DNA of 64,000 nt, from positions 62,001-126,000 of the IMG/VR virus record IMGVR_UViG_3300028676_000005, one strand, 5' to 3'. Of the stretch, positions 1 through 64,000 are shown piece after piece. Every line of letters starts with the position of its first letter. Position 1 is the first letter of the stretch. Position numbers and translations under genes: made by a program. Under the pieces are notes generated by a model that was not told the DNA's origin, searched no databases, and saw only the letters and a program-made list of their open reading frames with translations.

Positions 1-1
1 G

Positions 2-964
2 GTTAGCAGCCTCACCAAACTCTGTGTACTTCATCCACCAGTTAGGTCCAATGATACGCTCGAACACTTCCAACATGTCAGCTAACAGTGCTGGATAGTC
101 TTCAGGGAACACATCATCGTTAAACCGAAAGTTGCTAAACAAGATCTCAATGAAGTTTGGATACTTGGAGCGAATCATTTTGCGATTCTTTTCAATACCA
201 AGATCGTCTTCATCAAGAATGGCAAGAACTTCTTTAATACTTTTAATGTCACCATTGGTGATCATGTACTTAAGAGCTTCTAACGCGGCATCTCTTCGTA
301 CATCGCCAAAGCCAGCGGGATAGCTGTTCCAGATACCACGGTAACCGTTACGCATCCCATACTGCGCCGCGTTGTTAAACAGTGTGTTATACAAAGCACT
401 TGTAACGCTGCGGTCTACAAACTGGTCAACACCGGTGAGCTTGGTAAGCATCTTTAACGTGTTACCGCCAATGATACTGCGCCAGTTCTTGTTAGCGGCA
501 AACTTCTTACCGTCTGTAGTAACCAGCCCCCCAAGGTTAACCCCAGTAATGCGGGTAAACTCTGAGTTAATCTCGTTAGCAACTTTTCGCATTGCATTAG
601 ATTCACTGCTAACAGGAAACCCAAGCTGTCGACTAGCCGCTGCTAAGATACCGTCGGTGTCAAACGTAACACCGTCACGACCAACTTTAATACTTTTGGT
701 AATGTCCTTGGTATTAAGCAACCCATGGGAGATTGCGCCAATAACACCATCCAGCACACTTACTACGTCATCACGGTATTCGGTAATGGTACCCTGCACA
801 CCAGTATCACGACTGGTTTTAGTGGCAATACCATTCTTCATCCGATCCGATGTGACGTTCATTGGATCTAAGTTGTCTTGCTTAACCCGAAGCATCGAGT
901 TATTGGTCTTAGTCTTAAACGTGTTAAGACTAGGCGCAAGGTTGACTCCCTGAAACGGGTCCAT
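2..964 (-). CDS. Putative virion structural protein, truncated by the window edge
   Basis: Hand-translated start from ATG at 964 (MDPFQGVNLAPSLNTFKTKTNNSMLRVKQDNLD...) after a GGGG/AAAAGG SD-like sequence. It appears to run off the window, which would explain its absence from the ORF track. Function is inferred from context only. Confidence 0.7.
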   Translation of the reverse strand, partial: MDPFQGVNLAPSLNTFKTKTNNSMLRVKQDNLDPMNVTSDRMKNGIATKTSRDTGVQGTITEYRDDVVSVLDGVIGAISHGLLNTKDITKSIKVGRDGVTFDTDGILAAASRQLGFPVSSESNAMRKVANEINSEFTRITGVNLGGLVTTDGKKFAANKNWRSIIGGNTLKMLTKLTGVDQFVDRSVTSALYNTLFNNAAQYGMRNGYRGIWNSYPAGFGDVRRDAALEALKYMITNGDIKSIKEVLAILDEDDLGIEKNRKMIRSKYPNFIEILFSNFRFNDDVFPEDYPALLADMLEVFERIIGPNWWMKYTEFGEAAN

Positions 965-982
965 AGCTTACCCCTTTTCCTA

Positions 983-1020
983 CAAAAAAATAAAACAAGT
1001 TAAAGGGGGATTTCTCCCCC
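983..1020 (-). terminator. Intrinsic terminator
   Basis: GGGGGA/TCCCCC stem (1005-1020) followed on the minus strand by a T-rich tract, directly after the 1027 stop. Confidence 0.65.
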
Positions 1021-1026
1021 AGTAAC

Positions 1027-1485
1027 TTACTTGTTCTTTTCAGCTTCTTTGGTAACTGCAACTTCGATCAACTTCTTACGATCTCTAGTCACCAACTTGA
1101 TGCTGTCTGAAACCCTTATGATGTTACCATTAAGGTCTTTTACGGTAATGTCTATTTGACATTCTTCAAATTCTGTAATGCTTAAGCCTTCTAAGAATTT
1201 GTTGAATGTTAGTCTGGGTGTATGAAAATAAGTGTCCCGAATATTACCGCTTCGGGTTTGCCGCTCGACTTTAGCCTTTTCTGGATCTGGATTGGTGACT
1301 ACCCAATCGAGATACCGACTTAAGAAGTTATTCCACCGAAATGGGTTCATCTCCATCTTTCTAAGAATTGCACGGAACAGCTTTGCTGGAGAATCCTCTA
1401 ACTGGTGATCCTCGACATACTTAGGAGAAATGGAACTTAGCTTATTTGCTTTGAGTTCTTTCCTCCCTTTAGAGGGCTTTGTCAT
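1027..1485 (-). CDS. Conserved jumbo-phage hypothetical protein
   Basis: 152 aa. The pattern LFR.IL...W..FL..YL...GNI...LTF.KF..GL is recalled from phiKZ-like core proteins. Overlaps the upstream gene. Confidence 0.75.
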   Translation of the reverse strand: MTKPSKGRKELKANKLSSISPKYVEDHQLEDSPAKLFRAILRKMEMNPFRWNNFLSRYLDWVVTNPDPEKAKVERQTRSGNIRDTYFHTPRLTFNKFLEGLSITEFEECQIDITVKDLNGNIIRVSDSIKLVTRDRKKLIEVAVTKEAEKNK

Positions 1486-2080
1486 TGACCAACCTCAACT
1501 GGGAATGGATTGCAATCCGCACCACAGTGAGGAAGTCATCCAGCATTAACTTGAAGTACCGAGAGTTAAAGAACTCCATGAGCCCTACTGACAACTCGAT
1601 ACGGTTAACCGCATCAAAACGTTGGCCTTCTTCCCGCTCGTGTTCTTTAGGGAACTCAAGACAGTAGATGTGCAGTAGCTGTGCAAACTTGTAGATAAAT
1701 GTTTGAGTTGCTTTATGGTTGCTGTGCCAATCCAGAAATTCACGTTCCCTTGTGATGTCACCCAGTTGATGAAAGAACGGATCGAACTTGAAACGCTCGT
1801 CGGTAACTACCCGCTGAAGTAGCTCTAAGGCTTCTCCAGACGTTTTCGTGTAGGCCGAGATGTCGAGTGTCATAAGCCACTCAAAATCGTTTTCAAGCTC
1901 TAGTGGGACGTTCTTAAGACAATCGTATAGATCATGAATTGTTGAGTCAAAGCTGACCATCGGGTGCTTTGCTCTGGCTATAATCAAATCGATGCTTGAG
2001 ATAGCTTCTGAAAACAGTTTACGTTTAATCGGTTTGCCTACAACTGGTAGATCTTTAAACAACAAAAACAACTGGTTCAT
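1469..2080 (-). CDS. Hypothetical protein
   Basis: 203 aa, GGAG SD, directly downstream of an early promoter motif. Confidence 0.8.
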   Translation of the reverse strand: MNQLFLLFKDLPVVGKPIKRKLFSEAISSIDLIIARAKHPMVSFDSTIHDLYDCLKNVPLELENDFEWLMTLDISAYTKTSGEALELLQRVVTDERFKFDPFFHQLGDITREREFLDWHSNHKATQTFIYKFAQLLHIYCLEFPKEHEREEGQRFDAVNRIELSVGLMEFFNSRYFKLMLDDFLTVVRIAIHSQLRLVNDKAL

Positions 2081-2100
2081 AAATTACTCTCCATTATTCT

Positions 2101-2120
2101 ACTTAAGTAATATAGGTTTA
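2101..2120 (-). promoter_or_regulatory. Phage early promoter (CCTATATTAC-N4-GT)
   Basis: Matches the phiKZ early TATATTAC core; one of 8 intergenic copies. Confidence 0.75.
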
Positions 2121-2127
2121 AAAAATT

Positions 2128-2661
2128 ATGACAACGCTAATTACTGAGACCATCGACACTACTGTTTCGGCTACCCCTTTAGTGGATCAGAAACGTAAGA
2201 TAGAAGAAGATGATGTTAACAACCTTCTCCAACTTCTTGCTGATACTCTTCACCCTCAAGAAGAAGATAAAGAGCAAGTTAGCTTCGTTACTGCTCTGCA
2301 ACAGAACCGTCAATTTCTTCTGCGTTATGCAATGCAGTCTTACATGGATAACCCTCGTAGTGCTAGTTTGCTTGAAGGTGTTACCTCCCTTATTGGCCAC
2401 ATGGAAAAGACTGTACGGGACGACCGTAAAGAACGAGCCAAGAAACAAGAGAACCAAGATAACGTTGTATCGTTTAAGCAGATGCTTGATGCAATGAACA
2501 TGATCAAGACTGGTGCTCTTGCAATTCCTGTGTTCGACTTTAACAGCTTTATGCCTGACCCTAGTAAAAGTCTCATCGAAGGATTGGACGTTAAGCCAAT
2601 CAGTGAAAACGAGCTTGTACAAGGTAATCAGATTGTTGATATTGCCGGTAATCCGGTTTGA
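2128..2661 (+). CDS. Hypothetical protein
   Basis: 177 aa ORF ending at a convergent hairpin. Confidence 0.8.
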   Translation: MTTLITETIDTTVSATPLVDQKRKIEEDDVNNLLQLLADTLHPQEEDKEQVSFVTALQQNRQFLLRYAMQSYMDNPRSASLLEGVTSLIGHMEKTVRDDRKERAKKQENQDNVVSFKQMLDAMNMIKTGALAIPVFDFNSFMPDPSKSLIEGLDVKPISENELVQGNQIVDIAGNPV

Positions 2662-2671
2662 CGTAATAAGA

Positions 2672-2710
2672 CCTATACCCTACCGGCCCAGAAGGCCGGT
2701 AGGGTATAGG
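2672..2710. terminator. Bidirectional hairpin terminator
   Basis: Perfect 17-bp stem CCTATACCCTACCGGCC between convergent genes. Confidence 0.8.
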
Positions 2711-2720
2711 GTTATGTTCG

Positions 2721-3500
2721 CTAGTCAAGATAGTCGTACAGACTGTGCTCGATAGGCAACAGCTTAAGCGAAGGACCCAGGGAGATGAAAGATGCAAGCA
2801 TCCAGTCTTTGGTGTCCCCTTCAAAAGTGTTCTGGCTAAACAGCTGAATGTCTGGAACAACAAACGACGTATCCGGAATAGGCTTAATCGTAAACGTGTC
2901 CATCAAAGCCTTGCTACTTTCATCCAGCAGCAAGTTGTAACGGAAGACATGGTTGTACTGACCGTAGAACGCAGCATCTTGCAGGCTTTGGTCAGAGAAG
3001 ATCGTCTTGATCTCAAACATACCTTTAAAGCTAACACGCAAAGACTCCTTAAGCATGTTGAGGAGGTCCTCATCAAAGCTGTAGGGAAATGTGTTAACAA
3101 ACAATTTAATCGAAGAGATCTCGATTGGGCGTTCTGCAATGTTTTCAATATCCATGACACAAGAAAACAATCGCTTAGTAAGAGCGGTAGGATAAAACAT
3201 CCCAGTAGCCCAATGCTCAACTGAACGCTTATCGTAGATCTCTTTAAATTTAGCCTGATCGATACCCAACCCAGGATAACTGAACGTGTCGTAACGACGC
3301 TCCCTGTAGTTCCTGGAAAGGTATTTATCCCACAGCTCATCGCCTTTGCTTTTGCGCAGGTTAGCGTAGTCGACTTCTTCTTTATCAGTCTGACCAGCTA
3401 CTGGGGGGAAATCTTTCTCAGTTAACAGGTATTGCAGTAACGCACGGCGCACATCGTAGAAAGAATCCAGATCCGCGTAGATAAGAATGTCTTTATTCAT
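2721..3500 (-). CDS. Conserved jumbo-phage hypothetical protein with a HAD-like N-terminus
   Basis: 259 aa; N-terminal IYADLDSFYDVR; ATGA overlap with the upstream gene. Confidence 0.75.
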   Translation of the reverse strand: MNKDILIYADLDSFYDVRRALLQYLLTEKDFPPVAGQTDKEEVDYANLRKSKGDELWDKYLSRNYRERRYDTFSYPGLGIDQAKFKEIYDKRSVEHWATGMFYPTALTKRLFSCVMDIENIAERPIEISSIKLFVNTFPYSFDEDLLNMLKESLRVSFKGMFEIKTIFSDQSLQDAAFYGQYNHVFRYNLLLDESSKALMDTFTIKPIPDTSFVVPDIQLFSQNTFEGDTKDWMLASFISLGPSLKLLPIEHSLYDYLD

Positions 3501-4033
3501 TTACCAGGGCCTTTAGCTTTAGGCTCAACAGGCCTAGGTGGAGCTTTAGTCACGCTGGCCACGTAGAAACGCAACACCAACAGAATGACGTAGTCAATCC
3601 GCATTGATGGTACGCTACCAAGTGTTGGTGCAGTCGAGCCGCTACCGTCAAACAGTTTGCGAGCAAACAGCTCATCGCCGCCGGGAGCGTCACGAAAGAT
3701 GCGCTTAGCCAGATCCAGAAACTTTGAAAGAGTAGCATTGGATTCTTCACCCAGCTCGGTTACAAAGGTCAGCAAGAAAACACGCCACCGATCATTCAGC
3801 ATGTTAACTTTCTTACCAACACTTAGTTTCTTGTTAAATTCCTCGTAGGCTTTGTCGAACTCTACCAATGGAATAAGAAAGATTGTCTTAACTTCTTCTA
3901 TCAGATCCCGGGTCTCATCAATGTCGCTAAAGTCCCAGTCGTTAAACATGCCAATTGCCAGGTTACGCAAGAAAGGTAACCCGGTGAGATTTTCCTCGGT
4001 AATAACTACCGAAGGTGATTCAACCTTATCCAT
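3497..4033 (-). CDS. Hypothetical protein
   Basis: 178 aa, in operon with the vRNAP subunit gene. Confidence 0.8.
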   Translation of the reverse strand: MDKVESPSVVITEENLTGLPFLRNLAIGMFNDWDFSDIDETRDLIEEVKTIFLIPLVEFDKAYEEFNKKLSVGKKVNMLNDRWRVFLLTFVTELGEESNATLSKFLDLAKRIFRDAPGGDELFARKLFDGSGSTAPTLGSVPSMRIDYVILLVLRFYVASVTKAPPRPVEPKAKGPGK

Positions 4034-4035
4034 GA

Positions 4036-4719
4036 TTAGCCCATCCGTTTGTTGATGTTGCTATCCAAGTGCCGTGCACGAAACAGATAATAAACCGTCT
4101 GTAGTACTTTGGCAATGGACCCTTTACGAAGGCTTGCGTTGGTGTTAGTCTTACCGGTGGTTAACAGGTCATTCTTGTAATGACGCAGTGCATCCAAGTC
4201 GCCACCTTTAACGTTGTACAATTCGTTGGACATGATGTCCAGGCCCAAGTTACGAAGAACAGTAATCTCAGGCTGACTCACGCCAGTACTACGACTGTCA
4301 CCCATTACTTGGCCGGTGAGGTCATCAATGTTGTGGTCGTTAGTCGCAGCACCAAACTTGGTTACCAGCATCTGACGTTGTTTACGGATACGCACCAGGC
4401 CGGTAATTGCGGTGTGCGGTGTAACAGACTTAATCCCGGTGTCACCGTCATAGACAACCAACTGCTGCTCATACTCAACGCCATACTTCTTGGCAAGACG
4501 TTGAATAACCGCAAAGTCAATCATCTCTTTACGGTCCCAGTTGCTAATCCAAACACTGAGTGGTTTACCCGCCTCAATAGCAACTACGATGTCGTCTAAC
4601 TGTTTATCGTTAAGAACAGCAAACAGCTTGCGGTAAATTTTGCCATTACCACCACCAGGAGTAAGCGCGTCCATAAACTCCAGGATGAACTTCTCAAAAC
4701 CTGCACGATTACCAGCCAT
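4036..4719 (-). CDS. Virion RNA polymerase beta subunit, C-terminal fragment (phiKZ gp149-like)
   Basis: IDDLTGQVMGDSRSTGVSQPEITVLRNLG...ELYNVKGGD aligns with the RpoB C-terminus ([31 protein letters not shown]...EMLTVKSDD). Lies next to uvsX as in phiKZ-like phages. Confidence 0.85.
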   Translation of the reverse strand: MAGNRAGFEKFILEFMDALTPGGGNGKIYRKLFAVLNDKQLDDIVVAIEAGKPLSVWISNWDRKEMIDFAVIQRLAKKYGVEYEQQLVVYDGDTGIKSVTPHTAITGLVRIRKQRQMLVTKFGAATNDHNIDDLTGQVMGDSRSTGVSQPEITVLRNLGLDIMSNELYNVKGGDLDALRHYKNDLLTTGKTNTNASLRKGSIAKVLQTVYYLFRARHLDSNINKRMG

Positions 4720-4722
4720 GAT

Positions 4723-5091
4723 TTACTTCCTTTCGTAGCCGAACGTGGTGATGGTCTTTTGCGCGTTGCCAAGAACTTCTTTAGCCGCGGCCATGAATGG
4801 ATCACTAGAGCTGTTAGTCACGACCAACAGTTCATCTACAATCCCGGCCACGTTTTCCAATGTTTGACCAAATACAGTTTTGTTTTTGTCATCTACTGCC
4901 AAAGCTTTGAATGCTTCGTCAATAGTACTTACACCGTAACGACCGCTCACTGTCATTACAGTAACATTCGTTGAGCGCTTGCCCAAAATTGTACGCAACC
5001 GAGTAAGGTAATCGATCGGGTTTTTACACAAACTAACAAAGCCGCTATCGGCAACTACCAGAACTACACTAGAACTAATAACAGGTGTCAT
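4723..5091 (-). CDS. Hypothetical protein
   Basis: 122 aa, tightly packed in the operon. Confidence 0.7.
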   Translation of the reverse strand: MTPVISSSVVLVVADSGFVSLCKNPIDYLTRLRTILGKRSTNVTVMTVSGRYGVSTIDEAFKALAVDDKNKTVFGQTLENVAGIVDELLVVTNSSSDPFMAAAKEVLGNAQKTITTFGYERK

Positions 5092-5165
5092 CCCTTGTTA
5101 CCCCTAACAAAAATAAATATAGTAGGGTTCCCGTAAAAGAAGAACCCCTCTATAAAAGTGATAAA

Positions 5166-6644
5166 TTACTTAATCCAATATGGCTTACGCTCGCCAATAG
5201 CGATACGAAGCAGTTCCAGGGTAGGCAAGGAGTGCTTGGTAATCAAAGGGTTGGTGTGCCAGTAATCAACAGTGTTGCTCAAAATATCGTCCCAGTCGTA
5301 GCCCTGGTCTTTGATCTTGTCATACAGCTCTTTTGGAGTCATACGATACTTGCGGTCCAGATCCAACCAGATCTGCTGCATGTGACCCATCTGATAGCAA
5401 ATGGTCAGCGCCCGATAAAGTTTCGGGTCAGACATGGTCTTGTCCCAGATTGTAGTACGACCAACTTTCAGTTCTGGATACAGAACGTTCCAGTGACTGA
5501 TAGCCGAACCTTCAAAACCCCACATCTTGGCGGTCTTGCAATAGTGGTACATGGTCAACCCAAATTGTACTCCGAGGCTTTGTGAGCCAATAAAGAAAAA
5601 GTCGCCACCAGAAAGGCCACTCTTATTACGGAATACGTTAAATGGGTAGAACAGAAGATCAGGGTTTTCTTTTGCATTTGGGTCCAGTACAACGTCATTG
5701 CCAAATGGATTTGGATACATCCATTCTTGGTTACTCTTCATTGCGCTACCGCTGACGATACGAATACCCGTCTGTGGAATACGCAGCATGGAACGTGGGG
5801 CTTTCAGCTTTTTGCCAGGAGCAATAAAGACCGATTCTTTTTCTTGTGGACGGCCGGTCATGTTGATAACGTCAGTGATCTGAGCAGTCCACCATTGGAA
5901 CATGCCAATCTCACCACCGAGGTTATCGGCATCTTCAAACACGATACGACGCATGTTACCGATTTGCATGTCACGGGTGCGCTTCTCACCACCGTCATCC
6001 ACGTCACCTTCCTGGAAGTGAGCAGAGACCTTGTGGAAAGGCATTTCAGAGATCGAGTCAACAAAGGACATGATCGGGGTAATGTGTTGCAACGGTTTAC
6101 CGTCATTGCCAAAATAAGGCAGGTCCATGTAGACCCCTTTCTTCTTGGCTTTGATATCCGCTTTAACTTTGGTGTTCAGGTCTTTGAACAGATGGTGGAC
6201 CCAAGTACCGTCAACACCGGAAATAGTACCTTCCAGAGCAGGGTTCTTGAATGGGTTAGCATTCACATCGTTCTTGTTGAAATAGAAGAAGCGTTTGTTA
6301 AACACGTTCTTCATGAATTCGCCAGGGATGCCTGCGTGACGGTCGTACGCTTTAGCAATACGAGTCATTTGCAAGGTGGCCTCGATATCTACCACAAAGG
6401 CAACCGACGTGGGGATACGCCACAGGACGGTAACGATGTCTTCAATGCTGCTACCGGTCTTTTGAGTGTTGCTACCGCCAGTCTTGGCGTTATTATGTAC
6501 AGCCCCGCCATTCAGCCACATGACACCGTCACGGCCCAGAACATATTCACCGTTGATGATGTCAGAAATGGGGTTAATGTTTAATGCCGGAATGATAGAA
6601 TCGGAAGACTCTACTTCTTCTAAGAAGCTAAATGCTGATGACAT
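5166..6644 (-). CDS. uvsX: UvsX/RecA-like recombinase (phiKZ gp152-like)
   Basis: Variant Walker A GGSNTQKT, VVDIE, Walker B FVDSISE; 492 aa; synteny with the vRNAP fragment and RNase H-like genes. Confidence 0.85.
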   Translation of the reverse strand: MSSAFSFLEEVESSDSIIPALNINPISDIINGEYVLGRDGVMWLNGGAVHNNAKTGGSNTQKTGSSIEDIVTVLWRIPTSVAFVVDIEATLQMTRIAKAYDRHAGIPGEFMKNVFNKRFFYFNKNDVNANPFKNPALEGTISGVDGTWVHHLFKDLNTKVKADIKAKKKGVYMDLPYFGNDGKPLQHITPIMSFVDSISEMPFHKVSAHFQEGDVDDGGEKRTRDMQIGNMRRIVFEDADNLGGEIGMFQWWTAQITDVINMTGRPQEKESVFIAPGKKLKAPRSMLRIPQTGIRIVSGSAMKSNQEWMYPNPFGNDVVLDPNAKENPDLLFYPFNVFRNKSGLSGGDFFFIGSQSLGVQFGLTMYHYCKTAKMWGFEGSAISHWNVLYPELKVGRTTIWDKTMSDPKLYRALTICYQMGHMQQIWLDLDRKYRMTPKELYDKIKDQGYDWDDILSNTVDYWHTNPLITKHSLPTLELLRIAIGERKPYWIK

Positions 6645-6727
6645 TTATCCCGTTTCCTGTATTTTATGAAAAATATTTTAAATAGAGCAAAAAAGCTCTA
6701 TCAGCTTATACTTATGATGAGGTAGTT

Positions 6728-7594
6728 ATGAAACACTTAAACCCTTCTAACAACGTTGGCACTACCTCTGAACAAGAAGCTGCCCAACGTCGTGAAGTTA
6801 TCCGTTCAGTACAACATCCAGAAATTTTGAGCATCTCCGGTTTTGAAGCACTGAGCATCGGTGAAAGCATTAATCTCTTCCTCAAAGAGATTGGTGGTGG
6901 CATGGACCGTCGTCTGGCTTCTCTGTCCAAGAGTGTCCACCCAGTAGAGTTCCTCAGCGTTAAGCGAGAACTGGAAAAGAATGGCATCCTTTACGTTAAG
7001 AATACCACTGTCCAAATCCTGACACCAGAAGCTTTCATTCCTGGTATGGGTAACATGATGGGGTACACCAAAGCTGTTATCAGCGGCGCTTACATCATTG
7101 GTAGTCTTAAAACTGAGGCGGCCAGGCTATATGATTGGCTTAAGCAGGTAGTCTCTAAAGGCCGTATGGAGAGTGATTTCAAGTGGGCCGTAAGTGACTT
7201 CTCCATGGCTGTTAACAAGGCTGAGACTTTCCTTAAAGACCTGCCTGAGACCAGTCGTTCGGTTACTTACAACCTTAATCAAGTGTACATGAGCTTTGAC
7301 GAAATGTGGGACGTGCTCAACACGTTTAACAACGCTGTCAAAACTATCGGTGGTCGTGATGTGGAAGTGCTCGCCAAAACCTGGCAAGACGTTTACAACA
7401 TCGGGCAACTGTTGGTGCGCAAGATTAAAGCAAGTGACCTGATCATTGACGAGCAGACCATGCAGGACATTGAACAGGTTGTTACCAAGTTCTCTGGCTT
7501 GAATAACGTGGCTGCTGCAATGATGGTGTTGACTAACGAACTTTCTGCGGTGTTTGCTGCACAAGTAGAAACCGTTAAGAAACTTCAGTACTAA
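6728..7594 (+). CDS. Putative virion/head protein (phiKZ gp153-like position)
   Basis: 288 aa, GAGG SD; SGFE-AL is a candidate prohead-protease (S/A/G-X-E) site; divergent from uvsX. Confidence 0.65.
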   Translation: MKHLNPSNNVGTTSEQEAAQRREVIRSVQHPEILSISGFEALSIGESINLFLKEIGGGMDRRLASLSKSVHPVEFLSVKRELEKNGILYVKNTTVQILTPEAFIPGMGNMMGYTKAVISGAYIIGSLKTEAARLYDWLKQVVSKGRMESDFKWAVSDFSMAVNKAETFLKDLPETSRSVTYNLNQVYMSFDEMWDVLNTFNNAVKTIGGRDVEVLAKTWQDVYNIGQLLVRKIKASDLIIDEQTMQDIEQVVTKFSGLNNVAAAMMVLTNELSAVFAAQVETVKKLQY

Positions 7595-7605
7595 GCAGAT
7601 ATAAC

Positions 7606-7643
7606 CCTATACCCAGGAGCCCTCGCAGGCTCCTGGGTATAGG
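7606..7643. terminator. Bidirectional hairpin terminator
   Basis: Perfect 16-bp stem CCTATACCCAGGAGCC between convergent genes. Confidence 0.8.
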
Positions 7644-7649
7644 TGTGCT

Positions 7650-9161
7650 TTAAGCTTTCTCTTTGCTTCGACCTAATTCAGCCAATGACAATACCTTGAG
7701 ATTGGCTTCGGCAGAGGTATGGATATAGATGTGATCATCCGTCTCTACCAATGTGCAATACCGCACACCATTTGCATTACGTGTGTCAGCCGCTACCCAG
7801 ACTTTTGCATTTGGGCAGGTAATCGAGTTAAACGAGTTCCGATCGGGCATGTCATACCCAACGCTAAGAGTCAGCACAACAGGCTTAACTGCTTTAGGGT
7901 GAGGCACACTAAACTTGAAAACAGTCTTCAGCGTATTGAATGCTGGATTAAGAGTGACTTTAATATCACCCTTCTTGTTTTCTGTCTTGACCAAGAAGTC
8001 GTCGGTAACATCAATAAACGTGGTAGTGCCATGCTTGTTGTTGTCATCACGCGCTTTAAACATGTTCAGCAGTACATCTAACCCTGCCAACTCATCACGA
8101 ATGCGATAACTCATGAGCACCGGAGAAATCAACTCAATAAGAATTGGTTTGCCGTTACCTTTGGTTACTGGTGACACCAAGTTGTTGCCTTCACGAATTG
8201 CCGGATGCGTGTCAATCAAACGAGCAACTTCTTTACTTGTCAGGTGATTAAGATCACCACCCACCAAATAACCGTTCGGGTTGTCAACCTTACGAGTTGT
8301 GAACTCAAACAGCTTATCCAACAAGGCTATTGGAGTTTTGGTGTACAACGCCGAATAGGTAACATCGGGTGTTGTCTTGCCGTAATAGTTCTTGTCTGGT
8401 TCAACTTTACCAAACGAGTACTTACGGTACCCATGAATAAGCTCGTAAAACACTTCTACGTTAAGACTGTCGTAATACCACCGAGTGGCCGTAACAAGTT
8501 TATTAAAATCAGTTTCGGGGTTTTCGTAAACTTTGCGAGGTACAACAAAGAAGTCGATTGCCTTGTCGTCACTAAACGTAGAGATAACTTCCGCCATCTC
8601 CACTTGCTTAAACGCAAGACGATTACCCGCCCCACCTTCAGCGCTGCCCGGGAAGTCAAAGATAACTTTAGAAACACCAGCCGCTTTAAAGGCATCAATA
8701 ACCAGCACAGTCTCTTTGAGCACCTCCATGTCAGCCGGCGATAGTTCCAGCTTACCGAAGGTTACCTTTTCCTTTAACGTTGCTGTAGTGAGCTTGTAGA
8801 CCTCCTGCAACACCTTGTGCGGGGTGATCAAACAAAGATTCTTATAAACTGAACCTTCTTCTACAAACTTAGCCAATACCGTTTTAAAACCAAGCAACAC
8901 AGCCTGAATCAAACTGTCAGCGTTGGGAATGGTCATCGAGATAATATCATCAACGACAACCACGGTATTCGCCTTCTGGGTATTACTTACATAATACCCA
9001 TTTGTGGTCGCAACATCTTTAGCAAGCTTCTTCTTACCTTCGTTAGCCACGGTATATGTGTACCCATGGCCTCCTAAGTAATGCAGTTGCTTGCGTCGCA
9101 CTTCCAATGTTTTGGCCGACATGTACAGGACCAAATTCATTGTGCGTTCTAAATCTGCCAT
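7650..9161 (-). CDS. RNase H-like protein (phiKZ gp155-like), catalytic motifs appear degenerate
   Basis: 503 aa; LVLY...G.HGYTY N-terminus and GNRLA motif; size and position match gp155. Confidence 0.65.
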   Translation of the reverse strand: MADLERTMNLVLYMSAKTLEVRRKQLHYLGGHGYTYTVANEGKKKLAKDVATTNGYYVSNTQKANTVVVVDDIISMTIPNADSLIQAVLLGFKTVLAKFVEEGSVYKNLCLITPHKVLQEVYKLTTATLKEKVTFGKLELSPADMEVLKETVLVIDAFKAAGVSKVIFDFPGSAEGGAGNRLAFKQVEMAEVISTFSDDKAIDFFVVPRKVYENPETDFNKLVTATRWYYDSLNVEVFYELIHGYRKYSFGKVEPDKNYYGKTTPDVTYSALYTKTPIALLDKLFEFTTRKVDNPNGYLVGGDLNHLTSKEVARLIDTHPAIREGNNLVSPVTKGNGKPILIELISPVLMSYRIRDELAGLDVLLNMFKARDDNNKHGTTTFIDVTDDFLVKTENKKGDIKVTLNPAFNTLKTVFKFSVPHPKAVKPVVLTLSVGYDMPDRNSFNSITCPNAKVWVAADTRNANGVRYCTLVETDDHIYIHTSAEANLKVLSLAELGRSKEKA

Positions 9162-9219
9162 TTTGTCTACTCTTAACTAGCCTGCCCATAGAAGACCAGC
9201 GCAGTAAAGTTTAATTACC

Positions 9220-9672
9220 CTACTTAACGCACTTTTGCAACAGCACTGAATTGTTCTGTCGTAACAACTGAACTTCTTTGTTCTGACTAGATAACAACAC
9301 CTGAATCCAATAGTTCTCATAGAACAAGGTGATGTTAGCATCAGTTAATTTCGTGTTCTCTTTACGCAGGGTATTGGCGTAGCCGTCAATTGACTCAGTC
9401 AAATTGCTAAGCGCTTTGGCGTTCCCCACCATGTTCTCCGGCTTTAACAGAAATCCTAGCTTGTCAATAGCAGATTCATAGTCCTTCATTGCTCGTCTGA
9501 TATTTAGGTCATCTATTACAAGACCTGCAACCGCAATGGTCAAAACTGTAATGAGAATAGAAGTTGTCTTTAGAGCCGATGTGAGTCGGTCTTCAGGCGT
9601 ATCACCCTTAGACATATGGAGGGCGAATTCTATGAATCTGTCAACTAGCTCTTTTATGAGCGTAAACTGCAT
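9220..9672 (-). CDS. Membrane-anchored coiled-coil protein
   Basis: One hydrophobic segment (SILITVLTIAVAGLVI) followed by a heptad-like region; AAGGA SD. Confidence 0.7.
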   Translation of the reverse strand: MQFTLIKELVDRFIEFALHMSKGDTPEDRLTSALKTTSILITVLTIAVAGLVIDDLNIRRAMKDYESAIDKLGFLLKPENMVGNAKALSNLTESIDGYANTLRKENTKLTDANITLFYENYWIQVLLSSQNKEVQLLRQNNSVLLQKCVK

Positions 9673-9698
9673 ATATTTCCTTATATTGAGGGTTAGTA

Positions 9699-11042
9699 AT
9701 GGCCACTAAAAGTTATTTGTCGTTTGCGGCAATCGCCGAATTCGCTGACAATGCGGTTAAGGTTATCTCACCTATTGGTGAGTTGTCAAACAAAGCTAAA
9801 ACGTACTCTAAGGATCAGGGTATTTTCAGCATTAAAGACCAACCTAGCGCAACTGTCCTTCACAACTTTATCAGTTTGGATGGCGATGTCGAAATCGTCA
9901 TGCCGGCTGCAATTGCTAACAAGCAATTGGAAATCAGTAACTGGTTGGTAGCACAGACTAAAGCCGGTAACATTACCGACAGTCGTCCAAGTGCATTGGC
10001 ATTACTCCAGGCTCAATTTAGCAATGGGGTTGAGATTCTCAACATTGGTGAAATGGCTACAAATAACCGGTACTGGCTCCCCAGCTTTGTACAGGGCTCG
10101 CATATTGTTGGTACAGAGAAGCAGACTTTTTATCTGTGGTTTGCTGATGCTTATTTCAAGCGTCAGTACCCTCTAGTAAGTTTTGCGGTAGTGCATCCAT
10201 TGGACTTGAAAGCCATGGATCAGCTCATGCCAATGAACTACAAGCAAATGGAAACATTGCTAGCCACGCAAACACCAGACATTATCAGTCAACGTTTTCA
10301 TGACGTTACAGATAATGCCGAATGGCCGGTGACTGATACTGGTACCATGCCGTTTGAAATCATGGATTTGATCAACACGCCCCGCTCTGTTACAGGCTGG
10401 TGGCGCTACGCGTGGTGGGGTAATGGTGTTGACTCTGATGATATCCTTCTGGAACAAATCCGTAAGGAAATCCTGGACAATTCAACTTACCCGCTGGCTA
10501 AATGGGAAGAGAAGATCCCCGATCTCTTCAACCCAATCGAATTTTACGTTATCCCGAACTTTAACCGATATGGCTTGCTTAACAAGACTAACGGTGCTCG
10601 TAACTATTCCCCGATCTTTGACGAGGAAACTGCTATGGACTTGGTCAACAAGTTCCTTACGCCAGTTATGACCCCGGAGCATGTCATAAAATCTACCCAG
10701 TTCGTTCCTTTCCTCTGGAAGTCCATTGGGTGTTCTTTTGTTGGCAAGTTGAATAACCGTGAGGGTACCAAGAAGATCTACCAGATCTTTGAAGACTACT
10801 CACTCATCCCGTCTACCGATGACAACTTCGGTTTGATGAATTTCCAAACCATGGAATTCATCCGCAACATGGAAAACTTGTTGGCAGCAGCAGAGGTTAT
10901 GACTGACATTAGTCTACCACTGCCAGGGATTACCCGCGTTGTACGCTTCAACAAGATCTTTGCTGCGCGTCGTGTAGGTAAAGTTAAATACCTGGTCCTG
11001 ACCAAATTCCAAATGGCTCAGGATGGAGTACAAGGACTCTAA
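9699..11042 (+). CDS. Putative virion structural protein (phiKZ gp157-like)
   Basis: 447 aa; N-terminal ISPIGELS..KTYSKD motif; synteny. Confidence 0.7.
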   Translation: MATKSYLSFAAIAEFADNAVKVISPIGELSNKAKTYSKDQGIFSIKDQPSATVLHNFISLDGDVEIVMPAAIANKQLEISNWLVAQTKAGNITDSRPSALALLQAQFSNGVEILNIGEMATNNRYWLPSFVQGSHIVGTEKQTFYLWFADAYFKRQYPLVSFAVVHPLDLKAMDQLMPMNYKQMETLLATQTPDIISQRFHDVTDNAEWPVTDTGTMPFEIMDLINTPRSVTGWWRYAWWGNGVDSDDILLEQIRKEILDNSTYPLAKWEEKIPDLFNPIEFYVIPNFNRYGLLNKTNGARNYSPIFDEETAMDLVNKFLTPVMTPEHVIKSTQFVPFLWKSIGCSFVGKLNNREGTKKIYQIFEDYSLIPSTDDNFGLMNFQTMEFIRNMENLLAAAEVMTDISLPLPGITRVVRFNKIFAARRVGKVKYLVLTKFQMAQDGVQGL

Positions 11043-11043
11043 C

Positions 11044-11679
11044 ATGCCGTCTAACAACATTATCCCGTCTATTGATGCTCGCGGTCGCTTCGAAGCAGAA
11101 GCGCCGTTTGATACCGTGGTTAAAGAAGATGTTTATTACACGGTCGAAGCAATCCGAAACATTCATGAAATGGAAGCGCTCAAGCTCGACCTGTACACAC
11201 TGGTGTTCAAACCAGTAGGGGTTGCCGCTGAGGATTTTAGTCGTGTGCTGGAGACAGCCCGTAAATCTGGGGCTAAGGTACTTAGTCTTCTGGATCGCTC
11301 GGACGTAGCTACTTACGTGTTGACTACTTACCTCAAAAGCTGGCCGTTGATTGATGGGGTAAGTTACGAGCGCATGTGTGCCATTGTTGACTTTGGCCCA
11401 TGTCCTCCAGGTATGAAAGACGTTCTGGCCAAAGAGATTGAGCATATCAAGAGCCACGTAGAGGCCACCATTGGCATCACCACTACTGTGACTCTTGGTA
11501 CGATCCCTACTCTTGGCTATGTATCTGCCGACCAGGCTGCCGCTTACGAGAACAACCGTAAGGGCAAGATCACTAGCAACACTAATGATGTGGCAAGGGC
11601 CAGGGAACTGGAAGCGCTCATCGTTAAGAAAGACGCGTACATCTTGGAACTAGAAACCGCACTGTCTAAACGACCTTAA
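11044..11679 (+). CDS. Conserved jumbo-phage protein (phiKZ gp161-like)
   Basis: Start moved to ATG 11044 after AAGGA; IPSIDARGRF..EAPF N-terminus. Confidence 0.7.
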   Translation: MPSNNIIPSIDARGRFEAEAPFDTVVKEDVYYTVEAIRNIHEMEALKLDLYTLVFKPVGVAAEDFSRVLETARKSGAKVLSLLDRSDVATYVLTTYLKSWPLIDGVSYERMCAIVDFGPCPPGMKDVLAKEIEHIKSHVEATIGITTTVTLGTIPTLGYVSADQAAAYENNRKGKITSNTNDVARARELEALIVKKDAYILELETALSKRP

Positions 11680-11692
11680 CTGGAATAAGAAA

Positions 11693-12811
11693 ATGGATGA
11701 GCTTTTTGACGAAGTTTCTGATGACTATCAGGATATTTCTGAACCGGAACACTTTGATGAGGTAGCTCAAGGTGTTATGGAAGTAATTGTTGGTACAGAG
11801 AGTCTGTCTAAGGCTCAGCGCTATCTGTACTCGTGCCTGGAGGCTTCTGACTCCATTACCTTTGCCCAGCGTCGTGATGGTGCCGAAGGTATCTTCAGTG
11901 CGATTGGGGAAGGCTTTAAAGCAGCGTGGGATTTCCTCATGCGTTTGTTTAAAGCAGCCTGGAACTTCTTCTTTGGTAAAGGCGACGGCACTATTGGCAG
12001 CAAAGCTGATAAAGCTTCCGACACCATTACCGAGAACGAGAAGACCCTTAAAGAGTCTACTCAAACAGGTAAAGCTGACGCCGTTGTTGAAAAGAAACGT
12101 GCTAAGGCAAAAGAAAAAGTTAAAAAGATCATCAACAGTTCTACTGCTACTTCCGCTGAGAAGAATAAAGCACAGGACATTAACAAGAAACTTAACGAAG
12201 GTAATGTCAAACCTATTCGCGAAAAAGAAAAGGAAGTTGACAAGATCGTTGAAGAGTTGGCTAACATTGATAAAGATATGCGCCAAGGCATTATCAAAGG
12301 TGTCGGTAGTGCTGAAGCTCTTCGTCGTAAGTTTGTTGCTTATGGTGAGAAAGATCGTTCTTCTGAAATTGGCGAAGGTCGTTTCAAAAGCATGTACAAG
12401 GTTTTCCGTGAGGCCCTTACTCAAGGTGCTTTTGGTAAACCTATCAATGAGATCGTAAAAGTAGACAGCATGAAAACTATGAGCCAAGCTGTTGCAACAC
12501 AGCATGCTCTGAATGAAGCTGTTAAGCAACATAAACGTGTTAGCGAGTTCTTTGCATCAGAGCGTAATGACTTTGAAGTAGAGATCAAGGTTATCAAAGA
12601 CCTTATTGCCAGCAAGAGTAAGGACAGTAACTCCGGGCAAGCTCTGGGTGAGCCTTACAAGAACAAAGGTGAGTTGCGTGCTCGTCTGACTTCGGCTCAA
12701 ACTGCACTGAGCATTGTTAACGCTACGGCTGGCTTCCAGTCCAAGATGCTTGCAGCCCTGGAGCGCTTGAGCGGTACTATCAATGCGCTGTATCTGGTAG
12801 AAGCAGCTTAA
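11693..12811 (+). CDS. Internal head protein (phiKZ gp162/163-like)
   Basis: Acidic propeptide with GTE and GAE cleavage-type sites, then the amphipathic helix GIFSAIGEGFKAAWDFLMRLFKAAWNFFFG and a Lys-rich helical body. Confidence 0.7.
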   Translation: MDELFDEVSDDYQDISEPEHFDEVAQGVMEVIVGTESLSKAQRYLYSCLEASDSITFAQRRDGAEGIFSAIGEGFKAAWDFLMRLFKAAWNFFFGKGDGTIGSKADKASDTITENEKTLKESTQTGKADAVVEKKRAKAKEKVKKIINSSTATSAEKNKAQDINKKLNEGNVKPIREKEKEVDKIVEELANIDKDMRQGIIKGVGSAEALRRKFVAYGEKDRSSEIGEGRFKSMYKVFREALTQGAFGKPINEIVKVDSMKTMSQAVATQHALNEAVKQHKRVSEFFASERNDFEVEIKVIKDLIASKSKDSNSGQALGEPYKNKGELRARLTSAQTALSIVNATAGFQSKMLAALERLSGTINALYLVEAA

Positions 12812-12823
12812 CACAAATGCAGC

Positions 12824-12861
12824 TATAACCCCCTACCCCAGCAATGGGGTAGGGGGTTATA
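12824..12861. terminator. Bidirectional hairpin terminator
   Basis: Perfect 17-bp stem with a GCAA tetraloop between convergent genes. Confidence 0.85.
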
Positions 12862-12874
12862 TGTCTGTGGCTAC

Positions 12875-14347
12875 TTAACCGCGGCGGACACTGCCGATTG
12901 CAACACCATCGTCTTCTTCCACTACCACACGGTGGGTGTAAGGACGGATGTAAGGACTTTTAACGTTCTGAAGGAAAGCCCCCAGGTAATCCATGAAGCG
13001 ATCCAGGTACTTCTCGAAGATCTCGGTCTTGAAGTTCAACTCATCAGTGACGAGAGGAGTTGGCTTGGAATTGTCGTCGTGGTACTGATAGACAATCCAG
13101 CTGTTAAGATCCAGACCGATGTTGCCACCATGCGCGTTCAGTTTGTTGATGATGTCTTCTGCCAGTTCGTTAACCAGCGGTTGAGCAGCATCAATACCGA
13201 TAGCGTAGATTTCTTTGATGAAGTGGCTGGACGCGATCAGTTGAGTACGCAGGTTTTCAGCAAACTGTTTACGAATGTACGGATGGTCTTTGATGTGGAC
13301 CAGCGTGTCGCGAATCAGTTTGTTAGCACGGACCTCGTATTTCTTGACCTTGCGCACAACACTGATGGTTTGAGCACTGTGACCTTCCCAATCCGACAGG
13401 AGGATCTCGTTTTCACCAATGTTGATTTCGCCACCAGGCAACTTGGCTGGGATCTTGTCGAGCGAGATACGGAGTTGGTCGTACGTGTTAGTCGCACGAA
13501 ACCCCAGGATCAACGAGTGATCTTTGTTGTAAACAGTACGGATCAAACCAGACGCCTGGATAGTTGCTTCTTTCAGCAATTGGCGCAGACGCTTGTTAAA
13601 CGTTTCGATCTGGCTATCGATAATGGCGAAATCGCCGTTGACCAAGCCATCAAACGTGGTGTCATAGCCTGGGAGCAGCCAGAGGTGTGGGAGTTCCAAA
13701 GCGATTTGGGTAACGTTACGACGATAACGACGGTCGACCATATCTTTGTTAGCAACTGGCAGACGAGTCCATTTGATCGCCGTTTCTTTATCTTCTTCAG
13801 ACAGCTCTGCTCGCGCCCAAACTGTAGCAAAGAGCGGCAACGCCTTGCTTTCCAGTACGTAGGTAACGGACTCTTTGCCTTTCAGGTTAAAACGGATATA
13901 CACAACTTCAGTAAAGTTGATCATGCCGTCGTAAAGCATCACACAACCGGTGCCTTCTACGTCAGCACGAACAGTGGAGAAGAAGTTACGCAAAGCCTTA
14001 CACAGGTATTCGTAATCTTCGTTCGATTCGCCATTGACTTCATGTTGATCGAGAAGCTCTTCCAGACTTTGAATATCGCGAATACCGGCCACAACTGGGT
14101 GCCATGGGTAATAATGTGTCATGGACGTAAGGTCCAGATTCGACACGTAGTACGCAGGAACCCCGGCAGCGACTTTATCAAGGTCAATTGCAAAACGTGG
14201 GCGGTCAGACACAACCCCGTAAGCAGGATCAATCTCCGGCTGAGGCTTGCCAACACTTTCCAAAGCCTCTACAAACGGATCTTTCTTTTCATCCGCCACT
14301 GCGTTTTCAACGATACGCGCCAAAGGACTTTGATCTTGTTCGCTCAT
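12875..14347 (-). CDS. Hypothetical protein, probably highly expressed
   Basis: 490 aa, AAGGA SD, strong codon bias that leaves the antisense frame open. Confidence 0.85.
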   Translation of the reverse strand: MSEQDQSPLARIVENAVADEKKDPFVEALESVGKPQPEIDPAYGVVSDRPRFAIDLDKVAAGVPAYYVSNLDLTSMTHYYPWHPVVAGIRDIQSLEELLDQHEVNGESNEDYEYLCKALRNFFSTVRADVEGTGCVMLYDGMINFTEVVYIRFNLKGKESVTYVLESKALPLFATVWARAELSEEDKETAIKWTRLPVANKDMVDRRYRRNVTQIALELPHLWLLPGYDTTFDGLVNGDFAIIDSQIETFNKRLRQLLKEATIQASGLIRTVYNKDHSLILGFRATNTYDQLRISLDKIPAKLPGGEINIGENEILLSDWEGHSAQTISVVRKVKKYEVRANKLIRDTLVHIKDHPYIRKQFAENLRTQLIASSHFIKEIYAIGIDAAQPLVNELAEDIINKLNAHGGNIGLDLNSWIVYQYHDDNSKPTPLVTDELNFKTEIFEKYLDRFMDYLGAFLQNVKSPYIRPYTHRVVVEEDDGVAIGSVRRG

Positions 14348-14457
14348 TGTTTCTTTCCTTACTTCACAAGGGTTTTAACAAACCGGATTATGTATAACAG
14401 TTAACTGTATTGACACCTTATGTACAGAAAACTTATTACACCTTTAAAGGACTATTT

Positions 14458-17232
14458 ATGTTTGATCTTTTCGCCGTCAAAGCAAAACAGATCGGTAACT
14501 ACGTGCATATCACCGGGGTACCGTTCAATCTTCTTCAAGCTGACATAGGTAAGCTATACAATACGTCTCTGATTACAAAGTATCAGTTGCGCAGGGATTC
14601 GTGGAACACGCTTAAAGTACATAACTTTTTCTTAGTTGAACTCCACAAGATTCTTAAAGAGCTGCTTAAGCTACAAAACCTTAAGAGTCGTCGGCGTGAC
14701 TTGAACGAACTTAAGTTGGTCTTAGAATCAGATACCTGGTTAAAAGACACGGTCAACCCAATTGGGAAGACTTTTGACTTTAAGAAGCTTGCATTGTTTA
14801 ACACGGTACCGTTTCCACAACAACGCGAATTCTTGGAAACCTATCCAATCATTGTAAACAGTTTCCACCTAAGGGGGTTGCTGCTTGACAGTGCTGTGGG
14901 TAGCGGTAAAGCACATCCGTTGGATACTAGAGTTAAAACACCTAACGGCTGGAAAGCTATCGGTGATGTTGTTATTGGCGATAAGTTGTTGACCCCTAAG
15001 GGTGAGGTTACCGAAGTAACAGGCGTCTTCCCACAGGGCGTTACAGCTGTTTACAAGTTTGTGTTTGCTGATGGTCGTGCTGCCAAATCACACCCGCAAC
15101 ACTTGTGGGATATTTTCTATGGTAAGGAACCTATCCGCACCACAGTTACCACAGAACAGATTGTCAATGATTTTGGTTTCTTCTCGCAGTCGGTACCACT
15201 AGTTAACGAGTTACCGGGTTCTCTGGACATGTTGAGCGTTAGTGAGCTTAACCACCTTGCTAAAGAACTACTGGAAGGTAACATAACTGTAGATGAGAAA
15301 ATAGAAGAACTCATTTATGTGGATCGGCTGGCAATTGCCAAGATTATGTTTAACCACCAGTCCCCTGTGGACATGGAACCGATCTATACCTTTTACCACG
15401 TTAACGAGCAAGCTGCGATTAACTTCCAGGAACTCATGTGGACCATTGGTGGAGCTGCGCCTATTAAACGGCATATGCACTACTACCATGTGGACGTAGC
15501 TCACCCTGAGTTCCCACATGAGGACAATGACTTTAACCGCCCTAGAGACCGCGTAGAGATTAAAGCGATCACCAAGGAAGCTCCTGCTGAAACTGTTTGC
15601 ATTACAGTGGATAGTGAGGATCGGTTGTATGTCATTGATCAATACATCGTAACCCATAACACCTTTACTTCGATTGCTTGGGCTGAGCTTGTTACTGACA
15701 ATGAGAAGTTTGTGCTATGTCCTAAGAACATTGTTGAAGAGGTCTGGGTTAACCAGCTTAACAAGCACTATAAGAAACCTCCTAAGATCTGGACCAGTAC
15801 CGGGCTAAGACCGTTAGGCCCCGGTTATGATTGGTACATCGTGCATTACGACTACCTGCAACGGGAAGGGTTTATTATCCTTAAACGTTTCTTATCGAGT
15901 CTTAAAGCACAGCCAGTTCTTATTGTGGATGAATCTCACAACATGAACGAGATAAAGGCAAAGCAGACACAGCGGTTAATTGAGCTGGCCGATGCTAACT
16001 TCTTTTCTGATTCGTTGCCTATGTCTGGTACTGCGCTTAAAGCTCAAGGTAGCGAGATCTTTCCTACCCTGTGCCTGATTGACAGACACTTTGATAAACC
16101 AGCCAGAGAGTTCTTCATGGCTTCTTACGGACGTAACAGACCAGCCCTCATTGATCTGTTGCAGAACCGTATTGGTCGAGGCAAGTTTACTATCCCAGAG
16201 CTAGTCGGGATGGGACCACCTCCCCCATTTGAAATCATCAAGATCTCATTTCCTGGTTCTGGTAAGTACACCCTTGAAGCAATTAAATTGGAAATGCAGA
16301 CATACATCAATGACCGTCTTGCCTTTTACGACAAGAACATGCCAGAGATGTTGCGTTTCTACCAAGAGACCGTATCTAGTTATGCTTCTAGCATTGCTAA
16401 TCAAAAAGGAGATATGCAAGACCTCCTTAAATACAAGGAGATCGTTAACCGATTCAGAACCAAAGGTTACAACAACTTTACTGATTCGTCAGACAGCATG
16501 TTCTGTAAGTTAGTTGAAGAACGTATTGAGGTTCGTCTTAAAGGTAAAGAACTGGCTCAGTTCCGCAACGTTAAATCGGCTGTCAAGTACCTCGGTTTGA
16601 AACTGCGAGGGGAAGCGCTGGGTAACGTTCTTGGTAAGGCCAGAGTAAATGCCATTAAGGATATGATCGAGCACGCTGGCTTACCAGAGATGATCACGTC
16701 GGTAGAGAAGAAGACAGTAATCTTTACCAGCTACATTGACTCTCTGATAATGACTGAGAACTACCTGCGTTCTAAAGGGTTCACACCTGTAACGGTTTAT
16801 GGTGAAAACAACCATGAGCGTGAGGTAAACGTAAGACGCTTTGAGAATGACAAAAATGTCAATCCGTTGGGTGCTACTTACAAGAGCCTTAAAGAAGGTT
16901 ATCCACTCATCATGGCTAACCAACTGATCTCCCTGGATTCGCCTTTCCGCGATCATGAGATTAAGCAGGTTCAAGGTCGTATCTGGCGTACTGGTCAAGA
17001 CGCTCCTTGCTTCTTCAAGATGCTGGACATGGATACTGGTGACAAGATGAACATCACCACCCGTAGTCTGGATATCATGAATTGGAGTAAGGATCAGGTC
17101 GACGCTTTGCTTAGTCGTGTTGAAGGACATGCAATCCTTAACAACATTACTGGCGAAGAAATGTGGGCGATGAGTGAAGAGGATAATACCCTCGGTATCT
17201 CTTTGCGTAACAGCGCGCTGTCGATCTTTTAA
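14458..17232 (+). CDS. SNF2/SF2 helicase, intein-containing
   Basis: Walker A DSAVGSGK[intein]T, DESH box, motif III SGT, motif VI QVQGRIWRTGQ; ATG 14458 has an AAAGGA SD. Confidence 0.9.
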   Translation: MFDLFAVKAKQIGNYVHITGVPFNLLQADIGKLYNTSLITKYQLRRDSWNTLKVHNFFLVELHKILKELLKLQNLKSRRRDLNELKLVLESDTWLKDTVNPIGKTFDFKKLALFNTVPFPQQREFLETYPIIVNSFHLRGLLLDSAVGSGKAHPLDTRVKTPNGWKAIGDVVIGDKLLTPKGEVTEVTGVFPQGVTAVYKFVFADGRAAKSHPQHLWDIFYGKEPIRTTVTTEQIVNDFGFFSQSVPLVNELPGSLDMLSVSELNHLAKELLEGNITVDEKIEELIYVDRLAIAKIMFNHQSPVDMEPIYTFYHVNEQAAINFQELMWTIGGAAPIKRHMHYYHVDVAHPEFPHEDNDFNRPRDRVEIKAITKEAPAETVCITVDSEDRLYVIDQYIVTHNTFTSIAWAELVTDNEKFVLCPKNIVEEVWVNQLNKHYKKPPKIWTSTGLRPLGPGYDWYIVHYDYLQREGFIILKRFLSSLKAQPVLIVDESHNMNEIKAKQTQRLIELADANFFSDSLPMSGTALKAQGSEIFPTLCLIDRHFDKPAREFFMASYGRNRPALIDLLQNRIGRGKFTIPELVGMGPPPPFEIIKISFPGSGKYTLEAIKLEMQTYINDRLAFYDKNMPEMLRFYQETVSSYASSIANQKGDMQDLLKYKEIVNRFRTKGYNNFTDSSDSMFCKLVEERIEVRLKGKELAQFRNVKSAVKYLGLKLRGEALGNVLGKARVNAIKDMIEHAGLPEMITSVEKKTVIFTSYIDSLIMTENYLRSKGFTPVTVYGENNHEREVNVRRFENDKNVNPLGATYKSLKEGYPLIMANQLISLDSPFRDHEIKQVQGRIWRTGQDAPCFFKMLDMDTGDKMNITTRSLDIMNWSKDQVDALLSRVEGHAILNNITGEEMWAMSEEDNTLGISLRNSALSIF
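14911..15660 (+). mobile_element. Class-3 intein (250 aa) with a degenerate endonuclease region
   Basis: Starts AHPLDTRVKTPNGWKAIGD and ends YIVTHN|T; carries HLW (block B), VCITVD (block F) and VTHN (block G). Confidence 0.9.
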
Positions 17233-17252
17233 ACAAAAAAGAAACAGGACTA

Positions 17253-17285
17253 CCTAACCCTTAGCCCAAGAGGCTAAGGGTTAGG
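17253..17285. terminator. Bidirectional hairpin terminator
   Basis: 14-bp stem CCTAACCCTTAGCC between convergent genes. Confidence 0.8.
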
Positions 17286-17296
17286 GTCATGTCTGA

Positions 17297-17626
17297 TTAA
17301 AGAATCTTTTCTTCAATGTAATCAATGAGTTCAGAGATTGACTCAAACTCATGTTGGGTCATGGTCTCTTTAACTTGGATTTGAACTGCCCAGCACGCAT
17401 GAGGGTTTACTGGGAGGTTGTATTTAACACCACCAGGATAGGTCATCACCTTACGGTCAAACGTAATCCTGGTGTTTACTCCAATGTGGTTAAGACCGTG
17501 TGGTCTAGCGTTAACGATAGCCGCATTAAGACGGTGTTCATTAGCGCGCATGTCATTAGTTAACACGCCCATGTAGTGGACCTGGAGTTCTAACTCCCCA
17601 GTCAGGTTAGGTAACACTTCATTCAT
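17297..17626 (-). CDS. Hypothetical protein
   Basis: 109 aa, AAAGGA SD. Confidence 0.75.
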   Translation of the reverse strand: MNEVLPNLTGELELQVHYMGVLTNDMRANEHRLNAAIVNARPHGLNHIGVNTRITFDRKVMTYPGGVKYNLPVNPHACWAVQIQVKETMTQHEFESISELIDYIEEKIL

Positions 17627-17636
17627 AACAAATCCT

Positions 17637-17807
17637 TTACTTGTCGGAGCGAAGTTTAAAGGCCTTTACTAGGGACTCAAATTGCTTTACCTGAGCCTCT
17701 ACTAAATAGATCAAATCTCTATCAGTACCTGGTGGCAGTTTGTCACGGTGTGCAGTAGCCTCTTCTAAACACAGGAGGGCTTCTTCGTAAGTCATACTTT
17801 GTCTCAT
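17637..17807 (-). CDS. Small hypothetical protein (56 aa, not in ORF track)
   Basis: Hand-translated MRQSMTYEEALLCLEEATAHRDKLPPG...FKLRSDK*; AGGAGG SD; fills the gap between neighbours. Confidence 0.75.
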   Translation of the reverse strand: MRQSMTYEEALLCLEEATAHRDKLPPGTDRDLIYLVEAQVKQFESLVKAFKLRSDK

Positions 17808-17832
17808 AAGTCACCCTCCTATCTTTAAATGA

Positions 17833-18030
17833 TTACAACCAGCCTAACAGCCCAGCAAACTTTTCAACAGACAAGTAGATACCATACGGTGGGAACAACG
17901 CACCCCAGGTCATCCAGAACCCTTTGGCTAGGGCTATGCCGTGCATCCACATGAAGAACAAAAGCAAGATGACTGACATTTCTACTATTGACTCAGTAGC
18001 ATCTATCAGTCGTGCGCCAGTGTTACTCAT
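17833..18030 (-). CDS. Small membrane protein
   Basis: 65 aa, hydrophobic. Confidence 0.7.
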   Translation of the reverse strand: MSNTGARLIDATESIVEMSVILLLFFMWMHGIALAKGFWMTWGALFPPYGIYLSVEKFAGLLGWL

Positions 18031-18664
18031 CGACTGGTTCCTTTACTTGCTCTGGTTGTTTAAGCTCACCAGTATGGTTAACCTGATTAGTCCAGATTTT
18101 AATGTAACCAGGACCTGGCGATTCTGCCGAATAACCGGCCTCTTTCATGATTTCTTTTAAAACATCGCTGAACCCTTCAACTTTCCATTCGGCATTAACG
18201 ACATCAGCATAAGCACCCAAGATAATGAGTTCATTGCCAGGTCTGTTCTCGAACTTAATGCGACCTTCACTGACCGCAGTAAACACCTCACTAAACGGAG
18301 CGGCGTTAATTGGCCACTGACGTTTTACAAAAGCTTGGGACAACGCATTTTTCAACCCGTCTTCAAAAACAAATGGGTTGGAGTAATCATCCCGAGAAGA
18401 TTCAAACAACTGAGTCACGTTAATAACGTGAACATTGTTGTTGGTCTCATAAGGAGTACTCAACAGATCTCCAACAACAGTGGCCGCTTTGGTAAATACC
18501 TTGCCGACAATAATACCCATACCGTGGAACACGTCAGTTAAAAGAGCTTTGCGTTCTTCTGGCGGCATGGCCTTGAGATACTCCTCGAACTTTTCGGTAT
18601 CGAGCACGTTGTCAGTTTGGCAGTAATCCAACAACTCGGTATACATCGTTTTAATATCGCGCAT
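18023..18664 (-). CDS. Hypothetical protein
   Basis: 213 aa, TAATG coupling. Confidence 0.8.
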   Translation of the reverse strand: MRDIKTMYTELLDYCQTDNVLDTEKFEEYLKAMPPEERKALLTDVFHGMGIIVGKVFTKAATVVGDLLSTPYETNNNVHVINVTQLFESSRDDYSNPFVFEDGLKNALSQAFVKRQWPINAAPFSEVFTAVSEGRIKFENRPGNELIILGAYADVVNAEWKVEGFSDVLKEIMKEAGYSAESPGPGYIKIWTNQVNHTGELKQPEQVKEPVDE

Positions 18665-19008
18665 TACAGTTTATCCTCACCTGAGAAAGTTGCGTGGAAG
18701 TCTAACATGCCGGTTATGAAATTATCATCATCAGCAGAAATGTAAACACTAGTAATACGGTTAAGTACCTCGTAAGCTTTGACAAGATCCTCTTTACGTA
18801 AAACCCAAACATGGCGCTCTTGCTCGTCTTGCTGATCAAAAGAAATAAAACTTATATCGTAGTAGTGTTCTTTTGGATCACATGGAGTATAAACACCCCA
18901 TTGCTTTTCACTATCTTTCTCATAGCCATATTTAAAATAATTAAGATCTTGCTCACTAGACGCAAGCTCAACCCCATTGACAACACTTTTAACCCAATTG
19001 GTTGCCAT
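18664..19008 (-). CDS. Hypothetical protein
   Basis: 114 aa, AAGGA SD. Confidence 0.75.
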   Translation of the reverse strand: MATNWVKSVVNGVELASSEQDLNYFKYGYEKDSEKQWGVYTPCDPKEHYYDISFISFDQQDEQERHVWVLRKEDLVKAYEVLNRITSVYISADDDNFITGMLDFHATFSGEDKL

Positions 19009-19010
19009 GA

Positions 19011-19319
19011 TTATTCCTTAGGCTTTGTTTCCGGCTTAACCATATACTTAAATTTATCATTAAGGATAATGGTGGTCTCCTTGGAATAATGCTGGGTTAA
19101 TTCCACCCGCGGAATTTTAACCGGTCTCTTTGTATCGGTAAGTTCCATAGCCAAATGAAACAATTCATTGGCAACGGTGCGAAGCTGAGTTTGAATTGCA
19201 TCACGTTCAGAACCAACAGCACGCATGTAATCCTGGGTAAGTCTGGTCTGGATGTTTTTCAATTCAAGAATTTGTTTACCGATACCGCTACCAGGAAACT
19301 GAATAATCTTTGCAGTCAT
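19011..19319 (-). CDS. Small coiled-coil protein
   Basis: 102 aa, GGAGG SD, N-terminal KIIQFP. Confidence 0.75.
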   Translation of the reverse strand: MTAKIIQFPGSGIGKQILELKNIQTRLTQDYMRAVGSERDAIQTQLRTVANELFHLAMELTDTKRPVKIPRVELTQHYSKETTIILNDKFKYMVKPETKPKE

Positions 19320-19334
19320 GTGTTAAACCTCCAC

Positions 19335-19365
19335 AAAAAAGAAAACCCCCTTGCGAGGGTTTCTT
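19335..19365 (-). terminator. Intrinsic terminator
   Basis: Imperfect AAGAAAACCC/GGGTTTCTT stem with a T tract on the minus strand. Confidence 0.65.
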
Positions 19366-19369
19366 GTGT

Positions 19370-19747
19370 TTAGCTGGCCAGTTGCTTAAAGCACATGGAA
19401 GACATTTGTTCGGCTACTGCCGTCGCTGCTTTACTGCGATCAGGCATTTCATTATTGTAATAACGCAAGTACATGCTGTACAACAAATGGTTATCCCGCA
19501 AGAAGAACAGACTTTGCTGTACAGTTCTTCCGCCGCCTTCATCTGACTCGATTACACCGAAATGTGAAACAGAGTCTTCTGCCACATCGCGGGTAACCAA
19601 TTCCATATCAGGAATCTCCCCGATGTTTAAGATTGCCTCGGCCAAAGCCTTAGTGGACGTTTTAACTTCAGCACAAACAGCTTTGTCATAACCTGCAAAC
19701 GCAGCACACGATGTCATCATGAGAACTGCAAAGATTACTTTACGCAT
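19370..19747 (-). CDS. Secreted/periplasmic protein
   Basis: Sec signal peptide MRKVIFAVLMMTSCAAFA; one Cys near each end of the mature chain. Confidence 0.8.
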   Translation of the reverse strand: MRKVIFAVLMMTSCAAFAGYDKAVCAEVKTSTKALAEAILNIGEIPDMELVTRDVAEDSVSHFGVIESDEGGGRTVQQSLFFLRDNHLLYSMYLRYYNNEMPDRSKAATAVAEQMSSMCFKQLAS

Positions 19748-19772
19748 TTCGGTGTATCCTTACTAATTATGA

Positions 19773-19997
19773 TTAAGTGTTTTGTTTAAAGCCGTCTTGC
19801 ACCCAACAGAGTGCTTTCCAGATAATAAATGGAACTGCTGTTCCAATCATCCAGAAAACAAACAAAATAACCTTTTGGGTAAGGTTAATCTCGTAGGTGT
19901 CCATAGCCACACTGATTACAAAAATACCCATTGCTAGTGCTGTAATGCACGTGATAAGTATGACAACGCGGCTGATACCTTCAGAACGCAGATTCAT
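19773..19997 (-). CDS. Two-TM membrane protein
   Basis: 74 aa, two hydrophobic segments. Confidence 0.7.
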   Translation of the reverse strand: MNLRSEGISRVVILITCITALAMGIFVISVAMDTYEINLTQKVILFVFWMIGTAVPFIIWKALCWVQDGFKQNT

Positions 19998-20008
19998 AAC
20001 GACCCTTA

Positions 20009-20395
20009 TTAGTTGAACGCTTGATCGCCAACGTCAGTTAGGAAATCATGAATGGCTTCACGATCATTGGGCTTTTGTTTAGGAATAAGACTACGCAGAG
20101 TAGTCTGGTTTATAAAGCCTTGCAGGACGCTATCATTTTCGGAGTAGACCGACTTAAGACCGTAGACAAGTTCGTTGCCATGCGAATCTAACTGGGCTTC
20201 ACGCAGATACAGCCCAAAAAGCATTTGAATTTCTTCATTACGCTGCTCTGCAAATGCCTTACCACGACGTGCTAAGTTTTCTTCATAGCACTTACCGCCG
20301 GGTCGGTAAGACATGGCCCCAGCCAATTTTTGAGAAAATTGCAAACGCTTACGTGCCAGCGCTTCTTGTTGCTTTACTTCTTTAGATTTAGCCAC
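20009..20395 (-). CDS. Hypothetical protein
   Basis: 128 aa, GTG start with AAGGAG SD. Confidence 0.75.
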   Translation of the reverse strand: MAKSKEVKQQEALARKRLQFSQKLAGAMSYRPGGKCYEENLARRGKAFAEQRNEEIQMLFGLYLREAQLDSHGNELVYGLKSVYSENDSVLQGFINQTTLRSLIPKQKPNDREAIHDFLTDVGDQAFN

Positions 20396-20404
20396 GGTAA
20401 CTCC

Positions 20405-20668
20405 TTAATCAATAATAGTAAGCTGCGAGTTAGTTAACCCACGACCAACACCGGCAGATTGGTTAACAGTCCTTTGAAGACGGGAGAGTTCCATTTGCAA
20501 CTCGCCATTTTTAATAGCAGCCCGTTCACGCTCAAGAACATTGTTAGAAGAATAGAGCGTGTTACGGTTCTGCCTCATCAAAGTTTCAATTTCACCAATT
20601 CGTGCTATAGCACACCGACGGTTAGTTCTCGTTTTACGAAAACTGGCCATGTCCACTACGGTACCCAT
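20405..20668 (-). CDS. Small coiled-coil protein
   Basis: 87 aa, TAATG coupling. Confidence 0.75.
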   Translation of the reverse strand: MGTVVDMASFRKTRTNRRCAIARIGEIETLMRQNRNTLYSSNNVLERERAAIKNGELQMELSRLQRTVNQSAGVGRGLTNSQLTIID

Positions 20669-20865
20669 TACAGTTGGAACTCCGACTCAAGAGCGTCTAC
20701 CAACTCGTCCAGCCCATCAGCTGCATCAGTAAGTTGGTCTTGGTCATCCCACGCCACCCATTTGCCGTCAATTGGGTCAAACTCTAGACCCAAGCTGATG
20801 TCATTTTCTTTGCAGTGGTTCTGGATAGCTTTAAAACGGTCTTCTACAGATTTCTTAATACCCAT
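20668..20865 (-). CDS. Small acidic hypothetical protein
   Basis: 65 aa, AGGGGA SD. Confidence 0.7.
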   Translation of the reverse strand: MGIKKSVEDRFKAIQNHCKENDISLGLEFDPIDGKWVAWDDQDQLTDAADGLDELVDALESEFQL

Positions 20866-20878
20866 TGTGTTCCCCTGG

Positions 20879-21217
20879 TTAGCGCTTCATTGCCGAATTG
20901 ATCAAAGGGTTATTCCAGTTAGCGTCCTCGGTCATCAGTTTGAGGAGAGACGGGCTAGACTTAACCAGCGGACTCATCTCCACTTCAAACCGACCACCTT
21001 TACGAATGTGCAGGTTGCCAAGGTGGATACCATGTTCGATGCTGGTGAACTCAACAAAGTCACCTTCGTTGCAATAGCTGATTGCCAGTTGCAGCATACG
21101 AGGCATCGCAGTGTCGAAATAACCATAGTGGCGAGTCAAGATGACATCTTTAGATCGGCCGCGCATCATTACTGCAAGAACACGGCGACGACCAAGTTGG
21201 TTAAGATCGTTACTCAT
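20879..21217 (-). CDS. Hypothetical protein
   Basis: 112 aa, GAGGA SD. Confidence 0.75.
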   Translation of the reverse strand: MSNDLNQLGRRRVLAVMMRGRSKDVILTRHYGYFDTAMPRMLQLAISYCNEGDFVEFTSIEHGIHLGNLHIRKGGRFEVEMSPLVKSSPSLLKLMTEDANWNNPLINSAMKR

Positions 21218-21248
21218 AGATAAATCCTCTACGTACTAAACAGTTAAA

Positions 21249-21551
21249 TTAGCAAATCTTTTTAATGGGAGACATGTCACCTTTGTAAAGCACCTCGTAC
21301 TCTTTTTCTAGCACGAGCAATTCAGCCATGACAGCCTTTTCAACAATGAGTTCTTTTTTAAACTCATTTGTCATATCCGGCTTAATAACCATCTGCTGAG
21401 CTTCAAGAAAAGCTACAACACGTTTTGAATGGTTACCAATAATAAAAGCAAGGTCTTGCAAACTAGACTTAGCCAGTTCGCCATATTCAGCCAGCTTTTG
21501 GTTGATACGGCGAATCGCCATAGCACGATAAATGCTAGTAACTGTTCCCAT
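21249..21551 (-). CDS. Hypothetical protein
   Basis: 100 aa, operon packing. Confidence 0.7.
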   Translation of the reverse strand: MGTVTSIYRAMAIRRINQKLAEYGELAKSSLQDLAFIIGNHSKRVVAFLEAQQMVIKPDMTNEFKKELIVEKAVMAELLVLEKEYEVLYKGDMSPIKKIC

Positions 21552-21552
21552 G

Positions 21553-21792
21553 TCAGTAGTTCCACGGTGAAGACTTGGTTACCAATGCGTTTGGAAACGC
21601 GCCCCAAAACTGATCACGCAGGCTATTGACAGTTGCCTCACACTGGGTGATCTCTTGCTTGAGCTCTACAGCTTCCACGCTGTCGTCACAGACTACCAAG
21701 TCTGCAATTAGCTCATTGGTATGACTGGTGAGGTTATTAAGCTCTACCGTCATCCTGGCCCTTTGCAGAGCCTCATCCTTATTGTATTCCAT
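21553..21792 (-). CDS. Small coiled-coil protein
   Basis: 79 aa, AGGAGG SD. Confidence 0.75.
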   Translation of the reverse strand: MEYNKDEALQRARMTVELNNLTSHTNELIADLVVCDDSVEAVELKQEITQCEATVNSLRDQFWGAFPNALVTKSSPWNY

Positions 21793-21848
21793 TACTTCCT
21801 CCTTTTAAAAATAAGAGATAGATTGGGGCTTTTTAGGCCCCAAGGTGA

Positions 21849-22274
21849 TCAGAACTTAGAGCGTTCAATTTGCTCGGCAGTAATGCCCGAGTAGAACGCA
21901 TCAATAGTCTGATGTGCGTTTTCAACGCTACCGTTACGGTACGTTTCCAACCACCGGGCCTTATGACCCACACCAACCCAACGGCCACCATTGAGACGGG
22001 AGAACGCAAGCGCCAGACCACGCAGGTCTTCCTTATGGAAAACGTGCATTGTCTTACGATCGTTACCCAACTCAACAGCAACCGTAAAGTCCAGCAAGAA
22101 CTCTGGAACTTCCTCTACAACTGTGTACGGAAGGTTAAACATGTCCATGTACCAATCTTCGGAACAGAACTTGATACCGTCCAACTCGCCCATGACCTGA
22201 CGACCATAGTTAAGCTCAAAGCCATCTTCGCCTTTACGGATCAGTACTTGAGCTACCAGACTTTTGTTGGTCAT
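21849..22274 (-). CDS. Hypothetical early protein
   Basis: 141 aa, first gene after an early promoter. Confidence 0.8.
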   Translation of the reverse strand: MTNKSLVAQVLIRKGEDGFELNYGRQVMGELDGIKFCSEDWYMDMFNLPYTVVEEVPEFLLDFTVAVELGNDRKTMHVFHKEDLRGLALAFSRLNGGRWVGVGHKARWLETYRNGSVENAHQTIDAFYSGITAEQIERSKF

Positions 22275-22295
22275 TGCAATTCCCCTTTGGAATAA

Positions 22296-22352
22296 TTAGT
22301 AATCAAATGATTTACTGTTACTTACTCACCCAGGTAATATAGGTTTGAAATG
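22296..22352. repeat. Direct repeat copy 1 (early promoter plus leader)
   Basis: 24-bp exact TTAGTAATCAAATGATTTACTGTT plus about 30 bp of similar sequence, shared with 34347-34402. Confidence 0.9.
22328..22347 (-). promoter_or_regulatory. Phage early promoter
   Basis: Minus strand CAAACCTATATTAC-CTGG-GT. Confidence 0.8.
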
Positions 22353-22361
22353 ATCTAGGAG

Positions 22362-22589
22362 TCAATGCATCGCCTGAAATACTTCACGATAACGATCCAG
22401 ATGTTGTTGTGCCAACTGGGTAGCTGTCGCCGCAAGTTTCATATAACGACGACGTTTCCAAGGCAACCAGGTTAACATTGCCATTTGGTTATAACTCAAT
22501 GCAAGTCCTAGGTGATGCCCAACAAGCATCCCACACTCTAACCGGAATTCCTTAGTAAGGATTGTTGGTATTGGTGTAATAGTTGACAT
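22362..22589 (-). CDS. Small hypothetical protein
   Basis: ATG 22589 after GGAG; 75 aa. Confidence 0.6.
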   Translation of the reverse strand: MSTITPIPTILTKEFRLECGMLVGHHLGLALSYNQMAMLTWLPWKRRRYMKLAATATQLAQQHLDRYREVFQAMH

Positions 22590-22788
22590 GATGATCTCCA
22601 TGGGTGTGTTAGTTAGCGGTAGTATGGCACTACCCTATTAAATTATAGACCCCCTCCCCAAATTAGTCTAAAGAATAGATAGCTAGTAAAAATCAACTAG
22701 GGGTATTTTTAAGCCACCGTTGCAATCTTATTTTAAACAATATTATGCCTTACTTAGACGCACTCTCTCCCTACCCTCGGGATTAACC

Positions 22789-23361
22789 ATGGCCATTCCA
22801 AGTAATCAATTGTTCCTGGATCGGTTCATCGAATATAACTCTGAGCGTTATAAAGATAACCCGTCCCTGGTTGCAATGTTTCAAGGGCTTACCCTTGACA
22901 AAGTCGAACTCACCAACCTTCGGGAAACTATTCTTGAAGATGGTAAGCCAGCCAACCTTTTTGATATCAAAGTTCCTGGAGTTTTTGTTGGTAAGAACCA
23001 AAAGTTCTATCCAGCGGATTACCTTGTACACAACGTAGCGGAGATCTCCAAGGATGAGCCCGTAACGTTGCAGGATCTCCCTGAAAAAGATACACCCGGC
23101 ATTTATACCGTTCTTCCAGAAGGCGGTAGCGCATTGGTACTTAAGGGCGGCAAGACTGAGGCGACAGTCAAGGCTCTGATTGAGGTTAAAGCCCTCTATG
23201 ACATTACCGATGCACAAATCACCATTAACACAGACCTTAGCTCTCTGACAATTAAGTCACCTACTATCGTGGGTACTTTGTACGTTACTGAAAGCATGTT
23301 TGACGATCTACTTCGCTATAACGGAAAACACCGTGCAGACGGTTCCGTTCGAGCACTCTAG
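22789..23361 (+). CDS. Putative tail/baseplate-associated protein
   Basis: Start moved to ATG 22789; C-terminal RYNG..R.DG motif typical of genes preceding tail fibres; N-terminal paralogue of 44522-45118. Confidence 0.65.
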   Translation: MAIPSNQLFLDRFIEYNSERYKDNPSLVAMFQGLTLDKVELTNLRETILEDGKPANLFDIKVPGVFVGKNQKFYPADYLVHNVAEISKDEPVTLQDLPEKDTPGIYTVLPEGGSALVLKGGKTEATVKALIEVKALYDITDAQITINTDLSSLTIKSPTIVGTLYVTESMFDDLLRYNGKHRADGSVRAL

Positions 23362-23376
23362 TCAGGAGATAATGTA

Positions 23377-26300
23377 ATGGCTATTGATGATGAAACAGTA
23401 ACGCCCGCAGATCTTCCCCCCATTGTTGAACAGGCAACATGGACCGAGCACATGCCGGCTATCGTGTCTGATGTTCTGATGCAGGCCAAGGTAGACGGCA
23501 CTGGGGTAATGAACTTCCAGGCTCGGGTCATGGATGCTCGTACCCGGTATTTGAAGAAGCAAGTTGAAGAACTGCTCCTTCAAGGCATTAACGTTATCGG
23601 CACGCTGAATAGCGAAGCTGAACTGGATGCCATCGATACAGACACCCTGAAGAAAGGCGACTCTTATTTTGTAGAAGGGTCTCTCCGCGTTTGGAACATG
23701 CTCGAATGGATCAACTCCGGTTCGTTGCTTGGTCCTCGTGGTATCACCCTTCTTGGCACCTGGCCTAATGGCAACCCCCTCCCTGACGTTGACTCCGGCA
23801 CCGTTGGTGACGCTTACGTCTGGAAGAGTGACATCTGGTTGCTGGTACCTGGCCAAGGTGATGATCCTCGCTCGTGGGTCTCCATTGGTCTGGAAGGTCC
23901 AGAAGGTATCAGCGCTTACCAAGTAGCCGTCAATAACGGGTTTAACGGCACTCAGCCTGCATGGCTTGCTAGCCTTGTTGGTAAGTCCGCTTATCAAACC
24001 TGGCGTGACATTGGCAACACTGGTACTCAGGCCGACTTCATTGCTTCCCTGGAAGGCAAAGATGCTTTCCAACTGTGGCTGTTGGAAGAAGGTAACGAAG
24101 GCAAAACCATTGAAGACTTCTTTGAGTTCTTCCGTGGTAAAACCGGTATCCAATGGCGTGCTGCTTGGGTAAGTGACACAGCTTACTTATTTGGCGATGC
24201 TGTTAGCCACAACGGCAGTTCTTTCTTTAACGCTTTGACCATTCCAAATACTAACCGTGAACCAGGTACTGGTAACAACGGTTGGCAGGTAATGGCTGCC
24301 AAAGGTGACAAGGGCGATCCAGCTGTACCGTTCTCCGTAATGGGTTCCAAGTCTACTGTTGAAGATCTTCCACGTCCTGGTGCCGCTACTCAAGCCTGGT
24401 ACGTTGGGTCTACTCTGTATGTCTGGGTTACTGATCTTCTGGATTACGTTGACCTGGATGGCATTGGTGGTTTGTCGGCTTACGAGCTTGCCAAACAAGA
24501 AGGTTTCCAGGGCACTCTCCAACAATGGTTGGTCTCACTGAAAGGTGAAAGTGCTTATCAGTTGGCTGTTGATGACGGTTACCCAGGTACCCTGCAACAA
24601 TGGCTCGCTAGCCTGAAAGGCAAGTCGTCTTATCAAAGCTGGCTTGACCAAGGTAACACTGGTGATGAGGCTGCTTTTGTAGCTAGCCTGAAATCCACTG
24701 AGCCGGGTATTAAAGGTGATCCGGGTCCTGCTCGTGCTCCATTCAAAGTCATGGGTGTCAAAGCGACCATTGGTCTGCTACCAACTCCGGGCCAAGAAGA
24801 CGAAGCCTGGTTTGTTGGTCAGAATCTGTACGTCTGGGTAGAAAGCGAAGCCCAGTATGCAGACATTGGTTCCATGGGCGGGATTGACGCATATGGCGTC
24901 GCGCAAGCCAATGGCTTTGCCGGTACCGTACAGGAATGGCTGGCTTCCTTGAAGTCTACCGAAGAAGGCCCTATGGGTCCTGCCGGTAAGAACCTGGTAG
25001 TAAAAGGTACTGTTGCTAACGCGGCGGTTCTGGACACCATTTCTAACCCGAATGACAATGACGCTTATGTCACTAACAATGACGGTCACCTGCACACTTA
25101 CATCCTCGACACCACCACCTGGGTAGACCTCGGCCCATTCCGTGGTTCTGACGGTAAGTCCTCTTACCAGATCTGGCTGGCTAATGGTCACGCAGGTTCT
25201 GAAATTGAGTTCCTGGCCAGTCTGAAAGGTAAAGACGGTACTAACGGTACTAGCGTTGTTATCCGTGGCTCGGTAGTTACTTTTGAAGAGCTACCTGCCA
25301 ACCCGCAAGATCAATGGGTTTACGCCGTACGCGACGTTAACACGTTGTATTGCTACGTTGTCAATGCTTGGGTATCGCTGGGTGAGTTCCGTGGCGAAAA
25401 CGGTACTGACGGTCAAAACGGTACTTCCATTGACATCGTCAAAGTACTGACTCCTGAAGACCAAACCATTCCGTCGGCTAGCGCTAACACTGGTAAAGCT
25501 TACATCAGCCTTGACAAGCGCATCATGTTGTCTGTGGGTGGTGTTTGGACTGATGGTGGTCCTGTCGGTGTTGCTGGTGACCGTGGTCAACAAGGTACTG
25601 GTCTGAAGCTTCGTGGTATTGTGCAGACTGTTTCTGGTTTGCCTGCTAAAGCTACGGCTGAAGAAGGGGATGGTTGGTTTACTTCTGTTGACAAGATGTT
25701 GTATGTCTTGACTGACGGTGAGTGGGCTGGTCCTTTCGACATCACTGGTCTTCAAGGTAAGGACGGTGAGATTGGTCCAGAAGGTATGCCTGGTAAGTCT
25801 ATCAACATCCTGGGTCAGTTTGACACCATGGCGTTGCTGGCTGCTGCTCACCCTACAGGTACACTGGGTGATGGTTATCTGGTTGGTACTGGCGACACTC
25901 CTCGTGACCTTGCTATCTGGTCGACTGAAGAAGGTGGCAAGTGGATTAACGTTGGCCTGATCCAAGGTCCTCCTGGTAAACAGGGCGAACGTGGTCCTAT
26001 CGGTATCGGTAAACCTGGTGAGAAAGGTCCACGCGGTAGCATGTGGATTACCTTGCCTGTTGGTCAGGATGCTCCGGCAGCTGGCTTTACTGGTTTGGTT
26101 GGTGACTGGGCTGTTTCCAGTTCCTTTAAAGTCTACTACAAAACCGCTGATCAGGGCTGGGTGTACTGGGGTCAACTGGTAGCCGGTGACGTTAACTCGC
26201 CAGTTCTGTCTGTTGGTAAAGTGGTTCGTCTTGGTAATGAATGGGTTCCGTTGCTTGTTGACGAAGCCCCAAACATGATCGATGGTGTTCCTTACGTCCG

Positions 26301-27048
26301 TATGTTGATCAGCGGTAATACTGACAACGAAGGTGAGTGGGTCGAACTGGTCTTCCCAGATCCTTTTGATGAGCCAACCGCTGATGGCAAGATGTATTTG
26401 CGTACTCGCGCAGTTGGTCAAGAGAAAGGTACCTGGACCGCACTTGGTAACTTCATTACTGAAGCTCCAGATGACGGTAAGTTGTATGGTCGGAGAAATC
26501 CAACTGGTGCGACTCCTGGTGGTTGGGAAGAGATTCCTGCAAGCATCTCCGACATTACTACCAAAGACGGTAAGTTGTACGCCCGTTCCTTTGCTACCGA
26601 CGGCACAACAGCTTTGTGGAAAGAGTTCACCACAATTGCTGACCTGCTGACCAAAGACGGTAAACAATACGCCCGTGTGTTTGAGAACGGCGGGACTACC
26701 CCAATCTGGAAAGAGATTGTCGCGCCTGTTTTTGACCGCTACTCGGTGAAATTGCTGGCTACCACTGCTGAACTGGATCTGAGCATCTGCCAAGCATTCA
26801 GTTTGAACGCCAGCGTGGCGCGTACCGTAACTTTCAAAGCAGGTACTGTCCCAGCCGCAGACCGTTCGATGACTGTGGTCATTGTTGTAAACGGTACTGG
26901 TACTATCACCTGGCCGACAACCATTACCTGGCACCAGAACACTCAACCTGTTCAAGGTGCTACCAGTACTGTTGTTGTTCTCATCTGGGATGGTATTGGT
27001 ATTGGTGCTGGTGGACGTTGGTTGGGTAGCGCTGGCGCTACTGTTTAA
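23377..27048 (+). CDS. Long tail fibre with collagen-like and repeated modules
   Basis: N-terminal NFQA..MDARTRYLK fibre motif; Gly-X-Y stretches; 8 SAYQ...G..GT...WL.SL.G repeats; foldon-like repeats; followed by an assembly chaperone. Confidence 0.9.
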   Translation: MAIDDETVTPADLPPIVEQATWTEHMPAIVSDVLMQAKVDGTGVMNFQARVMDARTRYLKKQVEELLLQGINVIGTLNSEAELDAIDTDTLKKGDSYFVEGSLRVWNMLEWINSGSLLGPRGITLLGTWPNGNPLPDVDSGTVGDAYVWKSDIWLLVPGQGDDPRSWVSIGLEGPEGISAYQVAVNNGFNGTQPAWLASLVGKSAYQTWRDIGNTGTQADFIASLEGKDAFQLWLLEEGNEGKTIEDFFEFFRGKTGIQWRAAWVSDTAYLFGDAVSHNGSSFFNALTIPNTNREPGTGNNGWQVMAAKGDKGDPAVPFSVMGSKSTVEDLPRPGAATQAWYVGSTLYVWVTDLLDYVDLDGIGGLSAYELAKQEGFQGTLQQWLVSLKGESAYQLAVDDGYPGTLQQWLASLKGKSSYQSWLDQGNTGDEAAFVASLKSTEPGIKGDPGPARAPFKVMGVKATIGLLPTPGQEDEAWFVGQNLYVWVESEAQYADIGSMGGIDAYGVAQANGFAGTVQEWLASLKSTEEGPMGPAGKNLVVKGTVANAAVLDTISNPNDNDAYVTNNDGHLHTYILDTTTWVDLGPFRGSDGKSSYQIWLANGHAGSEIEFLASLKGKDGTNGTSVVIRGSVVTFEELPANPQDQWVYAVRDVNTLYCYVVNAWVSLGEFRGENGTDGQNGTSIDIVKVLTPEDQTIPSASANTGKAYISLDKRIMLSVGGVWTDGGPVGVAGDRGQQGTGLKLRGIVQTVSGLPAKATAEEGDGWFTSVDKMLYVLTDGEWAGPFDITGLQGKDGEIGPEGMPGKSINILGQFDTMALLAAAHPTGTLGDGYLVGTGDTPRDLAIWSTEEGGKWINVGLIQGPPGKQGERGPIGIGKPGEKGPRGSMWITLPVGQDAPAAGFTGLVGDWAVSSSFKVYYKTADQGWVYWGQLVAGDVNSPVLSVGKVVRLGNEWVPLLVDEAPNMIDGVPYVRMLISGNTDNEGEWVELVFPDPFDEPTADGKMYLRTRAVGQEKGTWTALGNFITEAPDDGKLYGRRNPTGATPGGWEEIPASISDITTKDGKLYARSFATDGTTALWKEFTTIADLLTKDGKQYARVFENGGTTPIWKEIVAPVFDRYSVKLLATTAELDLSICQAFSLNASVARTVTFKAGTVPAADRSMTVVIVVNGTGTITWPTTITWHQNTQPVQGATSTVVVLIWDGIGIGAGGRWLGSAGATV

Positions 27049-27057
27049 ACCCTGAAT

Positions 27058-27085
27058 AACGGCGAGGTTTACACAACTCGCCGTT
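27058..27085 (+). terminator. Stem-loop after the fibre gene (terminator or processing site)
   Basis: AACGGCGAG/CTCGCCGTT stem with no strong U tract. Confidence 0.45.
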
Positions 27086-27107
27086 AACCCTTTAAGGAAC
27101 TAAAGAG

Positions 27108-27845
27108 ATGACTGAAGAAAGTAACATTGTTGCTGAAGATGAAGTCATTACGCAAACTGCTGGTGATGGAAGCGAAGTGATTATCCCAAATGAAAAGGTT
27201 GGTGTGAATACCCTCTTTATTGAGGTGGCCACCGGTCTCTATCCCGTAAGCCTTTACATGATCATCGAGAAATTCAAACCGATGAACATGTCGTTCTCCA
27301 TGACCCCACCTCGTGTTGATATCGAGAATTTGGGTTATGGTGTTGTCATGCCAATGCAGCGCCCTGAGGGCAATGTGGTAACTGAGGGTGTGCCCAAATT
27401 GGTTAATGGCCAGTGGGAACAAACCTGGGTTGTGCGTGATTACAACGAAAGTGAATTGGCCGCTCAACTTGAGTATGCCAAGATCACCGCCAACGACAAC
27501 ATCATGGCTGTTCGCAATGATGACTTTCAGTTGGGTATGACGTACACCGTTGGTGACAAGACTTTTAATGTGCAGTTGCGCGTTGAAGATCGTGTAAACT
27601 TGATGGGCATGTACATCATCGGCAAGGAAATGGTTGAAGCCAATATTGAACAATTGGAAGAATTCCGTAGCTTTGAAAATGAGTCGATCATGTTGACTCC
27701 GCAACAATCGGTAGATTTGGCTAAGGCCGCCATGGCTGCTGTTAAGGCAATCTACAAAACAACGTGGACACTGAAGGATCAAGTTGACGCAGCCACTACA
27801 GTTGCAGCTATTCCTGTAATTCCTTCTACGTTCATTCCTGCGTAA
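27108..27845 (+). CDS. Tail fibre assembly protein (DUF4376-like)
   Basis: EG.P.LVNGQW.QTW.V N-domain and a C-terminal ...WTLKDQVDAATTVAAI typical of fibre chaperones. Confidence 0.75.
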   Translation: MTEESNIVAEDEVITQTAGDGSEVIIPNEKVGVNTLFIEVATGLYPVSLYMIIEKFKPMNMSFSMTPPRVDIENLGYGVVMPMQRPEGNVVTEGVPKLVNGQWEQTWVVRDYNESELAAQLEYAKITANDNIMAVRNDDFQLGMTYTVGDKTFNVQLRVEDRVNLMGMYIIGKEMVEANIEQLEEFRSFENESIMLTPQQSVDLAKAAMAAVKAIYKTTWTLKDQVDAATTVAAIPVIPSTFIPA

Positions 27846-27903
27846 CAATTAAACAGGGTACAGACGAAAGTCTGTTCCCTGCTCTATCTCTGTGGGTGAT
27901 GAC

Positions 27904-28821
27904 ATGTTTGAAGCACTTTCCACCCGCCCTAATTTTGGTCCAGCCCCTCCAGGCCCAGGTGGTTGGGCGTCATTAACCAATAGCGCTGTTTCATACCTAG
28001 GTCGAGCAATTGCTTTTGGCGGTGACATCTTTATATTTGGTGGTCGCATCCCCTCTGCGCAAAGCAACTTAATACGTAAGTACAACATAGCTAGTAAAAG
28101 CTGGTCTAACGTTGGAACCCTTCCTTGGACAGGTGAATCTGCCGTTGCTGTTGTTATCGATGGTTTGATTTATGTTCATGGTGGCGCGGGTAGCGGGACT
28201 ACACGTTACGGTAACACTGTTTCTTTCAACCCGGTTACCAATGCTGTCACTGTATTAGCAGTTGGGTTAGCGGCTCGTGCTTCTGCTGCCGTAGCCATTG
28301 ACGGGAAGATGTATGTATTTGGTGGTGAGACTACCACTTATGTTAACACGTTGCGGTGTTACGACCCTACAACTAACACATGGATAACACTGTCGCCAAC
28401 CGGTAACGTTCCAGCTGCACGTGCGTTTCATGAAGCCGGTGTTATCAACGGCAAGATGTACGTTGTGAGTGGGTTTGCCACCGGAAGTCAAACTGTTAAA
28501 ACAATAGACATCTATGATCCAGCGACTAATGTTTGGGAACCGGTAATTAACCTTAACTTTGGGGTTTACGCGTGCGGTCTTGTGGTTATTGGTAAAAGGA
28601 TTTACGTGTGTGGTGGTATTGAACAACCAAGCACTACTTACGTTGATACAACCAGGGTTTATGACACCGATACTGGTCAATGGACTACAGTTCAACCAAT
28701 GTTCAAGAAAATGGCTTATCTACAGGTAACTATGTCCAATAATAAGTTGTACAGCATTGGTGGGTATGCCGTTTCTAGTGGCGGGCCAGTAGGAGACACT
28801 TCAGTATACACACCTTCTTAA
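27904..28821 (+). CDS. Kelch-repeat beta-propeller protein
   Basis: Six GG...YDP..N.W Kelch repeats (e.g. GKMYVFGG...YDPTTNTW); start moved to ATG 27904. Confidence 0.9.
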   Translation: MFEALSTRPNFGPAPPGPGGWASLTNSAVSYLGRAIAFGGDIFIFGGRIPSAQSNLIRKYNIASKSWSNVGTLPWTGESAVAVVIDGLIYVHGGAGSGTTRYGNTVSFNPVTNAVTVLAVGLAARASAAVAIDGKMYVFGGETTTYVNTLRCYDPTTNTWITLSPTGNVPAARAFHEAGVINGKMYVVSGFATGSQTVKTIDIYDPATNVWEPVINLNFGVYACGLVVIGKRIYVCGGIEQPSTTYVDTTRVYDTDTGQWTTVQPMFKKMAYLQVTMSNNKLYSIGGYAVSSGGPVGDTSVYTPS

Positions 28822-28834
28822 AGGAACCCCTGTT

Positions 28835-29821
28835 ATGTTAGAAACATTGGCAAGCACTGGGAGTAAATCCCAGGTAGACTTCCCCAATTCAGGACCGGGT
28901 AGCAAGCGATTGCAATTTGGTACTGATAAATTAGGTTATTTTGGCAGTGTCCCCCCATCACAATTCTTTACTGCCAATGAACTTAGAAAGCAGTTAAACT
29001 TTCAGTTAGGTTCTGATAACAATAACGACGCACTCAATTGGGTAAAGGCCTTTTATCAAGGTAAGGTACTGTTCTTTCCGCAGTTCCCTTTTGCAGCTGT
29101 CGTTACCTGGAACCAGTTATATGCAGCAGGCTTAGTTTATGGTGTTGACGGCCCTGGCGCTTATCCGGCTGGGTCGGGACCAGTAAACCAGTTCAAGTTG
29201 GTTAACATCGGGAGTGATGTATTTAAAGTACGTTTGTTTAATACATTTACCGAGGGTACTAACGATGGTTTTTGGAATAGGTCTAGCACTGCCCAAATAG
29301 CAGGTAACTCGCCCTTTTTAAGTGAATCGGAATGGTCAATGCTGTGTCAGTCACTTATACAAGGGGTTTCAGCTAACTACACCGGACCTAAGTGGGGAAT
29401 ATACCCATCCAATTCATTTTTGGCTTTAGGACGAGTAGGTGCTGCAAAGGATTCTTGCACGGACACTACTTACTCTGTAATGCTTTCCAATACACAGATA
29501 ACTGGTGGGCTTAAAACAGCCGCTAACTGGTGGTATCCGGTCTTGGAATTAATTCCAGGTGATCAGCGTCCACTGTTACCAGTGAATGGTATTGACGTTA
29601 ATGTAAATGGGCTACCAAGCCCAATGACAGTAGACGAGATTGTTCAAGACGTAGGGTTGACTAAATATCGCGTGATGTATAGCGAGGTTGTCTTTACACC
29701 GCCGAATCCAACTGTTGACGATATCACTTACGAAGGGTTTAACAAAATTCGTAGAACAGATATTCGTGTAATCACTACTGACCAATTCCAGCCCGTTGTT
29801 ACTGACATTACATACGCTTGA
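28835..29821 (+). CDS. Virion tail protein, phiKZ-type paralogue family
   Basis: GPG...L.FG...GYFG.V, WNQLY.AG.VYG and WYPVLEL motifs. Confidence 0.75.
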   Translation: MLETLASTGSKSQVDFPNSGPGSKRLQFGTDKLGYFGSVPPSQFFTANELRKQLNFQLGSDNNNDALNWVKAFYQGKVLFFPQFPFAAVVTWNQLYAAGLVYGVDGPGAYPAGSGPVNQFKLVNIGSDVFKVRLFNTFTEGTNDGFWNRSSTAQIAGNSPFLSESEWSMLCQSLIQGVSANYTGPKWGIYPSNSFLALGRVGAAKDSCTDTTYSVMLSNTQITGGLKTAANWWYPVLELIPGDQRPLLPVNGIDVNVNGLPSPMTVDEIVQDVGLTKYRVMYSEVVFTPPNPTVDDITYEGFNKIRRTDIRVITTDQFQPVVTDITYA

Positions 29822-29829
29822 GGTGAACC

Positions 29830-30792
29830 ATGTTCGTAAGACTTAAATGGGTGAACCGGAACCAGATTCCCGTCACCACCAAAATTTATCGTAATGAGAC
29901 GATTATCCCTAATGACCAGCTTACCAATCCTCTAGCATCGTTAGATGGTTCGGTGCTCACTTGGCAAGATAACACAGTAGTGCGCCGCAAAACCTACTAC
30001 TACGTTTTTGAAACCGTTAATGCTGGTGGTCAGAAAGTTTACTCTAACCCACTTAAAGTGTATGTTGAGTACAACAACGGTCCTGGTCCTCGTGATCTCA
30101 TTTGGGGTGATACCCAATTTGGTTACTTTGGCACTGTGGCGTCTACGGATTTCTTTACTCCGGGTGACTTGGCTGTATTTACCCCGGCAATACCGTATAA
30201 CCCTCCTACCAACCTTCTTCCATTATGGAATAAATGGATTCGTCGCGGTAAGATTTGTTATACCCCGCAAAGCCCTTGCAACATGCTAGTTACTTACACA
30301 AGTTTGTACGGCAATGGTTTGCATTTTGGTACTGATGACAACGGTCCTTGGCAACCAGGTGGTATTGCGGTTGTTAACCAAAAACGTGTTATTGAAAAAG
30401 GGTTTGATAAGTTTATTGTTCGTCTGCCAACTGCCACAGACGATCGTAATAACCCCACTGTTACTATCCCGGCTGGATCACCAGATACCGTCCGTCGTTA
30501 TAGTGAAGTAGCCGACTTCTTTTATCCAGGTCTGTCTACTGTTGTCTGTCCTTCCCAGCGGTCGCCTAAACTGGCCAGCGCTGTAGCACCTCCTACTGCT
30601 AACGGTGGGCGTGAGATGGCAACAGCAACCCGATTTGGCACTACAGGGTTTGTAAGAGCATTGCTTGCAAGCCCAGTAACCCCAGGGTCTGAATACGAGA
30701 AACTGGGAACACTGAATGCTTGGAACACAGGGTGTTCTTGGTTACCAGTGCTTGAACTTATTCCAGAAAACGGCATTACCATCGGAGCTTAA
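29830..30792 (+). CDS. Virion tail protein, same family, FN3-like N-terminus
   Basis: LKW.N...IYR...YYY N-domain; GPGP..L..G...GYFG.V; WLPVLEL. Confidence 0.75.
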   Translation: MFVRLKWVNRNQIPVTTKIYRNETIIPNDQLTNPLASLDGSVLTWQDNTVVRRKTYYYVFETVNAGGQKVYSNPLKVYVEYNNGPGPRDLIWGDTQFGYFGTVASTDFFTPGDLAVFTPAIPYNPPTNLLPLWNKWIRRGKICYTPQSPCNMLVTYTSLYGNGLHFGTDDNGPWQPGGIAVVNQKRVIEKGFDKFIVRLPTATDDRNNPTVTIPAGSPDTVRRYSEVADFFYPGLSTVVCPSQRSPKLASAVAPPTANGGREMATATRFGTTGFVRALLASPVTPGSEYEKLGTLNAWNTGCSWLPVLELIPENGITIGA

Positions 30793-30795
30793 TCC

Positions 30796-31680
30796 ATGAG
30801 CATTACCCTTAAGTGGACTAATCCACCTGTCTTGGATGAAGTCCAGGTTTTCCGATCGGATACTCCATTGGCAGCAGGAGCAATCCCCACCGGATCTCCA
30901 ATCGCGACTATCACCGATAAAAGCCAGAGTTACACCGATAGCACCTCGGTTCAAAACAAGTATTACTATTACACCCTTGCCTTTAAGACGGCCGGTGAAT
31001 TGGTTTATGCTCCGCAGTCTGTCGCCATCAATATGCCTTACACGGGCCCTGGTCCTCAAACTATCCAAACGGGTACTTGGGAACGCGGCATCTTTGGGTT
31101 TGTTGCTGCTTCGGAAATGGTCACCAACCAAGAACTACAAGCGTTCTTAGGTGGCGGTACGGCCTTTGCTACTAACGGCGGCTGGCTTAAACTGATCTGG
31201 AAAGGCAAGATCATGTTTTATCCTCTCTATCGAGTAGCCTCGTTAGTTTCGTGGAACATGATTTACTTGGCCGGCTGTATGTACGGTGTTGCCGGTAACG
31301 GGCCGGCTACTGGTCACGGATTAACTCCTACAGATCAAGGGCGCGTTATCAGTAAGGGTGAACACGATTTCCTCTTACGGTTGCCTCGGGTATCTTCCAC
31401 TGCTGATTTTAGCTGGGGCGGGAACAACCGCGACCTAGATAGCGAATGGCACAACATGATTTGCGCTTGCTTTAATCAGAATAGCGCCTCGCCTGCTTTT
31501 GATTTGGCTGATTATGTTCCAGGCACGTACTTTGACGCGACTAGCACTATTTTCATGGAGATTAATGGAGCTAACTGCGCTAACCTAGTAAGTGCGGTTC
31601 CAACAGCAGTTGTTGCCCCATCTATTGCCAGAACTAATGCCGGGTCACTATGGCGTCCTATTCTTGAATTGGTACTGTAG
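30796..31680 (+). CDS. Virion tail protein, same family, FN3-like N-terminus
   Basis: LKWTN...VFRS...YYYY; GPGPQTIQTG...GIFG.V; WRPILEL. Confidence 0.75.
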   Translation: MSITLKWTNPPVLDEVQVFRSDTPLAAGAIPTGSPIATITDKSQSYTDSTSVQNKYYYYTLAFKTAGELVYAPQSVAINMPYTGPGPQTIQTGTWERGIFGFVAASEMVTNQELQAFLGGGTAFATNGGWLKLIWKGKIMFYPLYRVASLVSWNMIYLAGCMYGVAGNGPATGHGLTPTDQGRVISKGEHDFLLRLPRVSSTADFSWGGNNRDLDSEWHNMICACFNQNSASPAFDLADYVPGTYFDATSTIFMEINGANCANLVSAVPTAVVAPSIARTNAGSLWRPILELVL

Positions 31681-31722
31681 TTAATATTGAGGGGGACTAC
31701 ACATCCCCCTCTAGGAGTTATC

Positions 31723-32352
31723 ATGTTAGAAGCATTGGGTAGTGGCGGAGCTGTTAACAAAGCACCAAAGCCAATATTTCAACAAGTTTTACCAGCCGAC
31801 TTCATTACTGCTTCCGCATTATCTACATTGGTCGGAGCCGGATCAATGGGCACACTGATGACCGATGGAGATAATACTCCTTGGTTGGTTATCAGAGAAA
31901 ATACCAAAGTTTACGCAATCCCGCAGAAGCCTCTTAGACATTCTGTTCCTTATCGAACCATGCAAAGTGCCCAATTGTTGTATGGTAAAAACGTTACGAT
32001 TAAAGGCGGGGTTTGGAAAGTAAGAGTATTTACTGGTGTGGATGGTGTTACCAGCGAGTGGATGCGAATCATGAGTGGGTTAGTTGCCGGTGGTAAGTTG
32101 TCTAATGGTGCAAACCCACCTATTCGCTGGGCTAACCTTACCTTTGATGATATTGGGTTAGGGTCTGCTACTAGCGGTACCAACGGGGTTAACAACTACA
32201 TCCAAGAAACCTACAACCAGTACCAGTATTACACCCAGGGTACTAAGAACCAGCTGTTTTCGCTTTTTAATAATAACATGGACACGACATTTACTTCTAA
32301 CGGTTGGCGCCCATTACTTGAGTGGGTATCTGGAACCCAGCCTTGGGTTTAA
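31723..32352 (+). CDS. Virion tail protein, shorter family member
   Basis: ATG 31723 after AGGAG; DFITA..L, KPLR.SV, KVR.F, SEW and GWRPLLE motifs. Confidence 0.7.
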   Translation: MLEALGSGGAVNKAPKPIFQQVLPADFITASALSTLVGAGSMGTLMTDGDNTPWLVIRENTKVYAIPQKPLRHSVPYRTMQSAQLLYGKNVTIKGGVWKVRVFTGVDGVTSEWMRIMSGLVAGGKLSNGANPPIRWANLTFDDIGLGSATSGTNGVNNYIQETYNQYQYYTQGTKNQLFSLFNNNMDTTFTSNGWRPLLEWVSGTQPWV

Positions 32353-32368
32353 TACACGGAGTTGATCC

Positions 32369-32830
32369 ATGAGTACATTCACGCGGTTTAGTGCGGAAGA
32401 ACAGTTGCGGTTTAACAAAACTGCTACTGCTTTTTACGGGAAGAACCTTTGGGACACACTTCCCGGTTTTCGTTATTACATTGGATCTGAAAACTCCAAT
32501 GAGTACGTGGATGTAGAAACAGGCTTCTTGACTGATGGTGCTACCATCCCTCGCTTCCTGTGGTGGCTCCTGCCGCCAATTGATGAGTACAGTCAAGCGA
32601 CGACACTCCATGACAAGCTGTGTCGCACCTACACTATCACACGAGTTGTGAACGGGTTACCTACAACGGTTCCGGTGACTCGTAAAAGGATTGACGAGAT
32701 TCTGAAAGAAGCCATGGATGTATTGGAGGTAACCGCGTGGAAAAAGAAAGCAATTATGTTAGGTGTCAATACTAACAGGATTGTGCTCAACCCTACCACG
32801 CCAAAGACCCTTGCAGAAAGTATCAGCTGA
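32369..32830 (+). CDS. DUF1353 family protein
   Basis: GFLTDGATIPR.LW...HD.L signature. Confidence 0.85.
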   Translation: MSTFTRFSAEEQLRFNKTATAFYGKNLWDTLPGFRYYIGSENSNEYVDVETGFLTDGATIPRFLWWLLPPIDEYSQATTLHDKLCRTYTITRVVNGLPTTVPVTRKRIDEILKEAMDVLEVTAWKKKAIMLGVNTNRIVLNPTTPKTLAESIS

Positions 32831-32851
32831 AACAAAAAAATAGATATAAGC

Positions 32852-32884
32852 TAACCCTCTAGAGCCTAAGGCTCTAGAGGGTTA
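32852..32884. terminator. Bidirectional hairpin terminator
   Basis: 15-bp stem TAACCCTCTAGAGCC between convergent genes. Confidence 0.8.
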
Positions 32885-32897
32885 TAGCTGCATGTTG

Positions 32898-33188
32898 TTA
32901 GCCAACTGCCTTAGTAAGAATGTTGGTTACTACGGAAAAAACTTTGTAAGACCATTTGCTTTCAGTTTTACATTGAGCTGTTACCCACTCAATGTTGACT
33001 TCCAGCTCTTTCATTTTTTCTTCAACCATGCTGACTTTAATCAACATGTACTCCGCACGGCCCACATTACTGTTTGCAGTTAACCGCGCTTCCTTGTAAC
33101 GATCATTAACTTCAGCTTGCAGTAACCGGTGTTCACGCAGCATTGCGTTGATTACAGTGTCAAACTGAAACTCATTGTTAATAGTCAT
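32898..33188 (-). CDS. Small coiled-coil protein
   Basis: 96 aa. Confidence 0.7.
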   Translation of the reverse strand: MTINNEFQFDTVINAMLREHRLLQAEVNDRYKEARLTANSNVGRAEYMLIKVSMVEEKMKELEVNIEWVTAQCKTESKWSYKVFSVVTNILTKAVG

Positions 33189-33205
33189 GTTGTAATTCCA
33201 TTTAA

Positions 33206-33805
33206 TTAATTAAAGACGATCTTAATACCGGTAATGCATTTAGACCAGTTTTGTGAACATGGAGAACGGTTGGCATTATCGAAATAACGACCACGAAATA
33301 ATTCAATATCCAAAAGAACTACTGGTGGCTCTTCTTCAGGAGCACATTCTTTTGCAAAGAAAGCTTCCATGTCATCATCATCATCATCCCGACCGTCATC
33401 GTCACAGTCATCAAATGAATCATTAGGAAACTCATTATCGTAGTCAGCCTTATCACGGGCTACACGCTCCTGATGCTTTGGCAATGTAGTGCATGCCGTG
33501 CAGACGATTGTTGGCAGATCACCTTGCGCAGGGTAGTAATCGTAAGGAGTCCACGAGATGGAATCCTTAGTCTTTACAGTAAGTCTGCAATCATGACAAC
33601 AAACTATTGTTTCCCGTGCCTCAAGTTTTATTTTGTCACGACACCCTTCGCAAACAATGTAGTGCCCAACTGGACCAAAGCTATCTTCTTCGTAGAAGTA
33701 GCCAACTGCTTTACTGTGGTCGTCATACGAGGTATGATCACAGAAATCAGAACTTTCCAGATGAGGAAACTTAGTTGTAGCGCGATAACCGGTTTGGTTA
33801 GCCAT
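33206..33805 (-). CDS. Cys-rich putative zinc-binding protein with an acidic tract
   Basis: ATG 33805 after AAGGAG; CDH, CEGC, CHDC and CTAC; Asp-rich segment. Confidence 0.75.
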   Translation of the reverse strand: MANQTGYRATTKFPHLESSDFCDHTSYDDHSKAVGYFYEEDSFGPVGHYIVCEGCRDKIKLEARETIVCCHDCRLTVKTKDSISWTPYDYYPAQGDLPTIVCTACTTLPKHQERVARDKADYDNEFPNDSFDDCDDDGRDDDDDDMEAFFAKECAPEEEPPVVLLDIELFRGRYFDNANRSPCSQNWSKCITGIKIVFN

Positions 33806-33822
33806 TCGATAATACTCCTTTA

Positions 33823-34332
33823 TTAAAAACCTTTTGCGCGTTTGTGAACCACAGCGAGTGCTTCTTCCTCGCTTAGGCCATACATGTACATGCCTTGTGC
33901 AACGTGGGCTTCTATTTCCCAAGGCTGAGCAAAGTATTCAGATAGCGTTGTGTGAAGCTTGTAAACTTCACCCTCCCAGATGTAATGATCATCACGGGAC
34001 ACTAACCGACCTTCTTGCATCTGTCTTACATGGGTAAGCTCATGCACAAGAGTACCAACATAAATACGTTGCTGGCTGGCCTTAACAAGACGCTCCATGA
34101 GTGTAAACTCTTCATAGATGCGTTCTATGTTAACAAACATAGCGATCTCTGACTGGGTGCTGCCTTTTGGCAACCAATTGCAAACCCAGGCATTAAGATC
34201 AGACATGGCTTTAGCCTGAGGCATGTCATTATTAACAAGGATGACACGAATGTCATATGGCTTGACTAGGTCGTAACCTTCTTCGCCAAAGTAATCTACA
34301 AACAGCTCTTTATCGCAATTATCCAAAATCAT
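33823..34332 (-). CDS. Zincin-like metallopeptidase domain protein
   Basis: LVHELTHVRQ (HEXXH) plus downstream Y..QPWEIEA. Confidence 0.8.
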   Translation of the reverse strand: MILDNCDKELFVDYFGEEGYDLVKPYDIRVILVNNDMPQAKAMSDLNAWVCNWLPKGSTQSEIAMFVNIERIYEEFTLMERLVKASQQRIYVGTLVHELTHVRQMQEGRLVSRDDHYIWEGEVYKLHTTLSEYFAQPWEIEAHVAQGMYMYGLSEEEALAVVHKRAKGF

Positions 34333-34346
34333 AACAGTTCCTTAAC

Positions 34347-34402
34347 TTAGTAATCAAATGATTTACTGTTGTTATCTACCCTAGTGATATAGGTCTGAGA
34401 TG
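34347..34402. repeat. Direct repeat copy 2 (early promoter plus leader)
   Basis: Matches 22296-22352. Confidence 0.9.
34378..34397 (-). promoter_or_regulatory. Phage early promoter
   Basis: Minus strand CAGACCTATATCAC-TAGG-GT (one mismatch). Confidence 0.7.
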
Positions 34403-34427
34403 CTACAAAAATTAAAAGCATATATAA

Positions 34428-34459
34428 ACTACCACTACCCGGTTAGGGGTAGTGGTAGT
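34428..34459 (-). terminator. Hairpin terminator
   Basis: 13-bp stem ACTACCACTACCC. Confidence 0.75.
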
Positions 34460-34468
34460 AACTAATGA

Positions 34469-35137
34469 TTAGCCAATAACTGTTTTTACGTATTGTGCGT
34501 CACTAGGGTAACGTTCAAGCAACAGTTCTTTAGCCAAATTAATAGTCGGCTGATAAGAGCCTTTCCGACGATAATCTTCGTAGAACTCTTTAGCTAACTC
34601 AAATGCTGCTCTGACGTAGCAGTCATCTGTGTCAGACGCTTGAGTAAAATCATGATCTACCCATCGTTGAAAGTCTTTCCAACGCCCATGGATCACGTTT
34701 GCCAAGCATTCGATAAAACGACGGTGAGTCAGTAAAGCGGTCATGTCACGATTTACCGCTCGAAGTTCTCGTTCCAGTTTATTATGAATCGTGTTGGGGA
34801 GTGGATCAGACGAATGATAGTCTGAGATTACCACCAACTGGTTCAAGTTGTTAAAACTAACCTTGTCACCAGGAAAGGGAATATAGATCCCCTGCTCCCA
34901 CAAATCCAAAGCAATTTGCTTGATAAGCATAAACTTAGTGCTAGGGCAGAAAACCCCGATCTCTTCCTTCATCAAAGCGGTTTGGATATGGAACGGACTA
35001 AGCTTAATTGATTTAAGCTCCAATTGCCGCACGATTTCCCACAACTTAAAATCTTTGCGAATACCCAGTAATTTACAAACCCGATGCATCATGTCGGCGT
35101 TATGTTCAGCTTGTGTAGACGGTCGCGTGTTACCCAT
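34469..35137 (-). CDS. Hypothetical protein (paralogue of the C-domain of 35531-36598)
   Basis: ATG 35137; IYIPF..D...LVVIS motif. Confidence 0.75.
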   Translation of the reverse strand: MGNTRPSTQAEHNADMMHRVCKLLGIRKDFKLWEIVRQLELKSIKLSPFHIQTALMKEEIGVFCPSTKFMLIKQIALDLWEQGIYIPFPGDKVSFNNLNQLVVISDYHSSDPLPNTIHNKLERELRAVNRDMTALLTHRRFIECLANVIHGRWKDFQRWVDHDFTQASDTDDCYVRAAFELAKEFYEDYRRKGSYQPTINLAKELLLERYPSDAQYVKTVIG

Positions 35138-35528
35138 AATAGTCACCCTGCAATGAAAGTGTGCGTTCAATGTAAAGATTGTCATCACCTACAGTAGATG
35201 ACCCATCGTAGACTTCGGCAATGACTTGGTTAAGCACCTTGCCTAAAATAAACGTAAGGTATTTACGGCGCAGCCACTCACCAAACCCACGTTTATTTTC
35301 TATCATGTAGAGCATGGTCTCAATAGTAGTTCCTTTACTATCGGTGTACAGTTTGACAGTAGCCGACAAGTGGTGCTTGCCGCCATAATAAACCCGGAAA
35401 GTAGTAAACCCGCTTGAAGGGTCATTCTCAATGGCGGTAACTGTTTGTTTTACGTAATAGCTATTACATTTAGGCTGGAGTCTGGTGATAGCCATCAACG
35501 ACTTGAAGAGTTCTTTGTTAACTGACAT
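35130..35528 (-). CDS. Hypothetical protein
   Basis: 132 aa, operon packing. Confidence 0.75.
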   Translation of the reverse strand: MSVNKELFKSLMAITRLQPKCNSYYVKQTVTAIENDPSSGFTTFRVYYGGKHHLSATVKLYTDSKGTTIETMLYMIENKRGFGEWLRRKYLTFILGKVLNQVIAEVYDGSSTVGDDNLYIERTLSLQGDYYG

Positions 35529-35530
35529 GG

Positions 35531-36598
35531 TTAGCCTTTAGTAAGAGAAGTAAGAATGGCGTTAGCTACTTCGGTACGAACGTTAATATTGTTTTTGGTA
35601 TCGGGTAGATTGTTTTTGTAATCAGGATGACTGAACATATAGGCGTCAACCATGTCACGCATGATATTAGTTTTGGGGTCACCAATGTTGCGTTTAATAA
35701 CGTGCTCTTCTTCAGTAGTGGTAATTTCTTCGTAAAGCTTTTTGAGCAGATCTTTGGCACTCCACTGACCGCTTGCCCAGTTAGAACCCCAGCTGTTATT
35801 TTCAGCGTGATACCAGACATCCAGGATAGCACTGTAGCTATTGAACAAGAGGTTGATCTTGTTCATTAAACCCGCTTCAGGAAAGATGCTGGAAGACATT
35901 GGCTGTTTAATTGGAAAGGCGATACCAGACCCAAAGTATTTGGACTTGGAGATAACCACAAGAGAGAACTTGTCCTTGAGCCCAAATTCGTCATCGTCAA
36001 AAGGAACGTAAATTTGATGTTTCTTCAACAGGTGACGAACCAGCTCCACGTAAATGTGCCAGCGCTTACTGTAAGTAATCGGCAAGCCGAACCCAAAAAC
36101 AATTTCAAGGGAGGTCATCTTGCTGCTAAGACCGCGTTCTGAAGCAAGTCTTACGAGCATGGACCGGCTAGGGTTTTCTGGGAAATAGAGCGACTCACAC
36201 AGACGTGGCAAGTGTGCTTTAAGACGAAACTCAGCCATGACCTCCTGAGACTCTTCTACGGTCTCTTTAACTACTGGCTGAAGATTGGCATCAACACCAG
36301 GGTAACGGCCCTCCAGCACTGCTATGCGCCGTGACATCCAGCGCAGACGGTCCTTGGCGATCTCACCCAACATGCTCTTGCAGACATAGTCGCCGTTGGT
36401 GCGATGCGCGTCAATCATCATTGCCGTGTCACGTTCGTCACTGATGGTAGACATCATCGAAAGTTTGTTAGCCAACTCATCGTCACTGAAAAGATGAGCA
36501 CCAGCTAGATCTTCACGAGGAAGACCAACGTAACGTGGATGCGGATCTTCAAGACCGTCTTTCAACCAACGCATATCAACTACTTCTTTAACAGCCAT
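35531..36598 (-). CDS. Two-domain hypothetical protein
   Basis: 355 aa; N-domain resembles 58855-59244 and C-domain resembles 34469-35137. Confidence 0.8.
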   Translation of the reverse strand: MAVKEVVDMRWLKDGLEDPHPRYVGLPREDLAGAHLFSDDELANKLSMMSTISDERDTAMMIDAHRTNGDYVCKSMLGEIAKDRLRWMSRRIAVLEGRYPGVDANLQPVVKETVEESQEVMAEFRLKAHLPRLCESLYFPENPSRSMLVRLASERGLSSKMTSLEIVFGFGLPITYSKRWHIYVELVRHLLKKHQIYVPFDDDEFGLKDKFSLVVISKSKYFGSGIAFPIKQPMSSSIFPEAGLMNKINLLFNSYSAILDVWYHAENNSWGSNWASGQWSAKDLLKKLYEEITTTEEEHVIKRNIGDPKTNIMRDMVDAYMFSHPDYKNNLPDTKNNINVRTEVANAILTSLTKG

Positions 36599-36627
36599 GA
36601 TATTCTTCCAAAAATAAAGTTAGGTAT

Positions 36628-36662
36628 ATTACTCTACCGCCTTTTTAGGGCGGTAGAGTAAT
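36628..36662 (-). terminator. Hairpin terminator
   Basis: 14-bp stem ATTACTCTACCGCC with a downstream TTTATTTTT. Confidence 0.8.
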
Positions 36663-36687
36663 TATTGCTTTTGCTGGACGTCAGCAG

Positions 36688-37623
36688 TTAGGCCTTTTTC
36701 TTGGCCTTTTGTTGTTGCGGCTTTTCAGCGACTTTCTTTTCTTTCACGGCCTTGACCGGTTCCGGCGCAACCAGCGCTTCTTTCAGACGGTCGTCAGTAA
36801 ATGCACGACCGACACCGCGACCAGTAGGCAGTAGCACTGCTGGAACTTCTTCAGTTTCGCGCTGGGCTTTCTTGGCCTTGTTACCACCCTTGACGAGCAG
36901 TTGACCCAGGCTTACTACGCCGAGCGAGGTGTTGCGCTTTTCGTTGGCATTGGTCCACAGCTTGCAGCCACGGTTGACCTGCTGACGAGGGAATTCACCC
37001 AGGTTGATGTCGTAGCAGAAACCGCCGACCGACAGGATGTTTTCAGAAGGTTTGCCCGGCGAGAAGTACAGCTTGCTTGGAACGAACTGGCGAGTGATGT
37101 TCAGAGTGTGACCGTTGATGATGGTCGGTTCGGTGAACACAGCGCCCAACAGGTGTTCCCAGAAGTCTGGGTACATGGCGATGTTGGAATCGAAGGCGCG
37201 CGGACCGGCGTTGATACGGTTGAAGAAGTACGCAGCGATCACGTCTTCTGGGGTGCCGTAAGAACCTTCGATACGGAAGTTCCAGATCTTTGGACCCAGG
37301 CCGACGATGAAGAACGTTGCAGCGGTAGTAACGATGAAAGCCATGCGGAACGCGCTGTCAGCGGATGGGTGGGTCTGCTCGAAGCGACCGTAGCACGAGA
37401 TGTGCCCTTCCAGTTCCAGCTTGTGGGTGGTCTTTTTGTCAGCAACGGCGCTGGAGGTGTAACGGGTCAGATCGCCATTGTTAACAACGATGGAGCGAAC
37501 GCCGAACTCTTTGAAATCTTCGGAGGTGAAACCGACCTCGGACAGTTGGAGACCGTTGGAAGCGAACACAGCCAGTTTCAGGGCTTTCTTGGAGGACACT
37601 GCGAATTTAACTTGAGCGTTCAT
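36688..37623 (-). CDS. Hypothetical protein with a Lys-rich C-tail, strongly codon-adapted
   Basis: 311 aa; C/G-ending codons dominate; own terminator. Confidence 0.85.
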   Translation of the reverse strand: MNAQVKFAVSSKKALKLAVFASNGLQLSEVGFTSEDFKEFGVRSIVVNNGDLTRYTSSAVADKKTTHKLELEGHISCYGRFEQTHPSADSAFRMAFIVTTAATFFIVGLGPKIWNFRIEGSYGTPEDVIAAYFFNRINAGPRAFDSNIAMYPDFWEHLLGAVFTEPTIINGHTLNITRQFVPSKLYFSPGKPSENILSVGGFCYDINLGEFPRQQVNRGCKLWTNANEKRNTSLGVVSLGQLLVKGGNKAKKAQRETEEVPAVLLPTGRGVGRAFTDDRLKEALVAPEPVKAVKEKKVAEKPQQQKAKKKA

Positions 37624-37716
37624 AGCTGGTACCTATTCATAAAGGAAGGATTGTGTTGCGTTAAAACTAAGGACTGTTATTTGTCCTTAGGTATTGTGTT
37701 TGGTGTAAAAACTTAT

Positions 37717-38253
37717 TTATCGCATACGACCATGGTGCTGTTGAAAACGGCGGGCCTGATCGACAAACTCATCAGCACACTGTGCATCTACCCGGTTGAG
37801 TTCAATGAGATCGCCGCTAGAGGCAACGATCATAATGATAGCCTCAAAATGAGGCCCAGAAGGCAACCGCCGAGCGATAGTGAATCGAGCTACGGAACCA
37901 CCCAGATTTTTGTAGATCAGCAGTTCCCAGGAATTGACTTCTGTGTCTGCCGGGACATGCTTGCGCCACAGATCACGATCAGTGTTCATTTCTGCCAGGC
38001 GACCGGCGGCAACCATGAGCAGTGAGGTGGTGCTGGACGAATGGTTGCCGAAGTGGGCCATATGAGACAATGCCTCGGCCAACTTCAGGTTATCGTGGGA
38101 ATACATGCCACGATCATGTTCGACCTGTTTACCGCGCCCGATCAGTTCGGCAGCGCTCTGATCACCAACTGGCAGCTCCCACACTTTAGCAGCAATGGGT
38201 TCCTCCATGTTGCGAGGTTCCTCACGACGAGCTTCACTTTTTTCAACTGCCAT
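37717..38253 (-). CDS. Hypothetical early protein
   Basis: 178 aa, AGGAG SD, follows an early promoter. Confidence 0.8.
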   Translation of the reverse strand: MAVEKSEARREEPRNMEEPIAAKVWELPVGDQSAAELIGRGKQVEHDRGMYSHDNLKLAEALSHMAHFGNHSSSTTSLLMVAAGRLAEMNTDRDLWRKHVPADTEVNSWELLIYKNLGGSVARFTIARRLPSGPHFEAIIMIVASSGDLIELNRVDAQCADEFVDQARRFQQHHGRMR

Positions 38254-38288
38254 AACCGCACTCCTAATAAAAACTTCATTGTTTACTC

Positions 38289-38308
38289 ACCCTAGTAATG
38301 TAGACGTG
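38289..38308 (-). promoter_or_regulatory. Phage early promoter
   Basis: Minus strand TCTACATTAC-TAGG-GT. Confidence 0.7.
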
Positions 38309-38338
38309 AGTTATTGTTTAAGTTAACTACCCCGAAGG

Positions 38339-38890
38339 CTAAGTCAAATGTCGTACCTTAATGTTAGCCGGCCCCACACTTTCCAACGGATTTTTAGGAT
38401 CGTTGAATGGGTGGATAAACATAATCGGTGAATCGTTTGTATTAAGGATACGTACTCGACCAACAAAGTTAACGCGCACCGGATCAAGTACACAGGTCTC
38501 CTCAGTTACGCATGCGTCCCAAACAAACTTCTTGGCGGTAAGCTCTTCTGGAGTAACAATGCGCTCGGTTCCTTTAAAGACAGGTTGGAACACATTGTAC
38601 TCCATGTAGGGGTATTTCTTTTCCTTAAAGAACTTGGCCACGTTTGGATACACCGCACGGAAGCACTGCTCGATGGTAGGGCTGAAAGAAATACGAGGTA
38701 GACTTGGCTCAGGGTAAGGCCAGCTAGGGTCACCAACAACACCAGGAGAACTCTCCTCGCTATGATCCAACCCTGCTGGGTCATCAGGCAGCCAGATGCC
38801 GGCTGCTTTATGATCTTTAAACGAGAGGTGGAACAATATCCCCACCCCTGGTTTTGCGGTTATTGTTTTGAGATCAGTTAACTTACTCAT
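38339..38890 (-). CDS. Hypothetical protein, possible ADP-ribosyltransferase-like fold
   Basis: LFHLS / RISFSPTIEQC / VWDA.VTEE spacing resembles the ART H-S-E strands; start ATG 38890. Confidence 0.5.
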   Translation of the reverse strand: MSKLTDLKTITAKPGVGILFHLSFKDHKAAGIWLPDDPAGLDHSEESSPGVVGDPSWPYPEPSLPRISFSPTIEQCFRAVYPNVAKFFKEKKYPYMEYNVFQPVFKGTERIVTPEELTAKKFVWDACVTEETCVLDPVRVNFVGRVRILNTNDSPIMFIHPFNDPKNPLESVGPANIKVRHLT

Positions 38891-39077
38891 GAAGGCCCTC
38901 GTCTTCGACACGTTTGATAAACTCTTCAACCGCATCATTCAGTTTAGTAAATTCTTCCGTAACACCGAGACTACCATCTCCCCAGACACTGACAACCATA
39001 GAACGCATTTCACCTTTAGCGCGTTCCCAGGCCATGTGACGCATGGTGCGGATTTCACGAGAATCATTATTAGCCAT
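38883..39077 (-). CDS. Small hypothetical protein
   Basis: ATG 39077 (MANNDSREIR...) after AGGA; 64 aa. Confidence 0.7.
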   Translation of the reverse strand: MANNDSREIRTMRHMAWERAKGEMRSMVVSVWGDGSLGVTEEFTKLNDAVEEFIKRVEDEGLHE

Positions 39078-39079
39078 GG

Positions 39080-40117
39080 TTAACGTCCTGAATGAGAGTT
39101 GCCTGTGTAAAACAACATACGTTCTTGGTCTTGATGACCGATAGTCCCTACGTTGACATGAGGGAAACGATCTTTGAAGGCTGGGCGATAGTTGGAACGA
39201 GACATCCCCATTTCCCACATAGCTTTTTCAACCCACTCCTTGCGCTTATGGTTACGCGGTACCGGGTCTTTCAGATAACCCTCTTTATCCCGAGGTTGTT
39301 TCAGGTCATCTCTGTAAATTTCTGTAATACTGTCGTAATAATCGTAAACACCAAACTCACCACCAAAAGCTTGGTAATCTGGAAACCTTTTCCAGTCCTT
39401 AACAACAAACCCGGCAACCCACAACTCATGTCCCCATACTTGTGCATAAGGACTTTCCTTGGTGTGATCTACAATCCGAGTACTTGTTTCATAAAGATAA
39501 GGGTTGGTTAAGAATCTTGGTTTATTTGTAAAATGCGTGGTAAATGGTTTTTGTTTCTCGTAACCTCCTGACCCATCCAGTTTTTGTTTGTAGTGGTTCA
39601 TAGTAAAAATTGGTGGCATTTCTTTAGCAAATGGGCTTTGTTTTATATGTAACTTTAAATGCCCGTATTGTTTCTGAATGGTCGCTTCTAAATCAAAAGC
39701 AGTCTCTTCGTAACTAATACGACCAACCCTTAACTCAGGTGCTACGAATGCATTATGACTAATAAACTCACCACGACGGAACCCACCGCCTGGCATCATC
39801 AGCCCACGGGCAGGCAAACCGCCAAAGTAGCCCAAAGAACCAATAGCTGTCATTGCTGGACCGCGCACAGCAGGATCTTTACGACGAATAGCATAAACCC
39901 GTTCCAGATGTTCTTTGAACTGTTGGTCGTTCAGATCAGGGCGGATCAAAGCATCCAAACGCGCCAGTGTTTCAGGATCGCTTTCGTAAGGGTGGAATGG
40001 TAACATTGACTTATCGGCAGAACGGGATTCTTTATCGACCAAATCGTCAGCCAACTGGGACAACCCTTCTTCGTAACCTTTATAATCAAATGGTGTGCTA
40101 TCGTCATCGCGTTTCAT
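39080..40117 (-). CDS. Mosaic hypothetical protein with an EF-Tu-like C-terminal peptide
   Basis: 345 aa, AGGAG SD; contains PHVNVGTIGH and GGFRRGE. Confidence 0.8.
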   Translation of the reverse strand: MKRDDDSTPFDYKGYEEGLSQLADDLVDKESRSADKSMLPFHPYESDPETLARLDALIRPDLNDQQFKEHLERVYAIRRKDPAVRGPAMTAIGSLGYFGGLPARGLMMPGGGFRRGEFISHNAFVAPELRVGRISYEETAFDLEATIQKQYGHLKLHIKQSPFAKEMPPIFTMNHYKQKLDGSGGYEKQKPFTTHFTNKPRFLTNPYLYETSTRIVDHTKESPYAQVWGHELWVAGFVVKDWKRFPDYQAFGGEFGVYDYYDSITEIYRDDLKQPRDKEGYLKDPVPRNHKRKEWVEKAMWEMGMSRSNYRPAFKDRFPHVNVGTIGHQDQERMLFYTGNSHSGR

Positions 40118-40175
40118 GGTATTTCTCCTAAAAATAAAAAGGACCAGCGAATGCCAGCCCTTTTACAACAATTAA

Positions 40176-40769
40176 TTAAACGATCTTGGAAGAAGGAGCG
40201 TCACCCAAACGAAGCGTATCCAATGGGTGAGTTTTAAGATCTGAGTGGAATGCTGGTTTGCCGAAGGGAAGCATTTTAACGGAAGTGCTGTTAAACCCTT
40301 CTTTAATAACCTGGAAATAAACAAACTCTTTCCGCCACTTACAAGCCAAAGTCCAGTCAAACTTGAGACCGCAGGTACTGAACAACCATTCTTCTACAAC
40401 GGTGTTGATAATTCCACCAACCACGCCGGTGGTTAATTTGTCGTCAGTAAAGTACGCCTTGGCCAGGTTTTCCAAAGCTTTATCCACACTCAGAGTAACC
40501 CCTTTAATGCGGTAGGTGTATTTACGGGAGCCGTTAACCCACAGATATACCGTTTCATTTTCATTAGAAACGATAACTGTTTTAACATTGCTTTCGCCAT
40601 GGCAGATGCCAAAGAACTTAACATCGTGGGCGAGGCGGTGGTTAAAGGAAAAGGAAGGAACTTCACTTTCCGCCGAAACTGGCATCAGGGTTTCTTTACA
40701 CAACCGCGCAGATTTAGCTGGAACAAAGTAAGCAACGTTGGCACGCAGTTCAAAGGATTTAGTAATCAT
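40176..40769 (-). CDS. Hypothetical protein
   Basis: 197 aa, AGGA SD. Confidence 0.75.
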   Translation of the reverse strand: MITKSFELRANVAYFVPAKSARLCKETLMPVSAESEVPSFSFNHRLAHDVKFFGICHGESNVKTVIVSNENETVYLWVNGSRKYTYRIKGVTLSVDKALENLAKAYFTDDKLTTGVVGGIINTVVEEWLFSTCGLKFDWTLACKWRKEFVYFQVIKEGFNSTSVKMLPFGKPAFHSDLKTHPLDTLRLGDAPSSKIV

Positions 40770-40790
40770 AACGGCATTCCTAGGTAAAAT

Positions 40791-41045
40791 TTAAGAGTTG
40801 AGTTGCTGTTTTTCCGCAATGTCTCTAAGGACATGAATTGCAGCCGGTGCTCTTTCAAGAAGACCAACTAGCAACATTGTTGCTTTAGGGATGGGTGCGT
40901 AGCACGTTTCATAACGAGCAATGTCACTATTACCACGCCCAATCAATGTACTGAATTCTTCTTGTGACATGTGAAGCGACTGACGAACACGACGCATTAA
41001 CTCGGCATGTTCTTTTACAATAGGACGCGCTGGGGTATGAGCCAT
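40791..41045 (-). CDS. XRE-family helix-turn-helix protein
   Basis: MRRVRQSLHMSQEEFSTLIG....IARYE...PIP. Confidence 0.85.
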   Translation of the reverse strand: MAHTPARPIVKEHAELMRRVRQSLHMSQEEFSTLIGRGNSDIARYETCYAPIPKATMLLVGLLERAPAAIHVLRDIAEKQQLNS

Positions 41046-41057
41046 GCCTTCTCCATA

Positions 41058-41090
41058 AGTAAACGTACCGGACTAACCGGTACGTTTACT
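41058..41090 (-). terminator. Hairpin terminator
   Basis: 14-bp stem AGTAAACGTACCGG. Confidence 0.75.
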
Positions 41091-41097
41091 GTGCTAT

Positions 41098-41799
41098 TTA
41101 GCGGATACCGACTTTGAGATACTGGAAGATCTCATTGTTTGGCTGGATACCAAACTTGTCCGCATCGTCGGGGGTATCAATGGCCTGCACACGGCCGGAC
41201 TTGTCGAGATAGAGGACAACGTCACCACGTCCCAGGTGGAGTGTTACAAACTCGGGTGGGGTGTTCAGGGAAAACACACCGTCAAGATCGAAGACGACCA
41301 TGAACTCTTGCCACACTCGATCGGTAACGTCCCATACCCGCCAGCCTTCTTTGAACTTCTCAAACTCCACAGCACGCTCAGGAGAAGGAATAAAGCGTAC
41401 GTTAACGTCTGTACCCATAACACTTGGGCCACCAAAAGGAACCACAGTTACTACTGTGTCCTCGGTTACCTTTAATGAATTTTTCAGTGCCTCAACAAGC
41501 TGACCGCAAGTACCTTCCATAATGCTTTCATGTTTACTGTTAAAAGTAAACGAACCATCCTCGAGCATAAACTGCCCGGTACCACTGGCGGGATGAAACA
41601 TGAACGCACCAGGAATGTGTTGCATACCACCGCCCAAAGTAGGGCGCATGTTGAGATTAGCCGGCGCTGCCACGACTTCAAGCCGCCCCACAGGAGTCAA
41701 CAAAGGGTTACCACCAAATGCGGTGTCATTGCTAAAATCCATTTTAGCTTTGTTGTTTACGGCAGTAGCGTCGAGGTTGATGTTGATGTGCATTGACAT
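41098..41799 (-). CDS. Hypothetical protein
   Basis: Start at ATG 41799 or 41793 after TAAGGA. Confidence 0.75.
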   Translation of the reverse strand: MSMHININLDATAVNNKAKMDFSNDTAFGGNPLLTPVGRLEVVAAPANLNMRPTLGGGMQHIPGAFMFHPASGTGQFMLEDGSFTFNSKHESIMEGTCGQLVEALKNSLKVTEDTVVTVVPFGGPSVMGTDVNVRFIPSPERAVEFEKFKEGWRVWDVTDRVWQEFMVVFDLDGVFSLNTPPEFVTLHLGRGDVVLYLDKSGRVQAIDTPDDADKFGIQPNNEIFQYLKVGIR

Positions 41800-41836
41800 G
41801 TTCCTTAATAATGAAGGGTTGTGTAACTGTGTGCTG

Positions 41837-43081
41837 TTAGTGGCAGAATGCCTTGTATGAAACCGGGGAAGCTTTGCCACGACCACCAACAAACCAATAC
41901 AGGTCAGTTGGTTTCAGAATTGGATTGCCGAATTCACCTTTGGCAAAGTCCATACGCCAAGGTTTGTTATCTTTAGGGTCCACGCCCAGGATGATGATGT
42001 CATCACCGGTAAGTTTGAGTTTGGTAACTTCGGTGATCGACGTTTTGTCAATCTGTTGGAAACCGAAGAGTTCTTTGTACGAGTAACTTTGGAAACGTTC
42101 TGCCGTGAGGCGGTCATCACCATATGGAACTGTGCATTCCGAGATGATGGTGTTGCGACCGGAAGTAACCATCATGCGACCAAAGTAAATGGTCAACGCA
42201 ATGATTGCCACCAGGGAACAGAATACGACACCCATGTTGATACGGCGTTGTACGACACGACGACGTTCAGCAGCGCGGGTTTTGCGAAGTACTGCCAGGC
42301 AGATAATACCCGGATCATTCGACAGGTCTTGCGAATCGTCTAGCTGTTCTACCCGCTCAGACAAATGTTCAATCGCTGTATCGATGTCAGCGGCGGCGGA
42401 TTGCATTGCACGATGGATAGACATTTGACGATTGTTTTCAGGACTGCCTGGACGAGGAGGGATGTTTAACGGATGGTTGTCGTCAGTTAAGAATCGACGC
42501 ATAGCCGGATGGTTTACATTTTGGCCTTCATCACGAGGCCAGTTGCCTTCCGGCTGAACACCAACAGGACGATCACCATCATGATCTTTTGCAAGGAATG
42601 CACGTTCTTCCTCGACATAGACCATAACCACCAATTGAGTAGCCACCATGCGCAACAACTCATTACTTTCCTGAAACCATTCTTTTAGAATAATTTCAAA
42701 GGTTGAACCAGTGTGGCTTACATCACCACCACCCCAGATCGTTATGAGCATTTCGCGAATGGCGTCTTGAGTACTTACGGAAATATCCCACGGGACAGTA
42801 ACCTTAAGCGAATTACCGACATGGGTAACACCAACCGGCGACAAAGCACCCAATGAAATGGTTTTGTTATTTTGGATAAGCGCGCAGTCAACACAACCGA
42901 TACTTCCAAGAAGATGCGCAGCCAAAGCAAACCCACTTGAAAATACACCTTGATCGATAGGGAGATTTTCAGAGGTTACCGCCAGAATGAAAACGCCTTC
43001 TGGTTTTTCTGTCAACGTGGTGCCGTCATTTACAGCGGCTTGACAAAACATTACCAAAGAATCACGGGTAAAACGACGCAT
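41837..43081 (-). CDS. Single-pass membrane protein with a large N-terminal domain
   Basis: 414 aa; Arg-rich stretch, then TM MGVVFCSLVAIIALTIYFG, then a C-terminal domain with two Cys. Confidence 0.8.
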   Translation of the reverse strand: MRRFTRDSLVMFCQAAVNDGTTLTEKPEGVFILAVTSENLPIDQGVFSSGFALAAHLLGSIGCVDCALIQNNKTISLGALSPVGVTHVGNSLKVTVPWDISVSTQDAIREMLITIWGGGDVSHTGSTFEIILKEWFQESNELLRMVATQLVVMVYVEEERAFLAKDHDGDRPVGVQPEGNWPRDEGQNVNHPAMRRFLTDDNHPLNIPPRPGSPENNRQMSIHRAMQSAAADIDTAIEHLSERVEQLDDSQDLSNDPGIICLAVLRKTRAAERRRVVQRRINMGVVFCSLVAIIALTIYFGRMMVTSGRNTIISECTVPYGDDRLTAERFQSYSYKELFGFQQIDKTSITEVTKLKLTGDDIIILGVDPKDNKPWRMDFAKGEFGNPILKPTDLYWFVGGRGKASPVSYKAFCH

Positions 43082-43109
43082 ACTGTACTTCCTTCTGTTA
43101 AGTAATTGT

Positions 43110-43143
43110 TAATACCACTAGCCCGCAAAGGCTAGTGGTATTA
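43110..43143 (-). terminator. Hairpin terminator
   Basis: 14-bp stem TAATACCACTAGCC. Confidence 0.75.
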
Positions 43144-43154
43144 GAGTTGGTACA

Positions 43155-43691
43155 TCAGACGGTCAAACGCGACCGGTTAAACGGTAAGCTGTAGCGACGA
43201 TCAGGATTACGCACATCCCTGAAATAGAGAATAGCGTGTCCGGTCTCTGGCGAGAAATCTCGATTGATACTAAGCGAGTATTCCCCATTGTCTATGTGCA
43301 CCACAATGTGAGGGCGCAAGGTAGTCAATACATAGTTGATGATGGGCAAATATTCGCCATCAAAAAAGTCCTCAATAACCTGTGTCGTCTTTGAACTAAC
43401 CTGGCACCCAGTAAGTTCTTTGCGACTAAGGTTTCCCGCTCCAGCCAGCGCTAGTTCAGCCAACAGAGGTGTAACGTCAACGTTGTTCAGCATGCGCCTG
43501 GTTGGTGTTTGTGGATCGTTGATAATTTCCACCAGACAGTCCATGCCGAAAAGGAACTCACGTATCAGATACTTGGAATCCTTACCGAAAATAGTGACCA
43601 GCTCCGCGGTAAATTTCGGAGTAAGTACATGGTCAAAGTAATTCTGAAAAAGTTTACCTAGAGGGGGTTTTTTGGCAGTATGATTCTCCAT
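43155..43691 (-). CDS. Hypothetical protein (paralogue of 43758-44414)
   Basis: 178 aa, GAGG SD. Confidence 0.8.
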   Translation of the reverse strand: MENHTAKKPPLGKLFQNYFDHVLTPKFTAELVTIFGKDSKYLIREFLFGMDCLVEIINDPQTPTRRMLNNVDVTPLLAELALAGAGNLSRKELTGCQVSSKTTQVIEDFFDGEYLPIINYVLTTLRPHIVVHIDNGEYSLSINRDFSPETGHAILYFRDVRNPDRRYSLPFNRSRLTV

Positions 43692-43736
43692 GGTGTTACC
43701 TCATTAAGGGGAGAGTACCTAAGGGTATTACTTTAC

Positions 43737-43756
43737 ACTGTAATAATGTAGACTTG
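43737..43756 (-). promoter_or_regulatory. Phage early promoter (variant)
   Basis: Minus strand TCTACATTAT-TACA-GT. Confidence 0.6.
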
Positions 43757-43757
43757 A

Positions 43758-44414
43758 TTACTTATGTAAGTTAACTAACCAATCCTTAGGTCCTTGGCAA
43801 AGTAGGAAAGCTGGGTGGAGTCTTTCCAGAAAGAACGGCAATCGCAAAGTGCGTTTGGTTTTCAATTCAATAAAGTCCAGCACACCAAACATTGGGTGAG
43901 GAGTGAGTACCGACAGGTTGAAGATGTAGGTATTCCCCGACATTACAACTGCCACACGGCCCTTGCTATTGGCGTGAAGCAAGCGGAAGATAACGGTGAA
44001 GTAATTGTGGTGAAAGAATTCTTCCAGCAACTTGATAGTTGGGCTACCAACTGATTTGATTTTCCAGTTAGTAGGGTCTTTGGGGTTTGGACGACTGTTG
44101 AAATGGTTATGTACAGATGGCTTGCCACCAAGAGTATCCGGAGTTTCCAGAATACGCTTATCACGGAAATGTGAAGTCGCCATGATGTCAGTGAGTGTAT
44201 CAATGGCGTAAAGCAACTCTGCACGGTCTGCACGGGTCATAGGAGACCCGGTAAAGAAACTATTGGTCTTTGCATCAAGACACGAGTCATGACGGTCGTA
44301 ACGCTCTTTAAAGGTTTCGAACGTTTCTTCTTTAGGGCTATCCCGTTCAACAAGAGCAAGTAGCTCACCAAGACCTGGTTGTGGCATTTTCAAAACAGAA
44401 CTAAACTTTTTCAT
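43758..44414 (-). CDS. Hypothetical protein (paralogue of 43155-43691)
   Basis: 218 aa. Confidence 0.8.
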   Translation of the reverse strand: MKKFSSVLKMPQPGLGELLALVERDSPKEETFETFKERYDRHDSCLDAKTNSFFTGSPMTRADRAELLYAIDTLTDIMATSHFRDKRILETPDTLGGKPSVHNHFNSRPNPKDPTNWKIKSVGSPTIKLLEEFFHHNYFTVIFRLLHANSKGRVAVVMSGNTYIFNLSVLTPHPMFGVLDFIELKTKRTLRLPFFLERLHPAFLLCQGPKDWLVNLHK

Positions 44415-44483
44415 GTAATTGTCCCAATGCTGTGTTATGTTAATAAGTTGACGGTACAGTTATAAAACGATATTGCAGACATA

Positions 44484-44516
44484 ACCCCTACCCACTCTTG
44501 CGAGGGGGTAGGGGGT
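44484..44516 (-). terminator. Hairpin terminator
   Basis: CCCCTACCC/GGGTAGGGG stem; the loop reads GCAA on the minus strand. Confidence 0.75.
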
Positions 44517-44521
44517 AACCT

Positions 44522-45118
44522 TTAAGCTACAGGTTCTGCACCGGCCAGTTGACCGTAGTCGGTGTCAGGGATTTCCAACATTGGGATTACAGCTTCGACC
44601 CAAGTCAGAGTACCGTTGTAAGTAGTACCGGCAATGGCAACAGTAGTGCCACCTTCTGGTACAGTGTAACCATCGTTCTCGTACTGCATTGCTGCGGTCA
44701 GAACGGTGCCTACAGCGGCAGCCACATCGGCGGTTTCGATACCTTCTGGAATTACAACACCAGCGGTAGGAACACCTTCGCCGTCCAGGTAGACGTAAAC
44801 ACCGGCTACCGTTTGTTCGGCCAGAGCTGCTTCGTCAGCCAGAGGAGCACCTGGGTTTTTCAGGGTCCACAGGTTGAGGTCAGTAGCCGCGTTGGCTGCA
44901 GTCCAGGACTGGTTAACACCGCGGAAGCGACGAGTAGCCGACGCAACCGAAGCGTTAAAACGGTTGGGTTGAGCCAACGCAGTGATCGACGTGATTGCTA
45001 CGTCAGGAAAGGTCAAACCGGTAAAGTACGCGAGACTGGTCGCGTCATCTTTGTAACGGTTCAGGTTAAAAGCAAGGAAACGTTCAAAGAACAGTTCCAA
45101 ATGTTTCTTAGCAGCCAT
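44522..45118 (-). CDS. Putative virion protein, paralogue of 22789-23361
   Basis: ATG 45118 after GAGGT; shared N-terminal LF..RF...N..RYKD...L...F.GLT motif; Ala/Thr/Gly-rich. Confidence 0.7.
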   Translation of the reverse strand: MAAKKHLELFFERFLAFNLNRYKDDATSLAYFTGLTFPDVAITSITALAQPNRFNASVASATRRFRGVNQSWTAANAATDLNLWTLKNPGAPLADEAALAEQTVAGVYVYLDGEGVPTAGVVIPEGIETADVAAAVGTVLTAAMQYENDGYTVPEGGTTVAIAGTTYNGTLTWVEAVIPMLEIPDTDYGQLAGAEPVA

Positions 45119-45122
45119 ACCC

Positions 45123-45180
45123 ACCTCGTCAGTATCTTAAAACCCTGGCACAATACCTGGGTATAAGATCCTGACGAGGT
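45123..45180 (-). promoter_or_regulatory. Long hairpin sequestering the SD of 44522-45118
   Basis: ACCTCGTCAG...CTGACGAGGT outer stem plus inner ATCTTA/TAAGAT pairing. Confidence 0.6.
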
Positions 45181-45188
45181 TTATTAAG

Positions 45189-46817
45189 TTAGTGTGTGCT
45201 AACAGCAAACAGCTTGCTGGTGATCAACACTGAACTCAGGTTAGCCAGGATTTTGGCAGTTTGCATACCGCCTTTCAACGCTACAACCGAAGCATGTGCT
45301 GTGTCGTAGATACCCAGATCTTCAGGGTAACCAATTTCCCCGTTTGCCAGGTTCACTACGGTAAGGTCACCTTTCAACAGTTCCTTAACGTCAGCGGTCA
45401 GACGTTCGTATTGCATTTCACACACTTCGACAATGTGTTCTAAAATGTTGAGCTTGTTTTGGTCTTTTTCGTTGTAGTATTGGGCAACCACTGTTCGGCA
45501 AGCCTTAATCAGGCTAGTGCCAACCCCAGGCAAGATGCCGTTAGTAAGCGCACTCTTAACAGCTTTGATAACGTCCTCAAAGCGGTCTTTACGCTCTTTA
45601 ACGTCAGCCTCGGTCTCACCGCCAACCCAGATGGTGATAACTTCACCAGAGAGGTTACGAACACGCTCCTCATCAAAACGAGCACGACGACCAAACCGAG
45701 TAGCCCCGTCATAATTACCCAGGGCTTCTTTAATGAGGTCAATACGAGTTTTGATACGCGCTGTTGCCGCAGCATTTGGAGTAAAGACAGAACGGCCAAC
45801 GCCGACGACCAATGGAGTTTCCGTTACCAGCATATTTCTAACGCCACTAACTTGTTCCAGAGCCGACCAAGATGGGACACCAAAGATAGCCGAGAGATCC
45901 TGCATGATCATGCTACCAACTGAACCGCCAGTACCATTAACCCGGCAGCCAATCATGCTCCTGGATGCACGTACGTTGTCAGGATGTTTGTTAAAGCCTA
46001 CTATGAAACTATCCATGGAAGTTTCGATGGAACGACAGATCAGAACAAACACAACATCAGACGCCTCAACAGGTTTAACGGACATAAGCTGTCCCATCAA
46101 CGCACTCAAACGTTCACCATCAGAATTACGAATGGAGTCATCCAGAATAATTGGGATGTATCGGTTGAGTGTACGCTTACCGCCGCTTGGCCCAGAATAA
46201 AGAGCTGAGTTGCTGTACTCCATGTTGATAGTAAGTCCGTTACCACGAACAATCTTGTCGGTATCTTCAACACCGTTAATCAGATCAAACGAAGGGAACG
46301 AATTAGGATTAGCACGATACTGGTCAATGACAATCTGGCTCAACCCTTCATCATTGTTAGACGAAGTAAGAGCCAGTTTGAAAAGCCGATCATCATTAAC
46401 ATCAATAATGATTGCCTGCTCACGCAAAGAGTGAATCAACTTTTCGCCAACTTCTTCGATAAACCGTTGGTCGCGATAGGTTGGATACCCACGGAACAGA
46501 TTGTAGAACGCCGAAGTCAGCATGATGGTAGTGGTGGTGCCGTCACCACATTCTTCATCAGTCTTGATTGGTGCTTGAGTCATGATCTTGTTGACCACTT
46601 CTTCACGCGGGTCGTTGAATGTAATTGCACGAGCAACGGTTACGCCATCTTTGGTAACCTTAGTGCTGTTACCGGTGGTGAGTACTGCCAGACGACCGTT
46701 AGGACCCATCGTGGCGGTTACAGCCTGGTCTACAGTCTCGACCACTTTGGTTACCATTGTTCTTACATCAGCGTCCAGAGTAATGAACTGAACGGCACCA
46801 TTTTTAACTTCCGACAT
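45189..46817 (-). CDS. groEL: Phage GroEL-like chaperonin
   Basis: TMGPNGR, TKDGVTVA, GDGTTT, ERKDRFED and GILPGVG motifs; 542 aa; no GGM tail. Confidence 0.95.
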   Translation of the reverse strand: MSEVKNGAVQFITLDADVRTMVTKVVETVDQAVTATMGPNGRLAVLTTGNSTKVTKDGVTVARAITFNDPREEVVNKIMTQAPIKTDEECGDGTTTTIMLTSAFYNLFRGYPTYRDQRFIEEVGEKLIHSLREQAIIIDVNDDRLFKLALTSSNNDEGLSQIVIDQYRANPNSFPSFDLINGVEDTDKIVRGNGLTINMEYSNSALYSGPSGGKRTLNRYIPIILDDSIRNSDGERLSALMGQLMSVKPVEASDVVFVLICRSIETSMDSFIVGFNKHPDNVRASRSMIGCRVNGTGGSVGSMIMQDLSAIFGVPSWSALEQVSGVRNMLVTETPLVVGVGRSVFTPNAAATARIKTRIDLIKEALGNYDGATRFGRRARFDEERVRNLSGEVITIWVGGETEADVKERKDRFEDVIKAVKSALTNGILPGVGTSLIKACRTVVAQYYNEKDQNKLNILEHIVEVCEMQYERLTADVKELLKGDLTVVNLANGEIGYPEDLGIYDTAHASVVALKGGMQTAKILANLSSVLITSKLFAVSTH

Positions 46818-46853
46818 AACTGTATCTCCACAAAATTAATGTACCTAATGTAC

Positions 46854-46873
46854 ACAGTAGTAATATAGGTTTG
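46854..46873 (-). promoter_or_regulatory. Phage early promoter of groEL
   Basis: Minus strand CAAACCTATATTAC-TACT-GT. Confidence 0.8.
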
Positions 46874-46884
46874 ATTTATTCTAG

Positions 46885-47502
46885 TTATTTGTCAAACACT
46901 TCACGTTCAAAGAACTTACGGGTTTGGTGAATGGCTTTAATAGCCTTATCAACACCAGCAATCAACTCGCTAATATCTTTAACTTCTTTAAGAGCTTTTC
47001 CATCGTTGTACTCTTTAGAGTTAAAGTAGATGGCATTCACCCGCTGACAATCTGCAATGCGTAAGCTACCCTGACCGTCTTCAGTAAGGTCATAAGCCAC
47101 ATAGCCACCGTATGCGCTAGTCTCGGGATTTAGCCACTCACGCCGAGTTACAGGGCCATCCACGCCAGGTTTGGCATAACGCTTGCGCCATTCCTTATTA
47201 GCCTCTTCTAATACTTCTTTAAGGAGAGTTAACTTCTTCTCTAGAAGCACTAGCCCAATGTCTTCGTTATTAGTGTGCAGTGTAATCCGCACAAGAGTAA
47301 AGAGAGTAAAGCTACCATTCCAGTTATAACGGTATAACTCTGGTTCGCCTTTCTTGCGAGTAGCCTGTGGTTCTAGCCACGGGTTAACCCACATTGAGTA
47401 TGCATAAAAACTAAGATCGGGAATAAACGTTGCATTAATAAAAGATTTACTAAGTACTGAAATACGATCAAACAGAATCGTGCCAGTTTCTGGATAATCC
47501 AT
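46885..47502 (-). CDS. Hypothetical protein
   Basis: Start moved to ATG 47502 (AGGA SD) because the track's GTG lies inside a terminator stem. Confidence 0.75.
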   Translation of the reverse strand: MDYPETGTILFDRISVLSKSFINATFIPDLSFYAYSMWVNPWLEPQATRKKGEPELYRYNWNGSFTLFTLVRITLHTNNEDIGLVLLEKKLTLLKEVLEEANKEWRKRYAKPGVDGPVTRREWLNPETSAYGGYVAYDLTEDGQGSLRIADCQRVNAIYFNSKEYNDGKALKEVKDISELIAGVDKAIKAIHQTRKFFEREVFDK

Positions 47503-47534
47503 GGGCGGTCCTAAAAGAAAATAAATGAGGTTGT

Positions 47535-47568
47535 GTAAACCCTCCACCTGTTAAAGTGGAGGGTTTAC
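47535..47568 (-). terminator. Hairpin terminator
   Basis: 13-bp stem GTAAACCCTCCAC. Confidence 0.75.
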
Positions 47569-47575
47569 TTAGTGG

Positions 47576-47836
47576 TTACTTGGCAACAACCAAAGCCCAG
47601 TGGTTACCGTCAACGATCATGAAGTGGGAATCAGCGTCAACGCGGCCGATGCCTTCAGTTGCATGAACTTCGATTTTACCACCCAGGTTGAACGCATCAG
47701 TGACTTTGCCCAGTTTGTGGACTTTACCAAGGTTGTCCTGGACAACAATGTTGAGCCCTTGTTCGGACTTGATTTGTTCACGGATGCCGCCAAAGACTTC
47801 GTTGCGGATCTTCTGTTTAACTTTTACCTGAGCCAT
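47576..47836 (-). CDS. Candidate divergent GroES/gp31-like co-chaperonin
   Basis: 86 aa, beta-rich, TAAGGA SD; motif order parallels GroES (see findings). Confidence 0.55.
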   Translation of the reverse strand: MAQVKVKQKIRNEVFGGIREQIKSEQGLNIVVQDNLGKVHKLGKVTDAFNLGGKIEVHATEGIGRVDADSHFMIVDGNHWALVVAK

Positions 47837-47863
47837 GATGTTTCCTTATGTATAAATTTTTTG

Positions 47864-48604
47864 TTAGACGATATGTCGTTTGACGATTTCCAGCAGCGTA
47901 TTATAGCTGCCAGGTGGAAAGGTGTACGTTGGGGTAGCTTTGGTCAAATCAATTTCACCCAGATCCTCAACACTATCCAGGATAAAAACTCGAATACTTT
48001 GATTGTGCGGTGCCGCGATCACAATGAAAGATTCGTCAGTGGTGCGGTTTTCAATAATCGAATACACCGCACCAAGTACATGGGAAATAGTAACACGCAG
48101 CGCCTTGGCCTCGAATACACCAAACGAAGTGGTCTTGGCAAAAGTTTGATTGTTCCAGGCGTCAGCGTGAACTATTTTCCGGACAATCCGATCCAAATAC
48201 TCTGGATCATCAGCAGTGGGAACGGCCGGTTCCGAGAAAATGCGAGGAGCCAGTTCAGGCAGACCTTTTGCAGCTGGGCAGTATTTAACAATTTGCTGAA
48301 GAAACGTCCCCAGGAAATCCAGGACTTGAACAATTGGTTCTTCAGCGATAGAACCGTTAATGGCCTCGCTGCCAGTTTTGTAAACGTAGCCGCCAGGGGT
48401 CTTGATTACGGCAAAGAACATAGCACCGATGTAACCGTGGCCGTAGGCACAACCACCAGTGAACTGAAAGCTGATGTTGGTCTCCAGGCCGTAGGAATCA
48501 CCCTGAAGAACGCGCTTGGAAAGAAAACGACTAGGGTCTTTTTCATTACGTGGATCGTTAATGTAATTGAAAAAGTTCATGAACACATTGTTTGTATCGG
48601 TCAT
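47864..48604 (-). CDS. Hypothetical protein
   Basis: 246 aa, codon-biased. Confidence 0.8.
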   Translation of the reverse strand: MTDTNNVFMNFFNYINDPRNEKDPSRFLSKRVLQGDSYGLETNISFQFTGGCAYGHGYIGAMFFAVIKTPGGYVYKTGSEAINGSIAEEPIVQVLDFLGTFLQQIVKYCPAAKGLPELAPRIFSEPAVPTADDPEYLDRIVRKIVHADAWNNQTFAKTTSFGVFEAKALRVTISHVLGAVYSIIENRTTDESFIVIAAPHNQSIRVFILDSVEDLGEIDLTKATPTYTFPPGSYNTLLEIVKRHIV

Positions 48605-48634
48605 GACAAAGTACTCTTCTGTTAAGTTAGGTAG

Positions 48635-49099
48635 CTACTGCTTTACAATTTGCAGACTAGCCAAGTTTTCCGGTTTGAGGTTCTCAAAGATGAGCCTTCG
48701 AGAACCAGCCACTGATAATTCAAAATCGATGTTGTAGGGTCTGGTAGACAATGGAACGTATAGAACAGTTTCTTCAACCACTTCGGTTCCATCGTTAGCA
48801 CGATAACACCACATCACCTCACAAGGTTTAATATGGTCGGTATAAACGGTACCGTCTTTATCATGCGCACGAACCGCATGCGCCGCAGCAAGCTTTTGGA
48901 AGTGGCAAACTTGCTTTACAAAATGTTCATGGGCTGGGTCGTCCACTGGAAGACTTTCCAATATAGAAAGCGCGTCTTTTAGACACATTACTGCATTCGC
49001 GTAGTCCATTGCTCCAGCACCGAGACTGTTTACCAACAATCCGGCTTTCCACACATCCTGCCGCAAGAGCAATTCTGCCCGAGTTTCTTCTTTAGACAT
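48635..49099 (-). CDS. Hypothetical protein
   Basis: 154 aa, GGAG SD. Confidence 0.75.
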   Translation of the reverse strand: MSKEETRAELLLRQDVWKAGLLVNSLGAGAMDYANAVMCLKDALSILESLPVDDPAHEHFVKQVCHFQKLAAAHAVRAHDKDGTVYTDHIKPCEVMWCYRANDGTEVVEETVLYVPLSTRPYNIDFELSVAGSRRLIFENLKPENLASLQIVKQ

Positions 49100-49147
49100 A
49101 CAAACTCCAATAAAAAATAAGAGGACAGGACGCCCTCTTATTAATTG

Positions 49148-49705
49148 TTACGCGGTGCGTGACTTAGCTTTATCCCAAGCCCGTGCTTTGTTAGCACATA
49201 CTTCGATCAGGTCTTGCATCTTGATGGTCTCAAGATCTTTCAAATGCTGTTGGAAAGCCCCAATGATTGCGTTGACCTGTTTAACCAGATCAGCACCACG
49301 AATATCCAGGCCGTTAAGTTTACGACCAAACAACTCCATGATCATAGTTGTTTTGCCATTGCCCTTTTTCTTGGACCCGTACACGTAGATAGGGTCTTCG
49401 TTATCACAGAAGTGTGAAAAGGTTTCAGTAGTTGGCTTTCGTGCCCACGCTAAGAAACTTTCCAACCCATCAATAATGGACAGCACTTCGTCGCCATGTT
49501 TGCTAAGCATCTGGTAGACCATGTGAGGATCAAACTTCTCACAGTCCAGATTTGCACTCACATCGACAGAACCATGTTTACCAAAGTCCACAGTGGCACG
49601 CACGTTGATGTTGCTGGAAAGGCTAACAGTAGCCCCAGAACGAAAGACAACGTTACGACCAGTGAACTCAGGGAACAGAAAACGGTTAGCGATCAAAGTA
49701 GACAT
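49148..49705 (-). CDS. Hypothetical protein
   Basis: 185 aa, TAAGGA SD. Confidence 0.8.
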   Translation of the reverse strand: MSTLIANRFLFPEFTGRNVVFRSGATVSLSSNINVRATVDFGKHGSVDVSANLDCEKFDPHMVYQMLSKHGDEVLSIIDGLESFLAWARKPTTETFSHFCDNEDPIYVYGSKKKGNGKTTMIMELFGRKLNGLDIRGADLVKQVNAIIGAFQQHLKDLETIKMQDLIEVCANKARAWDKAKSRTA

Positions 49706-49751
49706 GGTATTTCCTTAATTGCCAAAAGGCTAATTGTTGGGTTGTTGTATG

Positions 49752-49994
49752 TTAGGAAAACAGGATCGAGTTGTAGCCAAAGCTAGCGGCGACCATCTCA
49801 ATGAGAAGGAACACAACTACCAGAATAAGCACCGCTGCCAAAGAGCAGAGTATCTTGAGGCCACGCTCGTAGAAGTGAGAGAGATCTGTACGCTCTAGTT
49901 CTCTTTCTTGGACACGCACAATCGCGACCAAGAGAACCAGAACAACCAGAAGCATTGCCATGAACTTGTTTTGTGTAAAGCCGCCGCTGAGCAT
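49752..49994 (-). CDS. Two-TM early membrane protein
   Basis: 80 aa, two hydrophobic helices, GGAGG SD, first gene after a promoter. Confidence 0.75.
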   Translation of the reverse strand: MLSGGFTQNKFMAMLLVVLVLLVAIVRVQERELERTDLSHFYERGLKILCSLAAVLILVVVFLLIEMVAASFGYNSILFS

Positions 49995-50030
49995 AAATAT
50001 TCCTCCGTGATTAATTTTGGTTTACTACTC

Positions 50031-50050
50031 ACCGGAGTAATATAGATCCA
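50031..50050 (-). promoter_or_regulatory. Phage early promoter
   Basis: Minus strand TCTATATTAC-TCCG-GT. Confidence 0.8.
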
Positions 50051-50068
50051 AGCTTTTCCAAAAGTTAA

Positions 50069-50578
50069 TCAGAAATTGTTATGGTACATTGTTGTATAAA
50101 TGGGTCCCTCTTGTTCAAGGACAAACCCGAGTTTGAGATAGAGACGCAAAGCGTTGAGGTTAAAATTAACCACTGTAAGCTTTAAACGATCTTTAAAAAT
50201 CTCCATATGGTTACGGATCAAATAACTAGCAATACCCAAACCACGACAATCCTCACGAACAAACAATGCCGAAACAACGTTAGGCTCATCTACGGTCATG
50301 AATGCAACCGGGGTAATACCAAAATAAACCACGTACGTCCACTTGGCTTTCTTAGCACACATTACCCAATAAGTTTTAAGCTTGGGCATGTCGTCACGAG
50401 AATCTGCCGCCGAATGTTTCAGAGAGTCATTAGGAGCACCATTTTCAATAAACGTAAGGTCGCTACGTGTAAGCTCCATCCACAGTTCCATTACGTCCGT
50501 GGAAACTTTTGTAGGCACGCACTGGTGAGCGTACATCTTGAGCTTACCAAAGTGGTGAAGCTGTAAATCATTCTGCAT
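50069..50578 (-). CDS. GNAT acetyltransferase
   Basis: LFVREDCRGLGIA (motif A) and N.NALRLY.KLGF; start ATG 50578. Confidence 0.9.
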   Translation of the reverse strand: MQNDLQLHHFGKLKMYAHQCVPTKVSTDVMELWMELTRSDLTFIENGAPNDSLKHSAADSRDDMPKLKTYWVMCAKKAKWTYVVYFGITPVAFMTVDEPNVVSALFVREDCRGLGIASYLIRNHMEIFKDRLKLTVVNFNLNALRLYLKLGFVLEQEGPIYTTMYHNNF

Positions 50579-51218
50579 TGGTGAGTTCCTTACGGGCAAG
50601 CACCAGAAGTGATTCCAGTTCCTTCAAGGTGTAATGCCCGTCTACCACAGCGTGATCACCGCGGAAATCAATGTAGCTTTTGTCGGCCCCGTCAACGATG
50701 TTGTTGTGATATTCCATGTTAACCGGAGTAGTCGCTATTGATTCAGCAAAACCTGTAGCCCATGGTGACGCGGTCATGGTTACATCAAATCCAGTGCGGG
50801 TGGCCAGCTTAAGCAGCTCAGGATGATCCCCGCCCCATCTTGATACAAACTGTTGGTGCTCGTCCTTACGGAATTTCTTAAACTCCATAATGAGATTTGT
50901 TGCGATGCGCTGTTTGCGATACGGGGGGTCTACATACACCTCGAGTACTCGGTTACCAGCACAAATTACGTAGCCAACATATTCATTAGAAGTCGACAAA
51001 GAAGCATCAAAGGCAAGACCGATGTAATCCACACCAGTGTCAAGAATAGAAGAAAACTCTGCTATTCGCACGCCGTCACCAACGATATACGGAATATTGT
51101 AAAGTTTGCTAAATAGCGCAATAAACTTTTCAAATACGTGCTTGTAGAAAGTGGGGGAAAACTCTTTACCTGCTTCAGCTTTATGGTTGCGTTCAAAATC
51201 ACGATACATAATAGTCAT
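50568..51218 (-). CDS. GNAT acetyltransferase with an extra C-terminal module
   Basis: VYVDPPYRKQRIAT and LATRTGF; ATG 51218 with AGGAGG SD. Confidence 0.8.
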   Translation of the reverse strand: MTIMYRDFERNHKAEAGKEFSPTFYKHVFEKFIALFSKLYNIPYIVGDGVRIAEFSSILDTGVDYIGLAFDASLSTSNEYVGYVICAGNRVLEVYVDPPYRKQRIATNLIMEFKKFRKDEHQQFVSRWGGDHPELLKLATRTGFDVTMTASPWATGFAESIATTPVNMEYHNNIVDGADKSYIDFRGDHAVVDGHYTLKELESLLVLARKELTNAE

Positions 51219-51219
51219 G

Positions 51220-51720
51220 TTAGTCATCCTCCTTCTCAAGTTCTTGTTCTGCCAGTTCAACAATCGCCCTTAACTCATTAAGGGTATACCGCCCATCCAC
51301 AATTGCGTGTGTTCCGCGAAATTCGAGAAGACCCTGGTTACCCGACAGCACAACTCTTGGACTTGGTTGTTTGGGGGTGATGTAGTTACGTTGGAAATCC
51401 AACATGAACTCACCTACTTTACGATTCAACCCACCTTTAGCAATAAACATGTGCGTACAGCGAACATTAGAGCTATAAACATAACCAAGCATTTTGTTTT
51501 CTTTATCTGTCGCTATAATGATCCACTCTACTCCACCGCTAATCAGTTGTTGCCAAATTGCATCTGTGGGTTCAATGATCCGATGAGTACGATAGGCTAT
51601 GTTTTGGCAATACAGTTCCAAAAAACCTGGTTTGATCTTCTCATGGAACTCTGCGCTAAAATCGCTTGTAAGCGCATCCAGCATGCGATTGTGTTCATAC
51701 CGCGTAACAGTAATACCCAT
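51220..51720 (-). CDS. Degenerate/truncated GNAT paralogue
   Basis: Collinear with 50568-51218 (FSAEF, LGYV, MFI...NRKVG); shares the C-terminal FRG.HA.VDG.YTL.EL. Confidence 0.65.
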   Translation of the reverse strand: MGITVTRYEHNRMLDALTSDFSAEFHEKIKPGFLELYCQNIAYRTHRIIEPTDAIWQQLISGGVEWIIIATDKENKMLGYVYSSNVRCTHMFIAKGGLNRKVGEFMLDFQRNYITPKQPSPRVVLSGNQGLLEFRGTHAIVDGRYTLNELRAIVELAEQELEKEDD

Positions 51721-51748
51721 AAATAAAAAATCCTTAAAGAGGTGGTGA

Positions 51749-51769
51749 GTGGGTAGCAACGCTACCCAC
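51749..51769 (-). terminator. Hairpin terminator
   Basis: GTGGGTAGC/GCTACCCAC stem. Confidence 0.6.
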
Positions 51770-51777
51770 CCTACAGG

Positions 51778-52212
51778 TTAGTGTTTGGTGCAGCCGGCCA
51801 AAACAATACCACGGTTAATTGGAGACATTGGCGGCTTGGTGCGGTCGCCCATGTAGATCAGGAAATACAGATTGCCATTAGGGGCAAACTTTTTGAACAT
51901 CATGTCGATCGCATTACCAGAAATTCCGGTAATAGCACCACCGACAGGGATACTTAGTTTCAACTCATCCGTGAAGAGGATGTTCTTCTCCACAGTAAAC
52001 ATGTACTTGGTTTGGGTGATAGTGGTTTCCAGTTCTACTACCGGGTTATCGGTAACAAAACCGTTTTCACCATCGACGACGTTGTCGGTGTACTTGGTGC
52101 AGGTGTAACTGGTGTCGACTTTGGCATCCTCAATATAAGGAGCTTGGTAAACGGAACCAAAACAGATAGCGGGTACCAACAGTGCGAGTGCCAAAGATGC
52201 TTGTTTAAACAT
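51778..52212 (-). CDS. Secreted/periplasmic protein
   Basis: Signal peptide MFKQASLALALLVPAICFG; Cys near each end of the mature chain. Confidence 0.8.
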   Translation of the reverse strand: MFKQASLALALLVPAICFGSVYQAPYIEDAKVDTSYTCTKYTDNVVDGENGFVTDNPVVELETTITQTKYMFTVEKNILFTDELKLSIPVGGAITGISGNAIDMMFKKFAPNGNLYFLIYMGDRTKPPMSPINRGIVLAGCTKH

Positions 52213-52238
52213 GGTGTACTCCTAATGGTAACTTCTTA

Positions 52239-52601
52239 TTAGCGATTAAAATTGAATTCGGGACGACTCACCCCAAGTATTTTTAATACGGGGTCTTCGC
52301 CTTTACCGAAGGGAGGAGACTTGCGGTTAATGCTGAATTGCTTATCTTCCAACTTGGCAAACCCACGGTTTAAAGCCACCACTCGCGGCGCACCGGTTTG
52401 CCGCATATGCCACAATACCCAGTCGTTAGACAAGAGGTTATCAAAACCTCCGGTCAACTTAGGTTCTAGATCCAGCGCAAGTTTAATACGATTAAGTACT
52501 AACGTTGCATTAGGTCCCAGAACATTGCTGATGGGTTTAAGGGCAAGCGCTGGCCTTTTTACAAGACGATCGGGTCCTTCATCCCCATGAAAATCAGCCA
52601 T
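52239..52601 (-). CDS. Hypothetical protein
   Basis: 120 aa. Confidence 0.7.
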   Translation of the reverse strand: MADFHGDEGPDRLVKRPALALKPISNVLGPNATLVLNRIKLALDLEPKLTGGFDNLLSNDWVLWHMRQTGAPRVVALNRGFAKLEDKQFSINRKSPPFGKGEDPVLKILGVSRPEFNFNR

Positions 52602-52606
52602 GTTAG

Positions 52607-53542
52607 TTACCCCTTGTTTTTTGGATTTTCATAAGACAGGGTGTTTGCGTACTTTTCGGCAGCAGTCTCATGATTACTCTTAAGCAGGTTGTAATTTTTC
52701 ATGATTACTTCCCGCATGATGGTGTTGCCATTCTGGGTACAGACATAAATAGCCTGGTTACCAGCAGAGTCGTGAGCGATATGTAGCACACGGTTGTCAC
52801 TGGTAACGTGTGTACGATGATAAACGTCGCCCTCCATAAGAGCAGGAATGGTGACGTTGAAGCCTTCTGGGGCTTCTTTACCGCTCAGTGAATTCCAGAG
52901 AGAACGCGGGCCGGTCAGGGCTTCTGGAAGTTTAAAGCACGGACTGTCGTTAATAACGATTTCCGCACGGTTACCTTCTTTGTCCAACGGCATTTGGTCA
53001 TCAGGAATTACTGTGCAGATAACCCCACGATCACCGTGCATATCGGTGAGTTTGTAAGGATACTTGTGTTCGCCCAAAGCAGCGCGACCTTTGTCAGTAA
53101 GACATTGTGAAGTCAAACAGTCGTGATCAAGTAATGCAAGATCCAGACCTTCACCACGAATGTCCATTTGTTCTTGTTGACCTGGATGAATCAGACCGGC
53201 AGTTTCTGCATTGGCCTTTGCATTCATTGCGTCGTAAATGAGTTGATCCGCTCCAGGCATGACACCTTCAAAATCAGCGTTCATCCCCTTTACATGTCGG
53301 TGTGGGGTAATTGCATATGACACACCGCCAATCGATACCCAATCGCCAGTGATATGAATACCACAAAAGCCCCAAAAGGACTTTACCACTTTGCGCATAT
53401 GACCTTGCATTTGGTCAATGCCCAAAACAATGGACGCACGATCTTCCGCAGAGGCCTGATTCCAGAAGTCCATAACAAACTTTTGGATTGCTTCGTTACC
53501 TTCAACGTCAGCCAAGTCTTTGATGAAATCAAAAATGTTCAT
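52607..53542 (-). CDS. Mosaic protein with RNA polymerase active-site-like peptides
   Basis: 311 aa, GAGG SD; NADFEG and KLTDMHGDRGVIC...DDQMPLDKEGNRAEIVIN. Confidence 0.8.
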   Translation of the reverse strand: MNIFDFIKDLADVEGNEAIQKFVMDFWNQASAEDRASIVLGIDQMQGHMRKVVKSFWGFCGIHITGDWVSIGGVSYAITPHRHVKGMNADFEGVMPGADQLIYDAMNAKANAETAGLIHPGQQEQMDIRGEGLDLALLDHDCLTSQCLTDKGRAALGEHKYPYKLTDMHGDRGVICTVIPDDQMPLDKEGNRAEIVINDSPCFKLPEALTGPRSLWNSLSGKEAPEGFNVTIPALMEGDVYHRTHVTSDNRVLHIAHDSAGNQAIYVCTQNGNTIMREVIMKNYNLLKSNHETAAEKYANTLSYENPKNKG

Positions 53543-53564
53543 GGTGTTACCTCATTAATTAAAT

Positions 53565-53774
53565 TTAGGCAGCAGCTTTACAGATGCCACGCTTGACAGG
53601 TTGTTTGTTGATACGGAGCATTGCAGCCATTACAGCACGATTGTAGGTTGCGTTAAACGCGGCTTGGTACCACTCAACCCATTTAACGTTGATTGCGCTT
53701 GGATCACCATCACAGCTTACTACAAGAGCAGGCTCACTAGTGAGGGTGTGGTTCTTCTTGATGCAAGTTTTCAT
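53565..53774 (-). CDS. Small protein with a WxxWY module
   Basis: 69 aa. Confidence 0.65.
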   Translation of the reverse strand: MKTCIKKNHTLTSEPALVVSCDGDPSAINVKWVEWYQAAFNATYNRAVMAAMLRINKQPVKRGICKAAA

Positions 53775-54024
53775 TTGGTTTATCTTCCATGGTGAACAAC
53801 CCCAGCCGATCTTTCAGCAGGGATGGTTTATTTTTGGTGCTCGGCAGCGCAGGAACACTGGTGTCGAGTTGTTTAAGAAATTTGTGGACATTCCGGCCAG
53901 CGTCCAATTCAAAGTTACCAAACCCAATGGTCAGATACTCATCAGACGTCAAGCCCAACTTGATGCTACCCTCTGCGAACACGGCCGCGAGCAATCGTGC
54001 ACCTAAACTATCATTAACGTACAT
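53737..54024 (-). CDS. Hypothetical protein
   Basis: Start ATG 54024 or 54036. Confidence 0.6.
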   Translation of the reverse strand: MYVNDSLGARLLAAVFAEGSIKLGLTSDEYLTIGFGNFELDAGRNVHKFLKQLDTSVPALPSTKNKPSLLKDRLGLFTMEDKPNENLHQEEPHPH

Positions 54025-54026
54025 AG

Positions 54027-54341
54027 TCACCACCATACTGTCTTGTGCGCTTCTGGAAGTACTTTACCTTCTGCCTTTTCTTTAATACGTCTTTTGCACG
54101 TATTCAAAGCAATGTTAGAAGATACCCTTTTACGAATACGATACCATTTTTGCCAAAGAGGATTTGGCTTGCCAGACGTAGTTTCCAATTCTGGCTCAGG
54201 CAAGATAGCAATTCTTTCACAAAAAGCACGATGTGCTGATGTGGGAGTTGCCTTATGTAAGGCGGTGTACCACTCGGTCCAGGCAGATTGATTAAATCCA
54301 CCCTCTTCCGTAAACAACAAAGGTTCTTTGTTTTCGGTCAT
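54027..54341 (-). CDS. Early protein with two WxxWY modules
   Basis: 104 aa, AGGTG SD, first gene after a promoter. Confidence 0.75.
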   Translation of the reverse strand: MTENKEPLLFTEEGGFNQSAWTEWYTALHKATPTSAHRAFCERIAILPEPELETTSGKPNPLWQKWYRIRKRVSSNIALNTCKRRIKEKAEGKVLPEAHKTVWW

Positions 54342-54377
54342 AACGGTGTCACCTAATTAAATTGTTTAACCTTACTT

Positions 54378-54397
54378 ACACGAGTAATATAGGTTCA
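54378..54397 (-). promoter_or_regulatory. Phage early promoter
   Basis: Minus strand GAACCTATATTAC-TCGT-GT. Confidence 0.8.
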
Positions 54398-54463
54398 AAC
54401 AATCCTAGAAATTAAACGGTTTACCATATAGATGAGGTTACAGTACAAAAGAAAGAACCTTAC

Positions 54464-54498
54464 TAATACCCTCTAGCCCAAAAGGCTAGAGGGTATTA
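54464..54498 (-). terminator. Hairpin terminator
   Basis: 15-bp stem TAATACCCTCTAGCC. Confidence 0.8.
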
Positions 54499-54499
54499 A

Positions 54500-54709
54500 C
54501 TAACTGCGGCTACGACCTTTTTTGGCTTTCTTTGGATAAGTAGATGCCGGGCTGGCTTTAATGCCACACAGCACTTTCTTAACACTGTTCCCAAATGCTG
54601 CGGTTGCATGGAGCAACACTCCAGCTGCACGAGAACCCCCAATAAGCAAAATCTTTTTATCAGGGTTTTCATCATCTTGTAATTCAAGAGACTTAATAGT
54701 TTCGTTCAT
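54500..54709 (-). CDS. Small basic protein
   Basis: 69 aa, AAGGAG SD. Confidence 0.7.
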   Translation of the reverse strand: MNETIKSLELQDDENPDKKILLIGGSRAAGVLLHATAAFGNSVKKVLCGIKASPASTYPKKAKKGRSRS

Positions 54710-54718
54710 ACCGACTCC

Positions 54719-55252
54719 TTAAACAGTACGGGTTTTATCAGCCCAGTCCAGCAGGATGTCTTCTATGTCAAAGTAAACTTCTTTGTCGTGACTGTGTGGT
54801 CGCACAATGCCTTTATTAAGCTCTTTACGCAAAGTTTCAAACACAGCCATCATCTTGTCAGGATCAGGATGGGAACGATCCAGCACAGACCCGTCAGCGT
54901 GTTTGGTGGGATTGAGCGACGTACCTGTTTCTTCATTCAGAAATACCTGAGCATAGATACCCAAGTTTTGACTGTTGATGAAATCCAGATTGGCCAGCTC
55001 GCCTTTGTAGAAACACAATGTGCGAGAGGTACTGTCAATAACACCTGAAAAGTTGAGCAAGTCTTTTTCAAACTCTTCTTTGCAGGTGCCTTCCAGTGGG
55101 TGATTGGTATGTGCTTCCACAATACGACCACCGGACACATTGATTACACCGATACCCAGATCCCAACGAACTTGGGTTTCTGCCCCTGCTTCAATGACGT
55201 GACCGTGTTGCTTGATCTCATCTTTGAAGTTTACATCCATAATCCAACCCAT
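54719..55252 (-). CDS. Hypothetical protein
   Basis: 177 aa. Confidence 0.75.
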   Translation of the reverse strand: MGWIMDVNFKDEIKQHGHVIEAGAETQVRWDLGIGVINVSGGRIVEAHTNHPLEGTCKEEFEKDLLNFSGVIDSTSRTLCFYKGELANLDFINSQNLGIYAQVFLNEETGTSLNPTKHADGSVLDRSHPDPDKMMAVFETLRKELNKGIVRPHSHDKEVYFDIEDILLDWADKTRTV

Positions 55253-55260
55253 GCATCCCC

Positions 55261-55944
55261 CTAAATGACTTTTAAGTCATTCAAATCCAGCAAAGTGAAT
55301 TTACCAATACCAGGACGCCACCCTTCGGTATCAATGTAGTAGGTGTTACCCAGCTGGAGCATTTCCGGAACCGGGTTATGTCCCACCACTACCGCAAAGA
55401 TATCTTTGATTGGAGTAGCGTCCTTCAAGTTAAAACGAATACGGCTGTGGAAGCACTCATTCATTACAAGCTTGTGAGACTTGCGACGAAAGTTGTTCTC
55501 AAGGGCGTACACTAACTCAGCCCAGCTATCAAAATTACAGGCAGCATGAACAATACCAACGGTACCTTGTTTAGTGGCTACCTCAATTAAAACAGGCAGT
55601 TCAGTAAACTTGTCTACCAGCATGTCCTGATCCCTGAAATCAAGATGTTTGAACCACGCCCCCTTGTCTTTGTGGTTAAGCCATTTAGGTCGTGTAGCGT
55701 AGTTGACTAAATGGTTATCGTGGTTCCCACGTACCGATTCGGCATTATGCTTAGCAAGCCAAGCAGCAGCTTCATGAGACTTAGGACCACGATCTACCAA
55801 GTCACCCACAATAAACAACCGGTCTACTGCTTTGTTGTAGCCAATGCGTTCAAGCTCTGCATCAACTTCATCAAAGTGACCATGCACGTCCCCACAAGCA
55901 ATATCCCGTCCTAGAGTGTTAACCCCGAATCTTTTAACATACAT
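55261..55944 (-). CDS. Ser/Thr protein phosphatase (lambda NinI/PphA-like PPP family)
   Basis: GDVHG, GDLVDRGP, RGNHD, VHA, VGH and YIDT motifs. Confidence 0.93.
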   Translation of the reverse strand: MYVKRFGVNTLGRDIACGDVHGHFDEVDAELERIGYNKAVDRLFIVGDLVDRGPKSHEAAAWLAKHNAESVRGNHDNHLVNYATRPKWLNHKDKGAWFKHLDFRDQDMLVDKFTELPVLIEVATKQGTVGIVHAACNFDSWAELVYALENNFRRKSHKLVMNECFHSRIRFNLKDATPIKDIFAVVVGHNPVPEMLQLGNTYYIDTEGWRPGIGKFTLLDLNDLKVI

Positions 55945-55975
55945 ACCTACCTCTGAATTTTAATTGTACTTAGTA

Positions 55976-56236
55976 TTACGGCGCTGTTTTAATAGACCCT
56001 GCGTCGTCGATCGCTTTGATCAACTTGTCATAGTCTTCTTTGGCCTTAGTCTTGGCCGTCAGCTTTACCAAGCATTCAGTGGTACGGTATTCCCCATTAC
56101 ACATTTCTTTTTGGCCGCCATCGACAATTTTCCAAGCAATGGTAGCCGCAAGTACAACGCCAAGAAGCCCAAGTACGATTGAGATAATTTTTACACTGCG
56201 TCTGATGTAAGGGTCAGACTCAGAGAAACCTTTCAT
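55976..56236 (-). CDS. Single-pass membrane protein, C-x3-Y-x-T-x2-C family
   Basis: TM followed by CNGEYRTTEC. Confidence 0.8.
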   Translation of the reverse strand: MKGFSESDPYIRRSVKIISIVLGLLGVVLAATIAWKIVDGGQKEMCNGEYRTTECLVKLTAKTKAKEDYDKLIKAIDDAGSIKTAP

Positions 56237-56745
56237 GGCGTAATTACGATCTTGTTAGTAAAGATAACCCAATCAATCCCACGGGCATGGACCATTTTGG
56301 TTTCTTGAGGAATGTAGTTACCCTCATGCAGTTCCAAGATTAAAGTGCTGGCCAGCTTGCCGTTAGCAATTAACCCCTCTTGTAAAAGCTCAAGCATAAT
56401 TTCCCGAACGTATTCTCGCGGTTTACGTCGCATGGCACGGCTGCCATTATGAAGATACGGAGTCATTGCATCTTCAAGACGTTGAAATAAATTAACCCCA
56501 TAACCAACACCTTCATCGATCACGTTAAGATCAAAATGAATGTAAGCCGGTTCAATAGGTTTCGGCTTAGGGATAGTCTTATCCAGGCTACGGAGACGTT
56601 CCTGAAGATAGGCTTTCATCTCAGGACCGGAGGGACGGGTATCTTCGCCAGAACGCTTGGTGGTGTCGTAGATGTTGTAATACGACAACAGGTTAGCCAG
56701 GTCCGCTAAAGACATTAAGTCCAACTTCTTTTTACATGGTGTCAT
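56233..56745 (-). CDS. Hypothetical protein
   Basis: 170 aa, ATGA overlaps. Confidence 0.75.
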   Translation of the reverse strand: MTPCKKKLDLMSLADLANLLSYYNIYDTTKRSGEDTRPSGPEMKAYLQERLRSLDKTIPKPKPIEPAYIHFDLNVIDEGVGYGVNLFQRLEDAMTPYLHNGSRAMRRKPREYVREIMLELLQEGLIANGKLASTLILELHEGNYIPQETKMVHARGIDWVIFTNKIVITP

Positions 56746-57269
56746 AATAATGTGGTCCTTTCATGCACGGCCACCCAAACGCCATAACGCTGGATGAGAT
56801 AAGTTGGCGAACCCATTATGGGATAAATATCACCCATAAAGGAAATACGAACGTTAAACCCGGCCAGTAAGCTGTCATATACCGGTGTTGGAATATCGAC
56901 CGCCCCAGGAGTATTCAGGTAAGCCTGTGCGACCAGTTCTGATTCAGCGCTGATCTTGTAAAACAGATCAATGATTTTCTCCAGGGGAAGCTCTGGATAC
57001 CCGTACGACAACAAATTAATGTAAACCGGGTTTGGGCGGTGTCCAATCAAAAACATAATGGTGTTTTTGAAATTCTCTTTATAATTATTAGCCAGTGCTT
57101 CCGCCAAACTTTGTTTAGCTAAAGTCTCGTTATCAGCCATGCGCTTACGACTTTCAGCATGGTAAAGCGCCACCCGACGATCTACTTCAGTAGGTTCTTT
57201 AGCAACTTCAACACGACCAAAGTTGCTAAAAAGACCCTTGAAATACATCCACCAAATCCAGTTCTTCAT
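56742..57269 (-). CDS. Hypothetical protein
   Basis: 175 aa, ATGA overlaps. Confidence 0.75.
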   Translation of the reverse strand: MKNWIWWMYFKGLFSNFGRVEVAKEPTEVDRRVALYHAESRKRMADNETLAKQSLAEALANNYKENFKNTIMFLIGHRPNPVYINLLSYGYPELPLEKIIDLFYKISAESELVAQAYLNTPGAVDIPTPVYDSLLAGFNVRISFMGDIYPIMGSPTYLIQRYGVWVAVHERTTLL

Positions 57270-57619
57270 TTGTTTTCCTTTATGTATTTTTCATAAGCTG
57301 CTTTATTGCCTGCAGTTTTTCGCTCATGACACGCAGGAGTATCAAACTTACCCCAGCAATGGCGGTAATCAAAACCTTTAGCCCAGGTAGACAAATCTTC
57401 TGCCTGTTTTTGCATACCCATTGTAACTAGCCAGCTAAACAGCACAATCCCCGCAATAACGAATACAACATCACGAAAGGTTCGCAGACGACCTTTCAAA
57501 CTACGAGATTCAGCCAACTTAGCCGCTTCTTCTTCCCGGCGCTTTTTACTCATGCCGTGGACATACGCTAAAGTTTCTTTGCTAAGTGGCGCTGGGATAG
57601 GTGGTATATTTCTTGACAT
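57266..57619 (-). CDS. Single-pass membrane protein, Cys-motif family
   Basis: ATG 57619; TM followed by CWGKFDTPAC. Confidence 0.8.
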   Translation of the reverse strand: MSRNIPPIPAPLSKETLAYVHGMSKKRREEEAAKLAESRSLKGRLRTFRDVVFVIAGIVLFSWLVTMGMQKQAEDLSTWAKGFDYRHCWGKFDTPACHERKTAGNKAAYEKYIKENK

Positions 57620-57623
57620 GTGA

Positions 57624-57872
57624 TCACCAATTAGTTCTGAAGATGGCCGCATAAAGGACCATGACTGTAATAGGGATGACCTGAGCAGCAAGTAACAGCG
57701 TTGCTGCTTTATTCTGCTTCATACGTTTCCAGATACTTTTGCGCGGCTTACGTGGTGCCGGTGCGGTATCAACAATGGTGGCAAAAAATACTGGTTCGTC
57801 CAAGTGCAATTCCTCATAAAGAGGTTGTGCAGATAACCGACGTGCTTTAAGTCGTTTATGCTTGCCGCGCAT
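57624..57872 (-). CDS. Small basic protein with a C-terminal TM
   Basis: 82 aa. Confidence 0.7.
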   Translation of the reverse strand: MRGKHKRLKARRLSAQPLYEELHLDEPVFFATIVDTAPAPRKPRKSIWKRMKQNKAATLLLAAQVIPITVMVLYAAIFRTNW

Positions 57873-57874
57873 GT

Positions 57875-58168
57875 TTATTCTGCCTTATTAATGTTTTGAA
57901 TCTGGCGTTCATAACTTTCGCGGGCTAACGTTGCTTTAAGACGACGCTCCAAGCACGGTGACGTGTCATACTTAGCAACACACGTTTGCTGAAAGATGAA
58001 ATCGAGGTCAGCGCGTTTATTAGCAACAAAGCGTTCGATACCCAAGAGAACTGGCACCCCAATGGCCGCGATAAGCAGAACCACCAGAATGTAACGCCAA
58101 ACCTTTTTAGCTTGTTTGTTTTTAGACAGATCAGGTCCGTTAAACAAATAGTTAATTACACCTTTCAT
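57875..58168 (-). CDS. Single-pass membrane protein, Cys-motif family
   Basis: ATG 58168 (TAATG coupling); TM followed by CVAKYDTSPC. Confidence 0.8.
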   Translation of the reverse strand: MKGVINYLFNGPDLSKNKQAKKVWRYILVVLLIAAIGVPVLLGIERFVANKRADLDFIFQQTCVAKYDTSPCLERRLKATLARESYERQIQNINKAE

Positions 58169-58290
58169 TAGCAAGCTCCTGTTAACATTGTCTTAACACC
58201 AAACAACACAAGCAAACAGCAAAAGATCACGATCCCAAAGAAAGCAAAGGCGTATTTTTCGCGTCTAAAGAAATCCTTTATCTTTTTCAT
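58168..58290 (-). CDS. 40-aa membrane peptide (not in ORF track)
   Basis: MKKIKDFFRREKYAFAFFGIVIFCCLLVLFGVKTMLTGAC*; GAGGT SD; coupled to both neighbours. Confidence 0.75.
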   Translation of the reverse strand: MKKIKDFFRREKYAFAFFGIVIFCCLLVLFGVKTMLTGAC

Positions 58291-58544
58291 TGCCCCACCT
58301 CATGTTTTTTACGGGATTCAAGTAGCAACTGTTCAATCTTGAGTTGGTGACACGGAATAGTGTTGTAATCACCAGTACAGTCTTTAATAGCAGCAGTACG
58401 TTTATCTGTTGTAAGCGCTTTACCCATGTCGCCAAAGACCATTACAACAACAGCACAAATACCACCCACAATAAGTGTGCGAAAGCCGTATTCGACAATC
58501 TTGCTGTTTTGGACTTTTGGATGACGGAGAATCCTGTTAATCAC
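58287..58544 (-). CDS. Single-pass membrane protein, Cys-motif family
   Basis: TM followed by CTGDYNTIPC. Confidence 0.8.
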   Translation of the reverse strand: MINRILRHPKVQNSKIVEYGFRTLIVGGICAVVVMVFGDMGKALTTDKRTAAIKDCTGDYNTIPCHQLKIEQLLLESRKKHEVGQ

Positions 58545-58768
58545 TTATTGAGTTCCTTTATTTGTTGTTCGTAAGCTTCTTTAGCTTTTGCTTCTTCGAC
58601 CATCCGCATCAAACAAGCTGAAGTACGATAACTCGCTTCACAGTTTTCTTGGGCGGATTTCCGATCAAGATAAAAAACACCCCAAAAGAACCCACCAATA
58701 ATTGAAAGCACGACAAGGATTCCAAAGATTTCTTTCGGAGTATATTTTTTAGAGTTGCTCATAATCAT
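58541..58768 (-). CDS. Single-pass membrane protein, Cys-motif family
   Basis: TM followed by CEASYRTSAC. Confidence 0.8.
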   Translation of the reverse strand: MIMSNSKKYTPKEIFGILVVLSIIGGFFWGVFYLDRKSAQENCEASYRTSACLMRMVEEAKAKEAYEQQIKELNK

Positions 58769-58792
58769 CTCTTTTCTTAGATAAAAAATAAA

Positions 58793-58820
58793 CTACCAAG
58801 TCCCGTAAAGGACCTGGTAG
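58793..58820 (-). terminator. Hairpin terminator
   Basis: CTACCA.GTCC/GGAC.TGGTAG stem followed by TTTATTTTTT on the minus strand. Confidence 0.7.
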
Positions 58821-58854
58821 CTACATATTAATTGGCTAACAGTTGAGAAACAAA

Positions 58855-59244
58855 TTACTTGTCAGCTCTAAACCCATGAACACTCATTGTTAATGGTTCA
58901 GGTGGTATTGGTTTTTCTGGCCTCTTGGGTAGATTAGGAGTTGGGTTCTCCATATCAATGATTTCTTTGCCTTCTAGGCGCTTTAGGCGACCGCTCAAGA
59001 AACGCAAACGATGGATCACAGCCTTGAGTAGCTCTTTGTAGTAAATGTTGTCAGCCAACGCTAGATAGTTTTCCAGACGGATAACCTCTTTGGCCAGTTC
59101 GTTATCAGACAGATGACCCAGGGCCAATTCGTCACGTTCGCACAACGAATTGTCAGCGGCCTTGGCTGGAGTACGAAACCCCATATGAGGGTCTAACTCT
59201 TGAAACAACTTATCTTCAAAATATTCAATCACTTTTTCCGTCAT
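58855..59244 (-). CDS. Hypothetical protein (paralogue of the N-domain of 35531-36598)
   Basis: 129 aa; HLSDNELA...RLRFLS.RL..LEG. Confidence 0.75.
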   Translation of the reverse strand: MTEKVIEYFEDKLFQELDPHMGFRTPAKAADNSLCERDELALGHLSDNELAKEVIRLENYLALADNIYYKELLKAVIHRLRFLSGRLKRLEGKEIIDMENPTPNLPKRPEKPIPPEPLTMSVHGFRADK

Positions 59245-59719
59245 GACTACGTTCCTTCTTTATTTGAGCTAAACGTAATAGTCCGGCATCACGGGCTTCA
59301 ATAAGGCTACACCCTTTACCCTGACAGCGGTACCAGTCCATCCATTCAGCACTTAACCCACCAGCAACTTTGCCATGGATATTAGGCTCACCCCCGGTGG
59401 TTGCTACCTGCTCACTGTCCAACATGCCTGAATGTTTATGATCATGCATTGATAGCGCTGCTGTAACAACAGGGTTACCAAAATCTAATCGGGCGTCAGA
59501 AAGGTACAAGGGCTGTTGATCACCGATTATTACTCGGTAAATGTGACCGTTCATGTGGTCTTTACCGACTTTGTCCACACGAGCGTTCAAGTCCAATTTA
59601 AAGCCTCCACTGTACACCTTTAACAATTCTTCTGGAATAACAAGGCCAGGAAGAACTTCCACACTAATATCTGGTTGTTTAATTCGGCTCATCTCACACC
59701 TGTGGTCGTGGGTCAACAA
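59225..59719 (-). CDS. Hypothetical protein with a C-terminal WxxWY module
   Basis: The true start is probably the internal MSRIKQ. Confidence 0.7.
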   Translation of the reverse strand: MLTHDHRCEMSRIKQPDISVEVLPGLVIPEELLKVYSGGFKLDLNARVDKVGKDHMNGHIYRVIIGDQQPLYLSDARLDFGNPVVTAALSMHDHKHSGMLDSEQVATTGGEPNIHGKVAGGLSAEWMDWYRCQGKGCSLIEARDAGLLRLAQIKKERSHDGKSD

Positions 59720-60623
59720 TAGCTACAAGCTCATAAAACTCGCTAAGCAAAACGGTAAGTCCTTCTCGACTCATACCGTACTGTGCCAGGACACTCACTT
59801 GTAAACAGGACAGCACAAGACTATGATCAATATCAGGACATTTCTCAAAAATCTTCATTGTCAGATATTCCATGTGTGTGCTGTCATAAGCGCCGACGGC
59901 AAAAGCAACTCGCTGGAACTGTGTATTGATGCGCCCCATTAAATCGCTAATCGACATTACTTCACGTCGGAGATCACCGTATTTACGACCAAAGGCCGGG
60001 GATACCATAACACCAGAAGTAGGACTTCCAACCACACCACGCATGCCGTTTTCAAACTGGACTGGGTGTGGAGGAGTCAACTTGGGACGTTTGAGAGAGA
60101 GCGTGGTATGCCCTTCGATGACTTCAGCAGAAAAGATTGTTTCTGCCTGTTCTTTATTTTCTTTTGTTATTGTTGGTCCCCGCCCCATACCAACACGTCG
60201 AAAAGACTGATTAGCCGGTTGGGTGTCTTCAGGCGCAGGAGCTGTCTCAATTGGAGCACCATCAGCCGGAATAAACTTAGGACGCTCTTCTGGAGCAGGA
60301 TCAGTATCCAGGTGAACCTTGTAACGACCAAGCGCCTTTTCAAAGGCGGCTGTCAGTTCGCCAGAAACTTCACAGTTAGCTGTCAGGTGAACGTCCCGAA
60401 ACAAGCAAAAGGCCATCTCTAACAACTCGGGTACCTGAGCCGCTTTGATATCCCGTACGTTGAGATTAGCCACCCAGTTGGTATAAGCGCTAGCCGTAGT
60501 GAAATGCTGTTTAAGTTCGTCCAACCCTACTGTCTTACCAAGAACAGTTTGTGGTTTCCTTAACTCGGCAGCACTGGATGTGCGCTGGCCTTCAGGCGGA
60601 TAAGCGTGATCAGAAGCGGCCAT
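59694..60623 (-). CDS. Hypothetical protein
   Basis: 309 aa with a Pro-rich linker. Confidence 0.8.
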   Translation of the reverse strand: MAASDHAYPPEGQRTSSAAELRKPQTVLGKTVGLDELKQHFTTASAYTNWVANLNVRDIKAAQVPELLEMAFCLFRDVHLTANCEVSGELTAAFEKALGRYKVHLDTDPAPEERPKFIPADGAPIETAPAPEDTQPANQSFRRVGMGRGPTITKENKEQAETIFSAEVIEGHTTLSLKRPKLTPPHPVQFENGMRGVVGSPTSGVMVSPAFGRKYGDLRREVMSISDLMGRINTQFQRVAFAVGAYDSTHMEYLTMKIFEKCPDIDHSLVLSCLQVSVLAQYGMSREGLTVLLSEFYELVAIVDPRPQV

Positions 60624-60625
60624 GA

Positions 60626-61090
60626 TTATTTTTCCGTTGTGGTGTGTTTGGATGGATTAAACGGCGGCATGTTTTCTATTAATGCAGGCCAATCAACCGG
60701 ACGGTCACCGGCAGTCTCCAAAATCGTATCCAACCCTTCGACTTCTTGTTTGTTGGACACAACCATTTTGGGAAGGGTCCCGTCTACCAGGAAATTTAAA
60801 AGCACAATAAACTGTTCTTTGATTTCTTCAGTGGTCATCGGTTTGCAAACAAATGCACCGCCACCCCAAGACAAACAAAGCTGAAAATGTTCTGGCGTAA
60901 GAACTGTAAGACTCACACCACGTCCAATCGGTTTATCCACAACGTAGTAGCTAAAACGATCTTCTACCAGAACAACACGAATCTCAGCCATTTTGCCAGC
61001 AAAAAATCCACTGCTGGCTACTTGACGAAAACCCTCATCCAAAAGAAGAAGACTTTTGTTGAGGTTGACATTGTTAAATGTAATTGCCAT
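60626..61090 (-). CDS. Hypothetical protein, KPMT family
   Basis: W.GG..VCKPMT.EE...FL.DG.LP. Confidence 0.8.
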   Translation of the reverse strand: MAITFNNVNLNKSLLLLDEGFRQVASSGFFAGKMAEIRVVLVEDRFSYYVVDKPIGRGVSLTVLTPEHFQLCLSWGGGAFVCKPMTTEEIKEQFIVLLNFLVDGTLPKMVVSNKQEVEGLDTILETAGDRPVDWPALIENMPPFNPSKHTTTEK

Positions 61091-61107
61091 GTGAGTATAC
61101 CTTAATA

Positions 61108-61131
61108 AGCCGTGGGGAATTCCCCACGGCT
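61108..61131. repeat. Perfect 24-bp palindrome (terminator or operator)
   Basis: AGCCGTGGGGAATTCCCCACGGCT. Confidence 0.7.
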
Positions 61132-61143
61132 ATGACCGGGTTT

Positions 61144-61518
61144 TTACAAAGGAGCACCAAAAGCTTTCATGTACTCGTCTGTATCAGTGATAAGCTTTGG
61201 CAGCTCACCGTCGGCAAGAAAGGTCAGAAGGGCGTCCAGTTCTGACTTAGCCTCTTCATAAGTCATTGGCTTGCAAACAGCAGCGCCACCTTCCCAGGTC
61301 AGCCTGAATCGAATTGTTTCCGGAGAGTCGGACACAAAGACCACACCACGGGTAAACGTCTTTGTCGGAGCGTAGTAGTGGTACTCATCTTCACGAATCA
61401 TCGTGGAGATATCCGCCTCTTTCTTTTCGTTCTTAACCAGTACCGCTCGTTTGCGGAACTCTTCATCCAGTTTTACGAGTTTGTCAACGCCTGGAAGATT
61501 CTTAAAGGTAATAGTCAT
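61144..61518 (-). CDS. Hypothetical protein, KPMT family
   Basis: 124 aa, AAGGAG SD. Confidence 0.8.
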   Translation of the reverse strand: MTITFKNLPGVDKLVKLDEEFRKRAVLVKNEKKEADISTMIREDEYHYYAPTKTFTRGVVFVSDSPETIRFRLTWEGGAAVCKPMTYEEAKSELDALLTFLADGELPKLITDTDEYMKAFGAPL

Positions 61519-61544
61519 GATAGACTCCTTATAGCGTGGGGGAT

Positions 61545-61958
61545 TTAGTTGCGTTGCATTACTTCTTTTAGCGAGTAAACGTGGTTGTCAAGTGGATCGG
61601 TAAACGTTGCTTTCTTTGTTGCTACGTCGTAGTCCAGATGGTAACGTTTTTCGTCGCCACCCTTGTTGATGCAGAACTCATTGTTAATAGTCATTTTGCT
61701 AAACGCAACAGAGCCGTCGCCTCGCATAAACGACACAGCCGAAACCGGCTTATTTAAAAGTGGGTTAGGGATGGCCTGCCATTCAGGACGGATAGAAGCG
61801 TCCAGCAAAAAGCCTTCTACTTCCGGCAACAACTCCGATGGAATAGAAGTGATGTTGTATACCCCGTATTCGGTACCGCCAATAACTTTAACGGTTCTTA
61901 CCAGTTCGATTGGAGTGCCGTCCATATCTTTAGTAAAGCGACGCAAAGGTTTAATCAT
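61545..61958 (-). CDS. Hypothetical protein
   Basis: ATG 61958 fits the AAGGAG spacing best. Confidence 0.75.
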   Translation of the reverse strand: MIKPLRRFTKDMDGTPIELVRTVKVIGGTEYGVYNITSIPSELLPEVEGFLLDASIRPEWQAIPNPLLNKPVSAVSFMRGDGSVAFSKMTINNEFCINKGGDEKRYHLDYDVATKKATFTDPLDNHVYSLKEVMQRN

Positions 61959-62346
61959 CAATGCCACTCTCCTTTAAAAGTCTTTCATGGTCTTTAACCA
62001 TTTGAGGGATAGTCCCATCGACCAGAAAGTTTAACATTGGATTTAACTGTTTTAAAAGTTCGTCTATAGTCATGGGTTTAGTAATAAACGAGTTAGCAGT
62101 CCAACGGAAAGTTACTCTAATAGTTCCCGGGCTTTCGCATGTCGGTAGTGATATGCAAAAACGAAGAGCGCGAGAGAGACCATCAGACCGGGTGTAATCA
62201 AACATTGCTTCTTCGAGGTTACGACGGATGGTCGCAAGCCAGCAATTACTTAAATGACTTCCCAGCTTTCTACAAAAAGCTTCGTAAATAGCAGAAAGAT
62301 CTTTTTCTGATGCAGTAACTTCTGGCACTTCAACCTTATCGGCCAT
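61951..62346 (-). CDS. Hypothetical protein, KPMT family
   Basis: RW....ITKPMT..E...LNFLVDGTIP. Confidence 0.8.
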   Translation of the reverse strand: MADKVEVPEVTASEKDLSAIYEAFCRKLGSHLSNCWLATIRRNLEEAMFDYTRSDGLSRALRFCISLPTCESPGTIRVTFRWTANSFITKPMTIDELLKQLNPMLNFLVDGTIPQMVKDHERLLKESGIDD

Positions 62347-62348
62347 GA

Positions 62349-62774
62349 TTAATCCTTTTTAGTTGCAAGTGACGTACCGTAAATAAACGCCTCTTCTGGG
62401 GTCATCTTTTCTGTATTGGACACGTACATAATCCAACGCATGGAGATACCACCTTTGGAGGTAATCAGTTTAGGCGGCGGGAATAGATCTTCGGGGAAAC
62501 CTTCAGCAATCTGTAAACGAACCTTACCAGCCAACAGGCGCCCAAACAACTGGATAGACAAGTCACCTATTCGTTTCTTTGGTTTTGGCTGACTGTTAAA
62601 CGCAGGGCTGTTTAGAAAACCTTCCAAGGCATCGAACTTTTCAATGCCCTCCTGGATAGCAATTCCCAACATAACTGCACGATTTTCTTCAATCCATTGC
62701 TGATTAACAACATCTGGTTTATCGCTAAAGACTGACACTGCGTCAGGATCAGGTAAGTAAAACTCTTTGCTCAT
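62349..62774 (-). CDS. Hypothetical protein, possible distant KPMT member
   Basis: ISMRW....TEKMTPEEA. Confidence 0.7.
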   Translation of the reverse strand: MSKEFYLPDPDAVSVFSDKPDVVNQQWIEENRAVMLGIAIQEGIEKFDALEGFLNSPAFNSQPKPKKRIGDLSIQLFGRLLAGKVRLQIAEGFPEDLFPPPKLITSKGGISMRWIMYVSNTEKMTPEEAFIYGTSLATKKD

Positions 62775-62776
62775 GA

Positions 62777-63370
62777 TTAGCTCCAGAAAGCCTTACCAGG
62801 CTTAAAGTAGACTTGAGCACGATTAAATACGCAGTACTCAACCTCCCCCGCAGAGCCGTGCCCACTGCCGGCGTGAATAGCACCATCGTAGCCAGCTTGG
62901 ACCAATCGACGTATTTCAAAGACGCTGTCGAAGAAACGATAAGCTTGGAAATAAAGATTATTGATATCTTCACCGGCTAACAAATAAGCTTTGACATCCG
63001 CATATTTATTATTAGCGTTAATCCGGTCTCGCCAATTATCAGTCTCCTCAATGTACTTTGAGAAGCGCAAGGCGATACGTTGGGCATCAATTGAACCCAG
63101 AGTGGCGGTAATGTGTTCAAACTCCAGGAACGCGCCCTGAGGTTGGTTAATGAACGGGTTTGCCATCAAGAGGTGCACTGGGAAAATGCGCGACGTATAG
63201 TAGTTACCGTCATTCTCGACAGTATCTGCATAAATCTCGGCGGTCTTAAGACTACCGAAGTAAATACGCCGCATGCGATAAAACGGTTCGATCTGATGCG
63301 GGTGGTTGCACTCACCCCGGTAAAGGGTAAGTGGATTGCCCTCCGCATCCTTAAGAAAGAAAGGATTCAT
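62777..63370 (-). CDS. ADP-ribosyltransferase-like protein (ART-PolyVal type)
   Basis: D.EGNPL.LYRG, IYF...A..YA, PV.L...NP, GYDG.I and EYCVF...QV. Confidence 0.75.
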   Translation of the reverse strand: MNPFFLKDAEGNPLTLYRGECNHPHQIEPFYRMRRIYFGSLKTAEIYADTVENDGNYYTSRIFPVHLLMANPFINQPQGAFLEFEHITATLGSIDAQRIALRFSKYIEETDNWRDRINANNKYADVKAYLLAGEDINNLYFQAYRFFDSVFEIRRLVQAGYDGAIHAGSGHGSAGEVEYCVFNRAQVYFKPGKAFWS

Positions 63371-63372
63371 AC

Positions 63373-63996
63373 TTACTCCTGTTGTTCGCGACGTTCCGGG
63401 TTAAGTAGATACTCTAACTCAAGACGAGTTCTTTCGGCATCTTCTTTCTTGTAGACTTCCTGCAACTCAGCCCACGTCTGCTCGCTAAACTTGTGGTCTA
63501 CCGCCTGAGGGGTACCACTAAACCCAAACTGAGTAAACAACACCAGCCTGCCCTGGAAACGTTGACGACGTTCTTTGGCCATCCAGGTAAGTAAGACCTT
63601 GTCCATGATCTCATCTTCGTCTTCTTCAGTCCACCGGCCATCTTTAACAGGGTCGAGCCATTTCTCTCTGGTATCAACTACCACACCATAGATCTTGGCC
63701 CCTTCCATGATCATGCCGTGGTTACCGTCGTCAATCAGACCTTGCATAATTACCGGGTATGCATCCAGGTCTTGGAAGGCTTGCTTAAGGAAGCCAACTG
63801 GGTCACGAGTAGCACCCAGTTTCAGGCAAAGGTTTTCTTGCAAGAACAAAGGGAGCAGAGGACAAATATAGATATTCATCTTCTTAAGCTTTTTAGGATT
63901 GGTTGTGAAGTTCTCACGAAACCAGGCCAACACATGAAGCTCTTGTTCAAACGGTGTAAGGTCAGTGGGGAATACGTATTCTTTTGCAACGGCCAT
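63373..63996 (-). CDS. Hypothetical protein
   Basis: 207 aa. Confidence 0.75.
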   Translation of the reverse strand: MAVAKEYVFPTDLTPFEQELHVLAWFRENFTTNPKKLKKMNIYICPLLPLFLQENLCLKLGATRDPVGFLKQAFQDLDAYPVIMQGLIDDGNHGMIMEGAKIYGVVVDTREKWLDPVKDGRWTEEDEDEIMDKVLLTWMAKERRQRFQGRLVLFTQFGFSGTPQAVDHKFSEQTWAELQEVYKKEDAERTRLELEYLLNPERREQQE

Positions 63997-64000
63997 GATT

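Follow-up and report, generated by a model that had tools for sequence, protein, structure and literature searches.

A translationally coupled array of five small single-pass membrane proteins with a conserved cysteine pair in an uncultured phiKZ-like jumbo phage

MgrB, a 47-amino-acid inhibitor of the PhoQ sensor kinase of enterobacteria, is a small bitopic protein with its N-terminus in the cytoplasm, its C-terminus in the periplasm and two essential periplasmic cysteines. SafA and MzrA share the bitopic form with the N-terminus in the cytoplasm, and in them the membrane helix chiefly anchors a working end in the periplasm (PMC8404706). The membrane helix of MgrB itself contributes to binding.

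Phage T4 encodes Sp (spackle) and Imm, small early envelope proteins of superinfection exclusion. Sp, a helical protein of ∼97 amino acids located in the periplasm, begins with a membrane or signal segment and blocks the lysozyme of an incoming phage. The T4 antiholin RI and the class III holin T are bitopic proteins that function through their periplasmic domains; T has a periplasmic disulfide.

The phage locus described here encodes five proteins, termed P1 to P5, that resemble MgrB in being small and, by prediction, bitopic, and in having two conserved cysteines. The cysteine spacing differs (C-x8-C in place of the C-x10-C of MgrB, C28 and C39), there is an additional C-terminal amphipathic helix, family members are 68–172 amino acids long, and the genes are phage-encoded in arrays of 3–6 paralogues. 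As sequence similarity is absent and the Pfam MgrB model matches none of 49 family members at E ≤ 0.05, the relation to MgrB is one of analogy and not of membership. Sp and Imm are products of single genes without the C-x3-aromatic-x-T-x2-C loop of the array proteins, and they show no detectable homology to them (no PHROG match).

The window, the whole 64,000-nucleotide stretch of DNA that was analysed, is part of a genome of 229,429 bp (∼229 kb). The gene content places the source as an uncultured phiKZ-like jumbo phage of the EL/RisingSun branch, from peat metagenomes. It has a phiKZ-type major capsid protein, split multisubunit RNA polymerases and a divergent family B DNA polymerase. Marker matches include PF25620 (1.7e-129), PF20286 (5e-238), gp29PR and RNA_pol_Rpb2_6, a gp74 homologue (1.6e-27), and gp26 and gp182 homologues. 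The capsid protein is 56% identical to that of Erwinia phage RisingSun and 51% to that of Pseudomonas phage EL; since these identities come with the phiKZ marker proteins, a diderm host is likely. Near and distant DNA similarity searches against GenBank phages gave no match. A lake-water strain that is ∼97% identical carries the entire array without indels.

The array occupies a 2.8-kb stretch of the minus strand, and all genes given below are on that strand. P5 (58541–58768) encodes 75 amino acids, or 73 if ATG 58762 is the start, with a membrane helix at residues 14–32, a loop from C43 to C52 (CEASYRTSAC, 58613–58642) and a C-terminal helix. P4 (58287–58544; 85 amino acids; CTGDYNTIPCHQLKIEQLLLESR) has the motif CTGDYNTIPC (58350–58379). 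Its start is likely GTG 58544, which overlaps the P5 stop. P3 (57875–58168; 97 amino acids; likely start ATG 58168) has a membrane helix at residues 26–44 and a loop from C63 to C72 (CVAKYDTSPC, 57953–57982), and is 81% identical to its counterpart in a related lineage, L028 (dN/dS 0.10). P2 (57266–57619; 117 amino acids) displays a long N-tail predicted to be cytoplasmic, a membrane helix at residues 51–69, and a highly conserved WAKGFDYRHCWGKFDTPACHERK ectodomain with the motif CWGKFDTPAC (57329–57358); its start is likely ATG 57619, not the TTG 57691 of the mechanical open reading frame list. The likely starts given here for P2, P3 and P4 deviate a little from that list. P1 (55976–56236; 86 amino acids; dN/dS 0.31), of the same type as P5, is the last gene of the coupled block and has a membrane helix at residues 17–35 and a loop from C46 to C55 (CNGEYRTTEC, 56072–56101).

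Four other genes are interleaved. A single-helix peptide of 40 amino acids, tm40 (58168–58290), lies between P4 and P3; an earlier sequence-only reading of this DNA had proposed it from outside the open reading frame list, and its counterpart in L028 has 62% identity with dN/dS 0.28. The second membrane peptide of that reading corresponds to tm82 (57624–57872), an 82-amino-acid protein of tail-anchored type, whose N-terminal part is basic and whose membrane helix is C-terminal (91% identity to L028, dN/dS 0.04). Between P2 and P1 are g175 (56742–57269), which encodes a soluble-looking protein of 175 amino acids and is coupled to P2, and g170 (56233–56745; 170 amino acids), coupled to both neighbours and restricted to this lineage. 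Translational coupling, also proposed earlier, extends throughout the block: a GTGA overlap at P5/P4, ATGA overlaps at P4/tm40, P2/g175, g175/g170 and g170/P1, a 1-base overlap at tm40/P3, and gaps of 2 nt (P3/tm82) and 4 nt (tm82/P2).

The five cysteine motifs are present exactly as first reported, and C-x3-[YF]-x-T-x2-C has no other six-frame match in the genome. Mononucleotide shuffles gave a mean of 1.64 scattered matches per genome, with a maximum of 4. In each of the five proteins the motif follows a net-positive N-tail and a single hydrophobic 19-mer (Kyte-Doolittle 2.05–2.83), as had been described; 33–53 residues lie C-terminal to the membrane helix. For the charged helix after the motif, the pattern A+..Y[ED]+.I+, which had been called frequent, is found in P5, P3, P2 and P1. 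It does not hold for P4, where the helix is HQLKIEQLLLESR.

An HMM built from the five proteins matches only these five among 3,431 genome open reading frames (E 3e-23 to 4e-37; next-best open reading frame, E 0.9). Single-sequence phmmer joins P1 with P5 (5e-7) and P3 with P5 (1e-6). Pairwise matches of P2 and P4 are weak (E 0.09–0.5), and their best matches are still family members. P1 to P5 are true paralogues and belong to a hitherto undescribed family of small proteins predicted to be bitopic in the inner membrane.

Searching 1.84 billion proteins with a profile returned 44 clusters at E < 1e-3, and these, with loci from related phage contigs of 184–244 kb, make up 78 distinct sequences. 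There is no significant match in Pfam, PHROGs, GenBank phages, EL or RisingSun, and for Pfam and PHROGs this applies both to single sequences and to all 49 members. Two pattern scans of cellular genomes, covering 185,579 species, showed no relative; tblastn of P2 and P5 against GenBank phages gave only membrane-helix matches in Streptomyces phages (E 9); and an ESM Atlas search with P2 gave only viral clusters without names, below a reliable score. As far as public data show, the family is confined to one clade of uncultured phiKZ-like jumbo phages related to RisingSun and EL.

In a tree, the copies sort into four types, P5/P1, P4, P3 and P2, with support of 97/90 for the P2 clade (17 rows) and 98/92 for the P4 clade (27 rows). 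The types are old and orthologous across phage lineages, and the same order is kept in related phages. Arrays of 3–6 copies are found in L002, L004/L035, L005/L029, L006/L037, L028, L030 and L032, and two whole IMG/VR genomes have exactly one array of five each. The short-linker types (P5/P1) are always accompanied by long-linker types. Related loci were fetched with P2-type or P4-type queries, which in part explains why these two types appear universal. P4 is absent from L028, a close relative whose other genes are 81–96% identical. The two small membrane peptides tm40 and tm82 are confined to this lineage, and tm40 was not found in more distant lineages.

Within types, identity is 50–67% in the loop and 35–51% in the C-helix, but 19–31% in the membrane helix and 17–33% in the N-tail. 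The P2 ectodomain is 93% identical to that of L028, against 52% for the N-tail plus membrane helix; in degree of conservation, the ectodomains of P2 and P4 are close to the phosphatase enzyme encoded nearby. The dN/dS values of family members against a relative, 0.10–0.39, indicate purifying selection. Because the loop and C-helix are best conserved within types while the membrane helix and N-tail drift, the former look like the working end and the latter helix like an anchor. The loop had first been called diversified. This is correct when paralogue types are compared with one another; inside a type, no part of the protein is better conserved than the loop and the helix that follows it. An exclusion family in rapid diversification would not be expected to show old orthologous types with conserved loops.

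Conservation of the cysteine pair, one of two refutation tests set beforehand, is complete: the pair is invariant in 78 of 78 distinct family sequences. Of 58 full-length proteins, all with one membrane helix, 57 have exactly two cysteines C-terminal to it. The N-flank is net positive with an about neutral C-flank in 45 of 58. By lysine plus arginine count alone, the N side has more in 29 of 58 proteins and equals the C side in 9, so that the positive-inside statistics are only moderate. The N-tails of P2-type proteins, 40–108 residues rich in proline, arginine and lysine, should stay cytoplasmic in view of their length, composition and lack of a signal peptide. An N-in/C-out topology with a disulfide, as in the first reading, is predicted; that structural proposal came through each test applied here.

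The opposite orientation is that of PspB, a protein of ∼75 amino acids that also has one membrane helix followed by a charged helix; it lacks the cysteine pair. If the array proteins were N-out/C-in, their C-termini would be cytoplasmic and the two cysteines might bind metal or act as a redox switch. A histidine is found next to the second cysteine in the P2 and P4 types, the P2 types have another before the first cysteine (HC...CH), and one member matches Pfam PspB. That match (PF06667, E 6e-4) is found in only 1 of 49 members, and identity with PspB was rejected. The histidines are missing from the P5/P1 and P3 types although the cysteine pair is universal, and a metal site is not made by two cysteines alone. 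With the charge bias and the long P2-type N-tails also favouring N-in, a cytoplasmic C-terminus is very doubtful.

The AF2 model of P5 (pLDDT 81.6) displays helices at residues 11–42 and 50–74 in a helix-loop-helix arrangement with both cysteines at the junction; a fold search of the model against the PDB gave no match. A distinct candidate identity, the Flp/Fap pilins (PF04964), was rejected. Only P4 matches (E 0.062; 13.5 bits against a cut-off of 32.2), and at the G/XXXXEY processing site it has the EY but asparagine, not glycine, at the cleavage position. The EY itself is absent in most P4-type orthologues.

An N-in membrane helix with a charged periplasmic helix also resembles T4 RI and the Rz-type i-spanins, in which the helix is coiled-coil-prone, and the array could encode proteins of lysis timing or execution, such as a holin, an antiholin or an i-spanin-like protein. 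Weak matches recur to the Rz-like spanin family phrog_1152 (4 of 49 members; best E 0.005), and one member matches phrog_1026; these matches, in 5 of 49 altogether, and the value for P5 (E 0.039) are not significant. Rz is the product of one gene, not of five paralogues, and there is no known lysis cassette with five. The array ectodomains are several-fold too short for a spanin to bridge the periplasm, and among ATG-started open reading frames no lipobox, as a possible o-spanin, is found in any frame of 55900–58900. The only endolysin-like open reading frame found lies at ∼44.6–45.5 kb of the genome, ∼73 kb from the array at 118–120.8 kb. The membrane helix is the least conserved part, contrary to expectation for pore-forming holins. 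RI and T show no homology to the family and, unlike it, are not multiple paralogues; the array is without lysis-gene context. Rz-like and holin identities were rejected, and a lysis role in general is improbable.

The explanation preferred here, put forward tentatively, is that the array proteins are binding modules that the membrane tethers in the periplasm, and that they serve in takeover or exclusion at the envelope, with expression probably early. Each protein would insert N-in/C-out, and a host periplasmic oxidase would close the 10-residue C-x3-aromatic-x-T-x2-C loop. The disulfide would staple the juxtamembrane helix end to the first turn of the C-terminal amphipathic helix, rich in lysine and glutamate and capped by the conserved threonine. 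The result would be a small, rigid, membrane-tethered head that serves as the binding module. Since every type has a conserved head of its own, the types probably have separate binding partners, each of them conserved and located on the periplasmic side of the inner membrane. By analogy, the best reading of the mode of action may be that of MgrB, SafA and MzrA on sensor kinases or of T4 Sp on incoming phage lysozyme, and the targets would be envelope proteins. For the roles first suggested, namely superinfection exclusion, inhibition of host membrane complexes or of defence effectors, and remodelling of the early infection vesicle, the results speak neither for nor against.

The copy number of 3–6 and the loss of P4 in a close relative fit separable effectors, and also genes that are accessory and dispensable. 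A single complex would account just as well for the co-retention of types and their constant order. In such a heteromeric complex the paralogues, perhaps with tm40 and tm82, would be joined by a periplasmic bundle of their amphipathic C-helices, and function would reside in the assembly as a whole. Each lineage examined has kept several types together in the same order, short-linker types never occur without long-linker types, and tight coupling favours matched amounts. In sequence, the C-helices display heptad-like hydrophobic stripes with lysine and glutamate on the flanks. On the other hand, the variable copy number and the loss of P4 argue against such a complex, tm40 and tm82 are restricted to one lineage, and with poorly conserved membrane helices specific contacts would be periplasmic only. 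A complex prediction for P5, P4, P3 and P2 scored 0.00, which is no answer and counts neither way. A complex as the functional unit is considered rather unlikely.

The binding-module explanation, with its probable early expression, draws on the setting of the operon among host-takeover-type genes (phosphatase, ADP-ribosyltransferase-like and acetyltransferase-like). The downstream neighbour is a NinI-like Ser/Thr metallophosphatase (55261–55944, minus strand; Metallophos 3e-14; phrog_246 8.7e-52) that is syntenic in most related loci, and an ART-PolyVal-like open reading frame is part of the genomic context. A g175 homologue lies between array and phosphatase gene in the related lineages examined. 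The g175 model (pLDDT 80.7, AF2) has no fold relatives in the PDB or AlphaFold DB clusters, and g175 as a single query found no match in viral contigs. A 363-amino-acid membrane protein neighbours the array in some lineages.

Upstream, a GC-rich, terminator-like hairpin with a 14-bp stem (58791–58822, minus strand) separates the array from the preceding gene (58855–59244). It is followed directly by the motif TTTATTTTT (58784–58792, minus strand), 15 nt before the first ATG. This motif, the sole outcome of a k-mer search for promoter motifs, has 16 exact copies in the genome. Thirteen of them sit 0–16 nt after a GC-rich hairpin, mostly 12–40 nt before a start codon, and the cassette also precedes the arrays in L028 and L030. 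The motif is a candidate terminator tail, AT-rich early-promoter element (compare PMC7598289), or both. It is to this sequence element that the expected early timing of expression is tied.

In four related lineages the array adjoins a gene for a LemA-like protein, and 'virion structural protein' is the label of the ESM Atlas clusters of this protein. This neighbour, and the phiKZ-like nature of the phage, would suit a role specific to nucleus-forming phages: the proteins would act, perhaps as parts of a channel or as tethers, in the early infection vesicle's membrane or at the phage nucleus as it first forms. The channels and membrane components of the vesicle have not yet been identified in the literature (PMC12908238). 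The absence of the family from EL, RisingSun and GenBank phages (tblastn) means that it is no general vesicle component, and the vesicle itself cannot be built by proteins made after injection. The poorly conserved, drifting membrane helices disfavour a pore or channel, and none of the six candidate open reading frames compared with PDB sequences, the few searched for this purpose, matched a chimallin chain. Such a role is very unlikely. A broader conjecture, a long shot, is that several single-pass subunits assemble through disulfide-stapled periplasmic helices into one phage-built envelope device, with the LemA-like and 363-amino-acid membrane proteins joining in some lineages. This clade of nucleus-forming phages would thereby, once entry is complete, close off or rewire the inner membrane; keeping out later phages and handling vesicle-derived membrane are two conceivable purposes.

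The nucleus and early infection vesicle of phiKZ-group jumbo phages have been studied intensively, whereas their actions on the host envelope are almost unexplored. A conserved, formerly unannotated family with a simple architecture of anchor, disulfide loop and helix offers a tractable entry to the envelope targets of giant phages. Among small membrane proteins whose action consists in binding larger membrane machines, a growing class, the family would be an example from phages.

Nine genes are packed on the minus strand from 58768 to 55976 with hardly any intergenic space. From the upstream end they are P5 (58541-58768, 75 aa), P4 (58287-58544, 85 aa, GTG start), the membrane peptide tm40 (58168-58290, 40 aa), P3 (57875-58168, 97 aa), a second membrane peptide, tm82 (57624-57872, 82 aa), P2 (57266-57619, 117 aa), g175 (56742-57269, 175 aa), g170 (56233-56745, 170 aa) and P1 (55976-56236, 86 aa). 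Neighbouring genes overlap as ATGA or GTGA at five junctions and by a single base at one more, and gaps of 2 and 4 nt separate them at two others. The tm82 product is of the tail-anchored type, with a basic 58-residue N-part and a C-terminal membrane helix; similarly shaped, non-homologous proteins occupy the same place in the related phage loci L004 and L006. Within g170, a 140-nt block (56370-56511) has the same length but a diverged sequence in a strain from lake-water run X10.

The sequence-only reading had described five proteins, P1 to P5, that share the motif C-x3-[YF]-x-T-x2-C, and all five quoted motifs are found in the array. These are the sole matches in six frames of the 229,429-bp genome, the chance level being a mean of 1.64 scattered matches per shuffled genome. 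An HMM built from the five proteins retrieves only the same five from 3,431 genome ORFs. Pairwise phmmer comparisons join P1 to P5 (5e-7) and P3 to P5 (1e-6), with P2 and P4 weaker. Each protein has a net-positive N-tail, then one strongly hydrophobic 19-mer, and then exactly two cysteines.

The window corresponds to bases 62001-126000 of a 229-kb IMG/VR record, which is estimated to be complete. It encodes a phiKZ-type major capsid protein (PF25620, 1.7e-129), a divergent family B DNA polymerase, a gp29PR match, a split RNA polymerase beta fragment and homologues of gp26, gp182 and gp74, the last a phiKZ non-virion RNA polymerase subunit. The capsid protein is 56% identical to that of RisingSun/Joad (Erwinia) and 51% to those of EL-like Pseudomonas phages, which together with the phiKZ-type markers places the genome within the EL/RisingSun branch of phiKZ-like phages, as an uncultured and distant member. 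Its GroEL (45189-46817, minus; phrog_5725, 3.8e-112) is 39-40% identical to those of EL and RisingSun. An ORF at 52607-53542 (minus) weakly matches RNA polymerase beta domain 6 (E 0.0086). Chimallin was not located among six candidate ORFs compared with PDB sequences. The host is most likely a diderm proteobacterium. The sequence is present in many peat metagenomes, the listed runs including none of RNA, and the lake-water strain, about 97% identical, has the entire array intact and free of indels.

A search with the five-protein profile, as the sequence-only reading had proposed, was run against 1.84 billion representative proteins and returned 44 clusters (E<1e-3), all of 68-172 aa. A word-indexed search added a few members, all unnamed, on contigs that reach 242 kb. 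Among fetched contigs, at least seven distinct phage lineages have arrays of 3-6 copies, each at one place: L002, L004/L035 (about 244 kb), L005/L029 (236 kb), L006/L037 (184-233 kb), L028, which is the closest relative, L030 (111 kb) and L031/L032. Two whole IMG/VR genomes have exactly five profile matches each, all inside a single array. No family member was detected by tblastn with P2 and P5 in 50,697 GenBank phage records, no relative by pattern scans of 185,579 cellular genomes, and no significant match in Pfam or PHROGs, either for single proteins or for 49 aligned members. Profile searches of EL and RisingSun likewise gave no member, and this absence speaks against a role in the infection vesicle or phage nucleus, which is quite improbable.

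The paralogue types are old. In a maximum-likelihood tree of the 48-column core region, in which many forks are unresolved, P2-type sequences form a clade of 17 rows (support 97/90; signature WAKxxDYRHCxGKFDTPxCHERKAKENAxAY) and P4-type sequences one of 27 rows (98/92; CxGxYNTIPCHQYKIEQLLLESR). Among CL-type sequences there are two smaller clades, one with 5 rows and the other with 3, and the tree leaves a P5/P1-like group unresolved. Each fetched lineage has at least one of several types, and the order is constant, P5-like, P4-like, P3-like and P2-type last; the apparent universality of P2 and P4 is inflated because the loci were fetched by P2-type or P4-type queries. The loop had been called diversified, but as fresh diversification this does not hold, as the Cys loop is the best conserved region within a type: mean pairwise identity is 50-67% there, 35-51% in the C-terminal helix, 15-46% in the juxtamembrane linker, 19-31% in the membrane helix and 17-33% in the N-tail.

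Compared with other lineages, the P2 and P4 ectodomains show roughly the same degree of conservation as the neighbouring phosphatase; lineage by lineage, the P2 ectodomain shows 93, 69, 44, 47 and 52% identity against 95, 63, 51, 60 and 47% for the phosphatase. Relative to L028, neighbour genes are 87-96% identical, whereas P5 is 47%, P2 69%, P1 77% and P3 81% identical. Values of dN/dS are 0.10-0.39 for family members and 0.28 for tm40; within the block tm82 is under the strongest constraint (91% identity, dN/dS 0.04). The array genes are thus under purifying selection, and the family evolves somewhat faster than its neighbours, mostly in tail and anchor. P4 has no counterpart in L028, which, with the varying copy numbers, indicates that members can be gained or lost.

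Both cysteines are invariant across all 78 distinct sequences, so the loss of the pair in orthologues, which the sequence-only reading had named as evidence against itself, is not seen. The motif Thr is absent from one or two sequences, e.g. CEAEWDLPAC. An AlphaFold2 model of P5 (49-sequence alignment, pLDDT 81.6) shows a long helix, residues 11-42, comprising the membrane segment and juxtamembrane part, a short loop with C43 and C52 at opposite ends, and a second helix at 50-74. The conserved Thr, three residues before the second Cys, can by this model cap the second helix. The C-helices carry a hydrophobic stripe with 3-4 spacing and Lys/Glu on its flanks.

A single membrane helix is present in all 58 full-length members. 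In 45 of them positive charge is higher in the N-flank than in the C-flank; across the members, mean charge is +3.8 for the whole N-tail and +0.6 for the C-terminal part. P2-type N-tails reach 108 residues, are rich in Pro, Arg and Lys, lack a signal peptide and may be cytoplasmic docking tails. They begin with a conserved MPxNxxxPxxRP and have polyproline runs of up to PPPPPPP, as at 57266-57619, in the family proteins P0007, P0021, P0035 and P0040, and at L004:9032-9394. Besides the Cys pair, no family-wide metal ligand is conserved. The charge bias, the signal-less P2 tails and the invariant pair together favour a predicted N-in/C-out topology with a periplasmic disulfide; the inverted topology, with the head in the cytoplasm, is the least probable of the readings considered.

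A hairpin with a 14-bp stem (58822-58791, minus) precedes the array and is followed by the element TTTATTTTT (58792-58784, minus), with the first ATG 15 nt beyond. This 9-mer has 16 exact copies in the genome. A GC-rich hairpin precedes 13 of them at a distance of 0-16 nt, and for most a start codon follows 12-40 nt further on; one such start codon belongs to the family B DNA polymerase gene. The same cassette precedes the L028 and L030 arrays. According to a review, jumbo phages that encode RNA polymerases have a phage-specific AT-rich motif of about 10 nt upstream of early operons (PMC7598289). TTTATTTTT is a candidate for such a motif, and the cassette may combine a terminator with an early promoter; as TTTATTTTT could also be a terminator tail, early timing of the array is a presumption.

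Genes for a NinI-like Ser/Thr phosphatase and for a conserved protein of 177 aa lie downstream of the array. The same strand also carries, close by, ORFs that by eye resemble acetyltransferases and an ART-PolyVal-like ADP-ribosyltransferase ORF (62777-63370, minus; E 9e-5, below cut-off). The neighbourhood is of the kind in which host-takeover genes sit. Between array and phosphatase gene, related lineages examined keep a homologue of g175, which has no recognisable fold. In four other lineages, the P2-type gene is separated from the g175 homologue by a 363-aa Cys-rich multi-pass membrane protein (L004:9394-10485) and a 180-aa LemA-like protein (L004:10499-11041); both have homologues in L005, L006, L031 and L032, and both are absent from the present genome. 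ESM Atlas clusters of the LemA-like protein carry the label 'LemA family' or 'virion structural protein'. The ORF at 59225-59719 (minus), immediately upstream of the array, encodes a 164-aa protein of a multi-copy family, with several copies per related locus by jackhmmer (L004, L005, L006, L028, L033 and L030, which has up to about eight). Two related phages encode a Kelch-repeat beta-propeller protein of about 300 aa near the array, on the other strand (L004:12862-13773 and a 31-kb relative contig).

The sole endolysin-like gene found lies about 73 kb from the array. This 302-aa ORF (G000:C1 about 44.6-45.5 kb, equal to L039:880-1788, minus) contains a pair of PG_binding-like repeats, and its C-terminal part looks by eye like the phiKZ gp144-type transglycosylase; the ORF is probably an endolysin. 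Lysis control by the membrane proteins is improbable: the ectodomain is not long enough, no o-spanin ORF occurs in 55900-58900, and the array has no link to an endolysin.

A conserved head on an anchor that drifts characterises a membrane-tethered binding module rather than a pore. The anchor would tether the head, and distinct heads, each conserved in sequence, suggest that each type has its own conserved partner. Assembly of the paralogues into one heteromeric complex is a rival reading that is unlikely, though less so than lysis control. Among phage proteins the nearest analogue is Sp of T4. MgrB, SafA and MzrA are bitopic N-in/C-out bacterial small proteins, and the two periplasmic cysteines of MgrB are essential (PMC8404706). 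These three are the nearest functional analogues, the likeness lying in the predicted bitopic form and, for MgrB, also in two cysteines. The binding-module signature and these analogues favour, tentatively and at somewhat less than an even chance, envelope-directed takeover or exclusion factors that would act on envelope targets at the periplasmic face of the inner membrane.

The family is undescribed in the papers searched, which covered jumbo-phage membrane proteins, and has no detectable relative in any curated library. Single-pass small proteins of this general kind are already known; what is new is their occurrence, with predicted disulfide-stabilised periplasmic heads, in giant phages as conserved arrays of several paralogues. 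The family is a solid and tractable finding.
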